Program-made: the position numbers and the translations under genes
The notes under the pieces: model-generated
What the model was told of the DNA's origin: nothing
Databases searched by the model: none
The model's input: only the letters and a program-made list of their open reading frames with translations
Shown: positions 1 through 64,000 of the stretch, piece after piece
How the letters are laid out: the number at the start of each line of letters is the position of its first letter
How positions within the stretch are numbered: position 1 is the stretch's first letter
Source: Acidimicrobiia bacterium
GTDB taxonomy: Bacteria; Actinomycetota; Acidimicrobiia; Spongiisociales; ZC4RG35
Length of the DNA: 64,000 nt
Assembly: GCA_040902845.1 (NCBI GenBank)
Contig: JBBDWM010000034.1
Location: 213,642 to 277,641 of the forward strand
Reading direction: 5' to 3'

Positions 1-221
1 CACCGCACGACCCCTCGGGCAATGTCCTCGTCGGGGATGTGACTATCAGGAATGTCTCCGGCTCCTATGTCCATGCCACCTCACGTTTGGTTGCTGTGGC
101 CGGGATAGAGGATCTGGTGGTTGTGGAGACTCCGGATGCGGTCCTGGTCGTCCCCAGACGTAACTCACAGTTGGTGCGGGAGATAGTCGACAACCTCGCC
201 GAGCGGCCGAGCCAGGATTGA
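1..221 (+). CDS. 3' end of a gene entering from upstream; tail resembles mannose-1-phosphate guanylyltransferase family
   Basis: Frame 3 is open from the window edge to TGA 219-221 (track lists only the part from an internal M at 39). The tail GIEDLVVVETPDAVLVVP...VREIV resembles ManC-type C-termini from memory only. Confidence 0.4.
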   Translation, partial: PHDPSGNVLVGDVTIRNVSGSYVHATSRLVAVAGIEDLVVVETPDAVLVVPRRNSQLVREIVDNLAERPSQD

Positions 222-256
222 AGTTACTCCACCTGTGTTCCATACCATTCCCGGCG

Positions 257-562
257 ATGACCCGGCTTCTGTTGGCGGCACTCCTCATTGGCTTGCTGTC
301 TGCGTGTGTCGGGCGGGCGGCCGAGGACGCCACGGGCGAGGAGATCTATCTCCAGGTCTGTGCCAACTGTCACGGGGATTCGATGCAGGGGGCAGTGGGG
401 CCCTCGCTGGGACCGGGCTCAAATACCGCGAGCCAGCCTGACGAGTTCCTGAGGGTGACCATCAGCCAGGGGAGAGGCCGGATGCCTTCCTTCCAGTCGT
501 CCCTCAGCGATGACCAGGTCGATCGTCTCATCGGCTTCATCCGCCAGGAGCAGGGCCAATGA
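257..562 (+). CDS. Class I c-type cytochrome, predicted lipoprotein
   Basis: Heme-binding CANCH (CxxCH) motif and a distal Met (GRGRMPSF). Signal peptide MTRLLLAALLIGLLSAC has a lipobox Cys. ATG at 257 preferred over the TTG at 218 in the track. Stop overlaps the next start (ATGA at 559-562). Confidence 0.8.
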   Translation: MTRLLLAALLIGLLSACVGRAAEDATGEEIYLQVCANCHGDSMQGAVGPSLGPGSNTASQPDEFLRVTISQGRGRMPSFQSSLSDDQVDRLIGFIRQEQGQ

Positions 563-1518
563 TGGAGCTTCTCGACGCACTAGAGCTCCACCCCTTCCGG
601 ATTCCGATGCGTCACCGGTTTCGACGTGTCGACCATCGTGAGGGGGTGCTAATCCGAGGGCCCGCCGGATGGGGCGAGTTCTCACCCTTTCCGGACTATC
701 CACCGGAGGTGACCACCCGTTGGCTGGCGGCGGCGCTGGAGGCGGCTTGCAGCGCGCTTCCCGAACCAGGGCGCCAGTGGATCCCCGTCAATGTGACCGT
801 CCCAGCGGTGTCGCCTCAGATCGCCAGAGGCCTTGTCCTCGAGTCCGGGGCCAGCACCGCGAAGGTGAAGGTGGGTGAACCGGGCCAGGCCCCGGTCGAA
901 GACGAAGAGCGGCTCGCCGCGGTCAGGGACGCGCTGGGCCCTGAGGGCCGAATACGTGTCGACGTCAACGCCGGCTGGGATCTGGACACCGCGACCGAGC
1001 GTCTCGCCACATTCTCCAAGTTCGGGCTGGAGTACGCAGAGCAGCCAGTGGCCACGTTGGAGGAAATGATCGAGCTCAAGAAGAGGACCGACGTTCCCCT
1101 CGCTGCCGACGAGCTGGTCCGTCTCCGTCCCGACCCGCTCGAAGTGGCCGCATCAGGGGCAGCGGATCTGGTGGTCTTGAAGGTGCAACCCCTCGGCGGT
1201 GTCACCAGGGCCCTGGACATCGCGGCGAGAGCTGGTGTGCCCGTGGTGGTGTCCTCCGCCCTGGAGACCTCGATCGGGACCTATGCCGGTCTCCTGGTGG
1301 CTTCGTTGCTGCCCGACCTGCCCTATGCATGCGGTCTGGGCACGGTTGCCCTGATCGAGGGCGATCCGACACGGGATCCGCTTGTTTCACTCAACGGCCA
1401 ACTCGAGGTTCGAAGACCCGAGCCCGATCCTGAGCTCCTTGCGAGATGGCGCCCGGAACGCGATCGTGCAGCTGAAATGCTGCGCAAGGTCCGTTCGGCG
1501 GCCGAGGTGCTGACATGA
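559..1518 (+). CDS. menC: o-succinylbenzoate synthase (enolase superfamily)
   Basis: N-terminus ...HPFRIPMRHRFRRVDHREGVLIRGPAGWGEFSPFPDY is typical of short actinobacterial MenC. Translationally coupled to menD (ATGA at 1515-1518). Confidence 0.85.
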   Translation: MMELLDALELHPFRIPMRHRFRRVDHREGVLIRGPAGWGEFSPFPDYPPEVTTRWLAAALEAACSALPEPGRQWIPVNVTVPAVSPQIARGLVLESGASTAKVKVGEPGQAPVEDEERLAAVRDALGPEGRIRVDVNAGWDLDTATERLATFSKFGLEYAEQPVATLEEMIELKKRTDVPLAADELVRLRPDPLEVAASGAADLVVLKVQPLGGVTRALDIAARAGVPVVVSSALETSIGTYAGLLVASLLPDLPYACGLGTVALIEGDPTRDPLVSLNGQLEVRRPEPDPELLARWRPERDRAAEMLRKVRSAAEVLT

Positions 1519-3209
1519 CCCAACCCAACCCGAGCACCGCCCTCGCCAGGGTGTTGGTGGATGAGATGGCCAGACACGGGGTGTCGATGGCAGTCATATC
1601 ACCAGGCTCCCGATCAGCCGCGCTAGCGATCGCCTTCGACCAGCATCCTGGAATCACCACCCGCGTCGTGCTCGACGAGCGCTCGGCGGCGTTCTGGGCC
1701 CTGGGTCATGCACGGGCTACCGGGCAGCCGACAGTGGTGCTGGCGACGTCCGGCACCGCGGTGGCCAATCATCTTCCCGCTCTGATCGAGGCGGACCAGT
1801 CAATGGTGCCGCTGATCGTCATCTCCGCCGATCGCCCCCCGGAGATGCTTCACGTCGGCGCCAACCAGACCATTGACCAGGTTGGGCTCTTCGGGAACCG
1901 GGTCCGATGGTTCTGCAACATCGGCCCGGCGCAATCGCGCGTCGACCACAACGCATACTGGCGGAGCACCGTTTCCCAGGCGGTGGCTAGGGCGCTTGGG
2001 TATGGGGCGCGGCCGGGACCGGTCCATCTCAATATTGCCTTCAGCGAGCCAACCGTCCCGGTCGAGGACGATGGGAGGTCCGTTGCCGACCCCTATCCGT
2101 TTGCGATCCGCGGAAAGCCGGCAGAAGGCCGTTGGCAGGAGCATGTGATCGCTTCTCCCGGTTCGGCGAACTTGGAGGCGCCCAAGGATGCCCGCGGGCT
2201 GATCGTGGCCGGCGAGGGCGACTACGAGCTAGAGCCATTGGTGCGGGCCGCCGAACAGCTCGGCTGGCCGATTCTTGCGACTGCCCTCTCCGGTCTACGG
2301 GGGCGTTCCACGGTTTCCACCTATCACCATTTGCTGGTCTCGGGTGTGCCCCCCTCCTTGATACCCGAGATGGTGTTGACAATCGGGCGTACCGGGCCCA
2401 GTGACCGGATCTCGGCTTTGACCGCGCTCGACGGTCCGCAGGTCAGCATCGATCGCTGGGGCACCTGGAACGACGCCCGACGACGGGCCACTCATTTCCT
2501 CCAGGCCGATCCGGTCGCCACCCTCGAACGGCTCTCCTCCACGGTGTCGGCTGGGGCGGAATGGGCCGGGAGATGGGAGGCCGCCGATCAATCGATGCGC
2601 GCCGCTCTCGACGAGGCGATCGGGGTGGGAGAGCGGCCAACGGGCTGTTCGGTGGCCCGCGCCCTCTCCGACAGTGCCTGGGAGGTCCTGGTCTCGGCAT
2701 CTTCGATGCCGATTCGAGATGTTGACGCCCACACCGTCCACACTGGCTCGATCTACGCTAATCGGGGAGCCTCGGGCATCGATGGCCTCGTATCAACCGG
2801 GCTCGGGGTGGCGACGGCCGGATCGAGGACGGTGGTGCTGACCGGTGACCTGTCCCTGCTCCACGATGGCAACGGCTTCGTGTCCGACGACCTTCCTGAC
2901 GTGGTTTTCGTGGTTGTGGACAACAACGGTGGCGGACTGTTCGATCTTCTTCCACAGGCGACCCATGCTCCGGGATTCGATCGTTTGTTCGTGACCCCCC
3001 ATGGGCGGGATCTCCTGGGATTCGCCGCCTTCCACGGGCTCAGCGCCGTCGCCGTCAATTCGATAGGCGAGCTCGGCACCGAGTTGGATCAGCGCCTGGA
3101 GGCGGGAGGATGTCACGTCCTGGTGATTCCGGTGGACCGGGAGGCAGATCTCAAACGTCGCCAGGCGCTCGACGAGGTCGCCCGTTCGGTGGTGGCCGGG
3201 ATCAGCTGA
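1515..3209 (+). CDS. menD: 2-succinyl-5-enolpyruvyl-6-hydroxy-3-cyclohexene-1-carboxylate synthase (ThDP enzyme)
   Basis: 564 aa. N-terminal LARVLVDEMARHGV...SPGSRSAALAIA and C-terminal ThDP motif TGDLSLLHD...NNGGG. Confidence 0.9.
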   Translation: MTQPNPSTALARVLVDEMARHGVSMAVISPGSRSAALAIAFDQHPGITTRVVLDERSAAFWALGHARATGQPTVVLATSGTAVANHLPALIEADQSMVPLIVISADRPPEMLHVGANQTIDQVGLFGNRVRWFCNIGPAQSRVDHNAYWRSTVSQAVARALGYGARPGPVHLNIAFSEPTVPVEDDGRSVADPYPFAIRGKPAEGRWQEHVIASPGSANLEAPKDARGLIVAGEGDYELEPLVRAAEQLGWPILATALSGLRGRSTVSTYHHLLVSGVPPSLIPEMVLTIGRTGPSDRISALTALDGPQVSIDRWGTWNDARRRATHFLQADPVATLERLSSTVSAGAEWAGRWEAADQSMRAALDEAIGVGERPTGCSVARALSDSAWEVLVSASSMPIRDVDAHTVHTGSIYANRGASGIDGLVSTGLGVATAGSRTVVLTGDLSLLHDGNGFVSDDLPDVVFVVVDNNGGGLFDLLPQATHAPGFDRLFVTPHGRDLLGFAAFHGLSAVAVNSIGELGTELDQRLEAGGCHVLVIPVDREADLKRRQALDEVARSVVAGIS

Positions 3210-4323
3210 GGTCCAGCGCCCTCAACATCGGGAGCAGCTTGATCCGGGTCTCTTCGAGCTCTGCCTCGGGATCCGACCCATCCACCAGCCCGACACCGGT
3301 GTACAGAGTGACCCGCTGCCCACTGATCTCGCCGCATCTGAGGGCAATGGCGAACTCCCCATCGCCGTGAGCATCCATCCAGCCCACGGGGCCGGCGTAC
3401 CGGCCGCGACCATGGGCTTCGATCTCCCTGATCAGCTCGACCGCGGCTTTGGTGGGCGTCCCGGCTACGGCGGCTGTGGGGTGGAGGGCCGCCACCAGAT
3501 CGGTCACGTAGGTTCCGATGACCGTCTGTCCTTCGAACCCGGTGGCCAGGTGATGGATGTCGGCGAAGGTGTCGACCCGCCTCGGCAGTCGCTCCAGCCT
3601 GGTGCAGAAAGGCATCAGCGCCTCTTGCACCGAATCGGCCGCCAAGGTGTGCTCCACGGCCATCTTTGGTGAGTTGAGCGAAGCCGAGGCCGACGGATCG
3701 GTGCGATCAGCCGACCCGGCAAGGGACACCGACCGGACCGCCGATCCATGTTTGGAGACCAACAGCTCAGGGCTGGATCCGACCAGACCGTCGATCAGAA
3801 ACGTGTGTGATCTCCCCTGACTGTGGACCAACTCCTGCGCCACATGATGAATCGGGACATCGCCGTCGAACGCCATCTCGACGGTACGGGAGAGAACGAC
3901 CTTCTCCACCTCCCCGCGTGCGATCGCCTGCAAAGCAAGGTCGATCGCGGTCCTCCACGAGTCCTCGTCGTCGGCAAATACCCGCCCTGAGGGCATGGCG
4001 AAATGGGGTACAGGTTGGGGGATACGGTCGAGCTCCCCGGTCAACACCCGACTGCCCTGACCGGTGACTTCGAGGACCGTTTCGGGGATGATCACCACCG
4101 ATCCCGGCTCGTCTTCGTCAAAGGTGAAGGTGGCGAAGCCGATGCTGCCCGGGGTCCGGTCCAGGGCTTCTCGGGCCCGCTCGAATCGGTCGCTCCCGGT
4201 GCCCGGGTCGATTCGACAGCTCTCGCCCCAACCGAACAAAGCCATGCCATCGCGGATCCAGGCGACATCCGGTCGGGACCGAAGCGGCTCGGTAACAGCC
4301 TGGTCAGGCTCGTGTTTCTTCAT
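3202..4323 (-). CDS. menF: Isochorismate synthase (chorismate-binding enzyme)
   Basis: C-terminal chorismate-binding signature GRGRYAGPVGWMDAHGDGEFAIALRCG...TLYTGVGLV. Lies next to menC and menD. Confidence 0.85.
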   Translation of the reverse strand: MKKHEPDQAVTEPLRSRPDVAWIRDGMALFGWGESCRIDPGTGSDRFERAREALDRTPGSIGFATFTFDEDEPGSVVIIPETVLEVTGQGSRVLTGELDRIPQPVPHFAMPSGRVFADDEDSWRTAIDLALQAIARGEVEKVVLSRTVEMAFDGDVPIHHVAQELVHSQGRSHTFLIDGLVGSSPELLVSKHGSAVRSVSLAGSADRTDPSASASLNSPKMAVEHTLAADSVQEALMPFCTRLERLPRRVDTFADIHHLATGFEGQTVIGTYVTDLVAALHPTAAVAGTPTKAAVELIREIEAHGRGRYAGPVGWMDAHGDGEFAIALRCGEISGQRVTLYTGVGLVDGSDPEAELEETRIKLLPMLRALDLS

Positions 4324-5093
4324 TCAGGAGACCAGGCTAGGACTGGTCGCGTCGGTTCGATTCCGGCGAGGTCTCGCGCCAGTCTCGCCAGACGTTGTGC
4401 ATTCCCCGTGGTGACCAGGACCAGGGCTCCGTCACCAGGCTCTTCGGTGTGCACCCGCGCCACCTGCAAGGCAACTGCTGGTGCCGGGTCGACAACAGCA
4501 ATGGTGGCCCCGACCAGTTTCTCGATCACCGGGCGCAGAAACGGGAAATGGGTGCAGCCAAGCACCAACACGTCGGCGCCACCCTCGATCAGCGGTGCAA
4601 GACAGTCGGCGACCTGCTGCTCGACCTCTGGACCGTCGACCCTCCCGGCCTCAACGAGGCGAACCCAGGCCGGGCATGCCGCGTTGAGGACCTGGACATC
4701 CGGGGCGTGTCGGGTGACCACCGAGGAGTAGAGCTCGCCCTGGAAGGTGGCCGCCGTGGCCAGCACCCCGATCACCCCGGACCTGGTGGCGAGAGCCGCG
4801 GGTTTGACGGCCGGCTCCATTCCCACGAAGGGGATCGAGGGATGAATCTCACGGAGGCGATTGAGAGCGGCCGCAGACGCGGTGTTGCAGGCCACCACGA
4901 CGGTGGTGGCTCCTTCTCCAAGCAACCAGTTGGTCACTTCCTCGGAGATGGCGGCTACCTCTTCGAGGGAACGGGTTCCGTAGGGGGCGCGGCCTTGGTC
5001 GGCGAGATAGACCAGATCCGCCGCGGGTAGCTCCCGACGGATGTGAGAGAGGACCCCGAGCCCTCCGACACCGGAGTCGAACACACCGATCAT
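4320..5093 (-). CDS. murI: Glutamate racemase
   Basis: IGVFDSGVGGLGVL N-terminus, ACNTASA and GCTHFP catalytic-Cys motifs. Its stop overlaps the menF start (ATGA on the minus strand at 4320-4323). Confidence 0.93.
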   Translation of the reverse strand: MIGVFDSGVGGLGVLSHIRRELPAADLVYLADQGRAPYGTRSLEEVAAISEEVTNWLLGEGATTVVVACNTASAAALNRLREIHPSIPFVGMEPAVKPAALATRSGVIGVLATAATFQGELYSSVVTRHAPDVQVLNAACPAWVRLVEAGRVDGPEVEQQVADCLAPLIEGGADVLVLGCTHFPFLRPVIEKLVGATIAVVDPAPAVALQVARVHTEEPGDGALVLVTTGNAQRLARLARDLAGIEPTRPVLAWSPE

Positions 5094-5193
5094 GCGACCT
5101 ATCTCAGCAGGCCGCAGTCCGGCTCACTGGTAGCGTCGGCCGTCGTCGCTGGAGGGCACCTGTAGGACGTCTCACCACAGACGCAGCGAACCG

Positions 5194-5580
5194 CTAGCTA
5201 TGACGACGCGTTGACTCCTTGTAGTCGTTCAGGTGCCTTCGCGCTCGGCTGATGGCCTTCTGTTCTCGGCGACCGCCCCCGAACCTGCCCTTGTCATAGC
5301 CGCATAGGAGTAGAAGCACCTTGTTGCCGTATGGATGGAAATAGACGCGCAGGGTGATCTCATCGTCTCGGACTCGAAACTCAAACAAGCCCTTTCCCAA
5401 AGGTTTGCCGTACTCGGTTTGGCAGACATCCTTGCCCTGATATTGGAGGACTGCCTTTATCGCGGCCACCAAAGTCGCACGCTTAGCCGGCTCTAAGTCC
5501 TCAATGAACTCACGAGCGGGCTCGCGTCCGCTCGCCGTGGCGTAAAACTCGATCTCAAACGCGAACTCAGGGGTTGACAT
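5194..5580 (-). CDS. RelE/ParE-superfamily toxin, phage Gp49/HigB-like
   Basis: 128 aa. EFIEDLEP...KAV..., GKGLFEFRV...LRVYFHPYGNKVLLLLCGYDKG matches the Gp49-like addiction-module killer pattern. Lies in a low-GC patch. Confidence 0.8.
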   Translation of the reverse strand: MSTPEFAFEIEFYATASGREPAREFIEDLEPAKRATLVAAIKAVLQYQGKDVCQTEYGKPLGKGLFEFRVRDDEITLRVYFHPYGNKVLLLLCGYDKGRFGGGRREQKAISRARRHLNDYKESTRRHS

Positions 5581-5629
5581 AGTTATGTGTTTTGACCCAT
5601 ACTGTAGACATCCGAATAGAGGACTTACA

Positions 5630-5923
5630 GTGGCGCGTCAAGAAGGGTCGTTCAATAGCTTCCTTAAGACCTACGAAGACAACCTGTCTGGAGAAGAGCT
5701 TGAACGCTATGAGGTCAAGCTGGCCCAGTACGAGCTTGCGAATGAGCTGATCGAGCTCCGGAAGGCGGAGAGTTTGACCCAGCAGGCCTTGGCAGATCGC
5801 ACCGGGATCGGACAGCCAGAGATCAGTCGAATCGAAAGCGGCCAAGAGAATCCCACGATGTCCACGATGATTCGGTTGGCTCGTGGGCTTCAGGTCCGGA
5901 TCGGTTTCCGAGACAACGGCTGA
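5630..5923 (+). CDS. XRE-family helix-turn-helix protein, HigA-like antitoxin candidate
   Basis: HTH core LTQQALADRTGIGQPEISRIESGQENPTMSTMIRLARGL. GTG at 5630 is preceded by AGAGGA 6 nt upstream. The track start (ATG 5585) lies only 4 nt from the toxin ATG and is the alternative. Confidence 0.75.
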   Translation: MARQEGSFNSFLKTYEDNLSGEELERYEVKLAQYELANELIELRKAESLTQQALADRTGIGQPEISRIESGQENPTMSTMIRLARGLQVRIGFRDNG

Positions 5924-5977
5924 AGGAAACCTCTAAGACGAGTTTGAGGTATCCGGTCCTCTCCCGGAGCTACGGGG

Positions 5978-7915
5978 TCAAAGCCGTTCGATCCCGTCGA
6001 GACTCTCGGGGTTCTCCAGACTCGATAAGTCTCCCGGCTCTTGGCCCAGCGCCAGGGCCTTGACCACCCGGCGCATGATCTTTGCCGAGCGGGTGCGGGG
6101 TAGATCACCCACCCAGCGGATCGTCTTGGGCCGGAAGCTCTTCCCCAGGGATTCGACCACGGCTCCTTCGATCGCTGCGGTGAGGTTTTCATCGGGGGCG
6201 ATCCCGGCAGCGGGTACCAGGTAAAGCGCGATCGCCTCGCCCTTGAGCTCGTCGGGAACTCCGATGACGGCCGCCATCACCACTTCAGGAAAGGCGACGG
6301 CCACCGACTCGATCTCGGCGGGGCCGATCCGCTTGCCGGCGATGTTCAAGGTGTCATCGGATCTGCCGTGGAGATACCAGAATCCGTCTTCGTCGATCGA
6401 GGCCCAGTCTCCGTGGACCCAGGTTTCGTCGAAACGCTCCCAATAGGTGGCGAGATAGCGGTCCGGTTCATTCCAGAATCCCCTGGTCCTCCCCGGCCAC
6501 GACCCACGGACCACCAATTCTCCAACCTCCCTCCGCACCGGTCTGCCTTCGCTGTCGTAGACGTCGGCGTCGATCCCGAGGGCCGGGCCGCCGAGTGACG
6601 TGGGCTTGATTCCCTGGAGGAGATTGACGGAGAGCAAACAAGCCCCGATCTCGGTGCCGCCCGAGATGTTGACGATGGGGCGTGTCTCACCCCCGATGTC
6701 CTTGAACAACCACCACCAGGGATCGGGGTTCCACGGCTCCCCGGTGGAACCAAAGGTTTTCAGCCGCGACAGGTCGTGATGGTGAGCCTGCTCGGATCCG
6801 TGCCGCCGCAGGGCACGGATCAGGGTGGGGGAGATGCCCAGGAAGGTCAGTTCCAGCTCCGAGGCGGCCTGCCAGATCCGGTCCGGCCCCGGATAGTCGG
6901 GTGCTCCGTCATAGGTGGCGACTGCCGCGCCATTGGCCAACCCCGCTATCACGATCCAGGGGCCCATGATCCAACCCATGTCGGTGGCCCACATCACCAC
7001 GTCGTCGCGATGGAAGTCGAACTGGAATGCACCTTCGGCTGCCACCTGTACCCCGAACCCGCCGTGAACGTGGACCGCTCCCTTGGGGCGCCCGGTGGTC
7101 CCTGAGGTGTAGGCGATGAGGAATGGGTCCTCGGCGGCAGTGGGGACGACGGGATGCGGTTCCGCGTCATCCAACACCTCCGCCCACCAGAGGTCGCGAC
7201 CTTCTCGCATCGGGGTGTGGTCACGGTCGGCATAGTCGACCACCAGGAGGCGATCCACCCCATAGGAGAGCTCGACCGCCTGGTCGGCCACCTCCTTCAT
7301 CTCCACCAGGCTGCCGCGCCGCATATAGCCATTGGCGCAGATCAAGACCTTGGGTCTGGGATCTCGGAGCCGATTGGCAACGGCCTCGGCCCCGTAGCCG
7401 GAGAAGACCGGTACGAAGACAGCACCGATCCTGGCCACCGCGAGCAGAGAAACCACCGCCTCCGCGGCCATCGGCAGGAAGACCGCAACCGCGTCACCCC
7501 TTCGCACCCCGAGCCGGTGCAGGGCGCCGGCCAGCCTCGCCACCTCGTCACGGAGGCTGCCGAAGCTCAATTCCCTGGTCTCACCGCTCTCCTTCTGGGA
7601 GCGAAGGGCGAGTCGTTCCGGCGTTTCGTCTGCCCAACGGTCGACGCAGGAGCGGTTGATGTTGAAGACCGACCCGGCGAACCAGGTAGCCCATGGTGTC
7701 CCTCTCGAGGTGTCGAGGATCGCTCGCCAGGGTTTGTCGAAGGGCAGACCGAGATATTCGACAACCGATTCCCAGAACCACTCAGGATCCTCTACCGAGC
7801 GCCGTCGCAGTTGGTCGTAGCTCGCAAGCCCGTGCTCCGCCATGAAGCCGGCGGTGTGGGTGGCGGCGGCTCGCTCAGGGCTCGGGCGCCACACGATTTC
7901 GAAATGCTCCATCAC
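5978..7915 (-). CDS. AMP-forming acyl-CoA synthetase, acetyl/acetoacetyl-CoA synthetase family
   Basis: 645 aa. N-terminal DPEWFWE...PFDKPW, AMP-binding motif YTSGTTGRPKG, and C-terminal LPRTRSAKIMRR. Confidence 0.85.
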   Translation of the reverse strand: MMEHFEIVWRPSPERAAATHTAGFMAEHGLASYDQLRRRSVEDPEWFWESVVEYLGLPFDKPWRAILDTSRGTPWATWFAGSVFNINRSCVDRWADETPERLALRSQKESGETRELSFGSLRDEVARLAGALHRLGVRRGDAVAVFLPMAAEAVVSLLAVARIGAVFVPVFSGYGAEAVANRLRDPRPKVLICANGYMRRGSLVEMKEVADQAVELSYGVDRLLVVDYADRDHTPMREGRDLWWAEVLDDAEPHPVVPTAAEDPFLIAYTSGTTGRPKGAVHVHGGFGVQVAAEGAFQFDFHRDDVVMWATDMGWIMGPWIVIAGLANGAAVATYDGAPDYPGPDRIWQAASELELTFLGISPTLIRALRRHGSEQAHHHDLSRLKTFGSTGEPWNPDPWWWLFKDIGGETRPIVNISGGTEIGACLLSVNLLQGIKPTSLGGPALGIDADVYDSEGRPVRREVGELVVRGSWPGRTRGFWNEPDRYLATYWERFDETWVHGDWASIDEDGFWYLHGRSDDTLNIAGKRIGPAEIESVAVAFPEVVMAAVIGVPDELKGEAIALYLVPAAGIAPDENLTAAIEGAVVESLGKSFRPKTIRWVGDLPRTRSAKIMRRVVKALALGQEPGDLSSLENPESLDGIERL

Positions 7916-7983
7916 CCTCCTGACTGTGGCGTTGAGCGTAGGAGGCCCAATACCTGACCCCCCGCCGCCTACTCTCTCCGGCT

Positions 7984-9075
7984 ATGGCCTCGTCATCGGA
8001 GAGGGCGGACAGCCGGAGTTTTCGCCGGAGGACACTCGTCGTCGCCGGGGTGCTCGTGGCCACGGCCGTGGTCCTCTGGCTGGCCTTTCGGCTCAGCAAC
8101 ATCATCTTCATGGTCTTCGTTTCTTTGTTTGTCGCCGTGGCGATCGAACCTCCGGTTCATTTCCTCGAGAAGCGGGGCTGGAGGCGGGGCGGCGCCACCG
8201 GTGTCGTGTTCCTGGCCGCATTCGCTCTGGTGTTGGTGTTCCTGATCGCGCTGGTCCCGCTGTTCGTCGAGCAGATGAATCAGTTTGTGGACGCCACCCC
8301 TGGATACGTGGCGTCGGTGGCTCGGTTCGTGGAGGACACGTTTGGCGTGCAACTGTCCGATCTCCAGGTCGCGGAGGAAGGGCAGAATCTGGCCGACATA
8401 ATCGGCACTGCGGGGGGGACTCTGGTCGGCGGGGTCATCGGGGTCACGACCAGCGTCTTCAGCTTCCTCTTCTTCGCCTCCACGGTCGCCATCTTCTCCT
8501 TCTACATGGTGGCCGAACTGCCCAAGCTTCAGCACACGGTCCTCTCCTTCATGCCGGCGGACCAACAAAGAGAGGCGTTGCATGTCTGGGATATCGCGGT
8601 GGAGAAGATGGGCGGATACATCTACTCACGTCTGATCCTGGCGATTCTGAGCGGTCTTCTGTCGACCGTGGTGCTGACCTTTCTCGAAGTGCCCTTTGCC
8701 TTCTCACTTGGGATCTGGGTCGGAGTGCTCAGCCAGTTCATCCCGGTCATCGGCACCTATCTGGCAGCCGTCCTCCCCGCCGTGGTTGCTTTCTCCGCCA
8801 ACGGCCCGACTAACGCGTTGTGGGTGATCATCTACTTCGTGGCCTATCAACAGCTCGAGAATTACCTGGTCGCACCGAGGATCACGAAGCGGACCATGGA
8901 GATTCACCCCGCAGTCTCGATTGCGGCCATCCTCATCGGGGGGGCATTGTTGGGGGGAATCGGGATCGTCCTCGCCCTTCCCATGACCGGGATCATCCAG
9001 GCGCTCATCTCGGAGTCATCGACATATCGCCACGAAGTCATCCCCCAGGTGGTTGAGCCGGCACCTGATACCTGA
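7984..9075 (+). CDS. AI-2E family (PerM/UPF0118) transporter
   Basis: 363 aa polytopic membrane protein with the family-typical layout and a C-terminal segment QQLENYLVAPRI...HP. Confidence 0.8.
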   Translation: MASSSERADSRSFRRRTLVVAGVLVATAVVLWLAFRLSNIIFMVFVSLFVAVAIEPPVHFLEKRGWRRGGATGVVFLAAFALVLVFLIALVPLFVEQMNQFVDATPGYVASVARFVEDTFGVQLSDLQVAEEGQNLADIIGTAGGTLVGGVIGVTTSVFSFLFFASTVAIFSFYMVAELPKLQHTVLSFMPADQQREALHVWDIAVEKMGGYIYSRLILAILSGLLSTVVLTFLEVPFAFSLGIWVGVLSQFIPVIGTYLAAVLPAVVAFSANGPTNALWVIIYFVAYQQLENYLVAPRITKRTMEIHPAVSIAAILIGGALLGGIGIVLALPMTGIIQALISESSTYRHEVIPQVVEPAPDT

Positions 9076-9226
9076 CCCTTGAGAGTGTCGATCCTTGGTG
9101 TTGGATCGGAGCCGTTTTACCTTTACCCCGACCAGGACTCATCATGAGGGTCATTCGTGCGAGAGCGAACCGCCTCGACTGAGCACCAGGCCGAAAGCGT
9201 CGATCAAGCGATATGGAGGAAAGCCG

Positions 9227-10954
9227 GTGGGAGCCGCCCGCACTCGACCCGTCGTCCGATGGGCGAGTCTCTTCGCCGTGCTCGCACTGGTCACCGCAGC
9301 TTGTGACGGTTCGGCAGATGTCACCACCACGGTGAGTCAACCCACGACCACGACCAGCGCCCCGACGACCACCACCACCCAGCCCCCGGAGTGCCCGGAC
9401 GCCTTCTGTGTCAGGTACCACATCCACCCCGATGCGGCCTGGGCGGATGGGACACCGGTCACTTCGGAAGACTTCGCCTTCACCGTGGACACAATCACCG
9501 ATGCAGACCTCGATATCACCTCTTCGACCCGCGCCGGTTATGACAGGATCATTGGCTACGAGTTGGTTGACGACAAGACATTTCTGGCCATCTTCAGCGA
9601 GATCTACGCACCATGGAAGAACTTGTTCGAGGTGGTGCTTCCGGCGCATGAGTTGGAGGGAAAGCCCTTTGAGACGGTTTGGGACGACGGGATCACTCTC
9701 GGTTCCGGCCCATTTGTCTTCAGTGAGTGGGTCCCTGGCGAGCGGATCGTCCTGACCCGCAACCCGAACTACTGGGCGTCGCGTGACCGCGCCTCCGGCG
9801 GGGCCCTTGGTGACGTTCAAACCGTCAACATCGATGTCATTCCCGGCACAGAAGCCCAGGTTCGTGCCCTGCGCAACGAGGAAATCGACATGTTCTACCC
9901 CGAGCCCCAGATATCCCTGGTCGAAGACGTGACGTCCATGAGCGACGTCACCTCGGAGGCGGGTCTCGGCAGGATCTGGGAGCAGATCGACTTCAACCAT
10001 GATGATCCGCTGCTCTCTCAGGAGTTCATACGCCGGACATTTGCGATGGCCATCGATCGCAACGCGGTCATGGAAGAGGTCGTCCGTCCCATGGCGCCCG
10101 ACGCGGTTCCGCTCGGCAACACCGTGTGGATGGTCGGGACCCCCTACTACCAGGATCACTTCTCCCAGTTCTCCTTCGACCCGGTCGGCGCCGAGCAACT
10201 CCTGATCGAAAATGGGTGTGTCAAGGGCGAAGACGCCATCTACGTGTGCCAGGGACAGCGCCTTTCGTTTCGTTGGGCAACCACCGCCGGCATCGAGGGA
10301 CGGGAAACGCTGTTCGATTTGGCCCAGGCCAGCCTGACCGAAATCGGCATCGAGGTGACCGCGGATTTCGGCCCGGCGACGAGGGTCTTCGCCAACGAGT
10401 TCATCTACGGCGACTCATCGGTATGGCAGATCCTGAATTTCGCCTGGGTCGGGGCTCCGGATCCCCATGGGCGGAACACCGTCTACTACTGCGAGGGGGC
10501 CGCACCCAGCGGCTTCGGGGACCTCAACGTGAACCGGTATTGCAATGACGAGGTCGAGTCCCTGATCCGCCAGACCGAGGTCGAGGTCGATCAGTCGGCA
10601 CGCGCCGAGCTCTACAACCAGGCCGACTCCATCTATCTAGGTGATGTCGCCTCGATCCCGCTCTATCAGAAGCCGACCTTCTTCGCCTGGAACGAGTTGA
10701 TCACGGGCCCGAGGGACAATCCCACACAGACCGGGCCCTTCTGGAACATCGCGACGTGGTCAGGCAAGGAGGAGGTCATTTTCGCCGTCGACCAGGAACC
10801 GGATTCGTGGAACACGTTCGAGCCTGCAGGAGGCCTGTTCGCCGTTGACCTGGTCACCACCGCGGTGCTCGAAGGCGCCTTCACCGTGGCACCGGACTAC
10901 ACCTACGTGCCCCAGCTCATCGAGAGCTACGAGGTGATCATCTCCGAAGGTTGA
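9227..10954 (+). CDS. ABC transporter substrate-binding lipoprotein, family 5 (peptide/nickel type)
   Basis: GTG at 9227 is preceded by GGAGGA. Signal peptide plus lipobox ...LALVTAAC. The body has family-5 SBP features (NPNYW, DFNHDDP...). The track start TTG 9095 adds an implausible N-terminal extension. Confidence 0.85.
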   Translation: MGAARTRPVVRWASLFAVLALVTAACDGSADVTTTVSQPTTTTSAPTTTTTQPPECPDAFCVRYHIHPDAAWADGTPVTSEDFAFTVDTITDADLDITSSTRAGYDRIIGYELVDDKTFLAIFSEIYAPWKNLFEVVLPAHELEGKPFETVWDDGITLGSGPFVFSEWVPGERIVLTRNPNYWASRDRASGGALGDVQTVNIDVIPGTEAQVRALRNEEIDMFYPEPQISLVEDVTSMSDVTSEAGLGRIWEQIDFNHDDPLLSQEFIRRTFAMAIDRNAVMEEVVRPMAPDAVPLGNTVWMVGTPYYQDHFSQFSFDPVGAEQLLIENGCVKGEDAIYVCQGQRLSFRWATTAGIEGRETLFDLAQASLTEIGIEVTADFGPATRVFANEFIYGDSSVWQILNFAWVGAPDPHGRNTVYYCEGAAPSGFGDLNVNRYCNDEVESLIRQTEVEVDQSARAELYNQADSIYLGDVASIPLYQKPTFFAWNELITGPRDNPTQTGPFWNIATWSGKEEVIFAVDQEPDSWNTFEPAGGLFAVDLVTTAVLEGAFTVAPDYTYVPQLIESYEVIISEG

Positions 10955-11082
10955 CATTTTCGGGTTTGAGTGACACTCCAAGCCCGACCGGGCCCATCGA
11001 GACTCGAGGGGCGACCGGGTATAGGCCTTTCGAGATCGGTATGCTCCGAAAGTCGGAGCTATTTCCTGACCCGGAGGAGTGA

Positions 11083-12924
11083 ATGACGCAGGAAGCTGTC
11101 CTGGATGAGCGCGCGGCCATCGATGCCGAGGTCGAGGGCAAGACGATCATCGACTACTTCGACCGCAACGCCGAGCGGTACGGAGACCAGCCCGCTATCC
11201 ACTGGAAAGAGGACGGCGAGTGGGCGAGTCTTACCTGGAAGGGATACCGGAGTGCAGTCCACGATGCGGCGGCCGGTCTTCAGTCGTTGGGAGTCGGGGA
11301 CGGCCAGTTCGTGGCCATCATGGCCGGGAACCGGCCGGAGCATGTGATCGCCGACTACGCAGCCATCCACACCGGGGCCACCGGCGTGACCATTTACTCC
11401 ACCCTGGTCGCCAATCAGATCCAGTACATCGCTGAGAACTGCCACGCGACGGTCGCCATCCTCGAAGACCTCGACTACATGAAGAGATGGGAAGAGATCC
11501 GATCGGAGCTTCCCGATCTCCGCTATGTGGTGTTGATGTCAGGTGCCGAGAACTACGACACGGCCGATTGGGTCCTCGGATGGGACGAGTTGATCGCCCG
11601 GGGCAAGCAGCGTCTGATGGAGGATCCCGAGTCGGTGCATCGCTCCGCCGATCGGATGACGCCTGATTCTCTGGCGACCCTCATCTACACCTCGGGGACC
11701 ACCGGGACTCCCAAGGGCGTGATGATCACCCACCGCAATGTCGTTTGGACAGCGGAGTGCCTACGCCGTGCGGCGAACATCGACCTGGGTCCACGCATGG
11801 TCTCCTATCTCCCGCTCGCCCACATCGCCGAGCGTCTTGCCACGCACTACCTGTGCACCTACATGGCCGGCCAGGTCTGGTTCTGTCCGAACATGGCCGG
11901 TGTCCTCGAATATATCCAGGAAGCCCGTCCCACCATCTTCTTCGGCGTCCCCCGGGTGTACGAGAAGTTCCATTCTCGTTTGAGCGCCCGCTTCGCAGGC
12001 GAACACGGCATCAAGAAGACATTGTTGGATCTTGCCCTCGCCTCCAATCGGAAACGGGTCGACGCCGAGGCCGAGGGCAAGTCTGGCCCCATGCTGGCCG
12101 GCGTTCTCGATTCGATCGTGCTCTCCAAGGTTCGCCACGGGCTGGGGATGGATGCCGTGAATCTCGCCATCACGGCGGCGGCTCCGATCAACTCGGAGTT
12201 GATCACCTTCTTTCACACCATCGGGATCCCGTTGTTCGAGCTATACGGGATGTCCGAGACCACAGGACCGGCAACCACCAACCTCCCCGGAGCGAACAAG
12301 ACCGGCTCGGTGGGCCCGGCACTCCCCGGCGTCGAGGTCATCCTCGCCGAGGACGGTGAGGTCCTGATGCGGGGCGGAGTCATAACCCAGGGCTATTACA
12401 AGCTCCCTGAGGCCACCGAAGAATCCTTCGACCCTGAAGGCTGGCTGCACTCGGGTGACCTGGGCCAGATCGACGACGACGGCTATCTCTGGATCGTGGG
12501 ACGCAAGAAGGAAATCATCATCACCGCGGCCGGGAAGAACATCGCACCGGCCAAGCTGGAAACGGCCCTGGGCAACCACCCGATCATCTCCAAGGCATGC
12601 ATAATCGGTGACAACCGCAAGTTCCTGAGCGTCGTGATCGCCCTCGACCACGAAGAGGCCCCGGCTTGGGCGGAGGCACGCGGGCTCGAGTATCGGGACC
12701 TGGCTACCTTCTCGCAGCTTCCCGAGGTCCTTGCCGAGGTGGAAAAGGCGGTCAGGGAGGCCAACGAGAAGGTCTCCAGCGTGGAGCAGATCAAGAAATG
12801 GATCGTGGTCCCTGACGAATGGACCCCTGACTCCGGAGAGGTGACCCCCTCGCTGAAGCTCAAGCGCCGGGTGGTGGTCGATAAGTACGCAGACGAGATC
12901 GACGCTCTCTACACCGGCGCCTGA
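11083..12924 (+). CDS. fadD: Long-chain fatty-acid--CoA ligase (AMP-dependent synthetase)
   Basis: YTSGTTGTPKGV AMP motif, GYGMSET-like YGMSETTG, and C-terminal TPSLKLKRR. Confidence 0.88.
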   Translation: MTQEAVLDERAAIDAEVEGKTIIDYFDRNAERYGDQPAIHWKEDGEWASLTWKGYRSAVHDAAAGLQSLGVGDGQFVAIMAGNRPEHVIADYAAIHTGATGVTIYSTLVANQIQYIAENCHATVAILEDLDYMKRWEEIRSELPDLRYVVLMSGAENYDTADWVLGWDELIARGKQRLMEDPESVHRSADRMTPDSLATLIYTSGTTGTPKGVMITHRNVVWTAECLRRAANIDLGPRMVSYLPLAHIAERLATHYLCTYMAGQVWFCPNMAGVLEYIQEARPTIFFGVPRVYEKFHSRLSARFAGEHGIKKTLLDLALASNRKRVDAEAEGKSGPMLAGVLDSIVLSKVRHGLGMDAVNLAITAAAPINSELITFFHTIGIPLFELYGMSETTGPATTNLPGANKTGSVGPALPGVEVILAEDGEVLMRGGVITQGYYKLPEATEESFDPEGWLHSGDLGQIDDDGYLWIVGRKKEIIITAAGKNIAPAKLETALGNHPIISKACIIGDNRKFLSVVIALDHEEAPAWAEARGLEYRDLATFSQLPEVLAEVEKAVREANEKVSSVEQIKKWIVVPDEWTPDSGEVTPSLKLKRRVVVDKYADEIDALYTGA

Positions 12925-12926
12925 GC

Positions 12927-13829
12927 GTGCCCATCACCTTTGATGGCCGGGTGGCCGTAGTCACCGGCGCCGGTGGCGGGTTGGGCAGGGAATACGCGCT
13001 GGAACTCGGTCGGCGCGGGGCCCGGGTGGTCGTGAACGATCTGGGCGGCGCGGTTGATGGCACCGGCGCATCCACGTCCGCCGCCGACGTGGTGGTCGCC
13101 GAGATCAGGGGCAACGGGGGTGAGGCCGTTCCCAACTACGACTCGGTCTCCACACGTGAGGGGGGCGCGGCCATCGTCCAAACCGCGCTCGACGCGTTCG
13201 GGACGGTGGACATCGTGATCAACAACGCCGGGATCCTGCGCGACCACTCCTTCGCCAACCTGACCTTTGATGAGGTCGATGCCGTCATCGACGTCCATCT
13301 TCGGGGCGCCTTTCATGTGTCACAGCCGGCCTTCGTGGTGATGAAGGAGAAGGGCTACGGCCGGTTCGTGCACACCACCTCTGCTTCCGGGCTCTTTGGG
13401 AACTTCGGCCAGGCGAATTACGGCGCAGCCAAGGCGGGGATCATGGGTCTGTCGAATGTGCTTGCCATCGAAGGCATGAAGTACAACGTGAAGTCCAATG
13501 CGGTGGCCCCGATCGCACGGACCCGGATGACCGAGGATCTGCTCGGGCCGTTTGCCGACATGGTCGACCCCAAACAGGTGATGCCGATGGTGGTGTATCT
13601 GTGCTCCGAAACCAACGAGTACACCCATGAGATCTTCACTGTCGGCGGGGGGAGGTACGCCCGAATCTTCATCGGCACCAACCGAGGTTGGCTGGCCGGC
13701 CAGGGGGTGGTCCCCGAGGTCGAGCAGGTCGCCGAGCACATCGACGAGGTCCGAGACATCTCACAGTTCGAGGTCCCACTCAGCAACAACGAGGAGATCA
13801 TGCTCCTCGCCCAAATGCTGGTCGGCTGA
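12927..13829 (+). CDS. SDR-family 3-hydroxyacyl-CoA dehydrogenase (MFE-2 dehydrogenase-domain-like)
   Basis: VTGAGGGLGREYALELGRRGARVVVNDLGG Rossmann motif, NNAGI, and catalytic YGAAK. Confidence 0.85.
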   Translation: MPITFDGRVAVVTGAGGGLGREYALELGRRGARVVVNDLGGAVDGTGASTSAADVVVAEIRGNGGEAVPNYDSVSTREGGAAIVQTALDAFGTVDIVINNAGILRDHSFANLTFDEVDAVIDVHLRGAFHVSQPAFVVMKEKGYGRFVHTTSASGLFGNFGQANYGAAKAGIMGLSNVLAIEGMKYNVKSNAVAPIARTRMTEDLLGPFADMVDPKQVMPMVVYLCSETNEYTHEIFTVGGGRYARIFIGTNRGWLAGQGVVPEVEQVAEHIDEVRDISQFEVPLSNNEEIMLLAQMLVG

Positions 13830-13831
13830 AC

Positions 13832-14692
13832 ATGCCCGTCGACATCGAGAAGGCCCTGGGAGCGCCTCTGCCCGGCTCCACCTACAGCTGGACCGAGGAC
13901 GACATCATCCTCTATCACCTGGGCATCGGAGCAGGGGTCCCGCCCACCGACCCCGGTGAGCTTCGTTACGTTTACGAAGGAGATCTTCAGGTCCTCCCCA
14001 CCTACGGGACCATCCCGCAGTTCGGGGTGATGATGAGCCTGGGAGCCGTCGACGGTCTCGAGTTCAACCTGGCTTCCGTTCTTCACGGCGAACAGGAGTT
14101 GGAGGTCCATCGCCCGATTCCGACCTCGGGGACGGTTACCCAAACGGGAAAGGTGACCGAGATCTACGACAAGGGGCGGGGCGCCCTGGTCGTGCTGGAG
14201 GTCGAGTCGAGGCTGGAGAAGACGGGTGAGTTGCTGTTCACCAACCGCCCATCGATCTATCTGCGCGGTGAGGGCGGTTTTGGAGGCGACAGGGGCCCTC
14301 GTTCAAACCACGGGGTGCCGGACCGTGAGCCCGACCATGTGGTCGATTCCCCGACCCTTCCCCAGCAGGCGTTGTTGTATCGCATCTCCTCAGGGGACAA
14401 GAACCCGCTCCATGCCGACCCCGGGTTCGCCGCCTTCGCCGGGTTCGATCGCCCGATCCTGCATGGACTCTGCACATTCGGGGTCGTTGGTAAGGCAGTA
14501 GTGGACCATGCCCTCGAGCGGCGGCCCGAATTGCTGGCCTCTTATCGGGCGCGGTTCTCAGGTGTGGTCTTCCCCGGGGAGACCATCAGGACCTCGATCT
14601 GGGTGGAGAAAACCGGGTTGGTGGTGGAAGCCGCGTCGTTGGAAAGAGGTATTTCGGTGCTATCCGGCGGAGCCATAAGCCTTAGGCCGTGA
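13832..14692 (+). CDS. MaoC-like (R)-specific enoyl-CoA hydratase, double hot-dog
   Basis: ATG at 13832 lies 2 nt after the SDR stop. SGDKNPLHADPGFA hydratase motif. The track start at 13688 overlaps the SDR gene with an Arg/Gly-rich artefactual extension. Confidence 0.85.
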   Translation: MPVDIEKALGAPLPGSTYSWTEDDIILYHLGIGAGVPPTDPGELRYVYEGDLQVLPTYGTIPQFGVMMSLGAVDGLEFNLASVLHGEQELEVHRPIPTSGTVTQTGKVTEIYDKGRGALVVLEVESRLEKTGELLFTNRPSIYLRGEGGFGGDRGPRSNHGVPDREPDHVVDSPTLPQQALLYRISSGDKNPLHADPGFAAFAGFDRPILHGLCTFGVVGKAVVDHALERRPELLASYRARFSGVVFPGETIRTSIWVEKTGLVVEAASLERGISVLSGGAISLRP

Positions 14693-15500
14693 TCGTCACT
14701 GGGGTCCCGATCGGGACCATCCCGTGGAGTCTGGTGATCACTTCGTTGGGGACCCGGACACAGCCGAGCGAGGCTGCATTCCCGATCGAACCGGGTCGGT
14801 TGGTGCCATGGATGCCGATTATCCCGTCACCGCCGTTGTACTCCGTGATCGTGTCCGAACGTGCCGAGATGCCAAATGCGTGGGGGCCCCACGGGCTGCC
14901 CGGGTTGTCCAGCGTCACATTGTCGGTGATGAAGAACTCACCCACCGGGGTCGGGTTACGACGGCTGCCGACGGCCACCGAGGTGGAGAGGATCTCTGCT
15001 CCGTCCTCGTAGTAGGTGAGGGTGCGGTCGGACAGGTCGATGACGAAGCTTCCTTCCACGACGTAGAGCATCAGGTCATCGGCCTTGACCCATCCCTCCG
15101 ATCCGTTGGGGCGGATCGGCAATCGGACCCGTGCCCACCCCTCAGACGGTCCTTCGACAACCTCGAACACGGTGACCGTCCCCAGGATCGTGGTGTGAGG
15201 CATGGTGATCATTGGTTCTGCCGAAGACCGGGTTTCGTAGACGTCGGTGTCGTCGACCGTCATCGCCACCAGGGTCTGCTGCGCCGGCAAGGTGGTTGTG
15301 CTCAAGCCATCGAACAAGGGCCGCGCCACCGTTGTCGTCGGGGCGGCTGGTAACGCCGTGGTCGGCGTGAGGGTGGTGACCGTGGTGACAGTGTCGGCCG
15401 GGGCGGCCATGGGCTCGATCGACTGAACCGTCTCCGTCGGTTGGCCACATCCGAAGACGAACACTGCAAGAGCGAATAGGAGGGAAGCCCGGCGCATCAT
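14682..15500 (-). CDS. L,D-transpeptidase (YkuD domain), secreted lipoprotein
   Basis: Catalytic motif GIHGTN...SLGCVRV. N-terminal signal with FVFGC lipobox. Confidence 0.88.
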   Translation of the reverse strand: MMRRASLLFALAVFVFGCGQPTETVQSIEPMAAPADTVTTVTTLTPTTALPAAPTTTVARPLFDGLSTTTLPAQQTLVAMTVDDTDVYETRSSAEPMITMPHTTILGTVTVFEVVEGPSEGWARVRLPIRPNGSEGWVKADDLMLYVVEGSFVIDLSDRTLTYYEDGAEILSTSVAVGSRRNPTPVGEFFITDNVTLDNPGSPWGPHAFGISARSDTITEYNGGDGIIGIHGTNRPGSIGNAASLGCVRVPNEVITRLHGMVPIGTPVTITA

Positions 15501-15583
15501 CGGAATGGTATCGGTCGATTGGGATCGGATCTTTGGCCGCTTGTGGCTTGGGACCTGGTGATCTCTCTCTACCGTTGTGGCCG

Positions 15584-16552
15584 ATGCAACGTGTCTATGT
15601 GTCCGCCTTCATCCCCGACGACATCCTCGACCCTTTGCGATCGGTGGCAGCAGTCGGCAGTTGGGACGGCGGCGGCCCGGCACCCAGACCGGTGTTGCTC
15701 GAACAGGTCAAGGACTGCGAGGGCCTGCTCTCCATGCTGGTCGACACCATCGATGTCGAGCTTCTCGACAGCGCCCCCAAGCTGCGCGTGATCTCCCAGA
15801 TGTCTGTCGGGCTCGACAACGTGGACGTGGAGTCCTGTGAGGCGCGGGGCATCCGCGTCGGGCACACACCCGACGTCCTCACCGAGACGGTGGCCGACAT
15901 GGCGTTTGCCCTGATGGCGGCGGTGGTGCGAAGACTGCTCGAAGGTGCCGCCATCGTCCGTGAGAATCGGTGGGGGATCTGGGATCCATGGGCCAATCTG
16001 AGTGGCGATCTCCATGGGTCGACTTTGGGGATCGTTGGCATGGGCCGAATCGGCCAGGCCATCGCACGGCGCGCCGCTGGTTTCGCCATGAACATCGTCT
16101 ACAGCTCACCTTCGGATAAGGATCTCCCCGGTGCCAGACGCCTCCCCTTGAATGAGCTGTTGGCGGAGGCGGACCTGGTCGTGCTCTCGGCACCGCTGAC
16201 TTCTGCGACCCGACATCTGATAGGCGTGCCCGAGTTGGAGTCGATGAAAGACTCTTCCTACCTCATCAATGTGGCACGCGGCGGACTGGTTGACACCGGC
16301 GCTCTTGTCGACGCTCTGGAGAAAGGTGTGATCGGCGGCGCCGCATTGGATGTCACCGATCCCGAGCCACTGCCGCCGGGGCATCCGCTCTTGACGATGG
16401 ACAACTGTCTCATAGTGCCCCATCTCGGGAGCGCGTCGATCAATGCCAGGAGAGGGATGGCTCAGCTCGCGGTCGACAACCTGATCGCAGGTTTGGCCGG
16501 GACTGCCATGCCGGCTGAATACGGGGCCAGGTCCGCGGTCTCCGATCAATGA
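15584..16552 (+). CDS. D-2-hydroxyacid dehydrogenase / glyoxylate-hydroxypyruvate reductase family
   Basis: GIVGMGRIGQAIARR NAD-binding motif, ARGGLVD, and PHLGSAS. Start moved to ATG 15584 (MQRVYVS...). Confidence 0.88.
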   Translation: MQRVYVSAFIPDDILDPLRSVAAVGSWDGGGPAPRPVLLEQVKDCEGLLSMLVDTIDVELLDSAPKLRVISQMSVGLDNVDVESCEARGIRVGHTPDVLTETVADMAFALMAAVVRRLLEGAAIVRENRWGIWDPWANLSGDLHGSTLGIVGMGRIGQAIARRAAGFAMNIVYSSPSDKDLPGARRLPLNELLAEADLVVLSAPLTSATRHLIGVPELESMKDSSYLINVARGGLVDTGALVDALEKGVIGGAALDVTDPEPLPPGHPLLTMDNCLIVPHLGSASINARRGMAQLAVDNLIAGLAGTAMPAEYGARSAVSDQ

Positions 16553-16578
16553 TGGTCGAAGGTCAGGGGTGATGGTGT

Positions 16579-17208
16579 TCAGCCAATCGCGGGGAAGATG
16601 ACCAGGAGACACCCAGACTGAATCGAGATGTTGGCCACGGGTGCCCTCATGACATTGCTGACACCATGGGTCGACCCTGGCTCAAGATAGGCGTCGCTCA
16701 GGTCCCATTGCAGCCCTCTGGTGGTGATGCCCTCGACAGCCCCACCCACCGGGAGCAAAGTCACCGTCGCCCCGACATCGCCGTGGACGATCCGTCTTCG
16801 TCTGACCACGTGACTGCGAGAGCGGCTCGAGATCCAATCGATTTCCTCGACGTCGTGCCACCGGGTCGAGCAGATGAGCCCGGCGGTTGCCAACTCGTGG
16901 TCATGTCGCCCACCGGTGCCTCCGACGATGACCAACCGGCTCGGATCCTCCCTGGTCGCGAACTCGAGGGCGAGGTCGAGGTCGGTTTGATCCTTGTCGA
17001 CCGGGTGTCGCTCGACCATCACGTGGTCGGGGAGTGGGGAGGTGGTGATGGAGTCCATGTCTCCCACCACAACATCGACCCGATACCCCAGCGAGATCGC
17101 CGCCTCGTACCCGCTGTCGGCGGCCACGACCAGGTCGGGGACCGGCAGCTCCTCGGCGAGCTCGGGGCGGGGAGGATCGCCTCCGGCGAAGATGAGGATC
17201 GTGTCCAT
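16579..17208 (-). CDS. Thiamine pyrophosphokinase
   Basis: MDTILIFAGG...VVAADSG...VVGDMDS, then DKDQTDLDLAL and GGTGGRHDHELA, which is the TPK catalytic-domain pattern. ATG 17208 preferred over TTG 17220. Confidence 0.75.
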   Translation of the reverse strand: MDTILIFAGGDPPRPELAEELPVPDLVVAADSGYEAAISLGYRVDVVVGDMDSITTSPLPDHVMVERHPVDKDQTDLDLALEFATREDPSRLVIVGGTGGRHDHELATAGLICSTRWHDVEEIDWISSRSRSHVVRRRRIVHGDVGATVTLLPVGGAVEGITTRGLQWDLSDAYLEPGSTHGVSNVMRAPVANISIQSGCLLVIFPAIG

Positions 17209-17319
17209 CGATAATGACAAAATCGTCTTACGCGCGAAAACGTGGGTAAGAGCTAACCTTCAAGTAGAGGTTGATAGCTGGGTTGCCAGTGTGCATCTGG
17301 TGAAACCCGGTGCTGCCGG

Positions 17320-18546
17320 TCATTCGACCACGACCTCCAGGAGGTGTTCGGCCTTGCGAAGACTGGTCTCCACGTCGTTTGGGGTTGCGGCGCGGGCGTA
17401 GACGAACCCGAGATATCGGTCTCCTTCCGGGGGTGGCTCGAGAAACCGCCCCGGTCTGACCGTGATGTCCATCCCGGTGACGAAGGGCAATTGGCGGACC
17501 ACGTCGGTGTTGCGGAGCTCGACAAATCGCCCTTGCTTCGGGATGGGGATCATGAGCACCCCACTGGCCACCGACTCGCGATGCAACTCGGGTTTGTCCA
17601 TGCCGAGGGCGTTGCGAAGGATGAGTGTCTCCAGCGTCGTGCCCATCAGCCCGAAGTTCAGACTCTTCGAGCAAAGACCACCGATGGACCGGGCAGCGAC
17701 TTCGATCACCCTCACCTGGGCTCCGTTGACCATGAGCTCGATGTGGACCGGACCATGGGTGATGCCGATCGCGTCGAGCGCCACCTGGGCCACTCGTTCG
17801 CACTCGTCGGTGGTGGCAGCCGGGAGACGCGATGGTGTGACCAGGATTGTCTCTGGGAAGAACGGGCCTTTACCGGCGTCGGGTTTGTCAAAGATGGCGA
17901 GGACGGTCAGGGCCCCGTCGCTGACTATTCCCTCGACGGCCACCTCGACCCCGGGCATATAGGACTCAATAATCACCTGGGCCGACTCGCCGACGATCCG
18001 ACGTAGCCTCTCCAGTCGGGGCAACAGGTCCTCGACACCATCGACCCTCATCACACCCTGGCCGGCGGCGCGGTCAAGCGGCTTGATCACCAACGGGTAG
18101 CCGATGGCCGTCGCTTCTGGAACGGGATCGTCGCCGGGGCCAATGACGGCGAAGGTGGGCTGAGGGACTTCGGCTGCCGCGAGTGCCCTTCGTTGAGACG
18201 CCTTATCTCTCGTTGCTGCCGCCGCCTCCGGGGTGTTCGAGCGCAGGCCGAGGGTCTGGCCGGTGATTGCGGCGACGACCACGCCGGCGTCGTCGGCCGC
18301 CACTACCCCGTCGATTCCGACGCGATCGCCGAAGGCGACGATCGTTTCTGCCGCCAGGACCGGGTCGGTGCAGTCGATCTGGAGATACCCATCGCCCATG
18401 TCGATCGGGGCCGGGCCCTCCGAGGCGACGATCAGACCTACCCCGAGGGCCTCGGCTGCCGTCACGAAGTCGGCTGCCCGGTAGGTGGTGCTGGGAAGGA
18501 CGACTACGGCGGTCGGCATTGGCTTTCTCGTGGCGGCCATTACCAT
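17320..18546 (-). CDS. ATP-grasp domain protein (L-amino-acid-ligase-like), substrate unknown
   Basis: 408 aa. Pre-ATP-grasp region, GYPLVIKP, ESYMPGVEVAVEG, and HIELMV...RVIEVAAR. Confidence 0.75.
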   Translation of the reverse strand: MVMAATRKPMPTAVVVLPSTTYRAADFVTAAEALGVGLIVASEGPAPIDMGDGYLQIDCTDPVLAAETIVAFGDRVGIDGVVAADDAGVVVAAITGQTLGLRSNTPEAAAATRDKASQRRALAAAEVPQPTFAVIGPGDDPVPEATAIGYPLVIKPLDRAAGQGVMRVDGVEDLLPRLERLRRIVGESAQVIIESYMPGVEVAVEGIVSDGALTVLAIFDKPDAGKGPFFPETILVTPSRLPAATTDECERVAQVALDAIGITHGPVHIELMVNGAQVRVIEVAARSIGGLCSKSLNFGLMGTTLETLILRNALGMDKPELHRESVASGVLMIPIPKQGRFVELRNTDVVRQLPFVTGMDITVRPGRFLEPPPEGDRYLGFVYARAATPNDVETSLRKAEHLLEVVVE

Positions 18547-18554
18547 CCTCGCAG

Positions 18555-19169
18555 ATGTCCGAACCCACCGTGATCAGCATTGCGCCCGAAGCCCTCGACA
18601 TGATCCGACAGCTCCGTGACCAGGAGCCAGGAGAGGGGGAGTTCTCGCTCTCGATCGAGGTGACGGGGTTCCGTGGCCCTCAATTCACCTACGAGCTGGC
18701 CTTTGTGGCTTTGGCCGACAAGAAGGACGGCTGGGTGGTCGAACGTCATGGTGATCTTGCGGTGATCTTCCCCGAAGACGACATCCCCAAGCTCGAGGGT
18801 GCCTCGCTCGAGCTCACCGACCAAGGCCTGGCAATGGAGAACCCCAACGCCCCGTCGTCGCCTGCGATCTCAGGGGTGCATGGCGATCTCACCGGCCCCT
18901 TGGTGGATCAGGTGCAACAGGTCCTCAACGAGCAGGTCAACCCGGCGATCGCGGCACACGGCGGTGGCGCGGAGTTGGTCTCGGTCGACGGGACCATCGC
19001 CTATCTCCGGCTGTACGGCGGTTGCCAAGGATGCGGGTTGGCCCAGGTCACCCTCAAACAGGGGATCGAGCGCACCCTGATCGAGGCCATCCCCGCGCTG
19101 ACCCAGGTCGTGGACGTCACCGATCACGCGTCGGGTGAGAACCCGTACATAGAGAGTCAGAAGAAGTAG
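18555..19169 (+). CDS. NfuA-like Fe-S cluster carrier (degenerate A-type domain + Nfu domain)
   Basis: ATG at 18555 (MSEPTVISIAPEAL...). C-terminal Nfu signature HGGGAELV...LYGGCQGCGLAQVTLKQGIE. The 96-codon Arg-rich extension in the track was rejected. Confidence 0.8.
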   Translation: MSEPTVISIAPEALDMIRQLRDQEPGEGEFSLSIEVTGFRGPQFTYELAFVALADKKDGWVVERHGDLAVIFPEDDIPKLEGASLELTDQGLAMENPNAPSSPAISGVHGDLTGPLVDQVQQVLNEQVNPAIAAHGGGAELVSVDGTIAYLRLYGGCQGCGLAQVTLKQGIERTLIEAIPALTQVVDVTDHASGENPYIESQKK

Positions 19170-19197
19170 CCGGCACTGGTCCCGTGGAGGAGGCATC

Positions 19198-20121
19198 TTG
19201 AGCGGACCGGTTCAACCGCTCGACGCCACGGTCGAGCAGGGGCCACTCGCTCACATCGAGGTCAGAGAAGGGCGGTCGGCCACCGTGGGCGCCACCGCGG
19301 TCACCAGGATCCTTCCCACCAAGGGTCGGCGGACCGTTGGTCCCTGGTGCTTCGTGGATCTGATCCTTCCCCCGGACTTTGAGGATCCGCATCCACTGGA
19401 GATCGGCCCCCACCCTCACACCGGGCTCGCCACTGTCACCTGGTTGTTGGAGGGGTCGGCCCTGCACAGTGACTCGCTCGGGACCGAGCAGCCGATCCAC
19501 CCCGGTCAACTCAATCTCATGACCGCGGGTCGCGGCATCGCCCACGCCGAGCTCGGCACCACCACCGGCATCCATGGGGTACAGATGTGGCTGGCCCAGC
19601 CCGAGGAGACCCGGCACGGGCCCTCCAGGTTCCAGCATGTCCCTGATTTGCCGGTCGCCGGGTTTGCGACGGCCGAGGCGACGGTGATGGTCGGCTCCCT
19701 CGACGGTGTCGAGTCACCGGCGGAGGTCGACACCAGGATGGTGGGCGCGGACATCAGGGCCCGGCGCGGCAGTCTCGAGATCCCGGCCCAAACTGGCTAC
19801 GAATACGCGGTGGTTCCCATCGATCGCTCGCTGAGGGTGGGCGACGACATCGTCGAGCCGGGATGGCTCGCCCTGGTGCCGTCCGGCGCAGATGTGGTGC
19901 CGATCGAGATCACGGTGGATGTCGCGAGGTTTCTGTTTCTCGGGGGCCAGCCACTGGGCGAGCCGATCGAGATGTGGTGGAATTTCGTAGCCAGGTCCAA
20001 AGAAGAGATCACCGCGGCCTGGCAGGCCTGGCAGGCCCACGACGAGGATTGGTTCGGCCCGGTGCCTTCGACCCTCTCCCGAATCGACGCCCCAATGCCG
20101 CCATGGCTCCCGGCGCGCTGA
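19198..20121 (+). CDS. Pirin family protein
   Basis: Cupin His cluster ...GPHPHTGLATVTWLLEG...H.D. 307 aa two-cupin length. TTG start is preceded by GGAGGAGG. Confidence 0.85.
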   Translation: MSGPVQPLDATVEQGPLAHIEVREGRSATVGATAVTRILPTKGRRTVGPWCFVDLILPPDFEDPHPLEIGPHPHTGLATVTWLLEGSALHSDSLGTEQPIHPGQLNLMTAGRGIAHAELGTTTGIHGVQMWLAQPEETRHGPSRFQHVPDLPVAGFATAEATVMVGSLDGVESPAEVDTRMVGADIRARRGSLEIPAQTGYEYAVVPIDRSLRVGDDIVEPGWLALVPSGADVVPIEITVDVARFLFLGGQPLGEPIEMWWNFVARSKEEITAAWQAWQAHDEDWFGPVPSTLSRIDAPMPPWLPAR

Positions 20122-20699
20122 TCACGAAACCTGTTGTGGGATTCACCAGGGAACAACTGAAGGCCTTCGACGGGAAGACCGTTCCCGACCTTCTCGGCCG
20201 CGACGTCAGCCTCATCTTCGTGGGCATCAATCCTGGGCTGTGGACCGCCGCCACCCAGACCCATTTCTGTCACCCGTCCAACCGCTTCTACCCGGCCCTT
20301 CGCAAGGCGGGTCTCATCGACCTTGACCTCGATACCGACCTGGGGATGACCGACGCTCAACGAGCCGGGTTCCTCGCTCGGGGGATGGGCATCACCAACC
20401 TGGTGTCGCGGGCCACCGCTCGCGCCTCGGAAATCGCCGCCGAGGAGCTTCGCCAGGGTGGCGAGCGCCTTCTGGCGACCGTGGCCACACTGAAACCGGC
20501 CGTGGTGGCCATCGCCGGCGTGACCGCCTATCGCACCGCGTTCGGCCGACCCGATGCTGCCATGGGCCGACACGAGCCCGATATCTCGGGGGCGCAGATG
20601 TGGGTGATTCCCAATCCCTCCGGCCTAAACGCTCATGAGACGGTTGATTCACTTGCCCGCTGGTTCGCCGAGGTGGGCGAGGTGGCTGGTCTCCTGTGA
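20103..20699 (+). CDS. mug: G/U mismatch-specific uracil-DNA glycosylase (Mug family)
   Basis: LIFVGINPGLWTAATQTHFCHPSNRFYPAL and NPSGLNAH motifs. Start is internal to track ORF 19863; exact start uncertain. Confidence 0.85.
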   Translation: MAPGALITKPVVGFTREQLKAFDGKTVPDLLGRDVSLIFVGINPGLWTAATQTHFCHPSNRFYPALRKAGLIDLDLDTDLGMTDAQRAGFLARGMGITNLVSRATARASEIAAEELRQGGERLLATVATLKPAVVAIAGVTAYRTAFGRPDAAMGRHEPDISGAQMWVIPNPSGLNAHETVDSLARWFAEVGEVAGLL

Positions 20700-20953
20700 G
20701 CGAGCCCACCCCGCGTCAGGTCCTCTACGCCATGGTGGCGGGTGGCTTCTTTGTCGTGGTCCTGACGTTGACCGTGGGCGCAGGCATCACCGGCGTAGTT
20801 CCGAGCTCATGGACATTCACCATGGCCGTCCTCTGGCTGATTCTGGCCGTTTGGGCGGTCCTCAACTGGAGACAAACCGTCCCTGTCTTGCTCTTGGCGA
20901 TTGGGCTATTCGTGTTCTGGGCCCTGGCGACGGTGCTGATAGCCAATTCCTGA
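20696..20953 (+). CDS. Small hydrophobic membrane protein (3 predicted TM), unknown function
   Basis: 85 aa. GTG overlaps the mug stop (GTGA at 20696-20699). Three long hydrophobic stretches. No family recognised. Confidence 0.5.
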   Translation: MSEPTPRQVLYAMVAGGFFVVVLTLTVGAGITGVVPSSWTFTMAVLWLILAVWAVLNWRQTVPVLLLAIGLFVFWALATVLIANS

Positions 20954-21024
20954 CGGCGGACCCCTTCTCTGGCGTGAAAGGGAAGGTCTGGTCATGGGGA
21001 CCCTGTCGTTTAGCATCACTGTGC

Positions 21025-21867
21025 GTGACGAGTGAGGTATCTGCTCAGGAGTCAACGGCAACGGAGACGATCAAGAGGATCGGCCCTCCGCTGGTCGTTG
21101 CGTCCATTCTCGGCTCGACGATGGGGATCGTCATCGCCCAGTTCCTCGACGACCTCGGTGACGCCCTCCTGGCGATGATCCTCGGTGGCGACGCCGTGGT
21201 CTACAACAACCGGGTCGAGATCAGCGGAGTCAGCGACTTCGCCTGGGCGGGCGGGTTCTTCCTTTGCCTGATCATTGGCTTCCTGGTCCTCTTCTCATAC
21301 CCGACCGCCCGTGGCCACGGGACAGCGCGGCTCGCACTGCTCTGGATCTTGATGCACGTCCTTCGTCAGGCGTTCGGACAAGCCATCCTTCTCCCGTTCG
21401 ACACCGATGGGCAACTGGCGAAGGCCTTCGCCACTCTCGATGCCCCAGCCGGTCTGGACGTGGTCATCGCAGCCGGTGGCGGGGTCGGGCTTCTTCTCAT
21501 CGTCCTGTCGGCGGCGTCTGCGTTTCTTGCCTTCACACCCCATCATCGGTTGATCACCACCGGGCGGAAGCGGTTCACATTCGCGCTATGGATCGCGCTG
21601 GTGCCGGCAGTGGTCTCGGTGTTCCTCGCCATCCCCTTCTTCACCCCTGACGCCGGGAGCGGGGTGATCCCGTCTTTGCCGCTGTCAGCCGTGATCTTCC
21701 TTGCAACCGTGGCTGCAGCCCCGGGGACCACCACAGTGCAGGGCCCGGAAGACCCGCAGACGACGGACTGGCCCTGGGGAATGGGAGCCACCCTGTTCGT
21801 CATGCTCCTCTTCGAGATCTTCGTTCTCCGGGGCGGGGTGTCTGTCGACCCCACCCAGTGGGGGTAG
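21025..21867 (+). CDS. Polytopic membrane protein, unknown function
   Basis: Hydrophobic helices run throughout the C-terminal ~280 aa of track ORF 20635-21867. The N-terminal part of that ORF overlaps two other genes, so the first plausible in-frame GTG (21025) was taken. Start uncertain. Confidence 0.5.
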   Translation: MTSEVSAQESTATETIKRIGPPLVVASILGSTMGIVIAQFLDDLGDALLAMILGGDAVVYNNRVEISGVSDFAWAGGFFLCLIIGFLVLFSYPTARGHGTARLALLWILMHVLRQAFGQAILLPFDTDGQLAKAFATLDAPAGLDVVIAAGGGVGLLLIVLSAASAFLAFTPHHRLITTGRKRFTFALWIALVPAVVSVFLAIPFFTPDAGSGVIPSLPLSAVIFLATVAAAPGTTTVQGPEDPQTTDWPWGMGATLFVMLLFEIFVLRGGVSVDPTQWG

Positions 21868-22343
21868 CGGCTCGCATCGCGGTCGTGATCACCGTCAGTG
21901 ACGGCGTCAGTTCGGGCGCCCGGGAGGATAAATCTGGTGAGGCCCTGCAGGCCCTCCTCTCCCAGGCCGGTTTCGAGGTCCGAAGAGCAGTCGTGCCCGA
22001 TGAGCTCCCTGAGATCGTGGCGGCCATCCGGCAATCGGCGGCTGAGGCCAATCTGATCATCACCACCGGTGGCACCGGTTTCGGCCCTCGAGACGTTACC
22101 CCCGAGGCGACCGACCAGGTCCTGGAGCGCGAAGCGCCGGGTTTGACTCACATGATGCTCAACCGCGGGCTGGAATCCACGGCCATGGCAGGGCTGTCAC
22201 GGGCCAGGGCAGGCGCGATCGGGGACACTCTGGTGATCAACGTGCCCGGCTCGACAAGGGGCGCCGTCGAGGGGCTTGAAGCGGTGCTCGAAGTCATCCC
22301 TCACGCCCTCGATCTGTTGTCGGGGGACACCGAGCACCGATGA
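21858..22343 (+). CDS. MogA/MoaB-family molybdenum cofactor biosynthesis protein
   Basis: ARIAVVITVSDG...REDKSG and ITTGGTGFGPRDVTPEAT motifs. Confidence 0.85.
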   Translation: MGVAARIAVVITVSDGVSSGAREDKSGEALQALLSQAGFEVRRAVVPDELPEIVAAIRQSAAEANLIITTGGTGFGPRDVTPEATDQVLEREAPGLTHMMLNRGLESTAMAGLSRARAGAIGDTLVINVPGSTRGAVEGLEAVLEVIPHALDLLSGDTEHR

Positions 22344-22404
22344 CGCAGGGGACCGGCGATCCACTACCGTTTGGGCGCTTCTTCGACCACCTCGCAGGAG
22401 GATC

Positions 22405-22962
22405 ATGAACATCAAGCAGGAATTCGTGGTGGCGCGTCCCACCAACGTCGTCTGGGAATTCTTCCAGGATGTGCCTGACGTGGCGCAGTGCCTTCCCGGA
22501 GCCAATCTCACCGGCCAGGGCGAGGACGGCTCGTACGAAGGCAGTCTCTCGGTGAAGCTGGGGCCGATGGCGGCCGCCTTCGAGGGCAATTGCGTTGTCG
22601 TGCCCGACCATGCCTCCCTATCCGCGACCATCGAAGGCAAGGGCGTCGACAAAAAGGGTGGTTCCCGTGGCCAGGTGAAAGTGGTCTACACCATCACGGC
22701 CGAGGGGACCGGTTGCAAAGTCCTGGTCGATGCTGACATGACTCTTTCGGGCCCCGCCGCACAATTCGGGCGCACCGGTCTAATCAACGAGATGTCGAAG
22801 CGGCTGATCGTCGAATTCGTCGCTTGCCTCGAGGCGAAGCTGGCGGCGACAACCGAAGAGGAGGCGGAATCGATACGGGCCGGTGAGGTGCGGGGGATCT
22901 CACTCTTCTTTGCGTCACTCTGGAGTTGGTTCAAGCGTCTGTTCAGCAAAGGCGAGGAATGA
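22405..22962 (+). CDS. CoxG-like SRPBCC protein with C-terminal amphipathic tail
   Basis: ATG 22405 (MNIKQEFVVARPTNVVWEFFQDVPDVAQCLPGA...), the CoxG family N-terminus. Stop overlaps the next start (ATGA at 22959-22962). Confidence 0.8.
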   Translation: MNIKQEFVVARPTNVVWEFFQDVPDVAQCLPGANLTGQGEDGSYEGSLSVKLGPMAAAFEGNCVVVPDHASLSATIEGKGVDKKGGSRGQVKVVYTITAEGTGCKVLVDADMTLSGPAAQFGRTGLINEMSKRLIVEFVACLEAKLAATTEEEAESIRAGEVRGISLFFASLWSWFKRLFSKGEE

Positions 22963-23342
22963 CCCGTCGGTTGGGGGCCGTGACCCTCTTCGGCGCGCTG
23001 ATCCTGGCCGCCTGTGGCGGTGCCAACGCAACAACGGTCATCGAGGGAGAGGATGTGACCGTGCGGATGTTTGACAACCGCTACGAGTACAACGAGATTC
23101 ACATCCCCCCTGGTGGCTCGGTCAACTTCGTGGGTGCGGGCCGGAACCCGCACAACGCGGTTGCATCTGACGAGTCCTGGTCGACCGAGGATGTCTTCGG
23201 CACTCTCGAGCAGCTCGAGGGCGACGAGGCGGCTATCGACTTCGACCAACCTGGCGAGTACGCCTTCTTCTGTACTTTTCACGGCAACGCTGAAGGCTCG
23301 GGGATGGCAGGCAAAGTGATCGTGGAGGCTCCCGAAGGGTGA
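22959..23342 (+). CDS. Small blue-copper (cupredoxin) lipoprotein
   Basis: Lipobox LILAAC. Type-1 Cu ligand pattern H (NPHNAV) ... C-x2-H-x7-M (FFCTFHGNAEGSGM). Stop overlaps the next start (GTGA at 23339-23342). Confidence 0.8.
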   Translation: MTRRLGAVTLFGALILAACGGANATTVIEGEDVTVRMFDNRYEYNEIHIPPGGSVNFVGAGRNPHNAVASDESWSTEDVFGTLEQLEGDEAAIDFDQPGEYAFFCTFHGNAEGSGMAGKVIVEAPEG

Positions 23343-24985
23343 GACGACGTTGGCGGCTTCTGGCGGTTCTCGTCCTGGGCCTCGCCGCCTGTGCCGGTCC
23401 CCCGGTTGGGGATCCTTCACCAGCGGCTCTTGGGGACCCTGCCACCAATTCCCCGTCTGAGTGGTCAGGCGAAACCCGGCTCGTGCCCCAGGACTACCCG
23501 ACGATTCAGGCGGCCGTGGACGCTGCGGACCCGGGTGATCTGGTCCTGATCGATCGGGGGGTTTATCTGGAAGAGGTCGAGGTCTCCACACCGGGGCTCA
23601 CCATCAGGGGGGTCGACCGCAATGAGGTGATCATCGACGGTGAGCTCCAGCGAGCGAACGGGATCGAGGTGTTCTTTGCAGACGGTGTAGCCGTCGAGAA
23701 CCTGACCGTTCGCAACGCCACCGCGAATGGTGTGTTCTGGACTGGGGTGAGGGGCTTTCGGGGGTCGTATCTCACCGCGCTCGACAACGCCGACTACGGG
23801 ATCTACGCCTTCGACTCCAGTGACGGGCTCTTGGAGTTTTCCTATGCCTTCGGCTCACCCGATGCCGGGTTCTACATCGGCCAATGTGACCCGTGTGAGT
23901 CGACCCTCACCGACTCGATCGCGGAGTGGAACGGTTTGGGCTTTTCGGGGACCAACGCCTCAAACGACATTTTTATCGTCAACTCGGTCTTCAGACACAA
24001 CCTCTCCGGGATCGCGCCCAACACCCTCGATAGCGAGCTGTTGCCGCCGTCCCATGGCGTGAATGTCGTTGGGAACCTGGTTCACGACAACGGGAACGTA
24101 GAAGCCCCCGCCAAGGCACTGCAATGGGCCGCGCAGGGGAACGGGATCATGCTCGCCGGTGGCGGCGGGTCCTATGTTGCGCGGAATCGGGTGTTCAACC
24201 ATTCCCAGAGCGGAATCATCCTGCTCCCCATGCTCGACAAGAACTTCTACATGTCATACGACCACCACGTCGAAGGGAACCTCGTGGTGGGCTCCGGCCT
24301 CGCCGACCTGACCCTTGGCGGTCCGGCCGCCTCGGGCAACTGCTTCGAGGACAATGAGTTCATGTCAACGTTGCCGGCGGCGCTCGAGTTCAAGCAACCC
24401 TGTGACGGTCTTCGGTTTCCCGCGTTGTTCGAGCTCGGTTCGAGCACGGCCCAGCTCGGGCGTCTCTTCGAGAGCGGTCGCAATCTTCAACCCGAGTTCG
24501 ACCCAGCGGCTGTGCCCGACCCGGAACTGCAACCCAACATGCCGGGGGGTGCCGACGCCCCGGTGCTCCCAGCCGTCAACGTCTTCGCCGGGTCAGAGCC
24601 CGACCTCGACAGCATTGCGATTCCGGAGCTGCCTCCAGGATCGGAAGTCACACAGAAGAGAGGAATCAACATCATGGGTGTCAGCTTGGCCTCGGCCGCC
24701 GGGGTCTTCTTCGGTCTCTACGCATATGTCCTCCCGCTGGTCCTGTACACCTCGTGGGTGGTCATCGCGATCTGGGATCTCTCGCGACGTGAGGATGTGA
24801 CCCGGGGCAAAGCCATCAGTTGGATGGCAATGATCCTGATCGTCCCCTTCCTCGGGGTGATCGCCTACTACCTGTTCGGCAGGAGCAGCATCCCGGTCTG
24901 GCAGCGCTGGGTCTTCCTGGCGGGTGGCATGGCCGTGTATGCGCTGTTCCTTGGTCTGGGCATGGTGGTGGGCGGCATCGTCTGA
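23339..24985 (+). CDS. NosD-like right-handed beta-helix lipoprotein fused to a C-terminal membrane PLDc_N-type module
   Basis: Lipobox LGLAAC. Repetitive beta-helix segments (NG..., N.T.RN..., NL.GIAP). The C-terminal ~110 aa hold hydrophobic helices and VIAIWDL...WMAMILIVPFLGVIAYYLFGR, which I recognise as the cardiolipin-synthase N-terminal (PLDc_N) motif. Confidence 0.7.
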   Translation: MRRRWRLLAVLVLGLAACAGPPVGDPSPAALGDPATNSPSEWSGETRLVPQDYPTIQAAVDAADPGDLVLIDRGVYLEEVEVSTPGLTIRGVDRNEVIIDGELQRANGIEVFFADGVAVENLTVRNATANGVFWTGVRGFRGSYLTALDNADYGIYAFDSSDGLLEFSYAFGSPDAGFYIGQCDPCESTLTDSIAEWNGLGFSGTNASNDIFIVNSVFRHNLSGIAPNTLDSELLPPSHGVNVVGNLVHDNGNVEAPAKALQWAAQGNGIMLAGGGGSYVARNRVFNHSQSGIILLPMLDKNFYMSYDHHVEGNLVVGSGLADLTLGGPAASGNCFEDNEFMSTLPAALEFKQPCDGLRFPALFELGSSTAQLGRLFESGRNLQPEFDPAAVPDPELQPNMPGGADAPVLPAVNVFAGSEPDLDSIAIPELPPGSEVTQKRGINIMGVSLASAAGVFFGLYAYVLPLVLYTSWVVIAIWDLSRREDVTRGKAISWMAMILIVPFLGVIAYYLFGRSSIPVWQRWVFLAGGMAVYALFLGLGMVVGGIV

Positions 24986-24993
24986 GTCGACTG

Positions 24994-26019
24994 ATGTCCG
25001 AAGGTGTCTCCCGTCGCGAGCTGCTCAAGAAGGTCGGGCTCGGCGGGGCGGTCTTCCTCGGTGGCTCGGTCCTGGGCCGTACCGTCCAGCGTCAGGCCAA
25101 CGCTGCCGAGGCTGTCGAGGAGTACGACCCCGCTGTCGGGCATTCGATGGCCGACGACGGCGGGGGCTCCGGTCTCTACGGTCATCTCCATTCGCCACCC
25201 ACCTCGATAGGCCCAGGCGATCTCGACCATCTCACAATCCCACCCCCACGCGACGGGCAACCGCCTGGTGTGGTGCGCGAGTTGGAGCTTGCGGTTGAGG
25301 ACAGGTTGATCGAGGTGGGTGATGGTGTGTTGTTTCAGGCCTGGACCTACAACGGGACAGTGCCGGCACCGATCATCCGAGCCACCGAAGGCGACAGGTT
25401 GCGGATCCATTTCGAGAACCACACCGGCCACCCTCACAACATCCATTTCCATGGCGCCCACCGCCCCGATCAGGATGGGTGGGAACCGGTGCCCCCCGGT
25501 GGGGAGACGACCTACGAGATCGAGGCTGGGCCGGCCGGGCTCCATCCTTATCACTGTCACACCACCCCGCTCGCCGAGCACATCGGGCGCGGTCTGTACG
25601 GGATGATGATCGTCGACCCCGTGGGGGAGCGGCCACCGGCCATTGAAGTCGCGCTCGTCATTTCGGGCTTCAGCAACGAAGAGCTAGGGGAGAACGGTGT
25701 CGTCGCATGGAATGGGGTCGCCGGCTTCTACGACTCCTACCCGATCAAGGTCCCGGTCGGAGAGCCGGTTCGGGCCTATCTGGTCAACATGGTGGAGCAC
25801 GAGCCGGTCGCCTCGTTTCACCTGCATGCCGAGACCTTCGACGTCTATCCGGCCGGGATGGGGGACGCGCCGACCTTCCGTGATGACACCATCGTCCTCG
25901 GCCAGGCGCAGCGGGCGATGATCGAGTTCACCCTGCCTCATCTCGGGAGATACATGTTCCATCCCCACCAGCATTGGCTCGCCGAACGGGGGGCGATGGG
26001 GTGGTTCGCCGCCGTCTGA
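24994..26019 (+). CDS. Two-cupredoxin-domain copper oxidoreductase, NirK-like (copper nitrite reductase family), Tat-exported
   Basis: ATG 24994. Twin-arginine signal SRRELLKK. HNIHFHGA and YHCHT...H...M (type-1/type-2 Cu ligand blocks), second-domain SFHLHAE and FHPHQH. Aligned to NirK from memory. Confidence 0.75.
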   Translation: MSEGVSRRELLKKVGLGGAVFLGGSVLGRTVQRQANAAEAVEEYDPAVGHSMADDGGGSGLYGHLHSPPTSIGPGDLDHLTIPPPRDGQPPGVVRELELAVEDRLIEVGDGVLFQAWTYNGTVPAPIIRATEGDRLRIHFENHTGHPHNIHFHGAHRPDQDGWEPVPPGGETTYEIEAGPAGLHPYHCHTTPLAEHIGRGLYGMMIVDPVGERPPAIEVALVISGFSNEELGENGVVAWNGVAGFYDSYPIKVPVGEPVRAYLVNMVEHEPVASFHLHAETFDVYPAGMGDAPTFRDDTIVLGQAQRAMIEFTLPHLGRYMFHPHQHWLAERGAMGWFAAV

Positions 26020-26025
26020 TCCTGG

Positions 26026-26379
26026 TCAGATGGCGAGCACCTGCACCACTCCGACCGCTGCGGCAATCAAGGCCAACACGATGTCTCCGATGATGTTGCG
26101 TCGCTCGTCTCCTGCCCGGGCCCGGACGATGCCGGCCCCGATCATGAGCAAAACCAGGCCAAAGGCGGCGGCTGCGGCCAAGGGGCGGTACCAGATGCCC
26201 ACGATGAGCCCGAGCACGGCGGCCATCTCGGGGACGGCGACGAGTCGGTACCGATCAAAGGGGACGCTCAGGGTCTCGGCCATCTGAACTTGCATCGGGT
26301 GACGTCGCAGCAGCATCACCGTGTGCAGCATGTAGATCAGGGCCAACAGGATGGCGAGGACGGTTGCGGCAATCTCCAC
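26026..26379 (-). CDS. DoxX-family small membrane protein
   Basis: 117 aa with four hydrophobic helices. Divergently paired with an HxlR regulator, a common DoxX context. Confidence 0.7.
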   Translation of the reverse strand: MEIAATVLAILLALIYMLHTVMLLRRHPMQVQMAETLSVPFDRYRLVAVPEMAAVLGLIVGIWYRPLAAAAAFGLVLLMIGAGIVRARAGDERRNIIGDIVLALIAAAVGVVQVLAI

Positions 26380-26465
26380 GGAGGCTCCTTCTAGGATGGA
26401 TCAAGTAGCTACGAAAATAGTAGTATGTTCGAGAAACGTATCTGCCGTCACCTAGAGTCGGCGAC
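26380..26465. promoter_or_regulatory. Divergent promoter/operator region between DoxX and HxlR genes
   Basis: Locally AT-rich 86-bp spacer containing the perfect palindrome GTAGCTAC (26405-26412) and a nearby AGTAG repeat (26419-26423). Confidence 0.35.
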
Positions 26466-26810
26466 GTGAACCCGATCTCCTTTGATCACGATGTGGAATG
26501 CGACGAGGGCTTCGCCGAGGTGTTCTCACTCCTCGGCAAGCGTTGGAGCGGGCTGATTCTCGGGATCCTGATGCAACGGCCGGCGAGGTTTGGGGAGATC
26601 GCCAAGGCGATCCCTCCGATCACGGACGGCATGCTCTCGACGCGTCTCGCCGAGTTGGGCAAGGCCGGTCTGATCGAGCGGGAAATCATCGAAGGCCCTC
26701 CGATCGGTGCCCTTTACCGGCTCAGTGCAAGAGGCGAAGCGCTACGGCCGGCCCTGGATGAGCTCGCCAGATGGGGCGAGCAGTTCCTCATGCCGGAAGG
26801 GTCAACCTGA
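26466..26810 (+). CDS. HxlR-family winged-helix transcriptional regulator
   Basis: LLGKRWSGLILGIL...RFGEIAKAIP.ITDGMLSTRLAEL...GLIER...Y.LS..G is the HxlR consensus. Confidence 0.88.
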   Translation: MNPISFDHDVECDEGFAEVFSLLGKRWSGLILGILMQRPARFGEIAKAIPPITDGMLSTRLAELGKAGLIEREIIEGPPIGALYRLSARGEALRPALDELARWGEQFLMPEGST

Positions 26811-26822
26811 AGCCTGAGTCGC

Positions 26823-27236
26823 TCATGGGCCCTCCGACACCCACTCCAGCTCGAGCCTCTCGACCTCACCAGCACGGATCCGGTAGGCGTCAACCTTGCC
26901 GCCGTCAACGATGAGATGGATCCACTCGGGATCCCAGGCCGTCGCCACGTCGGTCACCGAAGGGATGGTCCTGCCGTTGGGATGGGAATGGAAAACCCCT
27001 GAAATCTCCCACCCCTGATTCTCGGCGTGGCGCATGGCCCCGAAATGCTCTCGAGGGTCCACGGTGAAAGTGACTGGTGACGGGTTGGCGTTGGTGAGGG
27101 GATAGGCGAAACGGACGGCTCCTGAGGCATCACTGGCGATGAGTCCGCAACACTCGTCGGGGAGGCTGTTCTCGGCGTGGGCCACGATCGCCAATCGGAT
27201 CGGGTTCCGTACCGCCAGCTGTCCGGCCGATTTCAA
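26823..27236 (-). CDS. MPN/JAMM-domain metalloprotease (Mov34 family)
   Basis: E-x-C-G (PDECCGL) and an exact JAMM motif H-S-H-x7-S-x2-D (HSHPNGRTIPSVTD). TTG start overlaps the aceE stop (TTGA at 27233-27236). Confidence 0.8.
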   Translation of the reverse strand: MKSAGQLAVRNPIRLAIVAHAENSLPDECCGLIASDASGAVRFAYPLTNANPSPVTFTVDPREHFGAMRHAENQGWEISGVFHSHPNGRTIPSVTDVATAWDPEWIHLIVDGGKVDAYRIRAGEVERLELEWVSEGP

Positions 27237-29950
27237 TGCTGATGAGCCGGGTCCGGGGTCTCCGGATCGATCCCGTAACGGGTGAATGCATCCTGGACCG
27301 CGGTGCGGGGGACTAGGCCGTCAATGGACAGGGCCCACAGTGTGGCCGCGACGATGCTGCCGGTGTCGATCTCGAAGAACTTGCGCAGGGCCTGTCTCGA
27401 GTCCGAGCGCCCGAACCCGTCGGTTCCCAGCGTCACAAACCGGGACGGCACCCATTGGGCAACCTGGTCCGGGACCAGTTTCATGAAGTCGGTGACTGCG
27501 ATCACGGGTCCATTGACGGTGGCGAGACGTCTGGTGACCAGGGGAACGCGTGGGGCTTCGGTGGGGTGGAGCCGATTCCATCTCTCGACTCCCAGGGCCT
27601 CCTCGCGCAGCTTCTTGTAGGAAGTCGCCGACCATAATTCGGCTGCCACGTCGTAATGCTCGGCCAACTCCTGGGACGCCTCTCGTGCCGCCAGGTTGGC
27701 CGAACCAGAGAAGAGGATGGCAGTCCGTGGCCCCGAGGCGGCGGGGGCCTCCTGCCATCGGTACAGCCCCTCGATGATGCCCTCGGTCACCCCTTCGGGA
27801 CGAGGTGGCTGGACATAGTTCTCGTTGTAGAGGGTCAGGTAATAGAAGCGGTCCTCGCCGGCTCCGTACATCCGCTGTAGCCCGTGCTCGATGATCGTTC
27901 CCACCTCGTAGGCGAAGGCGGGGTCATAGGCCTCACAAACCGGCACGGTGGTGGCGAGGATCAGGCTGTGACCGTCCTGGTGCTGAAGCCCTTCACCCTG
28001 AAGGGTGGTTCTCCCCGCGGTGGCTCCGAGCAGGAACCCGCGTGCTCGCGAATCCGCCGCCGACCAGATCAGGTCGCCGACCCGCTGGAAGCCGAACATC
28101 GAATAGAAGATGAAGAACGGGACCATCGGCAGGCCACGTGTCGAATACGAGGTGGCGGCTGCGATCCAGGAGGCGACCGAGCCCGCTTCGGTGATCCCCT
28201 CTTCCAGGATCTGGCCGTCCTGGGCCTCGGCATAGGAGAGGATCATCGAGGCGTCAACCGACTCATAGAGCTGGCCGTGCGAGGCGTAGATCTTGAGCTC
28301 CCTGAAGAGGGAGTCCATTCCAAAGGTCCTGGCCTCGTCGGGGACGATGGGCACAATCCGCTCGCCAAAGCCCTCGACACGGGACAGGTTGCGAAGGAGG
28401 CGGGTGAAAGCGGTGGTGGTCGAGGCCTCGATCTTCCCCGAGCCGGAGTGGATCTCGGCGTAGGCTTCGGGGATCGGAAGTTGCAGCTCGACATCGGGCA
28501 CCACCCTCCTCGGAAGCATCCCGCCCAGCTCCTGACGTCGCTGCTGGAGGTACTCGTATTCGGGGGTCCCGGGTCCCGGGCGGAAATACGGCGGTTCGCT
28601 CTCACCCTCCAGTGACTCGGCCGGTATCTCCTTGTCCAGATGGAGTGTCTCCCGGAGAGCCATCAGTTGCTGATTGGTGAGGGTCTTGATCTGGTGAGTG
28701 GCGTTTCGGCCCTCCACGTCCGGGCCCAGCGTCCATCCTTTGATGGTCTTGGCCAGGATCACCGTTGGCTTGCCGTTCCTCAGCTCGGTGGCCACCTTGT
28801 AGGCGGCATAGACCTTGCGATTGTCGAGACCTCCGCGTCGCAATGCCCAGATCTCGTCGTCGGTCATGTCGGCGACCATGGCCTTGGTCCGGGGGTCCTT
28901 CCCGAAGAAGTGGTCTCGGACATAAGCCCCGTCCTCGGCTTTGTACCGCTGGTACTCACCGTCCACGGTGCTGCTCATCACACCGATCAGGGCACCGTCT
29001 TTGTCATTCGCCAGAAGCCGGTCCCACCCAGTGCCCCAGATCACCTTGATCACGTTCCAGCCGGCGCCGCGGAACACCGCCTCGAGCTCGCTGATGATCT
29101 GGCTGTTGCCACGGACCGGCCCATCGAGACGTTGCAGGTTGCAGTTGATGACCCAGGTGAGGTTGTCCAGGCCTTCCCGGGTCGCCAGCGAGATAGCTCC
29201 CAGCGTCTCGGGCTCGTCGGTCTCCCCGTCACCGATGAAGCACCAGATGCGCGACTGGGAGGTGTCGTCCAGCCCTCGGTTCTCCAGGTACTTGTTGAAC
29301 CGGGCTTGATAGATCGAGTTGATCGGCCCGATCCCCATCGACACTGTCGGGTATTCCCAGAACTCCGGCATGAGCCGGGGATGGGGGTAAGAGGAAAGCC
29401 CGTGTCCACCGATCTCGAAACGAAAGTTGTCCAGGTGCTTCTCGTCGAAGCGGCCTTCGAGGAATGCCCTGGCGTAGATCCCCGGTGCCGCGTGCCCCTG
29501 CATGTACACGTGGTCGCCGCCTCCGGGGGCGTTCCGGCCCTTGAAGAAATGGTTGAACCCGATCTCGTAGAGGGTCGCCGATGAGGCAAAAGTGGAGAGG
29601 TGGCCCCCTATGCCCTTCTCGCGGTGGTTCGCCTTGATCACCATGACGGCTGCGTTCCATCGGATGAAACGGCGGATTCGGCGCTCGATATCCTCGTCGC
29701 CGGGGAACTCGGGCTCGTTCTCGGCCGAGATGGTGTTGACATATGGGGTGGTCACCGATCCCGGCACCCCGATGCTCGTCTCGTGGGCCCGCTCGAGCAG
29801 CTTGGCCATCAGGAATCTGGCGCGGTCCGGGCCCTGCTCGTTGACCACGGCATCGAAGGAATCGACCCACTCCTGGGTCTCCGTTGGGTCGGTGTCCGGC
29901 AGCTGATGGATGAATTCGTCTCCGAGGATCAGCCCGTGGTCGCCTGACAT
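27233..29950 (-). CDS. aceE: Pyruvate dehydrogenase E1 component, homodimeric type
   Basis: 905 aa. N-terminal DTDPTETQEWVDS, GGH..TF.S, and ThDP motif GDGETDEPE...NCNLQRLDGPV. Confidence 0.95.
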   Translation of the reverse strand: MSGDHGLILGDEFIHQLPDTDPTETQEWVDSFDAVVNEQGPDRARFLMAKLLERAHETSIGVPGSVTTPYVNTISAENEPEFPGDEDIERRIRRFIRWNAAVMVIKANHREKGIGGHLSTFASSATLYEIGFNHFFKGRNAPGGGDHVYMQGHAAPGIYARAFLEGRFDEKHLDNFRFEIGGHGLSSYPHPRLMPEFWEYPTVSMGIGPINSIYQARFNKYLENRGLDDTSQSRIWCFIGDGETDEPETLGAISLATREGLDNLTWVINCNLQRLDGPVRGNSQIISELEAVFRGAGWNVIKVIWGTGWDRLLANDKDGALIGVMSSTVDGEYQRYKAEDGAYVRDHFFGKDPRTKAMVADMTDDEIWALRRGGLDNRKVYAAYKVATELRNGKPTVILAKTIKGWTLGPDVEGRNATHQIKTLTNQQLMALRETLHLDKEIPAESLEGESEPPYFRPGPGTPEYEYLQQRRQELGGMLPRRVVPDVELQLPIPEAYAEIHSGSGKIEASTTTAFTRLLRNLSRVEGFGERIVPIVPDEARTFGMDSLFRELKIYASHGQLYESVDASMILSYAEAQDGQILEEGITEAGSVASWIAAATSYSTRGLPMVPFFIFYSMFGFQRVGDLIWSAADSRARGFLLGATAGRTTLQGEGLQHQDGHSLILATTVPVCEAYDPAFAYEVGTIIEHGLQRMYGAGEDRFYYLTLYNENYVQPPRPEGVTEGIIEGLYRWQEAPAASGPRTAILFSGSANLAAREASQELAEHYDVAAELWSATSYKKLREEALGVERWNRLHPTEAPRVPLVTRRLATVNGPVIAVTDFMKLVPDQVAQWVPSRFVTLGTDGFGRSDSRQALRKFFEIDTGSIVAATLWALSIDGLVPRTAVQDAFTRYGIDPETPDPAHQH

Positions 29951-29992
29951 CTCCTGAATCCTAGTTAGGCGTGGGTTGACCGCTTCTGGGGG

Positions 29993-30877
29993 TCAGGCAC
30001 CGACTGCCTGTGCTCCGATCTGGCTCAGCCAAGGCTCCACCTCGGCGAGAAACCGCAGCGGGGCGTCCATCTGCGGCGTGTGACCGGTGTCCGGCATCTG
30101 CACCAGTTTCCAGTCCGGTCGCAGACTGCAAATCCGTTCGACTGCGGTCGGTGACACTATGTGATCGGAGAGGCCTTGCACCACGAGTGTCGGGGCCGCG
30201 ATCGCCCGGATCATTCGGATGTACTCCGCACGGGTGGCATAGAAAGCCGCGATGGAGGTGGCGGTGCGAGCGGTGGCTTGGACCGACCACGGAAGCTCCT
30301 TTCGGATGCGAGCCATGTCGATAGATGCCTCGATGACCTCCAGGGGCACCCGTCCCCGGCGATGGGTGATCATCTCCATGCTGAGGCGGACGAGTTCCTC
30401 GGGTGTGTGGCGGTTGATGAAACGACGGCCCCAGACTGTCCCCAAACCAGGTGTCGCCTGGATGGCAAGACGGATCGCCATTGCCCAGTCGAGCCTTGGA
30501 TCGGGGAGAACCGGTGGGGTGGCCGGAGCTACCAGCACGAGTCTGTCAACGAGGTCGGGTCGATGTGCCGCCACCATCTGGGACAGAAGGCCTCCTGTGG
30601 AGTTGCCTATCAGGGTGGCAGGGGCACCCTCCATCTCGATGAAGTTCTCGATCGCTTCGCGATGGGTCTCGAGGCGATAGTCACGTGCCGGTGGGGAGAG
30701 GCCGAATCCGGGAAGGTCGATTGCGAGCACTCTTCCATGTCTGGCAAGGCCGTCTGCCACGGCGATCCAATTGGTCGTAGAACCGCCCAGCCCGTGCACC
30801 AGCACCATCGGTTCCCCGTTCCCGCCAAAGTCCACTCGGTGGAGAGGGCCAGTCACCGCGGTCACATACTCTCCCAT
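29993..30877 (-). CDS. Alpha/beta-fold hydrolase
   Basis: HGLGGS oxyanion region, nucleophile elbow GNSTGG, C-terminal His (DTGHTPQ). Confidence 0.85.
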   Translation of the reverse strand: MGEYVTAVTGPLHRVDFGGNGEPMVLVHGLGGSTTNWIAVADGLARHGRVLAIDLPGFGLSPPARDYRLETHREAIENFIEMEGAPATLIGNSTGGLLSQMVAAHRPDLVDRLVLVAPATPPVLPDPRLDWAMAIRLAIQATPGLGTVWGRRFINRHTPEELVRLSMEMITHRRGRVPLEVIEASIDMARIRKELPWSVQATARTATSIAAFYATRAEYIRMIRAIAAPTLVVQGLSDHIVSPTAVERICSLRPDWKLVQMPDTGHTPQMDAPLRFLAEVEPWLSQIGAQAVGA

Positions 30878-30917
30878 AGGGAAAGGCTACCGATTGGCGG
30901 TCCTTAGACTCCGATCG

Positions 30918-32321
30918 GTGCGTCTTCTCCTCGTCTCAACGTACGAACTGGGTCATCAACCAATCCACCTTGCAGTTCCGGCCGCCGGGCTTTCTGCCGC
31001 CGGGATCGAAGTTCACACCCTGGACCTATCGGTGGGGCGGTTGGATGAGGGTTTTCTCGAGGGTATGGACGCTGTCGCCTTCTCGGTGCCGATGCACACC
31101 GCGATGCGGCTGGCAACCGATCTCGCCCTGAGGATCCGGGAGGCCCGGCCCGGGATGCCGATTGCCTTCTATGGCCTCTATGCAGCCGTTGGCCGCGAAT
31201 GGACGGTGGGCAAGGTGGCCGATCTGGTGATCGCCGGCGAGTACATCGCCGAACTCGTCGCTTGGGCCACGGCTATCGCCGAGGGCCGCGAGTCACGTCG
31301 CGGGGTTGTCGTCGGCCTGGACCGGTCGGCTGGAGTCACGCCGGATCGCAGGTCCCTCCCGAGCCACGAAGGCTATGCCCGTCTCGAATGGGAGGGTGAG
31401 TCGCGTTTGGCAGCGGCGGTCGAGGCCTCTCACGGTTGCCGTCACCGTTGTCGTCATTGCCCGATCCCGGCGGTTTATGACGGAAGGATCCGGGTTGTCG
31501 GCCTGGAGCCGGTGCTGGCAGACATCGAGCAGTTGGTCGCCGCCGGTGTCCAACACGTGACCTTCGCCGATCCCGATTTCATGAATGCCCCTCGATACAG
31601 CGGGGACATCCTGCGTGCGGCCCACGCCGCTTTCCCCGGCTTGACCTTCGACGTGACGGTCAAGGTGGAGCACATCCTGGCCCATCGCGCTCTGTGGCCC
31701 GACCTGGCCGATTTGGGTTTGCTATTCGTAGTCAGCGCTTTCGAGAGCGTCGACGAGCAGACTCTCCAGATCCTCGACAAGAACCACACTGTGGATGACA
31801 TGGGTGGGACGGTCCAGGTCCTCCGCGAGGCCGGGATCCATGTCCGGCCCACTTGGCTGCCTTTCCTCCCCTGGACTCGGCCAGACGATCTGGTTCGGCT
31901 GGTGAGATTCATCGATCTCCACGAGCTGTGGTCCGCCACGGACCCGGTGCAACTGGCCATCAAGCTTCTAATCCCCGAGGGCTCTCTCCTCGAGGAGCAC
32001 CCCGCGGTCACTCCTTTCCTCTTGCGGTACGAGCCGTCGGCTCTCACCTGGTCCTGGGAGTTCGAGCACGCCACCACCGAGCTTCTCCACAAGCACCTGG
32101 ATGTGATCGCCGCCGAGGCATCCGACGGCGGAACCGATGTTGTCGAGACCCTGGCCGCGATGCGTGAGGCTGTCGGTCGGGAAACCGGTGTCGACCTCGG
32201 GCGGATGCACGGGCTGGGGCCACCGACTCCCCAGCTCACCGAGAGTTGGTTTTGTTGTGCGGAGCCCACCGCGGGTCAGGCAACCGCGGTCCAGCTGAGC
32301 ATCGGTAGGGTTTTCGGCTAA
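30918..32321 (+). CDS. B12-binding-domain radical SAM enzyme with CCAEP C-terminal tail
   Basis: GTG 30918 (VRLLLVSTYELGHQP..., B12-binding-like N-domain). CxxxCxxC cluster motif SHGCRHRCRHCPIP. C-terminal WFCCAEPT about 25 residues from the end. Confidence 0.8.
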   Translation: MRLLLVSTYELGHQPIHLAVPAAGLSAAGIEVHTLDLSVGRLDEGFLEGMDAVAFSVPMHTAMRLATDLALRIREARPGMPIAFYGLYAAVGREWTVGKVADLVIAGEYIAELVAWATAIAEGRESRRGVVVGLDRSAGVTPDRRSLPSHEGYARLEWEGESRLAAAVEASHGCRHRCRHCPIPAVYDGRIRVVGLEPVLADIEQLVAAGVQHVTFADPDFMNAPRYSGDILRAAHAAFPGLTFDVTVKVEHILAHRALWPDLADLGLLFVVSAFESVDEQTLQILDKNHTVDDMGGTVQVLREAGIHVRPTWLPFLPWTRPDDLVRLVRFIDLHELWSATDPVQLAIKLLIPEGSLLEEHPAVTPFLLRYEPSALTWSWEFEHATTELLHKHLDVIAAEASDGGTDVVETLAAMREAVGRETGVDLGRMHGLGPPTPQLTESWFCCAEPTAGQATAVQLSIGRVFG

Positions 32322-32341
32322 GCGACTACAGGGCAGGGATT

Positions 32342-33280
32342 TTGGCCACCGTTCTTTCCGCAACCGGCATGGTGAAGCGTTTCGGGGATCTGACCGCCGT
32401 CGGTGGCGTTGGTTTCTCGATCGAGGAAGGCGAGACGTTCGGTCTCCTCGGCCCCAACGGGGCGGGCAAGACGACTTCGATTTCGATGATTGCCGGACTT
32501 CTCGAGCCCGACGCTGGAGAGATCGTCGTGGCCGGGACCGCGATCTCCCCGTCGTCGATCGCCGGGAAGGGGGCCATCGGGCTGGTCCCTCAGGATCTGG
32601 CCATCTATCCCGACCTCACCGCTACCGAAAACCTCACGTTTTTCGGCCGTCTCTACGGCATGAAAGGCGATGAGTTGTCGAAGCGAGTCGGCGAGGTCCT
32701 CGAGGTGATCGGTCTCACCGATCGAAAGGACGATCTCACCAAGGAGTTCTCGGGTGGGATGAAGCGGCGTCTCAACATTGGCATCGGTCTCCTTCATCGC
32801 CCCAAGCTCCTAATCCTCGACGAGCCCACGGTGGGTGTCGATCCCCAGTCCCGGAACTCGATCCTCGAGTCGGTGGAGAGTCTTTCCGCCGAGGGGATGG
32901 CCGTGCTCTACACCACCCACTACATGGAAGAAGCGGAGCGTCTCTGTGACCGGGTGGCGATCATCGACGAGGGCACCTTCAAGGCGGAAGGAACCCGACG
33001 TGAGTTGGTTTCAATGGTCGGCGGAAGGGACCGGATCACCATCGCCGCCACCGGGGATTCCTCCCAGGCCACCCAGGTCGCCCGGGCGATGTCTGGTGTG
33101 TTCGAGGCCAGCCAGTCAGATCATGGGCTGGAGATCTTGGCCGACGAGGCCTCGAGTCTTCTCCCCGAGCTCTTGAGCAGGATCGCGGCCGCCGGTGCCG
33201 TCATCACCGGGGTCGAAGTTGTCGAGCCCAACTTGGAGGCAGTCTTCCTGCACGTCACGGGCAAGGCGCTGCGGGACTAG
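32342..33280 (+). CDS. ABC transporter ATP-binding protein (ABC-2/DrrA type)
   Basis: Walker A GPNGAGKTT, signature SGGMKRRL, Walker B LLILDEPT. Confidence 0.92.
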   Translation: MATVLSATGMVKRFGDLTAVGGVGFSIEEGETFGLLGPNGAGKTTSISMIAGLLEPDAGEIVVAGTAISPSSIAGKGAIGLVPQDLAIYPDLTATENLTFFGRLYGMKGDELSKRVGEVLEVIGLTDRKDDLTKEFSGGMKRRLNIGIGLLHRPKLLILDEPTVGVDPQSRNSILESVESLSAEGMAVLYTTHYMEEAERLCDRVAIIDEGTFKAEGTRRELVSMVGGRDRITIAATGDSSQATQVARAMSGVFEASQSDHGLEILADEASSLLPELLSRIAAAGAVITGVEVVEPNLEAVFLHVTGKALRD

Positions 33281-33282
33281 AC

Positions 33283-34470
33283 GTGGGCCCAGCCACCCGG
33301 ATCGCCACCAAGGACCTCAAGCTTCGGATACGGGACCGTTCGGCATTCATCCTCGGGATCTTCGCCCCGCTGGTCCTGGCCATCATCTTCAAATTCGTGT
33401 TCGGCGGTGCGCTGGGCGCCGACTCCCTGGATCTTCGATTCGGTTTGGTCGATCTCGACGACACCGAGATATCCCAGACTTTTCGTGAGGTCCTCGTCGG
33501 TGCGGAGAGCGACGGGATCCTCACTCTGACCGACTATGAAGATGCCGATAGCGCCGAGGCCGCGGTCGAAGAGGGTGAGATCGACGCCTACTACCTGATC
33601 GATCCCGGGATGGAAGCGGCGGTCCGTGCCGGGGAGGAGTTCGACATTCGGATCGTCGGCGATGTCGATGCCCCCACCTCGACCCAGATCGCCACCTCGT
33701 TCGCGGAGCAGTACGGCGCCGGGGTGGCCGGTGGCCAACTCGCGGTTGGCACTTCAATCGGGCTGCTGGGCGGTCCGCGACCAGGGCCTGCCGAGTTGGA
33801 TGTCTGGGTTGAAGAAGTAAGGGCGCAAAGGCCGTCGTATCTCATCACCGACGTCGCGACCCAAACCCGCCAACTCGACGCCACCACCTATTTCTCCGCC
33901 GGGATGGCGGTCTTCTTCCTCTTCTTCACGGTTCAGTTCGGGGTCATCGGCCTCCTCGAGGAACAACGCGACGGCACCATGGCCCGGTTGATGGCGGCTC
34001 CGATCCGCCGAACCAGCGTCATCACCGCCAAGGCCCTGCTCTCATCATGGCTCGGGATCATCTCTCTCGGGGTCCTCATCCTCGCCACCGATTTCTTGAT
34101 GGGGGCCATCTGGGGGCCACCCCTGGGTGTGATCCTTCTCGTGTTGGCCGGGGTCGTCTCGGCGGTGGCGATCATGGGTTTGGTGGGGAGTGTCGCCAAG
34201 ACTCCAGAGGGGGCGGGGAATCTCGGCGCGATCATCGCCGTCATCCTCGGCATGCTCGGTGGCACCTTCTTCCCCGTTGGTCAGGGTGACGATCTCCTGA
34301 GCAAGCTCACCTATCTCACCCCGCATGCCTGGTTCATGCGGGGGCTGGCGGACATCTCGGGTGGGGCCGAATGGACTGCCGCGTTGCCCGCGGTCGCAGC
34401 CCTCCTCATCTTCGGCTTGGTCCTCGGGAGCATCGGCTGGGTCTTGCTTCGTCGGCGGATCACCGCATGA
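33283..34470 (+). CDS. ABC-2 type transporter permease
   Basis: N-terminal TM, large extracytoplasmic loop, then a C-terminal 5-TM bundle. The start lies 2 nt after the ATPase stop. Confidence 0.8.
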   Translation: MGPATRIATKDLKLRIRDRSAFILGIFAPLVLAIIFKFVFGGALGADSLDLRFGLVDLDDTEISQTFREVLVGAESDGILTLTDYEDADSAEAAVEEGEIDAYYLIDPGMEAAVRAGEEFDIRIVGDVDAPTSTQIATSFAEQYGAGVAGGQLAVGTSIGLLGGPRPGPAELDVWVEEVRAQRPSYLITDVATQTRQLDATTYFSAGMAVFFLFFTVQFGVIGLLEEQRDGTMARLMAAPIRRTSVITAKALLSSWLGIISLGVLILATDFLMGAIWGPPLGVILLVLAGVVSAVAIMGLVGSVAKTPEGAGNLGAIIAVILGMLGGTFFPVGQGDDLLSKLTYLTPHAWFMRGLADISGGAEWTAALPAVAALLIFGLVLGSIGWVLLRRRITA

Positions 34471-35630
34471 AGGTCTTCGCCATTGCCTGGTCCAACGTCC
34501 GAAGGATGCTGCGGGAACGCTCCAATATCTTCTTCGTCTTCATCTTCCCCCTGGCGCTGATCCTTCTCATCGGCGCCCAATTCGGCGGCGGCGTCGATCC
34601 GGTGATCGGCCTCTATCTCGCCGACGACGACCAGCTTGCCGTTGCGATCGGCGAGGAGGTCGAATCGGAGGAAACCCTCGATGTCAGACGGTTCGAGACC
34701 GCCGATGAGCTGACTGCTTCGGTGGAGCGAGGGGGTTCTCAGGCGGGGCTGTTTCTCCCCGCCGGCATGGATCAGCAGGCCGCAGCCGGCGAGCTGGTGG
34801 AGGTGGGCTTCGTTTCCCGCCCCGACGGCTTTGGCCCCCAGATCCAGTCGGTGATCGGTGCCGCTGTGTCCAGGGTGATGACACCGGTGACTGCGGCCCA
34901 GTTTGCATCAGGGAAGACCGGAGCCCCATTTGACGAGGCACTGGAGGTGACGATTGCTCAGGAGGCGTCCGCTCCCGGATTGGGCAGCGAGGTGACCGCA
35001 ATTGGTGAGGCCTTGTTCCCGCCGACCCTGGGCCGCTTCGACCTGGGGGCTTCCTCGCAGCTCGTCCTCTTTGTGTTCCTCACCGCATTGGCTGGCTCGG
35101 CGTCGTTGATCCTGAGCCGCCAACTTGGGATATCCCGACGCATGCTGTCCACCCCGACCTCAACCGGGACCATCGTGATGGGCGAAGCCACAGGGCGGTG
35201 GTCGGTTTCCATGGTCCAAGGCCTCTACATAATCCTGGCCACCTTCCTGATCTTCCGTGTCGATTGGGGCGACCCGCTGGGAGCCTTGCTGATCCTGATC
35301 ACTTTTTCTGCCGTGGGCGCCGGGGCAGGGATGCTGATGGGGGCGGTCTTCAGCAACGATGCCCAGGCGAGCGGGATCGGCATTGTTCTCAGCCTGGGTC
35401 TGGCCGCTCTTGGCGGCTGCATGTTGCCCGTCGAACTGTTCTCACCGACGATGCAAAAGGTGGCTCACATCACACCTCATGCCTGGGCCCTCGATGGCTT
35501 CGCCGAACTGGTGCGGAGAAATGGGACGGTGGTGGACATCCTCCCCGAGTTGGGGGTTCTCACCGCCTATGCCGCGGTCCTGCTGGTGTTGGCGGCATGG
35601 CGCCTTCGCATCGCCCTCACCCGGCCTTGA
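34467..35630 (+). CDS. ABC-2 type transporter permease (second subunit)
   Basis: ATG 34467 overlaps the previous stop (ATGA). Same topology as the first permease. HITPHAWALDGF mirrors YLTPHAWFMRGL in the paralog. Confidence 0.8.
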   Translation: MKVFAIAWSNVRRMLRERSNIFFVFIFPLALILLIGAQFGGGVDPVIGLYLADDDQLAVAIGEEVESEETLDVRRFETADELTASVERGGSQAGLFLPAGMDQQAAAGELVEVGFVSRPDGFGPQIQSVIGAAVSRVMTPVTAAQFASGKTGAPFDEALEVTIAQEASAPGLGSEVTAIGEALFPPTLGRFDLGASSQLVLFVFLTALAGSASLILSRQLGISRRMLSTPTSTGTIVMGEATGRWSVSMVQGLYIILATFLIFRVDWGDPLGALLILITFSAVGAGAGMLMGAVFSNDAQASGIGIVLSLGLAALGGCMLPVELFSPTMQKVAHITPHAWALDGFAELVRRNGTVVDILPELGVLTAYAAVLLVLAAWRLRIALTRP

Positions 35631-35638
35631 ATGTTTGA

Positions 35639-36148
35639 ATGAGCATCATGGCCGAAAGTGATCAGAGCCCCACTGCCACTCTGGGGAGGGTCACGTCATG
35701 GATCGGGTACCTCTGGTTCCTGTTCGCAGTGCTCTGGGGGATGGGCGCCATCCAAGCCCTCGGGGTTACCGGGTCAGTCGCCTCATTTGTCGGAAGAACT
35801 GTGTTACCCGCCATCGTCCTGATCGGCGTGGGACGGGTGCTTCGGAAACGGGCTCGGGTCGATGAGGACGTCATCGTTCCCGACACTTCCTCCGAACCAC
35901 TCCGCACTCCACCGGTCCTGCCTCGGCCCGACCCCACCCCTTTGGTGGTCCGCCCGGTTCCAAAACCACCACCCCGACCCGCTGCCCCGCCCAAGAAGTT
36001 GGTCGACGAGCCGGTTGGAGTCGTCACCGAGACAGAATCGGGTGATGAGACTTCACCGGTCCGTGAGTTGGAATCACCCTCGGGACGTCACAAGACCTCA
36101 CAAGAGATGATCGAGGAAGCCCGTCAGCGTTGGGGAACCCGGCCCTGA
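35639..36148 (+). CDS. Membrane protein with proline-rich linker, unknown function
   Basis: 169 aa. Two N-terminal TM helices, then a PxP-rich tract (PPVLPRPDPTPLVVRPVPKPPPRPAAPPKK). No family recognised. Confidence 0.5.
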   Translation: MSIMAESDQSPTATLGRVTSWIGYLWFLFAVLWGMGAIQALGVTGSVASFVGRTVLPAIVLIGVGRVLRKRARVDEDVIVPDTSSEPLRTPPVLPRPDPTPLVVRPVPKPPPRPAAPPKKLVDEPVGVVTETESGDETSPVRELESPSGRHKTSQEMIEEARQRWGTRP

Positions 36149-36156
36149 CGCTGGAA

Positions 36157-38436
36157 TCAGAGACCTGCTGCCGCCAGATCCCGGGCCTCTCTGATCTCTG
36201 CGGCGAATAGCCGCCTCCGGTGATCGATGTCCCCTGACCCGGTGAGCAGGTCTCGATTGTCGGCTAGCGACAGGGCCGACTTGAACATCACCAGACTGGC
36301 GCTCTCACCGGAGATGAGCCGGCCCTCGATCCGATACATGCGGGCCCGGTCGAGACATGCCTTGAGAAAGGCCTTCTCGTTGAAGGCCCCGCGGGACGCT
36401 TCCAGCTCATCGCCAACGATCTGGTAGGCGTCGAGGAAAGGCAACACCGCCCATTGGGCAACGGAAGGCCGCATCTTGGAGAGAAGCCCGGCTGCGCCGC
36501 TCGAAATGAGGCTCGTTCTCCAATCGGGAACATCCAGATCCATATCGGCCGAGATCGAATCCAGAAAGTCTTGCTTCTCTTGAAAGAAGAACTCGAACTT
36601 GAGGAGGTCGCGGAGTCTCAGGGCCGTGTCCCCGACGTCAGACTCGGTGAGGGCGTCGTTGCTGTCAATGAGCGCGGTCAAGGCCATCTCGGCCAATGCC
36701 CGTGGCAAGAAGAAATGGACGATCACGTTGCGGTAATAGGCGATCCGGACCATCTGCTCCTCATCGAGCCAGAAGACCCGACGGCCGACGGCGGCGTGGC
36801 TGGACACGTTTCGGTGCTCCCCGAGCAAGTCGAGAATCGCCGTGACACGAGAGGGATCCGCCAGGTCGAGGTCTTCGGTCGTGGGAAGGCTCCGGGCCGT
36901 CACGAACTCCGAGAGGCTGGTGCAGTCCGCTGCCAACTGCTCCGCATTGCGGGCGCTGCCTCGGGCTGCGAGGAGGGCCACGGTCACCAGAGCAGTGGGA
37001 GTGATCGGCGTCACTTGCCCGATTCGGTACATGACCTCGAAGGCGAGCTTTTGGAGGCCGATCGAAGCTTCCTCCTCGGGCTCGATCGTGGCCAGGCCGG
37101 CGGACACTGAGACCGCCTCGCCGAAGCGGATGTAGATGTCGCCGTAGCGCCGGCGCAACGACTTGACCGCCCTGAAGAGCCATCCCAGTGACTCCTTCTG
37201 CTTTCCCATGCCCTGGGCTTCCAGGGCGTAGTCCGGCACATCTTGGATCTGGTCGTAGGCGATCGACACCGGGATCAGCTTGATGTCGTCCGTCTTTCCC
37301 CGCCTCAACGAATCGACCACGTAGCTGAGGAGGCCGAAATGGGGCGCCCCAAGTCTCCCGGACCTCGAGCGACCCCCCTCCAGGTACCACTCGAGGGGGA
37401 ATCGCTTCTCGACCAGATAGTCCAGATACCCCTTGAGAACCGTCTTGTACAACCGGTTGTCCTTGAAGCTCCTCCGGATGAAGAAGACCCCGGTGCGCCG
37501 CATCAAGGGCCCGATCGGGAAGAAGTTCATGTTGATCCCCCCGGCCGTGTGGTTGGGAGGAAGGTCGTTTTCCCAGAGCATGAATTGGAGGCTCAGTCGA
37601 TCGAGGTTGGATCGATGGGAGGGGAGGAAGACGACGGGGTGCTCCTGGCCCAGCTCGGCCACCCGTCGCACCTGATCCTCATCGTATCGAATTCCGCCGT
37701 ATCCCTGGCTGTAGAGCTTGTGAATGCCGTTGGCGATCAAATCGATCACATAGGGCGAGTGGGTGGCCGCGATCTCTCTCAGGTATCGCTCTGCTTTGGC
37801 CCGCCCTGTCTCGATGTCGGTGTTGGTCTCCCGTGAGATCTGGTCGATCGAGTCCAGGAACTCCCTGCGCGAGAGGATCGCCTCGGGGACGAAACGCGGG
37901 ATCTTGTACCGGTTGCCCCGCAACTTGCGCTCTGCCCGGTCGAGGACGCTCCAAGCTCTTCTCGTCACATAGCTGGATAGGGGGTCGACCTGGCCTGATA
38001 CTTCGTAGTCCGCCGCGATCTCGGAGGAGAAGGCGCCGCGGGCGGCGATGAGTCGGACTCGGTCCCGGCGAAGGTTGCGGATCCATCGGGCACGGAGACC
38101 GCGAGGGTCCCTGGGGTCGCCCGGTTGGAAGATGTCGGCCCAACGCACGGACCGGCGTCCGTTCTTCTGTTTGGGCGCCATCCAGACGATCCGGACCGGG
38201 ATCAGGTACACGTCGTCCCCGGATTCCAAGCTTCGGGTCAGGGTCTCGTAGTCCCCTCCCCACCCTCTTCGGGACGAGGCGATTCTCACCGAATCGAGCT
38301 GACCGCCGACCTCACCGCGCAGCCATCGTTCGAGCATCGCAGCCTCGTAGTCCGACGCGGCGTCGATCAGGTACAGGGCACTCGATCCGGCAGGACCGGT
38401 GAGGAGCTCATCCGACTGGCTTCGCTTGGGGGGCAT
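36157..38436 (-). CDS. plsB: Glycerol-3-phosphate 1-O-acyltransferase, PlsB type
   Basis: 759 aa. HxxxxD acyltransferase motif PSHRSNLD, FFIRRSF, and YLEGGRSRSGR blocks. Confidence 0.9.
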   Translation of the reverse strand: MPPKRSQSDELLTGPAGSSALYLIDAASDYEAAMLERWLRGEVGGQLDSVRIASSRRGWGGDYETLTRSLESGDDVYLIPVRIVWMAPKQKNGRRSVRWADIFQPGDPRDPRGLRARWIRNLRRDRVRLIAARGAFSSEIAADYEVSGQVDPLSSYVTRRAWSVLDRAERKLRGNRYKIPRFVPEAILSRREFLDSIDQISRETNTDIETGRAKAERYLREIAATHSPYVIDLIANGIHKLYSQGYGGIRYDEDQVRRVAELGQEHPVVFLPSHRSNLDRLSLQFMLWENDLPPNHTAGGINMNFFPIGPLMRRTGVFFIRRSFKDNRLYKTVLKGYLDYLVEKRFPLEWYLEGGRSRSGRLGAPHFGLLSYVVDSLRRGKTDDIKLIPVSIAYDQIQDVPDYALEAQGMGKQKESLGWLFRAVKSLRRRYGDIYIRFGEAVSVSAGLATIEPEEEASIGLQKLAFEVMYRIGQVTPITPTALVTVALLAARGSARNAEQLAADCTSLSEFVTARSLPTTEDLDLADPSRVTAILDLLGEHRNVSSHAAVGRRVFWLDEEQMVRIAYYRNVIVHFFLPRALAEMALTALIDSNDALTESDVGDTALRLRDLLKFEFFFQEKQDFLDSISADMDLDVPDWRTSLISSGAAGLLSKMRPSVAQWAVLPFLDAYQIVGDELEASRGAFNEKAFLKACLDRARMYRIEGRLISGESASLVMFKSALSLADNRDLLTGSGDIDHRRRLFAAEIREARDLAAAGL

Positions 38437-38471
38437 GGGCCCACTCTATTTGGGTGCCACAATCCCGCTCC

Positions 38472-38927
38472 GTGAGGATTGTCCTGCAACGGGTTTCCGA
38501 AGCGGCCGTCACCGTCGATGGCGAGTTGGTCGCTGCCATCGGCCCCGGGCTGTTGGCCCTGGTCGGAATCGAGCCGACCGACGATGTAGGAGACCCAGGT
38601 GTCGCCGCGGCCAAGCTCGCCGGTCTCCGGCTGTTTGCAGATGACGCAGGTTTGATGAACCGCTCCATTCTCGAGACCGGCGGCGAAGCACTCGTCGTAA
38701 GCCAGTTCACTTTGCTGGCTGATGTCCGGCGCGGGCGGCGTCCGTCGTTCACCGGCGCCGCGGCCCCTGAGATGGCTTCAGCCCTTATAGAGGAACTTGC
38801 CCGGCGTCTGGTCGAAGCTGGGATCCCGACCCAAACCGGGAGGTTCGGGGCGAAGATGGCTGTGTCTTTGGTCAACGACGGGCCGGTGACTCTGGTGCTC
38901 GAGGTCAGAGGGGGGCGGGTGCTCTGA
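38472..38927 (+). CDS. dtd: D-aminoacyl-tRNA deacylase
   Basis: VRIVLQRV...V.G........GLL.L.G N-terminus, SQFTL, and NDGPVT motifs. GTG 38472 preferred. Confidence 0.9.
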   Translation: MRIVLQRVSEAAVTVDGELVAAIGPGLLALVGIEPTDDVGDPGVAAAKLAGLRLFADDAGLMNRSILETGGEALVVSQFTLLADVRRGRRPSFTGAAAPEMASALIEELARRLVEAGIPTQTGRFGAKMAVSLVNDGPVTLVLEVRGGRVL

Positions 38928-39507
38928 GACGGGCCATGGCGTCTGCCCAATGCCGACGCCAGAGGATCGACGGGATTCCCACGCCCAGAACCAACAGCGT
39001 CGTCACGTCCGCGACCCCCCAGGCGGGGCCGAGCCCGATCCAGCCCCACGTCAGCGCCGCCACGAAGAGGGAGACCAGCGTGACCAGGGCGCCGATCCCT
39101 GTTGATCGGGTGAAAGCTGCGGCGACACCGAGGATCACCAGCACCAAGGGGACGACAGTGGGCCATGCGGCCACGAGAACCCCGAGTGCGATGGCCAGCC
39201 CTTTGCCCCCCCGAAACGAATACCAGACGTTGTAGACATTGCCTGCCGCGGCTCCAACCCCGGCTGCCACCGCTCCCAAATCCCCGGCGAGCGACATCCC
39301 GATGACCACCGCCAGCATCCCCTTTCCCACCTCCACGATGAGGACCGAAAGAGAGAGGGCAAGCCCACCGACACGGCGGGCATTGTTCGCCCCCGGGTTG
39401 CCGGACCCGGAGGTGAGGAGGTTGACGCCCCAGAGCCGTGCGAGGGCGTTGGCGGTGGGCAACGATCCGATCAGATAGCCCAGTAGGGCGGCAGCCACCA
39501 CCATCAT
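38905..39507 (-). CDS. plsY: Acyl-phosphate:glycerol-3-phosphate acyltransferase PlsY
   Basis: MMVVAAALLGYLIGSLPTA...SGNPGANN...GKG..V. ATG 39507 overlaps the adnB-like stop (ATGA). The track ORF carries a 109-codon artefactual extension. Confidence 0.88.
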   Translation of the reverse strand: MMVVAAALLGYLIGSLPTANALARLWGVNLLTSGSGNPGANNARRVGGLALSLSVLIVEVGKGMLAVVIGMSLAGDLGAVAAGVGAAAGNVYNVWYSFRGGKGLAIALGVLVAAWPTVVPLVLVILGVAAAFTRSTGIGALVTLVSLFVAALTWGWIGLGPAWGVADVTTLLVLGVGIPSILWRRHWADAMARLRAPAPL

Positions 39508-42500
39508 TCGCCGACCCAGGCCTTTCCCGGCTCGCAAAAGCGGAGGAAGTCGCAGGAGTGACACCATTGGCCGGGTATCTCGGTGAAGATCTTCTCGTCG
39601 ATCGACCGCGTGAGCGAGGTGATGTCCGACCTCGCCCGTTCGACCCATTCGGCGTCGGCCTTGTAAGTGCTCTCGACGAGCTCGCCACCCAGATAGGCAA
39701 AAGTGACATCGAGATTCTCGGGGGCGGGATGCCCGAAGTCGACGTCGGTCGCTGCCAATGCGTAGGACTGAAGCTGCACAATCCGTGACGGGTCTGAGCT
39801 CGGCCGCCCGCTCTTGAAGTCGACGATTTCCCAATGACCACCGTCGATGTAGATGGCATCGATTCGCCCTCGGACCCGGTAGCCGTCACCAGCCAGGATC
39901 TCGAATGGTGCTTCGACCATGGCAGCGGGCCGCTTCGAGAACCTGGAGTTACGGAAGGCCTTGAATCCACCATCACCCGCCAACTCGTCGGGCACGTCGT
40001 AGAGGTCTTCGGAAAGCTGCTCGAAGGGCACCTGTCCCCGCTGATGGAGCTCGATCCGTCGGTGCAACTCCGTCCCCGCCACGGCGGAGGGGCTTCGCCT
40101 TCGGGGCAGGAGGTCGATTGCCGACCAATAGAAGCGTTTCGGACATTGGGCATAGGTGACCAGGCCTGTCACCGAGACCGCTCCCTGATCCGGGGCGGAT
40201 TGGGGGATCTTCTCGGTTGCCGCCAGGTCGAACAGGGTTTCGACCAGCTCGGTGACCCGCTGGTCATATTCGGGGCCCACTCCGAGCTCGGTGGCGCGCC
40301 TGCTCATCGCCTCGTGGTCGGAGATCGCGGATCGCAGCCCTCCGTCCCATCCTCCTTCGAACACAGGGTCTGGTGTCGCCCCGTCCGGTGCCCGGCGTAG
40401 GAGCGCCGGTCGTTCCGGCTCAACCTCATGCCCGGCGATTTGGGTTGCGGGGTTTGACTCGACGAGCTCGAAGAGGGGCGACGGCTTCTTCGGTCTCACC
40501 GTTGGCTCGGGAAGACCGTACCAATAGGCCCCGGTGAACATCAGCAGCGACCGGGCGCGGGTGGCGGCCACATATGCGGTTCGCCACTCCTGTGTGTCGT
40601 TTCTCGCTTTCAGGTACTCACCGCGCGCCGCTTCGTCATCGGGCATGTCGGCGAGGGCGGTATCGATTCGGTATTGGATGGGGAGATGCTCGGCGAATCG
40701 ACCTGGGTCGGGGTGCTGTCGGGCTTTGCTCGGGAAGTTCAGGTCGGTCACCGCCGGGATGGCGACCACGTCCCATTCCAGTCCCTTGGCCCGGTGGACA
40801 GTGACCAGTGTCACCGCTTCCTCGCCCGAGAGATGAGCGGAATCGAGCTCCTCGGCCGGCTCGTCCTCCATGGCGTCGAGATACTCGAGAAACGCCTCCA
40901 ACGAGGGACGACCGGTCAGGGGGCTCCAATCCTCGGCGAGGTCGAGGAGGCGATGGAGGTTCAACCGGGCGGTCAGTCTGGTGGTGGCGGGGAGAGCCTC
41001 GATGTCCTGCCATGCCCGCGTCCGGTCGAGGACAAGACGGCAAGTCTCGACCAGGCTCATGCCCTGGCTCTCGGTCAGGAGTGTTCTGTAAACCTCGAGG
41101 AAGTGCCTGAGAGCGGACCGGGCGTCGTCACGAATCCCGGTGATCCGGTCGATCTCCTCGATCGCTTCGAGAAGGGTGACCGGATCTTCTTCCTCCCGAT
41201 CCCGGACCGGCTCGGCGCCAGCCACCCAACGGCTCAATGGTGCTATGTCGGCCAGCCCGAGCCGAAAGCGGGAACCGAACAGGATCTCCACCAGGGCTGC
41301 GGAGTCCTCGGGTCGCTCGATGACAGTCAGCCAGGATCGGAGCTCGGCCACCTCGGGCACCGACAGCAGGCCACCCAAGTTGGCCACTTCCACCGGGATG
41401 CCATTCCTTGCCATGGCGTCGACGACGACCGCAAAGTCCTTGTTCTTGCGGAAGAGGACCGCCATTTCGGAGAACGGGACACCGTCATCATGGATCTCCT
41501 CGAAGCGCCGTGCGATCCAATCGGCCTCCCCGAGGGCGTCTCCCGCCCAGTAGGTGATCACCTGGCCCTTCTTGTGGGGATCGTCAGACTCGAGCAGCTC
41601 GGCCTCCGGGTTGGCCATGCGCCGGATGTCGTTGGCCACATCGAGGATTGTCTGTGCCGATCTTCGGTTGAGGGTGAGGCTGCGATCCTGGGCCGGGGCG
41701 GCCTCGGCGCCACCGAAGTGCGATGAGAACAGCTCGAAGTTCTCCGACGATGCCCCACGCCATTCATAGATGGTCTGGTCCTCGTCACCGACCGCGATCA
41801 CGGGAAAGCCATCACCGAAGATGGTGGTGAGCAGCACCCGCTGTCCGGGGTTGGTGTCCTGGTACTCGTCGAGCACCACCACCTGATAGCGGTCACGGAT
41901 CTCGGTAGCCAGACCGGGGTGGGCGCGAAGGATCCTCGTCGACAGCGTCACCAGGTCGCCGTAGTCGACTACGCCAAGACGTCGTTTGTCCTCGCTGTAT
42001 CTCTGCAGAGTTTGCAACATCTCGATCCGGCTGTCCCATATCTCATCATCGGGGTACCCCTGGTCGAGGAGGTCCCCTGGCTCGAGGAGATGGTCCCCGA
42101 GCCGATCACCGAGGCCCCGGATCTTGTCGAGGGTTGTCCGATTGGTGATATCCAGGTGCTGGTAGGTGGTGTGATGAAAGGTCTCGGACAGGATCTGTCT
42201 CGAGAAGGTGGGGGTGATCACTTTGACCCGATTGTCGACGCCGGCCAGGGCCCCGAACTCGGAGAGGACCTGAGCCGCAAACCCGTGATAGGTGTGGATC
42301 TCGACCTGACGCCCTTCGTCCACTTTCCCTGCGATGGTCGAGCGGACTCGATCAGCCAACTCGGACGCCGCCTTGTTGGTGAACGTGATGCCGAGAATGC
42401 GCTCGGGGTCGAGGGAGTGTTTGGCGATGAGGTTGGAGATCACCATTGCCACCGTGGTCGTCTTGCCGGTCCCGGCCCCGGCCCGGATCCTGATCGTGTC

Positions 42501-42554
42501 GAGACCGAGCGCCAGGATCTCGGCCTGTTCGTTGCTCGGGGTGAGTGGGCTCAT
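39504..42554 (-). CDS. adnB: UvrD-like helicase fused to RecB-type PD-(D/E)XK nuclease with Fe-S cysteines (AdnB-like)
   Basis: Walker A AGAGTGKTT, DEYQDT, and a C-terminal nuclease with CPKRFYW...D...C.SCDFLRFC. ATG 42554 overlaps the upstream stop. Gene symbol assigned by analogy to mycobacterial AdnAB gene order. Confidence 0.8.
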   Translation of the reverse strand: MSPLTPSNEQAEILALGLDTIRIRAGAGTGKTTTVAMVISNLIAKHSLDPERILGITFTNKAASELADRVRSTIAGKVDEGRQVEIHTYHGFAAQVLSEFGALAGVDNRVKVITPTFSRQILSETFHHTTYQHLDITNRTTLDKIRGLGDRLGDHLLEPGDLLDQGYPDDEIWDSRIEMLQTLQRYSEDKRRLGVVDYGDLVTLSTRILRAHPGLATEIRDRYQVVVLDEYQDTNPGQRVLLTTIFGDGFPVIAVGDEDQTIYEWRGASSENFELFSSHFGGAEAAPAQDRSLTLNRRSAQTILDVANDIRRMANPEAELLESDDPHKKGQVITYWAGDALGEADWIARRFEEIHDDGVPFSEMAVLFRKNKDFAVVVDAMARNGIPVEVANLGGLLSVPEVAELRSWLTVIERPEDSAALVEILFGSRFRLGLADIAPLSRWVAGAEPVRDREEEDPVTLLEAIEEIDRITGIRDDARSALRHFLEVYRTLLTESQGMSLVETCRLVLDRTRAWQDIEALPATTRLTARLNLHRLLDLAEDWSPLTGRPSLEAFLEYLDAMEDEPAEELDSAHLSGEEAVTLVTVHRAKGLEWDVVAIPAVTDLNFPSKARQHPDPGRFAEHLPIQYRIDTALADMPDDEAARGEYLKARNDTQEWRTAYVAATRARSLLMFTGAYWYGLPEPTVRPKKPSPLFELVESNPATQIAGHEVEPERPALLRRAPDGATPDPVFEGGWDGGLRSAISDHEAMSRRATELGVGPEYDQRVTELVETLFDLAATEKIPQSAPDQGAVSVTGLVTYAQCPKRFYWSAIDLLPRRRSPSAVAGTELHRRIELHQRGQVPFEQLSEDLYDVPDELAGDGGFKAFRNSRFSKRPAAMVEAPFEILAGDGYRVRGRIDAIYIDGGHWEIVDFKSGRPSSDPSRIVQLQSYALAATDVDFGHPAPENLDVTFAYLGGELVESTYKADAEWVERARSDITSLTRSIDEKIFTEIPGQWCHSCDFLRFCEPGKAWVGE

Positions 42555-45500
42555 GGCAAGAAGGCTCCCTGACCTTCGGGCCAAGCGGGGCACGACTTCT
42601 TGAACCCGCAGTTCTTGCAGCCGTCACCGACCCGGGGCTCCCAGTTCTCGGAGCGAATGGACTTGGTGACTTGGGCCATCGTGGCTTCGATGTCCGGCAA
42701 ACGATCGAGATCGATAGCGCGGGTGGTGACCCTTTTGGTGTCCACCCTCGGGTACCACATCTCGGCGCCGATCACCTGCTCTCCCGATGATCGAGCGATG
42801 GCCGAGGCATAGAAGGCGAGTTGGATCGAGCTCTTGCCCTCCTCCAGGGAAACGGGGTTCTTGGATGTCTTGTAGTCGACGACCTTGAGTCCGCCGGGTG
42901 TTCGCTCGAGACGATCGACCAGGCCCATCCAGGGGGTGCCGTCGATCACGGATTCCACTTTCATCTCCAGTCCGACCGGCTGGCCTTCGGGGCTGGGCCA
43001 CAACGTGTAGAGCTTGGTGAGCGCCGCCTCGGCCTGTCTCAACCATGCCGCGTTCAACTCAGGAGTGCCGAAATCGGCCTTCTCCTGCCACACCCGGCGT
43101 AGATGATCCAATGCGTCCTCGAGATCGGCATGTGATTTCCCGGCCATGCCGACAACCTGGGCTTCGGCGCCTTCCAGGGCAGAATGAACCAGGGTGCCGA
43201 ACTGGGCATAGGGCGACCCGGCGTCACCCAGTCGAAGCCTCCGTTCCAGGGCGTAACGGCGGGGACAGGTGAGGTAGGAGTCGGCCTGGCTGGGGGAGAG
43301 CCGAAGAGATTCTCCGATAATCGGCTGATCTGGGCCGGGCTCTCTGACTCCGGCGAACGCCGAAGCCTGCCACCAGGTCTCAGGGGGTGAGCCGAGTACC
43401 CGGGCCGCCGCCAGGCGATGAGCCGGGTTCTCTAGAGGGTCGAGCAAGGTTCGACGCATGCTCACCTCCGCCTCGATCACAGTCACTGGCTTCCGCTCGT
43501 CGTCGATAGGACGCCCGAGATCGGAGAGGGAGTCGACACCAGAAGCCGCGACCAGGAAACGTGAAGGGCGGTGCTCACCCTGGTCGACTCCGGCCCCGGT
43601 GGCAGTCCACACCACCCGCAAACGGGCGCGGGTCATGGCGGTGTAAGCCAGTCGCATCTCCTCCTGCACCTGGAACAGATGCTGGGCAGAGGCATCCGTG
43701 GTGCGCTCCGGTGACAACAACTCGGGTCGGAGCATGCGACGACTTCGTCGCATGTCGGGGAACACACCTTCGACTGCATTGGCAATGAACACCACGTCGA
43801 ACTCGAGCCCTTTTGATTGATGAAGGGTTGTCAGCGTGACCCGGTCCACCTGAGGCCGGAAGGCGAGGAGAGGCTCGGATTCAAACCCCTCGTCCTGGGT
43901 CATCTCGAAGAAACGGGCCAGAGTGACCTTCTCGTCACGTTCCGCCTGGCGGGTGAGGACCTGGGCGAAAGCGCTGATGGCGAGACGCCACAACCGCCGC
44001 TCCGGATCGGCAACCATGCGCTCCACGCCCTGCAAGCGGTTCCATGCCTCCCAGAAGCCATCGGTCGCGGGTTTGGCCGCGGCCCACGTCGGGTCGGCGA
44101 TCAACTCGGCGAGGTCGGGTCGATCGGGCAATTCGGTGGCAACGACTTCGGCCCAGGAAGCCCCTGTCCTTCGTCGCTCCCTCAGCATCGCTCGTTCCTG
44201 ACCCAACCCCAACGACACCAGCGGCCCCAGCAGGATGCGGCGCATCGCCCGGTCGGCATCGGCTTTCTCGCCAGGTGTGGGCACCCGGTGATCGCCTTCA
44301 AGCACCGAGACCCGGGCGAGGTCGTCGAAGATCCGAACCGCGGCATGATCTACCAGCCGGGCGTCCGGGGAGTCGTGGGGTATCGAGCGCCGGTCAAGGG
44401 CTCGGCTCAACTCGTTGATCAGCTCGCGTTTGGAGCGGACCAATACCGCCACCGCCGAGGGCCTCACTCCCTCGACCCGGATCACGTGCTCCACTTCCCG
44501 GGCGATCCAATCGGCCTCGGATGTCTCCTGGTCGAACACGTGAGCCTCGACCCGGCCTCGGTGCTCCGCGGGACGTACCGGCCCCGCCGATCCCGGTAGT
44601 TCGCCTGATGAGACCACCCGCAAGGCAGCTTCGAGAATCTCGGGCGGTACCCGCAGGCTCTGATCGAGGACGATGCGGGTTGTGGCCGGATGTCGGTCCG
44701 CAAACTGGGCGATGTTCCTCAATTCGGCACCGCGAAATGAGTAGATCGACTGGTAGGGGTCGCCGGCAACGGTGAGATTGCCGTGACTCTTGGCGAGCAA
44801 TCCTGCCAGCTCGGCCTGGGCGGGTGAAGTGTCCTGATACTCGTCCACGATCACATAGTGAAAGCCGGCAGCCAGCTCCTGGCCCCCGGCGGTGTCGAGC
44901 ATCTCAACTGCCGAGACCAACAGGGTGCCGTAGTCGGTTCTTTCCAGCTTTTCGAGAGTCTCTCGATATCTGCGGAACAAACCTGGGATCCCCCGCCAGT
45001 CGGCGCGCTCCTCGGCGCGTTGCTCGAGATCGACGGGGGAGAGGAGCCGTTCCGAGCACCGGGTCAGGAAGTCGGCGATCTCCGATGCGAAAACTCGGGT
45101 GTCCAGGATCCCCCGATAGGTCACGGGCCAGTGATTCGGGTCCTCTTTCGACAGGAGGTCAGCAACGAGCGTCACTTGTTCGGGTGGGGTCAGGGGGATA
45201 GGGCGATCGCCCCCGTTGCCTACCTCCAACAGCCTGAGCGCCAGGGAATGAAAGGTGGAGGCGTCGACGGGCACCCCCGACCCACCGAGGGCACTCCCCA
45301 CCCGTCGTCTCATGTCGCCCGCGGCGCGACGCGAGAACGTCAAGAGGGAGATCTGATCGCGGCGGGCGCGGCCGGTATTGACGATATGCGCCACACGCTG
45401 GACCAGGAAATCGGTTTTGCCGGTCCCGGGTCCGGCCACGATCAGCTGGGCGCCATCGGGGTCCGCCACCACCGGATCCCAGGCTCCGGGATCGACCCGG

Positions 45501-45574
45501 ATCTCCCTGACTGTCACCTCGCGATGGTAGAGATCAGGCAGCAGAGGGGAGATCGGCTTCCCGGATTTCCACAA
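42551..45574 (-). CDS. adnA: UvrD-like helicase-nuclease subunit (AdnA-like)
   Basis: AGPGTGKT, DEYQDTSPAQ, and a C-terminal nuclease with CPRRYALE ... CKNCGFKKSC. TTG start is preceded by GAGG 6 nt upstream. Confidence 0.8.
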   Translation of the reverse strand: MWKSGKPISPLLPDLYHREVTVREIRVDPGAWDPVVADPDGAQLIVAGPGTGKTDFLVQRVAHIVNTGRARRDQISLLTFSRRAAGDMRRRVGSALGGSGVPVDASTFHSLALRLLEVGNGGDRPIPLTPPEQVTLVADLLSKEDPNHWPVTYRGILDTRVFASEIADFLTRCSERLLSPVDLEQRAEERADWRGIPGLFRRYRETLEKLERTDYGTLLVSAVEMLDTAGGQELAAGFHYVIVDEYQDTSPAQAELAGLLAKSHGNLTVAGDPYQSIYSFRGAELRNIAQFADRHPATTRIVLDQSLRVPPEILEAALRVVSSGELPGSAGPVRPAEHRGRVEAHVFDQETSEADWIAREVEHVIRVEGVRPSAVAVLVRSKRELINELSRALDRRSIPHDSPDARLVDHAAVRIFDDLARVSVLEGDHRVPTPGEKADADRAMRRILLGPLVSLGLGQERAMLRERRRTGASWAEVVATELPDRPDLAELIADPTWAAAKPATDGFWEAWNRLQGVERMVADPERRLWRLAISAFAQVLTRQAERDEKVTLARFFEMTQDEGFESEPLLAFRPQVDRVTLTTLHQSKGLEFDVVFIANAVEGVFPDMRRSRRMLRPELLSPERTTDASAQHLFQVQEEMRLAYTAMTRARLRVVWTATGAGVDQGEHRPSRFLVAASGVDSLSDLGRPIDDERKPVTVIEAEVSMRRTLLDPLENPAHRLAAARVLGSPPETWWQASAFAGVREPGPDQPIIGESLRLSPSQADSYLTCPRRYALERRLRLGDAGSPYAQFGTLVHSALEGAEAQVVGMAGKSHADLEDALDHLRRVWQEKADFGTPELNAAWLRQAEAALTKLYTLWPSPEGQPVGLEMKVESVIDGTPWMGLVDRLERTPGGLKVVDYKTSKNPVSLEEGKSSIQLAFYASAIARSSGEQVIGAEMWYPRVDTKRVTTRAIDLDRLPDIEATMAQVTKSIRSENWEPRVGDGCKNCGFKKSCPAWPEGQGAFLP

Positions 45575-45747
45575 GCTCGGCCTCGATGCCGAGACCCCTC
45601 AGGTAGAGGACCGGGTCGGAGTAGGGGTCGATTTCCTGGTTCAGCCCGTTTGCCTCTTGCTTCGTCGTCTTTCTCATGGGCACAACGCTACGGCCGGCCT
45701 GTGACAGAAACTCGATCGGGTCTGTTCCGGCATAGGATGACCGTCCT

Positions 45748-47040
45748 ATGGCCAACGCAGTCACACCGGTGCTGAAGCCCATCGGCCACGAATTCGACTC
45801 ACCCATGTACCACGAGGTCGTCGGCATGTTCGACCGGGTGGCCCGCCTCATGGGTCTCGACGACAACGTGGCCGACCGGCTCCGGGTCCCGCAGAAGGCC
45901 ACCGTCGTCAGCTTCCCATTCCGACACGACAACTACTCCGAAGTGGAGACCCTGTTCGGCTATCGGGTGCAGCATCTGACGACCATGGGGCCGACCAAGG
46001 GCGGGATCCGGTTCGCACCCGACGTCGACCTGGGCGAGGTCGCCGCCCTCGCCATGCTGATGACCTGGAAGTGCTCGATCGTGGGGCTGCCCTTCGGAGG
46101 GGCGAAGGGTGGAGTGCGTGTCGATCCGATGCAGCTCTCCCGAGCCGAGCTGCAGCGAGTGACCCGACGGTTCACGATGGAAATCATCAGTGTGATCGGC
46201 CCGGACACCGACATCCCCGCTCCCGATCTCGGGACCAACGAGCAGGTGATGGCATGGATGATGGACACCTACTCCCAGCACGTTGGTCACTCGGTGCCGG
46301 CGGTGGTCACCGGGAAGCCTCCGGCCCTCGGTGGGTCTGTTGCCAGGAGGGAGGCCACGGGTCGGGGAATCATGTTCCTCTTGCCACAGGCGGCGGCATC
46401 TCGAGAGGTCGACACCAAGGACGCAACGGTCGCCATCCATGGCTTTGGCAATGTGGGTCGGTATGCGGCCATCGCCGGTCATCAAATGGGTACCAGGGTT
46501 GTGGCGGTGTCCGATATCTCAGGAGCCGTTTACAACCCCGATGGGCTCGACGTCGAGGCGCTGGCGAAATGGGTGGACGAGAACCGGTTTCTCGAGGGAT
46601 ACCAGGACGCCGACCATATCGGGGCTGACGATGTGTTCTCCCTCCCTGTTGACGTGCTGGTCCCGGCAGCCGTCCAGAACGTGATCCGTGCCGACAATGC
46701 CGACAGCATTCAGGCCAAGATCATCCTCGAAGGGGCCAATGGCCCGACCACCATCGAGGCGGATGACATGCTCCGTGCTCGCGAAGTGCTCATGGTTCCC
46801 GACATCCTCGCCAACGCCGGTGGGGTCACCGTCTCCTACTTCGAGTGGGTCCAGGACGTGCAGAAGTACTTCTGGACGGAGAACGAAATAGTGGCCCGGC
46901 TCCGGGAGATCATGACCCGAGCGTTCAGTGACGTGCACAACATCGCCCAGAGCGAGAATGTTGACCTGCGGACCGCGGCCCTGATCAAGGGGATACGCAA
47001 GGTTGCAGACGCCAAACTGGTGAGAGGTATCTTCCCTTAG
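45748..47040 (+). CDS. gdhA: Glutamate dehydrogenase (Glu/Leu/Phe/Val dehydrogenase family)
   Basis: Catalytic-Lys block GGAKGGV and NAD(P) fold GFGNVG. 430 aa. Confidence 0.93.
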   Translation: MANAVTPVLKPIGHEFDSPMYHEVVGMFDRVARLMGLDDNVADRLRVPQKATVVSFPFRHDNYSEVETLFGYRVQHLTTMGPTKGGIRFAPDVDLGEVAALAMLMTWKCSIVGLPFGGAKGGVRVDPMQLSRAELQRVTRRFTMEIISVIGPDTDIPAPDLGTNEQVMAWMMDTYSQHVGHSVPAVVTGKPPALGGSVARREATGRGIMFLLPQAAASREVDTKDATVAIHGFGNVGRYAAIAGHQMGTRVVAVSDISGAVYNPDGLDVEALAKWVDENRFLEGYQDADHIGADDVFSLPVDVLVPAAVQNVIRADNADSIQAKIILEGANGPTTIEADDMLRAREVLMVPDILANAGGVTVSYFEWVQDVQKYFWTENEIVARLREIMTRAFSDVHNIAQSENVDLRTAALIKGIRKVADAKLVRGIFP

Positions 47041-47822
47041 GCGATCTCGACGAAGGCCGGGCAGATCCCTTTGAACGAGCACCAGTCACACAACCTGCCT
47101 GGTCGGGTCGGGAAGCGACCCGAGGTCATCGCCCTCTCGATCGCATTCCACAACGCTCGCAACTGACCGTCCATCGCGTCGAGTTGGCGGTCGTCGATGC
47201 CGAGGCGGTATTCGGTCGGCCCGTTCAGATAGAGCAGCCTGATCTCCTTCGGCGTCTCCCCGGTTCGCCTTCTGATGAGCAGGGCGTAGATCTTCAGGGC
47301 GAAAAAAGCAGGTAGTGCGTACATCTCCGGGGGAGCCTTTCCGGTTTTGTAGTCGGTGATGACGAGGCGACCGTCCCCGTCACGATCGATCCTGTCGAGG
47401 ATGCCGCGGATCACGATCCCGTCGAGATCCTCCAGCATGTCGAGTTCCCGGTCCACCGGGTCGAAACTGGTTGGGTCCTCGACGCCGAAGTAGTTGGCGA
47501 GCAGCCCCATCGATTCCAGACCCCAGGTCCGCTCGGCTTCGGTGTCCTCGAAGAGACCCTCGAACTCCTCATCGCCCCTCAACTCGGTCCACGCCTCTCG
47601 GAACAGGTTGTAGAGGAGATCGGGCGAGCGTTCGATGGCTGGGTGGTCGAAGAGACGCTGCAGGGCGAGATGGGCTGTGGTCCCTCTGGCTTGAAGAACA
47701 GAGGTGGGCTCGGGGAGACGATCAATGGCCCGGAACTTGAAGAGTTGGGGACAGGTCTTGAAGTCACCCGCCCGACTCGGGGAGAGCGTCGTCAGTTGGC
47801 GATCGGGTGCTTCAACTGTCAT
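47037..47822 (-). CDS. PD-(D/E)XK nuclease, RecB/Cas4-like with 4-Cys Fe-S motif
   Basis: ATG 47822 (MTVEAP...). N-terminal Cys (FKTCPQLFKF), D...DYK nuclease core (ITDYKTGK), C-terminal CDWCSFKGIC. Stop overlaps the gdh stop. Confidence 0.8.
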   Translation of the reverse strand: MTVEAPDRQLTTLSPSRAGDFKTCPQLFKFRAIDRLPEPTSVLQARGTTAHLALQRLFDHPAIERSPDLLYNLFREAWTELRGDEEFEGLFEDTEAERTWGLESMGLLANYFGVEDPTSFDPVDRELDMLEDLDGIVIRGILDRIDRDGDGRLVITDYKTGKAPPEMYALPAFFALKIYALLIRRRTGETPKEIRLLYLNGPTEYRLGIDDRQLDAMDGQLRALWNAIERAMTSGRFPTRPGRLCDWCSFKGICPAFVEIA

Positions 47823-48050
47823 ATAGGCGAGTGTAAGGACCCCCTGTGACAGGAACGCGGAGCCTCTCCGGGCACCGCGAAATCCGGCGGTAGGACGCGA
47901 AAAGAAACCCGCGGTATGGCTTGACGCTCCCTGAGGCAATACCTACTTTCCCGACTACCGAAACGGGGGAAACCTCGTGTCGGGGAAGGAGAGACTTCGG
48001 TTTCTCTGGATCGTCACCAGGCTGGGGGCCCGCTTTCCTGGCAGGGTGGC

Positions 48051-48105
48051 ATCGAGAGCCCCGATAGGGCTGAGGCTTCGGCCGACGCTCCCTCGGGGTT
48101 TCTCG
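48051..48105 (+). repeat. Copy A of a conserved ~55-nt long-hairpin element
   Basis: atcgagagccccgatagggctgaggcttcggccgacgctccctcggggtttctcg. It folds as CGAGAG/UUCUCG + CCCCG/CGGGG + AGGG/CCCU + GGC(UUCG)GCC. Confidence 0.7.
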
Positions 48106-48533
48106 CGTCCGGGAGGTGAGCACTTCGCGAAAAGTGGATCACAGATCGCGAAAATCAATCCGGCCCCGGGTTTGCAGTGGGCATGGCCGTGGTCTACTTT
48201 TCCCGAACGCCACAGGGGAGACCCTGAGGCGCCCCGGACAGTGGGTACGGAGCGGTGAAAGCCGAGCCGGGAAGAATTCCCACGGTGCGGGTGCCCGGAG
48301 CAACGGGAAACCGAATGCTCGGGGTGGTCGGGAGACCGAACGGGGATCTCTAGGGATCGTCGGGCGGCCAGCCGACCGGCGGATCTTCGGATCCGCACCT
48401 CCCTGGAAACGGGGAGAGCGGTCACCGGATCGCAGCGATCTTCGGATCGAGGTCTTCCAGTGATCGCCCGTCGAAGGCTTCGGCCATCGACGACTTCCGA
48501 ACGGAGTTGGGTCCCCGGCCCGACGCCGATCGG

Positions 48534-48589
48534 ATCGAGAGCCCCGAGAGGGTTGAGGCTTCGGCCGATGCTCCCTCGGGGCCTTCTCG
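48534..48589 (+). repeat. Copy B of the conserved long-hairpin element
   Basis: 45 of the first 48 positions are identical to copy A (hand alignment). Same four-segment fold. The bulges differ (AG vs AU; CC vs U) while the pairing is kept. Confidence 0.7.
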
Positions 48590-48594
48590 TTTTT
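48536..48594 (+). terminator. Intrinsic-terminator-like hairpin plus U5 tract inside the gap, about 60 nt upstream of the bPH_2 gene
   Basis: The long GC-rich hairpin (copy B) ends at 48589 and is followed directly by TTTTT (48590-48594). Confidence 0.5.
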
Positions 48595-48654
48595 GGGGTG
48601 ACAAAGACCTTGATCGCGGGCCCTGTTCAGTCACTGACCTGTAGCCTGCCCGGC

Positions 48655-49278
48655 ATGGCTTACCCACAGGATCTCCTGTCTCCCGGGGAGTCGATTGCAT
48701 TCGAATTCAGCAGCCATTGGTCGGCGCTTTGGAAGGAGGGTTTGGTCACCATCGCTTATGTGGTGCTACTGATTCTCCTGGTGCCCGATGGCGTCAACGG
48801 GTGGGCGTTCACGATCATCACCGTGCTTTGGCTCTGGATCGCAGTCGGCGGGTTCATGGAATGGCGAACCAGAGAGAATGTGATCACGACCGAACGCCTT
48901 GTCGTCCGCGCCGGGATGGTGCGCAAGGTCGGATATGAGATTCCGCTCGAAGTGATCACCGACGTCGCCTTCCGTCAGAATCTGATCGAGCGAGCACTTG
49001 GTGTCGGGGACATGATGATCAAGACATCAGGATCCACGGGTCAAAACCGGCTGACGAATATCCCGTATCCCGAGAAGGTGACGTTGTTGATCAGCGAGAC
49101 CCGCCGCAACCGGGCCAATTCGATGTCGGCTCGAAGGCCCACCCCGGGGCCTAGTCCCGAGCCCATCACCACCGGCAAGTCGTCGGCTGAGCAGTTGGAG
49201 ATCCTGGGCAGGCTGTTCGATCAGGGAAAGTTGACCGAGAGTGAGTACGACGCCGAGAAGCGAAAGCTGCTCGGCTGA
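48655..49278 (+). CDS. Membrane bPH_2 (YdbS/YdbT-like PH domain) protein with C-terminal SHOCT domain
   Basis: ATG 48655 (MAYPQDLLSPGESIAFEFSSHWSALWKEG). Two TM helices, then a PH-like region (ERLVVRAGMVRK...IPLEVITDV...). C-terminal SHOCT-like LEILGRLFDQGKLTESEYDAEKRKLLG. Confidence 0.8.
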   Translation: MAYPQDLLSPGESIAFEFSSHWSALWKEGLVTIAYVVLLILLVPDGVNGWAFTIITVLWLWIAVGGFMEWRTRENVITTERLVVRAGMVRKVGYEIPLEVITDVAFRQNLIERALGVGDMMIKTSGSTGQNRLTNIPYPEKVTLLISETRRNRANSMSARRPTPGPSPEPITTGKSSAEQLEILGRLFDQGKLTESEYDAEKRKLLG

Positions 49279-49295
49279 AAGAACGGAAGGAATAG

Positions 49296-49916
49296 ATGGG
49301 TTATCCGCGAAAGCTTCTGAGTGCCGGGGAGGAGATCAAGACCGAGTTCCGGCCGCATTGGTCCCAGGTCCTGAAGGAAGGTCTGCTCACGGTGATGGTC
49401 GCGGTCCTGGTGATCCTGATCGCCACCCAAAGCTTCGGTGCCAAGACCTGGGTGATCGGTGGCCTGATCGTGCTCTGGTTCATCGTGGTGGTGGCCCAGT
49501 TCGTGCGCTGGTGGACCACTCAGCACGTGATCACCAACGAACGGCTCATCTATCGAAGCGGTCTGATCTCCAAGAAGGGGACCGAGATCCCCCTCGAAGT
49601 GATCAACGACGTCACTTTCAAGCAATCGATGATCGAGCGAGTCTTCGGATCTGGAGACCTGCTGATCGAGTCGGCCGGCACCCATGGGCAGTCTGCCTAC
49701 ACCAACATCCCCCACCCGGAGCGAGCTCAGAAGCTGATCTATGAGACGCGTGAGACTCGGATGGCGGAGATGCGATCAGGCGGGGCGCCGTCGGCGCCCG
49801 CGGCCAGCGCCAGTCCGGTCACCGATTTGGAGACCCTGTCCCGGCTCCATGACGAGGGCAAGTTGACCAACGAGGAGTTCGAGGCCCAGAAGAGAAAGCT
49901 CCTGGGTGACGGCTGA
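49296..49916 (+). CDS. Second bPH_2 + SHOCT membrane protein (paralog)
   Basis: Same architecture as the first copy: MGYPRKLLSAGEEIKTEFRPHWSQVLKEG..., ERLIYRSGLISKKGTEIPLEVINDV..., LSRLHDEGKLTNEEFEAQKRKLLG. RBS GGAAGGA. Confidence 0.8.
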   Translation: MGYPRKLLSAGEEIKTEFRPHWSQVLKEGLLTVMVAVLVILIATQSFGAKTWVIGGLIVLWFIVVVAQFVRWWTTQHVITNERLIYRSGLISKKGTEIPLEVINDVTFKQSMIERVFGSGDLLIESAGTHGQSAYTNIPHPERAQKLIYETRETRMAEMRSGGAPSAPAASASPVTDLETLSRLHDEGKLTNEEFEAQKRKLLGDG

Positions 49917-51532
49917 TGCCCCACATGCAGGACGATTTCCAGCTCAATCTGTCGACGCTCTACGACCGATCGGTTCGGCTCTACCCCGATCAGCAGATCC
50001 TCTCGGTCGAGGCCGACCGGTCCCTGACTCGAACCACCTACGGGGAGACCGACTCCAGGGTTCGTCGTCTGGCTTCGGCACTGGGAGGGCTGGGTCTTGG
50101 CACCGGTGACGCCGTCGCCACCTTTGCCTGGAACAACCGCCGGCATCACGAGATGTATTGGGCGACCGCCAACACGGGTCTGATCTGTCACACGATCAAC
50201 ATCCGTCTCTTCGCCGATCAGGTCGCCTACATCGTCAACCATGCCGGCGACCGGGTTCTCTTCGTCGACCCCGATCTGGTCCCTCTCCTCGCACCGGTCG
50301 TTCCCCAACTCGAGATGGTCGCGACCTTTGTGGTGATGGGGCCCGAGGCCGACGAGCGTATCCCCGGTTCCATCGCCTACGAAGATCTCATCGCCGATGC
50401 GGCGGAGCACGGCAGATGGCCAGAGCTGGACGAGCGATCACCGATGATGCTCTGCTACACGTCGGGCACCACCGGGAATCCAAAAGGCGTCGCCTACACC
50501 CAGCGCTCCACCTACATGCACACCATCTCCAATCTGGCCAACTACCCGATCGGTCCAAGCGACAACGTGCTGCCGGTGGTCCCGATGTTTCATGCCTCGG
50601 CGTGGGGGTACCCCTTCATGGCAGTCACTCAGGGAGCCAAACTGACCTATCCCGGCCCTGATCTGTCCGCTGAGGGTCTGGTGCGGCTCTTCGAGAACGA
50701 AAAGGTGACCTTCAGCGCCGGTGTCCCTACGGTATGGCTGGGCATCAAGCAATACCTCGAGGCCCATCCCGAGGCCGATGTGTCCTCGATTCGCGCCTTT
50801 CTTTGCGGTGGTTCGGCCGTTCCGAGGACGATGATCGAATGGTTCCTGACCCAGCGCCGGATCCGGGTGGTCCAGGGCTGGGGGATGACCGAGACCAACC
50901 CTGTCGCATCCACCGCCCTCCTCAAACCCGAGATGGAGAGCTGGGAGTTGCAGCGTCAGCTCGATTTCCTGGAGTCGGCCGGTCTCCCGATCGCAGGCCT
51001 CCAGGTCAAGATCGTTGATGAGATCGGCGAGGAGTTGCCCCAGGACGGTGTGGCATTCGGTGAATTGCTGATCAGGGGTCCTTGGATCGCCGCCGAGTAC
51101 TACCGGGACCCGAGATCGGCAGAGTCGTTCGAGGACGGGTGGCTCCGAACGGGTGACGTGGCCAAGATCACACCGGAGGGCTACATCAGGATCACGGACC
51201 GCGCCAAAGACGTGATCAAGTCCGGTGGGGAGTGGATCTCATCGATCGATCTCGAGAACGCGATCATGGCCCACCCCGATATCGCCGAGGCAACCGTGGT
51301 CGGGCTCAAGCATGTGAAATGGCAGGAGCGTCCGGCGGCCTTCGTGGTGCTCCGCGAAGGGGCCAGCGCCGACGAGGAGGCGATTCGCACCTACCTCGAG
51401 GAGAAGGTGGCCACCTGGTGGATACCCGATCGGATCGTCTTCATCGATCAGATCCCCAAGACCGGGACGGGAAAGTTCGACAAGAAGGTGGTCAGGGACC
51501 AGTACGCCGACCTGCTGATGGAGGACGGCTGA
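49916..51532 (+). CDS. AMP-dependent acyl-CoA synthetase (medium/long-chain fatty-acid--CoA ligase)
   Basis: YTSGTTGNPKGV, GWGMTET, and PKTGTGKFDKK. The start overlaps the previous stop (TGATG). Confidence 0.9.
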   Translation: MPHMQDDFQLNLSTLYDRSVRLYPDQQILSVEADRSLTRTTYGETDSRVRRLASALGGLGLGTGDAVATFAWNNRRHHEMYWATANTGLICHTINIRLFADQVAYIVNHAGDRVLFVDPDLVPLLAPVVPQLEMVATFVVMGPEADERIPGSIAYEDLIADAAEHGRWPELDERSPMMLCYTSGTTGNPKGVAYTQRSTYMHTISNLANYPIGPSDNVLPVVPMFHASAWGYPFMAVTQGAKLTYPGPDLSAEGLVRLFENEKVTFSAGVPTVWLGIKQYLEAHPEADVSSIRAFLCGGSAVPRTMIEWFLTQRRIRVVQGWGMTETNPVASTALLKPEMESWELQRQLDFLESAGLPIAGLQVKIVDEIGEELPQDGVAFGELLIRGPWIAAEYYRDPRSAESFEDGWLRTGDVAKITPEGYIRITDRAKDVIKSGGEWISSIDLENAIMAHPDIAEATVVGLKHVKWQERPAAFVVLREGASADEEAIRTYLEEKVATWWIPDRIVFIDQIPKTGTGKFDKKVVRDQYADLLMEDG

Positions 51533-51535
51533 CCC

Positions 51536-51796
51536 CTATACCTCTACCAGTTGACCCGAGGTGAGGTCGAGGACGAATTCCTTGTCGCTCTTGGAGTCTG
51601 CGATGAAATGGGCCAGCTTGGCGCCCTGCTGACGGACCACCCACCAGGCGTAGGCCTTGGAGGCGGTGTTGGCAAAATCCATCTTGGCGGTACGCGCCGC
51701 CACCACCGCATCGATCTCCTCGGCGTACTGGCCTAAGACGGTCTCGCTTGGCTCCGGCTGGCCCGGTGCCTCAATGAACTGCACTGCCTCGAACAT
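51536..51796 (-). CDS. Small acidic hypothetical protein
   Basis: 86 aa with GC-rich third codon positions like neighbouring genes. No family recognised. Confidence 0.4.
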   Translation of the reverse strand: MFEAVQFIEAPGQPEPSETVLGQYAEEIDAVVAARTAKMDFANTASKAYAWWVVRQQGAKLAHFIADSKSDKEFVLDLTSGQLVEV

Positions 51797-51922
51797 GTCA
51801 CACCTCTCTCGCTTCCTCCCAAAGACATATTAGTTGGCTGATGGTAAGGAGTGGGACCAAACGAGGAGGTTCCGGGCTGGGGCGGGACCGTGCGGGCCCC
51901 AACGGCTCTCTAAGCTCAAACC

Positions 51923-52282
51923 GTGAGCACATTTCACACCACCTGGGGCTACATCGCCGCCGGGACCAGTGGAGTGGTCGGATTGTGGGGGGTGTTCATG
52001 GCTCGGCGGCCTAAGGCGCCAAAGGTCTTTCTGTGGGCCGTGGGATTCGCGATAGGCGCACTGCTCGTTCAGATCGTCACCGGGGTCATGATCGCCTCCG
52101 GTGGTGTGAACCCCGGTAACCAGCACGTCTTCTACGGTGTCGTAACTGCGGTGACCTTCACCTTCGCCTACATCTACAGATCACAGTTCCGAAAGCGGCC
52201 GACCCTCTATTACGGGCTCTTGCTCTTGTTCTCGATGGGGTTGGGGATACGCGGAATCATGACTTTCGGCAACAGCTTCTAG
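51923..52282 (+). CDS. Small membrane protein (3-4 TM), unknown function
   Basis: 119 aa, GTG start, four hydrophobic stretches. Confidence 0.5.
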   Translation: MSTFHTTWGYIAAGTSGVVGLWGVFMARRPKAPKVFLWAVGFAIGALLVQIVTGVMIASGGVNPGNQHVFYGVVTAVTFTFAYIYRSQFRKRPTLYYGLLLLFSMGLGIRGIMTFGNSF

Positions 52283-52290
52283 GAGGGCTC

Positions 52291-53085
52291 ATGCTGCTCG
52301 AAGGCAAGAAACTCTTGATCACCGGGGTGTTGACAGACGACTCGATCGCCTGGCATGCGGCGCGGATCGCCCAGGAAGAGGGCGCCGACATCGTCGTCAC
52401 GGGATTCGGGCGCGGGCTTCGCCTCACTGAGCGCTCGGTGCAGCGACTGCCCCGGGAGTGCCCAGTGCTGGAGTTGGACATCAACGACCCCGCTCAGGTG
52501 GAAGCCGCGGTCGCCGACCTCACCGCTCGGTGGGGGTTGATCCACGGTGCGCTCCATGCCATTGCCTATGCCCCCGAGGATGCTCTCGGTGGCAACTTCC
52601 TCAACACTCCGGTGGAATCGGCGCAAACCGCCTTCGTCACATCGGCGTTCTCCTACAAGACCCTGGCTGTGGCCTTGCTCCCGCTGTTGAAGGCCGCTGG
52701 TGGGGGCTCCCTGGTGACTCTCGACTTCGACAACACCCAGGCCTGGCCGGCCTATGACTGGATGGGCGTCGCCAAGTCGGCATTGCAGAGCGTCACCAGA
52801 TACCTGGCCCGCGACCTGGGGCCCCACGGTATTCGGGTCAACGCGGTGTCGGCCGGGCCCTTGACCACGGTGGCGGCCAAATCGATACCCGGGTTCGACG
52901 TCTTCGACCGGGTTTGGAACGAGCGCTCCCCGCTTCCCTGGGACACTTCCAACCCCGATCCCGTGGCGCGGATGATCTGTGTCTTGCTGTCGGACTGGGC
53001 CCCGTTGACCTCGGGTGAGATCATCCACGTCGACGGAGGCTTCCACGCCATCGCCGCCGGCGTCGAAAAGCGCGCGGACTACTAG
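52291..53085 (+). CDS. fabI: Enoyl-[acyl-carrier-protein] reductase (NADH), FabI/InhA type
   Basis: LEGKKLLITGV..DSIA, catalytic Y...K (YDWMGVAKSAL), and VNAVSAGP. Confidence 0.9.
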   Translation: MLLEGKKLLITGVLTDDSIAWHAARIAQEEGADIVVTGFGRGLRLTERSVQRLPRECPVLELDINDPAQVEAAVADLTARWGLIHGALHAIAYAPEDALGGNFLNTPVESAQTAFVTSAFSYKTLAVALLPLLKAAGGGSLVTLDFDNTQAWPAYDWMGVAKSALQSVTRYLARDLGPHGIRVNAVSAGPLTTVAAKSIPGFDVFDRVWNERSPLPWDTSNPDPVARMICVLLSDWAPLTSGEIIHVDGGFHAIAAGVEKRADY

Positions 53086-54908
53086 ACGGACTGAAGGGCA
53101 GGGGCCAGAGGAAGCTCCACCACGAAGGTGGCGCCTCCGCCTTCGGTTTCCTCGACTCGCACCGAACCCCGCATCACCTCGGTGAGGCTCTTAACGATCG
53201 ACAAACCCAGACCGGTGCCGCCCTTGGATCTCGTGTCCGACTGGTCCACCTGGGTGAATCGCTCGAATACCCGCTCTCGCTCGTGGTCGGGGATGCCCGG
53301 CCCGTGGTCGACGACCACGATGAGCGCCTTGGACCCGCGCTCCCATGCGAAGAGCTCGACCGGGCTTCCCACCGCGTACTTGGCGGCATTCTCCACGAGG
53401 TTGATCAGGATCCGGCTCAGGTGGTCGCGATCCGCCTCGACCGCCAGACCCTCGGGGTCGACGACAAAAGTGGGCTCGATGGAGACCACACGGTTCACCT
53501 CGTCGAATGCCTGACGCAGGCTGATCGCCTCGAGATGGACCGGGATGGCGCCACGGTCGATCCGGGACACGATGAGGAGGTCGTCGATCAGACGCTGCAG
53601 CCGGCCCGCCTGGCGACGGGCCGTGGACAGAAGGTGTTGGGCTGTGGGTTGCGTCGGCGCCAGTTCCGGGCGGTTCACCGTGTCCAGTGAGCCGATGATC
53701 GATGTGAGTGGTGTGCGCAGCTCATGACTGACAGTGGAGACGAAGTCGCTCTTCATCTGGGCCACCTCCTCGAGCCGTTTCGTCATATCGGCCTGCGCCT
53801 CGTAACGGCCGATTTGTGACAGCACCAGCCCGGCCGGGGCTGCCAGCGATCCGAGCTGCTCCAGTTGATCCTCGGTGAAGGTCCCGTCATAAGGGTCGCC
53901 CACGATGATGACCCCGACCCGCAGGCTCTCCACCTTCAACGGCGCCACCAACGCCTGTTTGAGACCCAGTTCCTTGAGCAGGATGTGATTGTCCGAGTCG
54001 TGATCCACTTCCCTCACGTAGAAGGGTTTTCCGGCCCGAAAGGTCTGGGTGACGATCCCGGCAGCTGCGACATCGAGGGTGATTGGATCGGACTCCAGCG
54101 GATAGCCGTTGACCCAAATCGGGCTCATGAGCTCGAGACGGTGTCGATCGGGGTCGTAGAGCAGGACCACACCGACTTGGGCATCGAGGTACTTGCAGAT
54201 GGTCCCGATCAGATGGGGCACGATCTCGGAGAGCGACTCGGCCCGGGCCAGGGTGGCACTGACTGCATAGAGACGTTCGAAGTCGAGTCTCTGCTGATCG
54301 ATCTGGACTTCCCGTTCGTTCGACCGCAGCGCCTCGCGCTCGAACTCGAGCCCGACGAGGGCGGTGGCTGCCGAGACGACTGCCACCGTCAAGACAGGTG
54401 CCAGGACGAGTTCGATCGCATCGGCCCCAGCCGTTTGTCCGATGCTGATTGCGATGAACGAGATGGCGCCGGCAATGAAGACCGTGACCAGGGCATGGGC
54501 CCACCATGTGAGGAGCAGTCCGGAGACCGCGGCGATCCCAAACAGGATCGGCTGGGCAGTGGCAGTCAGTTCGGGGATCACCGCGAGGGTGCTGATCCCC
54601 ACGATCAGGCCCATGAGCCACGCCGCGGCGATCCATGGCGCGGCCCAAGTGGCCATGAGCCGATCCCATCGCGCCGCGGTGGAAATGATGAGGAGGACCG
54701 AGAGCCCGGCCATCGGGATCCAGAAGCCGGGCTGGGAGAACACCTCTTGTCGCACGGCCTGGGCCGAGATGATGATCATCACCACCCACGCCACTGCAGA
54801 GGCGCGTCGCAACAGCGACGCCCGGAAGCGGGCCATCGCCTGATGGGTGGTGGGCTTCAGCTCTTCCATTTCACCGGTATGTAGAGGTTTCGACTGTATT
54901 CTCGGCAT
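53082..54908 (-). CDS. Sensor histidine kinase: multi-TM N-terminus + GAF + HisKA/HATPase
   Basis: H-box SHELRTPLTSI, N-box NLVENAAKY, G-boxes DHGPGI and GGTGLGLSIV. About 6 TM helices at the N-terminus. The central region has GAF-like length. Confidence 0.88.
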   Translation of the reverse strand: MPRIQSKPLHTGEMEELKPTTHQAMARFRASLLRRASAVAWVVMIIISAQAVRQEVFSQPGFWIPMAGLSVLLIISTAARWDRLMATWAAPWIAAAWLMGLIVGISTLAVIPELTATAQPILFGIAAVSGLLLTWWAHALVTVFIAGAISFIAISIGQTAGADAIELVLAPVLTVAVVSAATALVGLEFEREALRSNEREVQIDQQRLDFERLYAVSATLARAESLSEIVPHLIGTICKYLDAQVGVVLLYDPDRHRLELMSPIWVNGYPLESDPITLDVAAAGIVTQTFRAGKPFYVREVDHDSDNHILLKELGLKQALVAPLKVESLRVGVIIVGDPYDGTFTEDQLEQLGSLAAPAGLVLSQIGRYEAQADMTKRLEEVAQMKSDFVSTVSHELRTPLTSIIGSLDTVNRPELAPTQPTAQHLLSTARRQAGRLQRLIDDLLIVSRIDRGAIPVHLEAISLRQAFDEVNRVVSIEPTFVVDPEGLAVEADRDHLSRILINLVENAAKYAVGSPVELFAWERGSKALIVVVDHGPGIPDHERERVFERFTQVDQSDTRSKGGTGLGLSIVKSLTEVMRGSVRVEETEGGGATFVVELPLAPALQSV

Positions 54909-54936
54909 TTCTCCCGGACTGATCGAGGATTGAAAC

Positions 54937-55683
54937 TTGGCGTTGCGCGTATTCGCGAACGGGGAGCTGTTCGCTGATGCGACCGGCTCCGGTCCTCCCC
55001 GGGTGATTGCCCTTCATGGATGGGCCCGTCGGGGTAGCGATTTCAGGTCAACTCTTACCGATCTGGACGCCCTGGCCCCGGATTTGCCCGGTTTTGGCGC
55101 TTCTCCACCCCCGTCTGAGCCCTGGGGCGCCGAGGGTTACGCCCGTCTGATCAACGAGCTCCTCGATGTCTGCGACACCCCACCCGTGGTGGTAGGGCAC
55201 TCCTTCGGGGGGAGGATCGCAGTCTGTCTCGCCGCTCTCTATCCCGAGCGGGTCGGTTCTCTGGTCCTCACCGGGGCGCCGTTGATCCGGAACACGCCGT
55301 CCCGGCCCCCGACGTGGCGTTACCGCATGATCCGGGGCCTCAATCGGGTGGGGGTGGTGTCTGACGGTCGGTTGGAAGCGATTCGACGACAGACCGGGTC
55401 GGCCGACTACCGGGCAGCCTCCGGGGTGATGCGGGACATCCTGGTGCGGGTGGTCAACGAGAGCTACGAGTCACAACTCCGGGCGCTGACCGCACCGGTG
55501 AGCCTGATCTGGGGTGCGGCCGACCGCGAGGTACCGGTGAGCATTGCCCGGGCGGTGGCGGAGGTGATCAAGGCGGAGGGTCGGGAGGTCGAACTCGAGA
55601 TCCTCGAGGGGATAGGGCACCACGTCCCGGTTGAGGCGCCCGACGCATTGCGGGGCGCGATCGAGCGGGCACTCGCCCGATGA
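54937..55683 (+). CDS. Alpha/beta-fold hydrolase
   Basis: HGW..., nucleophile elbow GHSFGG, C-terminal GIGHHVP. Stop overlaps the next start (ATGA). Confidence 0.8.
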   Translation: MALRVFANGELFADATGSGPPRVIALHGWARRGSDFRSTLTDLDALAPDLPGFGASPPPSEPWGAEGYARLINELLDVCDTPPVVVGHSFGGRIAVCLAALYPERVGSLVLTGAPLIRNTPSRPPTWRYRMIRGLNRVGVVSDGRLEAIRRQTGSADYRAASGVMRDILVRVVNESYESQLRALTAPVSLIWGAADREVPVSIARAVAEVIKAEGREVELEILEGIGHHVPVEAPDALRGAIERALAR

Positions 55684-57173
55684 CCTGGGCACTGGTCGCT
55701 GCCTGTGTCGTGGCCACCATCCCCGCAGGTCTTCGCTGGTTGCGGGTGGCCCAACGAGAGCACTATCTGGCTCCGTCGGTGACACGGTTCGCCTGGCGCT
55801 GGTGGGGAAGCAGTTGGCTCAACTCCGCTCTGGTTGCTTTGGCCCTTCTGGGTGTCGTCGGGGCGATCTTCGATCCCTGGTATGGGTTTCTGGCCGCCGT
55901 CTCCCAGTTCGGGCCGGTCGGCCTCTCTCTCAGAGGAGTTACATCGCCTCTGGCCTGGACTGGCCGCCTTCGCCGTCTGGCCGTGGTCTCGGGGCTGGTG
56001 GTGATGCTTGTTTTTGTGGTCGGGGGTTTGACGAACGCCGCCTGGTTGGTGGCCCTCGGGGTGGTGGCGATTCCGGTCATAGTGGATCTGGCTTCGACAA
56101 TCCTGGGCCCGGTCGAGTTCCGACTCGGCGACAAATGGGTGACCAAGGCGGCCGGTCGATTGAGCTCCTCGGGGGCCAAAGTCGTTGCGATCACCGGTTC
56201 TTACGGCAAAACGACCACCAAGCAATACACCGCCCACCTACTTTCGGGCGCCTTCCGCACCGTCGCCAGTCCGGCGTCATTCAACAACCGCATGGGGCTG
56301 GCGCGGTCCATCAACGAGCACCTGGCTCCGGGCACCGAGGTGTTCGTGGCCGAAATGGGGACCTATGGGCCGGGGGAGATCGCAGCCCTCTGCGAGTGGG
56401 TCAAACCCGATGTCTCGGCGATCGTCGCCATCGGGCCCGTCCACCTGGAGCGCTTCAAGAGCGAGGAGAGGATCGTGACGGCCAAATCGGAAATCCTCGC
56501 AGGAGCCGCCGTGGGCGTGATCGGCATCGACCACCCCCTTCTCGCCGGGCTTGCCGAGAGCAGGGCCGGTGCGATGAGATTGATCACGGTGTCGACCGAA
56601 CGGCCCGACGCCACGATCCGGATCGCAGACGGCCATCTCCTCCTCGAGGGGCGAGAGTTCGCCCCTGTCCCCGACGGTGCTTTCGGTCTCAACCTCGGGG
56701 TGGCGGTCGGAATCTCACTTGCCCTCGGAATGAGACCCGACCAGATCATCGCGAGGCTCGACAACCTCCCCCGGCCGGAGCATCGTCAGACGGTGACGAC
56801 CTCCGAGAAGGGGTTCTCGGTCATCGATGACACCTACAACGCCAACCCGGCTGGGGCGAGGAATGGGCTGGAGGCATTGGTGGAGCTGGGGGCCGAAGGG
56901 CGCAAGGTCCTGGTCACCCCGGGCATGGTCGAGCTCGGGCCCCGGCAGTCATCGGAAAACCGGGAATTCGCCGCGGCCGCTTCGGGGGTTGTCGACGACA
57001 TCGTGGTGGTGGGCAAGACCAACCGATCTGCGTTGCTCGAAGGCTCTGGCACGGGGCCGGCTTCGGTTACCGTCGTGGCCTCTCGTGAGGCGGCAGTCGG
57101 CTGGGTCCGTGACAACCTCGGTCCCGGTGATGCGGTCCTCTACGAGAATGATCTTCCCGACCACTATCCCTGA
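55680..57173 (+). CDS. Mur-ligase-family protein (MurF-like central and C-terminal domains) with a ~150-aa N-terminal transmembrane region
   Basis: P-loop ITGSYGKTTTK at about residue 171, then MGTYGPGEI..., DDTYNANP. It is preceded by 4-5 hydrophobic helices instead of the usual soluble MurF N-domain. Confidence 0.75.
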   Translation: MTWALVAACVVATIPAGLRWLRVAQREHYLAPSVTRFAWRWWGSSWLNSALVALALLGVVGAIFDPWYGFLAAVSQFGPVGLSLRGVTSPLAWTGRLRRLAVVSGLVVMLVFVVGGLTNAAWLVALGVVAIPVIVDLASTILGPVEFRLGDKWVTKAAGRLSSSGAKVVAITGSYGKTTTKQYTAHLLSGAFRTVASPASFNNRMGLARSINEHLAPGTEVFVAEMGTYGPGEIAALCEWVKPDVSAIVAIGPVHLERFKSEERIVTAKSEILAGAAVGVIGIDHPLLAGLAESRAGAMRLITVSTERPDATIRIADGHLLLEGREFAPVPDGAFGLNLGVAVGISLALGMRPDQIIARLDNLPRPEHRQTVTTSEKGFSVIDDTYNANPAGARNGLEALVELGAEGRKVLVTPGMVELGPRQSSENREFAAAASGVVDDIVVVGKTNRSALLEGSGTGPASVTVVASREAAVGWVRDNLGPGDAVLYENDLPDHYP

Positions 57174-57182
57174 GGAACTGGA

Positions 57183-58259
57183 ATGGCCAAACCGGCAGTG
57201 ATCTTCGGAGGGCCCTCCGACGAGCACGACATCTCGATTCTCACCGGTCTCCAGGTGACCCGGGCTCTGAACGATGTCCACGCGGTCTACTGGTCGAAGA
57301 CCGGCGATTGGCATTTGGTGGACTGCGATCTCGAAGCCTCCGCCTTTGTGGACGGGGTTCCCCGGGGTTCCAGAGAGCTGAGCTTCGTGGCGGCACCAGC
57401 GCAGGGCTTGATCCTCAGGAAGCGGCCGCTCGACGTGAGCGCGGTGTTCATCGCCTGTCACGGTGGGCCCGGTGAGGACGGCACACTGCAAGGGATGCTC
57501 GATGTGGCCGGTCTCAGATACACAGGTACCGGGCAGGCCGCTTCGGCGTTGGGGATGGACAAGCTCGCCTTCGGGGCGGCGATGTCCGCTGCCGGCCTCC
57601 CGACCCTTCCCCGCGCCCTGGTCGCAACCGGTGATGAGAATGCTCCTGCATTCGACGGTCCCTACATCGCCAAACCCCGCTTTGGTGGGTCGTCGATCGG
57701 GATCGAAATCGCCGACGACTGGCCAACTGTTCTCGCCCTAAAGCGAAGCTCTTCCTATTTCGACCAGGGGGCGGTGATCGAGCCGTTTCTCGCCGGCAGT
57801 CGCGATCTCCAGGTCGCGGTGCGCACCTATCCCCAATGGCAGCTTTCTGCGATCGAAGCCCCCTCGCGGGCAGCCGAGGGCATCTATTCGTACGACCAGA
57901 AATACCTGGCATGGGGCGGGGAGGTGAGTGGGGGCCGAGAGCTTCCGGCAAACCTTGAGCCTGCTCTAGAGCAGGAGTTGAGGAGGCTCTCCGCCCGGGT
58001 CACCGAAGTCGCAGGGCTGAGGGGAATCACTCGGATCGATTATCTGGAGCACGACGGTGAGATCCTGGTGAACGAGGTCAACACCATCCCCGGCTCGATG
58101 GGTGCCTATCTGTGGATCGACCCGCCGTTGTCGAGAGAGGTGTTGTTCGCGGACATGGTGGCCGAGGCGGAGGCCGCTCCGGTGCGGGTTTTCTCGGTTG
58201 TGGGCAGCGACGGGACCGCCCTGCGCAGCGCGGGCACTATCGCGTCGAAACTCGGCTAG
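57183..58259 (+). CDS. ddl: D-alanine--D-alanine ligase family (ATP-grasp)
   Basis: FGG.S.EH.IS, HGGPGEDGTLQG, MDK, and EVNTIPG motifs. Confidence 0.88.
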   Translation: MAKPAVIFGGPSDEHDISILTGLQVTRALNDVHAVYWSKTGDWHLVDCDLEASAFVDGVPRGSRELSFVAAPAQGLILRKRPLDVSAVFIACHGGPGEDGTLQGMLDVAGLRYTGTGQAASALGMDKLAFGAAMSAAGLPTLPRALVATGDENAPAFDGPYIAKPRFGGSSIGIEIADDWPTVLALKRSSSYFDQGAVIEPFLAGSRDLQVAVRTYPQWQLSAIEAPSRAAEGIYSYDQKYLAWGGEVSGGRELPANLEPALEQELRRLSARVTEVAGLRGITRIDYLEHDGEILVNEVNTIPGSMGAYLWIDPPLSREVLFADMVAEAEAAPVRVFSVVGSDGTALRSAGTIASKLG

Positions 58260-58270
58260 CGGCCTCCTAC

Positions 58271-58300
58271 AAGAAGGACCGGCGAGCGCCGGTCCCTTCT
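58271..58300. terminator. Bidirectional hairpin between convergent ddl and the Lrp-like gene
   Basis: GGACCGGC (58276-58283) / GAGC loop / GCCGGTCC (58288-58295) is a perfect 8-bp GC-rich stem, flanked by AAGAA and CTTCT. Confidence 0.5.
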
Positions 58301-58319
58301 GAGTCGGTGCCGGCCTGGA

Positions 58320-58553
58320 TCAGAGATGTACTACGGGGCAGGTGAGGGTGCGGGTGATGCCCTCGATCGCCTGGATCTTGGCGACGACGAGTTTGCCGAG
58401 TGAGTCGACGTCGTCGGCGACCGCCTTGACGATCACGTCATAGGGACCGGTGACGTCGTCTGCCGACTCGACACCGATGATGGTTCGCACTTCCTCTGCA
58501 ACGAGGGCGGCCTTGCCGACCTCGGTCTGAATCAGGACAAAAGCCTGGACCAA
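58320..58553 (-). CDS. Stand-alone Lrp/AsnC ligand-binding (RAM) domain protein
   Basis: 77 aa. AFVLIQTEVGK...V...I.GV......TGPYD.I. matches the AsnC_trans_reg domain and has no HTH. TTG start is preceded by AGGAGG. Confidence 0.75.
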   Translation of the reverse strand: MVQAFVLIQTEVGKAALVAEEVRTIIGVESADDVTGPYDVIVKAVADDVDSLGKLVVAKIQAIEGITRTLTCPVVHL

Positions 58554-58745
58554 CTGAGCCTCCTACGGTCTTGGGGCGGCCGAGCCTACACGTGGCTTCT
58601 GTGGGGCGCGGGTGGTGTTGGCCCCGAGCAGGCCGATCAAGCCAAGTAGCGCACTGTCAGCCCAAGCGAGTTGACTTTCGGCCCTATGTTCCGTTTACGG
58701 ACAGGATAAGGATCGAGTCATGGACGAGGCATCGCAGTGGGTGGC

Positions 58746-59657
58746 ATGACAGCCGCGATCGATGTCCGGCATCTCGTGAAGCGATACGGCAATTTCACCG
58801 CGGTCCGGGACATCTCCTTCTCTGTCGAGGAGGGGGAGATATTCGGGATACTCGGTCCCAATGGCTCGGGGAAGACCACGACGGTGGAGAGCCTGCAGGG
58901 CTTGAGAAGGATCGATGGGGGCTCGGTTTCGGTGCTCGGCTTCGATCCGTCGACGCAGGCCGACGAGATTCGTCGCCGGGTCGGATCCCAATTACAGGAG
59001 TCGGCGCTTCCGGATCGGGTCAAGGTGTGGGAGGCACTGGACCTTTTTGGCTCCATCAGCGATCAAGGCCCATCGTGGAGCGATCTCCTCGCCGATTGGG
59101 GTCTTATTCACAAGAAGGACGCTCGATTCGGAAATCTCTCCGGTGGTGAGCAGCAGCGGCTGTTTGTCGCCCTGTCGTTGGTCAACGATCCACGACTCGT
59201 GTTCCTCGACGAGATGACCACCGGGCTCGACCCCTCTTCCCGTCGAGTCGCCTGGGATCTGATCCGTCGAATCCGGGAACGAGGCACCACTGTTGTCTTG
59301 GTGACTCATTTCATGGATGAGGCGGAGACGCTGTGTGATCGACTCATGGTCGTCAACAACGGTTTGGTCGTTGCCGGGGGCACTCCTTCCGACCTGATAG
59401 ATCGATTCGGCGGTGGAGCCAGGGTCAGGTTCACCCTCGACGGACAGGATGCCGGGTGGCTGTCATCGGTCCCTCACGTCACCGATTGGCAGCATGAGCG
59501 CAACCGGTACGAAGTGCGAGGAGAGGGCCCGGTTCTCACCTATGTGGCGGCTGCATTGCTCGACCACGGTCTTGCCCCACTCGACCTCCGTGAGGAGCGG
59601 GCGACCCTCGAAGACGTCTTCCTGACGCTCACCTCGGGGGAGGAGGCCGAGTCGTGA
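58746..59657 (+). CDS. ABC transporter ATP-binding protein (ABC-2 type)
   Basis: GPNGSGKTT, LSGGEQQRL, and VFLDEMTTGLD. The ATG 58746 or GTG 58737 start is unresolved. Confidence 0.9.
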   Translation: MTAAIDVRHLVKRYGNFTAVRDISFSVEEGEIFGILGPNGSGKTTTVESLQGLRRIDGGSVSVLGFDPSTQADEIRRRVGSQLQESALPDRVKVWEALDLFGSISDQGPSWSDLLADWGLIHKKDARFGNLSGGEQQRLFVALSLVNDPRLVFLDEMTTGLDPSSRRVAWDLIRRIRERGTTVVLVTHFMDEAETLCDRLMVVNNGLVVAGGTPSDLIDRFGGGARVRFTLDGQDAGWLSSVPHVTDWQHERNRYEVRGEGPVLTYVAAALLDHGLAPLDLREERATLEDVFLTLTSGEEAES

Positions 59658-60391
59658 GGATGCTGGGCAAGATGACGTGGCTCGAGTTGAAGCTCTTTTT
59701 ACGGGAGCCACTGACCGTCGTCTTCGCATTTGTCCTTCCCTTGACCGTGCTCTTTGTCATGGGTGGCGTCTTCGGCAACGTGGCTGAGGAAGGCTTCTAC
59801 CGGGGGGTGGGGGCGATGGACTACTACGTTCCCGCCTACATCGCTCTGGTGGCGGCCTCGGTGGGGCTGATCACCCTCCCCACCCAGTTGGCCAGCAACC
59901 GGGAGCGGGGTGTCCTCAAGCGCTACCGGGCTTCGTCCATGCCTGCGTGGGCGGTCATCGGGTCTCAGGTTGGGGTGACGTTCCTGATCTCCGCGGTCAG
60001 CGCCCTGATCTTGGTCCTGGCGGCCATACCCGTTTACGACGTCACCGGCCCCACCTCGACCCTGACCGTGCTGGCGGGCTTTGCTGTAGCCGCGCTGGCC
60101 TTCTCGTCCATCGGCGTCCTGCTCGGTGCCCTCCTCCCCTCATCCCGTTCCGCCCAGGCGCTGGGTGTGCTGCTGTGGTTCGTGATGCTCATGGTCGGGG
60201 GCGCCGGCCCGCCCCCCGAGGTGCTGACCGGCGCGATGAACACGGTCGGTGAGTTCACCCCGCTGCATTATGCGATCCGTGCCTTGCAGGATGGGTGGCT
60301 CGGGCTGGACGCCGGCTACTCCTGGTTGATCGTCGCCGCGCTGACGTTGGTCTGTGGCGCGGCAGCGGTGCGTTTCTTCCGTTGGGAGTAG
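59654..60391 (+). CDS. ABC-2 type transporter permease
   Basis: 245 aa with six hydrophobic helices. GTG overlaps the ATPase stop (GTGA). Confidence 0.8.
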   Translation: MRMLGKMTWLELKLFLREPLTVVFAFVLPLTVLFVMGGVFGNVAEEGFYRGVGAMDYYVPAYIALVAASVGLITLPTQLASNRERGVLKRYRASSMPAWAVIGSQVGVTFLISAVSALILVLAAIPVYDVTGPTSTLTVLAGFAVAALAFSSIGVLLGALLPSSRSAQALGVLLWFVMLMVGGAGPPPEVLTGAMNTVGEFTPLHYAIRALQDGWLGLDAGYSWLIVAALTLVCGAAAVRFFRWE

Positions 60392-60403
60392 GCGCCTGGT
60401 GCG

Positions 60404-60619
60404 CTAGTAGCCTTCTTGGCCAACCCGGACCGAGATGGCGTACTGGTTGCCGTCCTCTTCAACGGTGTCGAAGACGAGGCGTTGGCCCTGACGCAGGGAG
60501 CGAAAGATGGAGCCCCGGAGTGCGCCGGCCCGCAGGTAGACCTCAGAGCGGTCGTCGTCGCGGACGATGATTCCGGCACCGGTCACAGGGTCGTAGGTCT
60601 TGACCACACCCTGGAGCAT
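60404..60619 (-). CDS. Small cold-shock-domain-like (OB-fold) protein with degenerate RNP motifs
   Basis: 71 aa. MLQGVVKTYDPVTGAGIIVRDDD.SEVYL....L...FRSLRQGQRLVF follows Csp spacing but lacks KGFGFI. Starts 2 nt after the rpmB stop. Confidence 0.55.
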   Translation of the reverse strand: MLQGVVKTYDPVTGAGIIVRDDDRSEVYLRAGALRGSIFRSLRQGQRLVFDTVEEDGNQYAISVRVGQEGY

Positions 60620-60621
60620 GC

Positions 60622-60810
60622 TCAGGCCTTTTCCACCTTGCCGGCACGGATGCAGGAGGTGCAGACCCGCGCCCGTCGGGTGTTGGACCCGTGACGGACC
60701 CTGACCCGCTGGATGTTGGGTAGCCAGCGACGATTGTTGCGTTTGTGGGAGAAGCTGACGGATTTCCCGTAGCTCGGCTCCTTGCCACAGATCTCGCAGC
60801 GATAGGACAT
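60622..60810 (-). CDS. rpmB: 50S ribosomal protein L28
   Basis: [38 protein letters not shown]... (62 aa). ATG at 60810, internal to track ORF 60622-60939. Confidence 0.92.
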
Positions 60811-60917
60811 GACTGAAAACTCCTGGGACGGTCGGAAGGCAGACGGATCGGATGAACCGCCGCGACCGAGCGGCAGGATAGCGGCGATCCCGACCAAGTC
60901 CCACTCCGGTTGTACCG

Positions 60918-63119
60918 TTGCGACGTGGGGATCAGCCACTTCCAGGAGCCGCGGTGGCCACGCTGAGCCGGCTTGTCACGGTTCCCACCTCCGAGGTCAA
61001 GGACATCGGGTCCACGCGCCAGCACGCTCTGGCCGAGGTCGGCATTCGCAACGTCGCCGACCTGCTCCATCACATTCCTCGTCGCTATGTCGATCGGACC
61101 GAAACCGCCGAGATCGCGAAGGTCCCTATCGGATCCGAGGTGACAGTGGTAGGCGAGGTGAGATCGGTCAAGACCCGTCGGCCGAAACCGAAGTTGCTCA
61201 TCGCAGAGGTTCAGGTGGCCGACGAGACGGCCTCGATCAAGGCGGTCTGGTTCAACCTGAAGCACATCGACAAGACCATCAAAAAGGGAATGCAACTCTC
61301 GCTGTCCGGTGTGGTGGAGACATTCAATGGCTCGCTCCAGATGAAGACCCCTGCCTACGACATCCTCAATGACTCATCTGAGACGCTGGTGACCGGTCGC
61401 TGGGTGCCGGTTCACCCTCAGATCGCAAAGATCAACCCCTGGGTGATACGCCGCGCCATCCGAAGTGCCCTGCAACGGTCGCAACCGATCCTGGACACGA
61501 TCCCAACCGAGTCGTTGGCACGACTCTCCCTGATTGGGCGGGAACAGGCCTACGCCCAGATTCACTTCCCCGAATCGATGGACCAGGTGATCCCGGCCCG
61601 GAACCGGCTGGCTTTCGATGAGTTTTATCGACTGGAGCTGGCATTGGCCATGCAAAAGAGACGACAAATGCTGGACTCGACCGGGATCGCTCATGAGCCA
61701 ACCGGAGAGCTTGTCGATCGGTTCCTCAACGGTCTCCCGTTCGAGCTCACCTCTGACCAAAGTCGGGTGTTGGGGCAGATCTCGACCGACCTTCGACTCG
61801 ACTATCCGATGCACCGGCTGTTGCAGGGCGAGGTCGGGTCTGGCAAAACCGTGGTCGCGGTGGCCACGCTTCTCCAAGGCGTCGAAGGCGGGTGGCAGGG
61901 AGCGATCATGGCGCCCACCGAGGTGCTTGCCGGACAGCATTATCAGGGGGTCACCGCACTGTTGGCCCAGGCCGGGCTCTCCCCGGACCCTCTCGGGCCC
62001 CTCTCGGATCTGGGAATGGCCAGCCTGTTCGCCTCGGACGGCCCGGCGGTCCACATGGCGCTTCTCACAGGATCGACGGCCAAGGCGAACTATCGGGATG
62101 ACATCACCCGCGATCGCCTGCTCGAGGACATAGCCAGCGGCCAGGTCGACGTGCTGGTCGGCACCCATGCCCTGATCCAGGAGGGGGTCCATTTCGCAAA
62201 ACTTGGTGTCGCGGTCGTCGACGAGCAGCACCGATTCGGTGTCGCTCAGAGGGTCCTCCTCAAGGAGAAGGCCGACTCCGTGGACCCGGATCTGTTGATC
62301 ATGACCGCCACACCGATTCCCCGAACCCTCGCGATGACCATCTACGGGGACCTCGACATGTCGATCATCCGAGAGATGCCGCCGGGGCGCACCCCTGTCA
62401 AGACGACCCTCCTCGCGCCATCGGAGGAAATCGCGGCATGGCAGACGATCCGCGCTTCGGTGGAGGAGGGGCGACAGGCCTTCGTGGTTTGCCCCCTTGT
62501 CGAAGACAGCCCCAAGGTGGAGGCGGCGTCGGCAGTTGCGGAGTTTCAGCGGTTGTCGGCGCTGATGCCGGAGCTCCGGGTCGGCCTCATCCACGGCCAG
62601 CTTCGATCGGTGGAGAAAGACGAGGTGATGGCCGACTTTCGGGCCGGTGAAATCGACGTCTTGGTCGCGACGACAGTGATCGAAGTGGGGATCGACGTGC
62701 CAAATGCCACGGTGATGGTGATCGAGGACGCCGACCGGTTCGGGTTGAGCCAACTCCACCAGCTCCGAGGCCGGGTGGGGCGTGGCCTTCATCCCGGGGT
62801 GTGCATCCTCCTCGCCAACCCGATCACCGAGGAGGCAGAACAGCGCCTCGCTGCCGTGGCCTCGACCACCGACGGGTTTGTGCTTGCCGAGGAGGACCTC
62901 CGGATCAGGGGGCAGGGGACTGTGCTCGGGGCTCGTCAGTCGGGTATGGCCGATCTCCGGCTTGCCGACCTCGTGAGAGACATAGATCTGCTGATGGCAG
63001 CCCGCCATGACGCTTTCGAGCTGGTCGATCGCGACCCCGAGTTGAGCGATCATCCCGAGCTGGCCCAGGAGGTCAGATCGATGCTTGGCGACGCCGTGGA
63101 GTGGCTGTTCCATAGCTGA
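60918..63119 (+). CDS. recG: ATP-dependent DNA helicase RecG
   Basis: [10 protein letters not shown] wedge region, [15 protein letters not shown], and [12 protein letters not shown]. The start (TTG 60918 vs GTG about 60954) is uncertain. Confidence 0.93.
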
Positions 63120-63136
63120 GGGTTAGCGTCCAGCTG

Positions 63137-63685
63137 ATGCGGATCATCGCCGGCACGGCCAAGAGCCGAAAGCTGATCGCACCGGATTCAAAGGGGACCC
63201 GCCCCGTGACCGACCGGGTGCGAGAGGCAGTCTTCTCGATCGTTGGCTCATGGGTGGAGGCTGCCAACGTCCTCGATCTCTATGCCGGATCGGGCTCGTT
63301 TGGTCTCGAGGCGCTATCCCGCGGGGCCCGGGCGGCCACATTTGTCGAGAATGGGCCCAAGGCCCTGATTGCCCTGCGACGCAACATCGAAGTCGTCGGC
63401 CTCGGAGGCACCGTGGTGAGTTCAACGGTCTCGGACTACCTGAACCGATCGGCGGGAAGGTACGACCTGGTGTTCATGGACCCCCCATGGACCCAGCCGA
63501 CAGAGATCATGGGAGTCGAACTCGGGCGTCTCGACTCGCTGCTTGCTCCCGGGGCAGAAGTGATCGTGTCACGACGTCACACCGACGAGGAGCCGCCGAT
63601 CCCCGTAACCTGGGGCGTTGCCACCGATAGACGCTACGGAGATACCAGAATCTTCAGGTACGCGAAGGAACCAGAAACCCGATGA
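63137..63685 (+). CDS. rsmD: 16S rRNA (guanine966-N2)-methyltransferase
   Basis: MRIIAGTAKSRKL......TRP..DRVREA.F, DLYAGSG, and DPPW motifs. Confidence 0.9.
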   Translation: MRIIAGTAKSRKLIAPDSKGTRPVTDRVREAVFSIVGSWVEAANVLDLYAGSGSFGLEALSRGARAATFVENGPKALIALRRNIEVVGLGGTVVSSTVSDYLNRSAGRYDLVFMDPPWTQPTEIMGVELGRLDSLLAPGAEVIVSRRHTDEEPPIPVTWGVATDRRYGDTRIFRYAKEPETR

Positions 63686-64000
63686 CGAAAGCTCTTTGCC
63701 CCGGAAGCTTTGATCCTCCAACCAACGGCCACGTGGACGTGATCGAAAGGGCGATCGCCAGTTTCGAAGAGGTGGTCATCGCGATAGTGGACAACCCGGA
63801 CAAGGCTGCCCTATTCACCACGGCCGAACGAGCAGAAATGTTCAAAGATCTCTTCGGTGACCGGGCCCAGGTTGAGACCTTCAGTGGCCTCCTGGTCGAC
63901 TTCGCCCGTGACACTGGAGCCGACGTGGTCATCAAAGGCCTACGTACTGTCGGGGATTACGAGTATGAGCTCCAGATGGCACAAATGAACCGCAACCTCA
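63682..64000 (+). CDS. coaD: Phosphopantetheine adenylyltransferase, 5' part (runs off the window)
   Basis: Not in the ORF track because there is no in-window stop. ATG 63682 overlaps the rsmD stop (ATGA). Translation MTKALCPGSFDPPTNGHVDVIERA... carries the T/H-x-G-H nucleotidyltransferase motif. Confidence 0.9.
   Translation, partial: MTKALCPGSFDPPTNGHVDVIERAIASFEEVVIAIVDNPDKAALFTTAERAEMFKDLFGDRAQVETFSGLLVDFARDTGADVVIKGLRTVGDYEYELQMAQMNRNL

Follow-up and report, generated by a model that had tools for sequence, protein, structure and literature searches.

A previously undescribed multi-copy family of structured RNAs in Acidimicrobiia, with two members in one intergenic gap

Bacteria keep several sets of paralogous small RNAs (sRNAs), each set under one factor: OmrA and OmrB under OmpR, PrrF1 and PrrF2 under Fur, Qrr1-5 under LuxO and the streptococcal csRNAs under CiaR. 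Among actinobacteria, 6C RNA (which we take to be Rfam RF01066) and other Hfq-independent sRNAs use C-rich seeds displayed in apical loops. Soil, freshwater, marine and wastewater communities are all rich in Acidimicrobiia, most of which are uncultured, and our literature search found no paper describing their small RNAs. Ms1 RNA is described for many Actinobacteria in one paper, which places it beside a gene for a HAD-IB hydrolase or phosphoserine phosphatase and one for an oxidoreductase (PMC9130861); a full-text search of that source found no mention of Acidimicrobiia. The raiA motif RNA, a large structured noncoding RNA, is present in the class (PMC10861870).

Here, we focus on a single gap, positions 47823-48654 of the window (by which we mean the whole 64,000-nucleotide stretch of DNA that was analysed), and on one question: what RNA does it encode, and how many? 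The first-pass annotation had answered with one large RNA of ~830 nt tied to the neighbouring bPH_2 genes. That answer did not survive, and in its place we find two modules with promoters and terminators of their own. Sequence comparison makes it very probable that the gap holds two adjacent, independent sRNA genes of a new family, RNA A of ~155 nt and RNA B of ~390 nt. RNA A and RNA B are paralogues in a previously undescribed multi-copy RNA family; the family is new, and its general kind (structured small RNAs) is known.

By analogy, the organisation of this family seems closest to that of the sRNA sets named above, whose tandem or multiple copies answer to one regulator, while it is a member of none of them. 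As with OmrA/B, PrrF1/2, Qrr and the csRNAs, the paralogues are adjacent or multi-copy, each has its own conserved upstream site, and a common 3' terminator module is joined to internal sequence specific to the paralogue; a possible read-through of the A terminator would recall PrrH. The differences are that no sequence or Rfam relationship links the family to these sets, that its host belongs to the Acidimicrobiia, that its members are far more structured, B being much longer, and that its promoter boxes stand 20-21 nt apart, whereas 10-11 nt is typical of response-regulator repeats.

With 6S and Ms1, the latter actinobacterial too, the new RNAs have in common that they are stand-alone, probably abundant, structured and 150-400 nt long, with predicted promoters and terminators of their own. 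They differ in fold: independent hairpins follow one another, where 6S and Ms1 form a long irregular helix opened by a central bubble. The hallmark of 6S (5' and 3' ends paired in a long, interrupted helix around a large central bubble) is absent, there is no terminal closing stem, and the Rfam 6S models gave no match. The synteny of Ms1 is absent too, because a PD-(D/E)XK nuclease gene and a bPH_2-SHOCT gene flank the RNAs here, in a neighbourhood kept in 80 loci. An identity with Ms1 or 6S was rejected on fold and synteny. Like the 6C-type sRNAs, B has an apical loop rich in C (P13), and the stem beneath it covaries; unlike 6C, it has only four consecutive C in one such loop, the architecture is unrelated, and the invariant loop of A is G-rich and then reads CUUUCC. 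Identity with 6C was rejected because Rfam gave no match. The family and raiA are both structured noncoding RNAs of the same bacterial class, but the raiA and comFC gene context is missing, and identity with raiA was rejected because Rfam matched nothing of the kind in the window or the related loci (a search that should include the raiA model). Nor is there the hallmark of CsrB/RsmZ sponges, a repeated conserved GGA in the loops, which here alternate among UUCG, GAAA, GAGA and GCAA.

The first-pass annotation could not place the gap in any known RNA family, and Rfam 15 agrees: the whole 64-kb window gave 0 matches at gathering score, the gap at E<=10 gave noise only (the best being an unrelated miRNA at 21.8 bits against a threshold of 100), and 16 related loci gave only tRNAs.

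A gap with two units

The gap is real and non-coding. Pfam identifies a PD-(D/E)XK nuclease gene on its left (47040-47822, minus strand) and, on its right, a bPH_2+SHOCT gene from 48655, a second from 49296 and then an AMP-binding enzyme, so the claim of a gene-free gap of ~830 bp holds, with its flanking genes supported and its open reading frames not kept in related loci. Those frames (ORFs) are covered to at least 80% by one tblastn HSP in only 1-12 of 25-64 loci, with a median coverage of 0.30-0.64 across related loci; the bPH_2 and nuclease controls reach at least 80% coverage in 52 of 55 and 80 of 80. Protein-coding ORFs in the gap were rejected on this comparison of lost frames with well-kept controls. 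Spacers elsewhere in the window had been described as short, which is roughly right (medians 17-115 nt, with long open frames crossing other apparent gaps), the check having used a crude GC3 gene caller that mis-called starts and missed genes and that supports the rough statement only.

Through homologues of the nuclease we gathered 80 related loci, essentially all from Acidimicrobiia metagenome-assembled genomes. (Some are labelled Acidobacteriota; their nucleases are 88-95% identical to those of Acidimicrobiia.) Many of the related assemblies belong to a single soil/sediment series, with isolate names that start with MFD, and no cultured host turned up among about 200 loci. Gene order is kept among these loci, from a helicase-nuclease through glutamate dehydrogenase, the nuclease, the gap and bPH_2 to an acyl-CoA synthetase, and the distance from nuclease to bPH_2 lies between 0.8 and about 3 kb. 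Positions 47823-47955, the first ~130 nt of the gap, are not RNA but promoter DNA, and the portion nearest the nuclease (Table 1, first line) is presumably the 5' leader and promoter of that gene, outside both RNAs.

Searches of the related loci with blastn and nhmmer resolve the gap into two modules, A at 47954-48109 and B at 48202-48596. By nhmmer, single copies of A occur in about 75 of the 80 loci and single copies of B in about 70. B shares homology with A over its last ~120 nt, and its 3' 168 nt (48438-48605) score 84.5 bits against the covariance model of A. In the window and its closest relatives the two are adjacent and co-oriented; in many other loci they are held apart by 0.7-2 kb of inserted protein genes. 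One such locus (L014) has a 206-aa ORF and a 444-aa ORF between A and B, which by eye look like a membrane protein and a hydrolase or cyclase. In another (L024) A is inverted relative to B, and four loci (L214, L215, L276 and L287) carry arrays of three to six units in which A-type and B-type numbers are unequal. The stretch examined around three of these arrays (L214, L215 and L276) holds no bPH_2 or acyl-CoA synthetase gene; the arrays do contain relatives of the nuclease, of orf86 and of orf119.

Family copies number two in the window and 1-6 per locus. The units are syntenic across the class and diverge in step with host genes. Their neighbourhood is stable, yet the units move, invert and amplify independently of the genes that flank them. 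Members of the family are inherited vertically and are variable in copy number.

Table 1. Positions of the predicted elements within the gap (window coordinates)
Feature	Positions	Strand	Description
Gap remainder adjoining nuclease start codon	47823-47875		upstream of RNA A promoter boxes; conserved in close relatives only
RNA A upstream boxes	47876-47903	+	CGCGAAAT at 47876, CGCGAAAA at 47896, 20 nt apart; read from the sequence
RNA A core promoter	47921-47949	+	-35 TTGACG 47921-47926, 17-nt spacer, -10 TACTTT 47944-47949
RNA A, short form, ~155 nt	47956-48110	+	four hairpins; ends predicted from promoter and hairpin
A-H1	47958-47983	+	GAAA loop
A-H2	47988-48007	+	UUCG loop
A-H3	48013-48050	+	invariant loop GGGCCCGCUUUC at 48026-48037
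A-H4	48053-48105	+	shared terminal hairpin
H4 with conserved tail	48053-48110	+	CGAGAGCCCCGAUAGGGCU..GGC-UUCG-GCC..CGCUCCCUCGGGGUUUCUCG, then CGUCC
RNA B upstream boxes	48126-48154	+	CGCGAAAA at 48126 and 48147, 21 nt apart; repeat D2
RNA B core promoter	48172-48200	+	-35 TTGCAG 48172-48177, 17-nt spacer, -10 TACTTT 48195-48200
RNA B, long form, ~390 nt	48207-48596	+	14 helices; RNAalifold consensus fold, 44 sequences
B-P1	48208-48231	+	GAGA loop
B-P4	48248-48269	+	GAAA loop
B-P6	48297-48320	+	GAAA loop
B-P8	48336-48367	+	invariant GGGGAUC..GGAUCGUCG
B-P9	48379-48396	+	UUCG loop
B-P10	48399-48416	+	GAAA loop
B-P11	48435-48450	+	UUCG loop
B-P12	48470-48491	+	UUCG loop
B-P13	48496-48534	+	invariant loop UCCCCGG
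B-P14	48536-48589	+	shared terminal hairpin, then TTTTT 48590-48594

Helices, promoters and range

The hexamer CTTCGG stands on the + strand of the gap at 47995, 48076, 48385, 48440, 48478 and 48559. With 57 copies on that strand of the whole window (0.89/kb), 0.51 would be expected in 575 nt, and six had been noted where well under one was due by chance, a count and an expectation that we confirm. The Poisson probability of at least six in 575 nt is 1.6e-5, or ~0.004 when corrected for all windows and both strands, and six are reached in no other 575-nt stretch of the window. Every copy had been said to cap a stem, which is correct, and all six helices are supported by covariation: in A, H2 (47988-48007) and the apex of H4 (48074-48083); in B, P9 (48379-48396), P11 (48435-48450), P12 (48470-48491) and the apex of P14 (48557-48566). 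A second recurring string in the first-pass annotation, GAA(A)CGGGG, is present too; its occurrences, each a GNRA loop with adjoining stem, belong to four different helices, and of these only the ones at 48338 and 48499 fall within invariant sequence.

The + sense proposed for the transcript agrees with fold energy, with invariant G-U pairs and with covariance-model scores. The gap folds at -359.9 kcal/mol (z -6.0) on the + strand versus -294.8 (z -2.8) on the minus strand. Several G-U pairs are invariant across alignments of 44-146 sequences, which identifies the strand as +, and the RNA A covariance model run on the window scores 163.5 and 84.5 bits on the + strand and drops to 17.9 and 14 bits on the minus.

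Covariation in homologous gaps had been suggested as a check on the stems, and strong compensatory change was found in A, in B and across the family. For the four hairpins of A, 61 sequences give 93.9% standard pairs, with compensatory change at 28 of 48 pairs; no shuffle out of 500 was as good, and slid controls reached at most 62.8%. The model of B (115 pairs, 44 sequences) is 92.0% paired, 51 of its pairs being compensatory, again with 0 of 500 shuffles as good and slid controls at or below 51.9%. The H3 loop of A, GGGCCCGCUUUC, is unvarying in 56 of 61 sequences and the P13 loop of B in 44 of 44. With the covariance model of A we found 161 units in 100 further loci, and family-wide (146 distinct sequences) 92.2% of cells pair versus 72.6% when shuffled and 40 of 48 pairs are compensatory, in an alignment fitted to the covariance model, which favours structure. 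The body of these RNAs is a chain of hairpins with interchangeable UUCG/GNRA caps, kept by compensatory substitutions, and at a given helix position the tetraloop alternates among UUCG, GAAA, GAGA and GCAA. The 5' domain of B is large and partly invariant, and more elaborate than base-pairing sRNAs need.

A pseudoknot scan for non-nested covarying stacks was dominated by G/U-rich chance stacks and left only one invariant 9-bp candidate, an alternative pairing in B of 48341-48349 with 48509-48517, in which both strands are invariant, so that no covariation can be read from it. A and B show no covariation with each other.

The element shared by all is the 3' hairpin. A-H4 and 48534-48581 form a direct repeat (48 nt, 94% identity), and 145-146 of 146 family members keep the core CCCGAG/CUCGGG and one G-U pair unchanged; an A opposite C or U is also part of this constrained core. 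The hairpin looks like an intrinsic terminator. After A-H4 comes a conserved CGCGUCC with no T-run, and read-through into B is therefore possible. We counted 312 terminal hairpins in 199 loci, 264 of them (85%) with a promoter upstream. The distance from -10 to hairpin end falls into a sharp class of 140-160 nt (123 units) and a broad one of 220-480 nt, so family members come in a short and a long form.

Those promoters follow a grammar of their own. Among 244 non-redundant units, two CGCGAAA boxes stand 20 or 21 nt apart in 240, the start of box 2 lies exactly 25 nt before a TTGACG-like -35 in 228 of 236 (as it is in RNA B, with box 2 at 48147), the spacer is 17-18 nt, and the -10 reads TACNTT. 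The promoter of A is conserved in A homologues; a generic sigma-70 scan missed it because its -10 is TACTTT. The Acidimicrobiia loci, 1.48 Mb in all, contain 307 double boxes; the family hairpin follows 271 of them within 800 nt, and most of the others precede similar hairpin-rich sequence. Control loci of other phyla contain 11 double boxes in 0.92 Mb. The double box hardly occurs outside this RNA family. Estimated from promoter geometry, with a predicted start, the boxes would lie at roughly -57 and -77, and we infer that these are positions where class I activators or UP-like elements act; the boxes could, alternatively, be phased A-tract UP-like elements. A literature search for a known regulator of the box sequence gave only primers and unrelated text, so no known regulator can be assigned.

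How far does the family reach? An exact-pattern scan for the hairpin signature, with one genome per species, gave at least 120 genome matches, and among the matches listed there were only Acidimicrobiia/Actinomycetota, besides four titles without a phylum and several labelled Acidobacteriota; so far, the family has been seen in Acidimicrobiia only. (A genome scan with the 14-mer GGGGCCCGCTTTCC was set aside as too unspecific, since it returned unrelated phyla.) No family match was found in phage records, plasmids or viral contigs, and an origin in any of these was rejected for that reason. Several of the same genomes have a third locus on another contig, with a further short unit, C, that carries the same boxes and hairpin and lies between a small divergent gene and a convergent gene that by eye looks TetR-type. 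The H3 of this C type is UUCG-capped, without an obvious seed loop.

What the RNAs might do

The reading that best explains all of this, to which we would give a probability of about 60%, is that the two are separately transcribed sRNA genes of an undescribed family, switched by one activator and acting in trans through their loops. One sequence-specific activator on the two boxes would turn the whole family on together. The RNAs would then act in trans, and their working surfaces would be the invariant apical loops specific to each paralogue, the H3 loop GGGGGCCCGCUUUCC of A and the P13 loop UCCCCGG of B. These would pair with target mRNAs at sites that are G-rich or resemble a Shine-Dalgarno sequence, as the Hfq-independent sRNAs of actinobacteria do. 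The shared 3' hairpin would end transcription and stabilise the RNA, and it may also bind a common protein.

We do not hold all parts of this reading with equal confidence. Action in trans is probable, and what one looks for in any trans-encoded sRNA (a stand-alone, non-coding gene with a predicted promoter and terminator of its own) is found here. Base pairing through the invariant apical loops is a more tentative proposal, with the odds somewhat against it. Complements of either loop are not enriched in the 64-kb window, and RNAduplex, applied to the start regions of the helicase, GDH, nuclease, bPH_2 and acyl-CoA synthetase genes, raised no gene beyond background, except that seven close relatives show an 8-9 bp GCGGGCCC site (about 48616-48623) at the first bPH_2 gene; that site is not conserved beyond those seven. 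The C unit, having no obvious seed loop, raises the thought that the function common to the family may lie in the shared 3' hairpin, and this would suggest a protein partner.

Suppose, then, that these RNAs are stable and abundant, and that they do not pair with mRNA at all but use the invariant 3' hairpin and loops to bind a protein or titrate it away. Candidate proteins would be RNA polymerase (as for 6S and Ms1), a ribosome or assembly factor, or an RNA-binding regulator. We consider this, the chief rival, unlikely, though by no means far-fetched, for the 3' hairpin core is the only element invariant across all paralogues and is under more sequence constraint than a terminator needs, the body of B is large and ornate, the promoter is strong, stereotyped and similar to those of stable RNAs, and no mRNA complement was found nearby. 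Set against these points are the loops, most of which swap UUCG for GNRA and so do not form the repeated protein-binding sites of a CsrB-type RNA, the unpaired 5' and 3' ends, which leave no 6S-like rod with a bubble, and a gene neighbourhood in the window that differs from that of Ms1. A related proposal takes the B form (~390 nt, 14 helices), and the family with it, to be an Acidimicrobiia-specific class of RNP scaffolds or protein decoys, controlled by an activator and not antisense in action, with the invariant 3' hairpin and loops serving as protein-recognition elements; we doubt it, and would put its chances low. Ten bases in the A loop, GGGGGCCCGC, equal what we take to be the universally conserved 16S rRNA segment 926-935, and it is speculative whether the RNA mimics rRNA for a ribosome-associated factor.

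The remaining accounts differ over what the unit itself is. A single large RNA of ~750-830 nt, with A and B as its domains, would be made by reading through the A hairpin, which has no T-run, and the minimum-free-energy fold of the whole region can indeed pair both copies of the repeat; the adjacency and common orientation of A and B in the window and nearest relatives would fit as well. We nevertheless judge it very improbable, because B has a complete promoter of its own, protein genes split A from B, L024 inverts them, the arrays hold them in unequal numbers, and A-B covariation is absent. Slightly less plausible still is a role for B in cis, as a riboswitch or attenuator in the leader of the bPH_2-SHOCT and acyl-CoA synthetase genes downstream. 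B does point the same way as the first bPH_2 gene and ends 58 nt upstream of it in a hairpin and T5, but the terminator is a constitutive 21-bp stem with no competing antiterminator supported by covariation; a candidate alternative helix is the invariant 9-bp pairing in B given above. Moreover, the gene downstream of family units varies (bPH_2, the unrelated 444-aa ORF after B in L014, another RNA unit, or the TetR-like convergent gene, judged by eye); in the arrays B is followed by another RNA unit with no bPH_2 gene in the stretch examined, and A-type and C-type units have the hairpin without any common downstream gene. Least credible of all is that we are looking at repeats at the level of DNA (REP- or MITE-like elements, recombination sites or decayed duplications) that fold by chance. 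Units do amplify in tandem, and the 3' tail of the C type, UUUUUCGCGUC, repeats the promoter box GACGCGAAAAA in inverted orientation, so that inverted repeats bracket the units. Yet there are only 2-6 units per locus, syntenic across the class and diverging with host genes; G-U pairs make the structure strand-specific, compensatory changes preserve the helices, and promoter elements stand at fixed distances; and phages, plasmids and viral contigs hold no copies. Decayed or REP-like repeats had been the alternative named by the first-pass annotation, and stems that covary, with a dedicated promoter for 85% of the hairpins, speak against them.

A family open to experiment

What we have, then, is a well-defined RNA family across many Acidimicrobiia assemblies, with a clean anatomy: a promoter grammar, covarying helices, invariant loops and a variable copy number. 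This anatomy makes it possible to test which factor reads the two-box promoter, what common signal switches the family and what an ornate RNA of 390 nt is for. The alignments are good enough to seed new Rfam families, and these would lead to better annotation of hundreds of metagenome-assembled genomes.

Likenesses and pairings of the invariant segments

RNA A, the short structured RNA gene, carries in the loop of its hairpin H3 ten invariant bases, GGGGGCCCGC (window 48021-48030), and these are identical to the 16S rRNA segment at about 926-935 in E. coli numbering (GACGGGGGCCCGCACAAG), a segment that is universally conserved. The match is confined to the ten bases and may be due to chance. 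The promoter box of the C-type units, TCGCGAAGAA, bears a likeness to 16S 976-985 as well.

What might the invariant segments pair with? Within RNA B, the long structured RNA gene, CGGGGAUCU in the 5' arm of helix P8 (48341-48349) and GGGUCCCCG at the apex of P13 (48509-48517) are invariant and have the potential to form a 9-bp long-range helix, which could compete with P8 and P13; because both strands are invariant, covariation is uninformative there. A further segment, GCGGGCCC, lies at window 48616-48623, some 35 nt before the start codon of the first bPH_2 gene, and is fully complementary to the core of the RNA A invariant loop. That complementarity may also be chance, since the site was seen only in the few close relatives that possess the first bPH_2 gene and the loop core is palindromic.

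A weaker, second cluster of CTTCGG, five on the + strand in about 600 nt (window 56980-57574), sits within two long high-GC3 ORFs (55680-57173 and 57183-58259), and it is therefore most likely coding sequence rather than RNA structure.

Neighbouring genes and the labels of related assemblies

The stand-alone nuclease (47040-47822) is about 26% identical to the C-terminal PD-(D/E)XK/Cas4-like domain of a neighbouring helicase-nuclease, and the number of bPH_2-SHOCT genes differs among loci, being one or two. Several related loci (L003, L004, L007, L008, L014-L016), and other assemblies with MFD-initial isolate names, are titled "uncultured Acidobacteriota." They nevertheless share the synteny of the window and carry a nuclease 82-95% identical to its own, just as assemblies labelled Acidimicrobiia do; the Acidobacteriota labels look wrong.

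Units, arrays and copy number

The tail 3' of the terminal hairpin is conserved as UUUCUCGCGUC or UUUUUCGCGUC in the window (48099-48110) and in the family units (for example, GGGGTTTTTCGCGTC in L216). This tail is the promoter box GACGCGAAAA recurring in inverted form, so that inverted CGCG/A-tract elements flank each unit on both sides. The window has CGCG cores at 48105, 48126 and 48147, with a phasing of 21 nt.

A third family member of about 150 nt, the C-type, occurs at an unrelated locus of the same genomes as RNAs A and B. It shares the two-box promoter and the terminal hairpin with the rest of the family, and UUCG caps its H3 in place of the invariant loop. One C-type locus, L262, belongs to the same assembly as L002, which is closely related to the window.

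RNA units, C-type units and the helicase-nuclease, by locus
Feature	Locus	Coordinates	Size
RNA unit array	L287		6 units
RNA unit array	L214	4025-5804	5 units
RNA unit array	L276 plus L201	1784-8000 (L276)	6 units
RNA unit array	L215		3 units
C-type unit	L216	6413-6587	
C-type unit	L229	6959-7133	
C-type unit	L262	6532-6694	
C-type units, further loci	L219, L224, L240, L242, L261, L278		
UvrD-type helicase-nuclease	window	42551-45574	1007 aa

In some genomes, short and long units are arrayed in tandem beside the nuclease gene, and every arrayed unit has its own two boxes. Because such arrays are present in some genomes, the copy number of this RNA family is evolutionarily labile.
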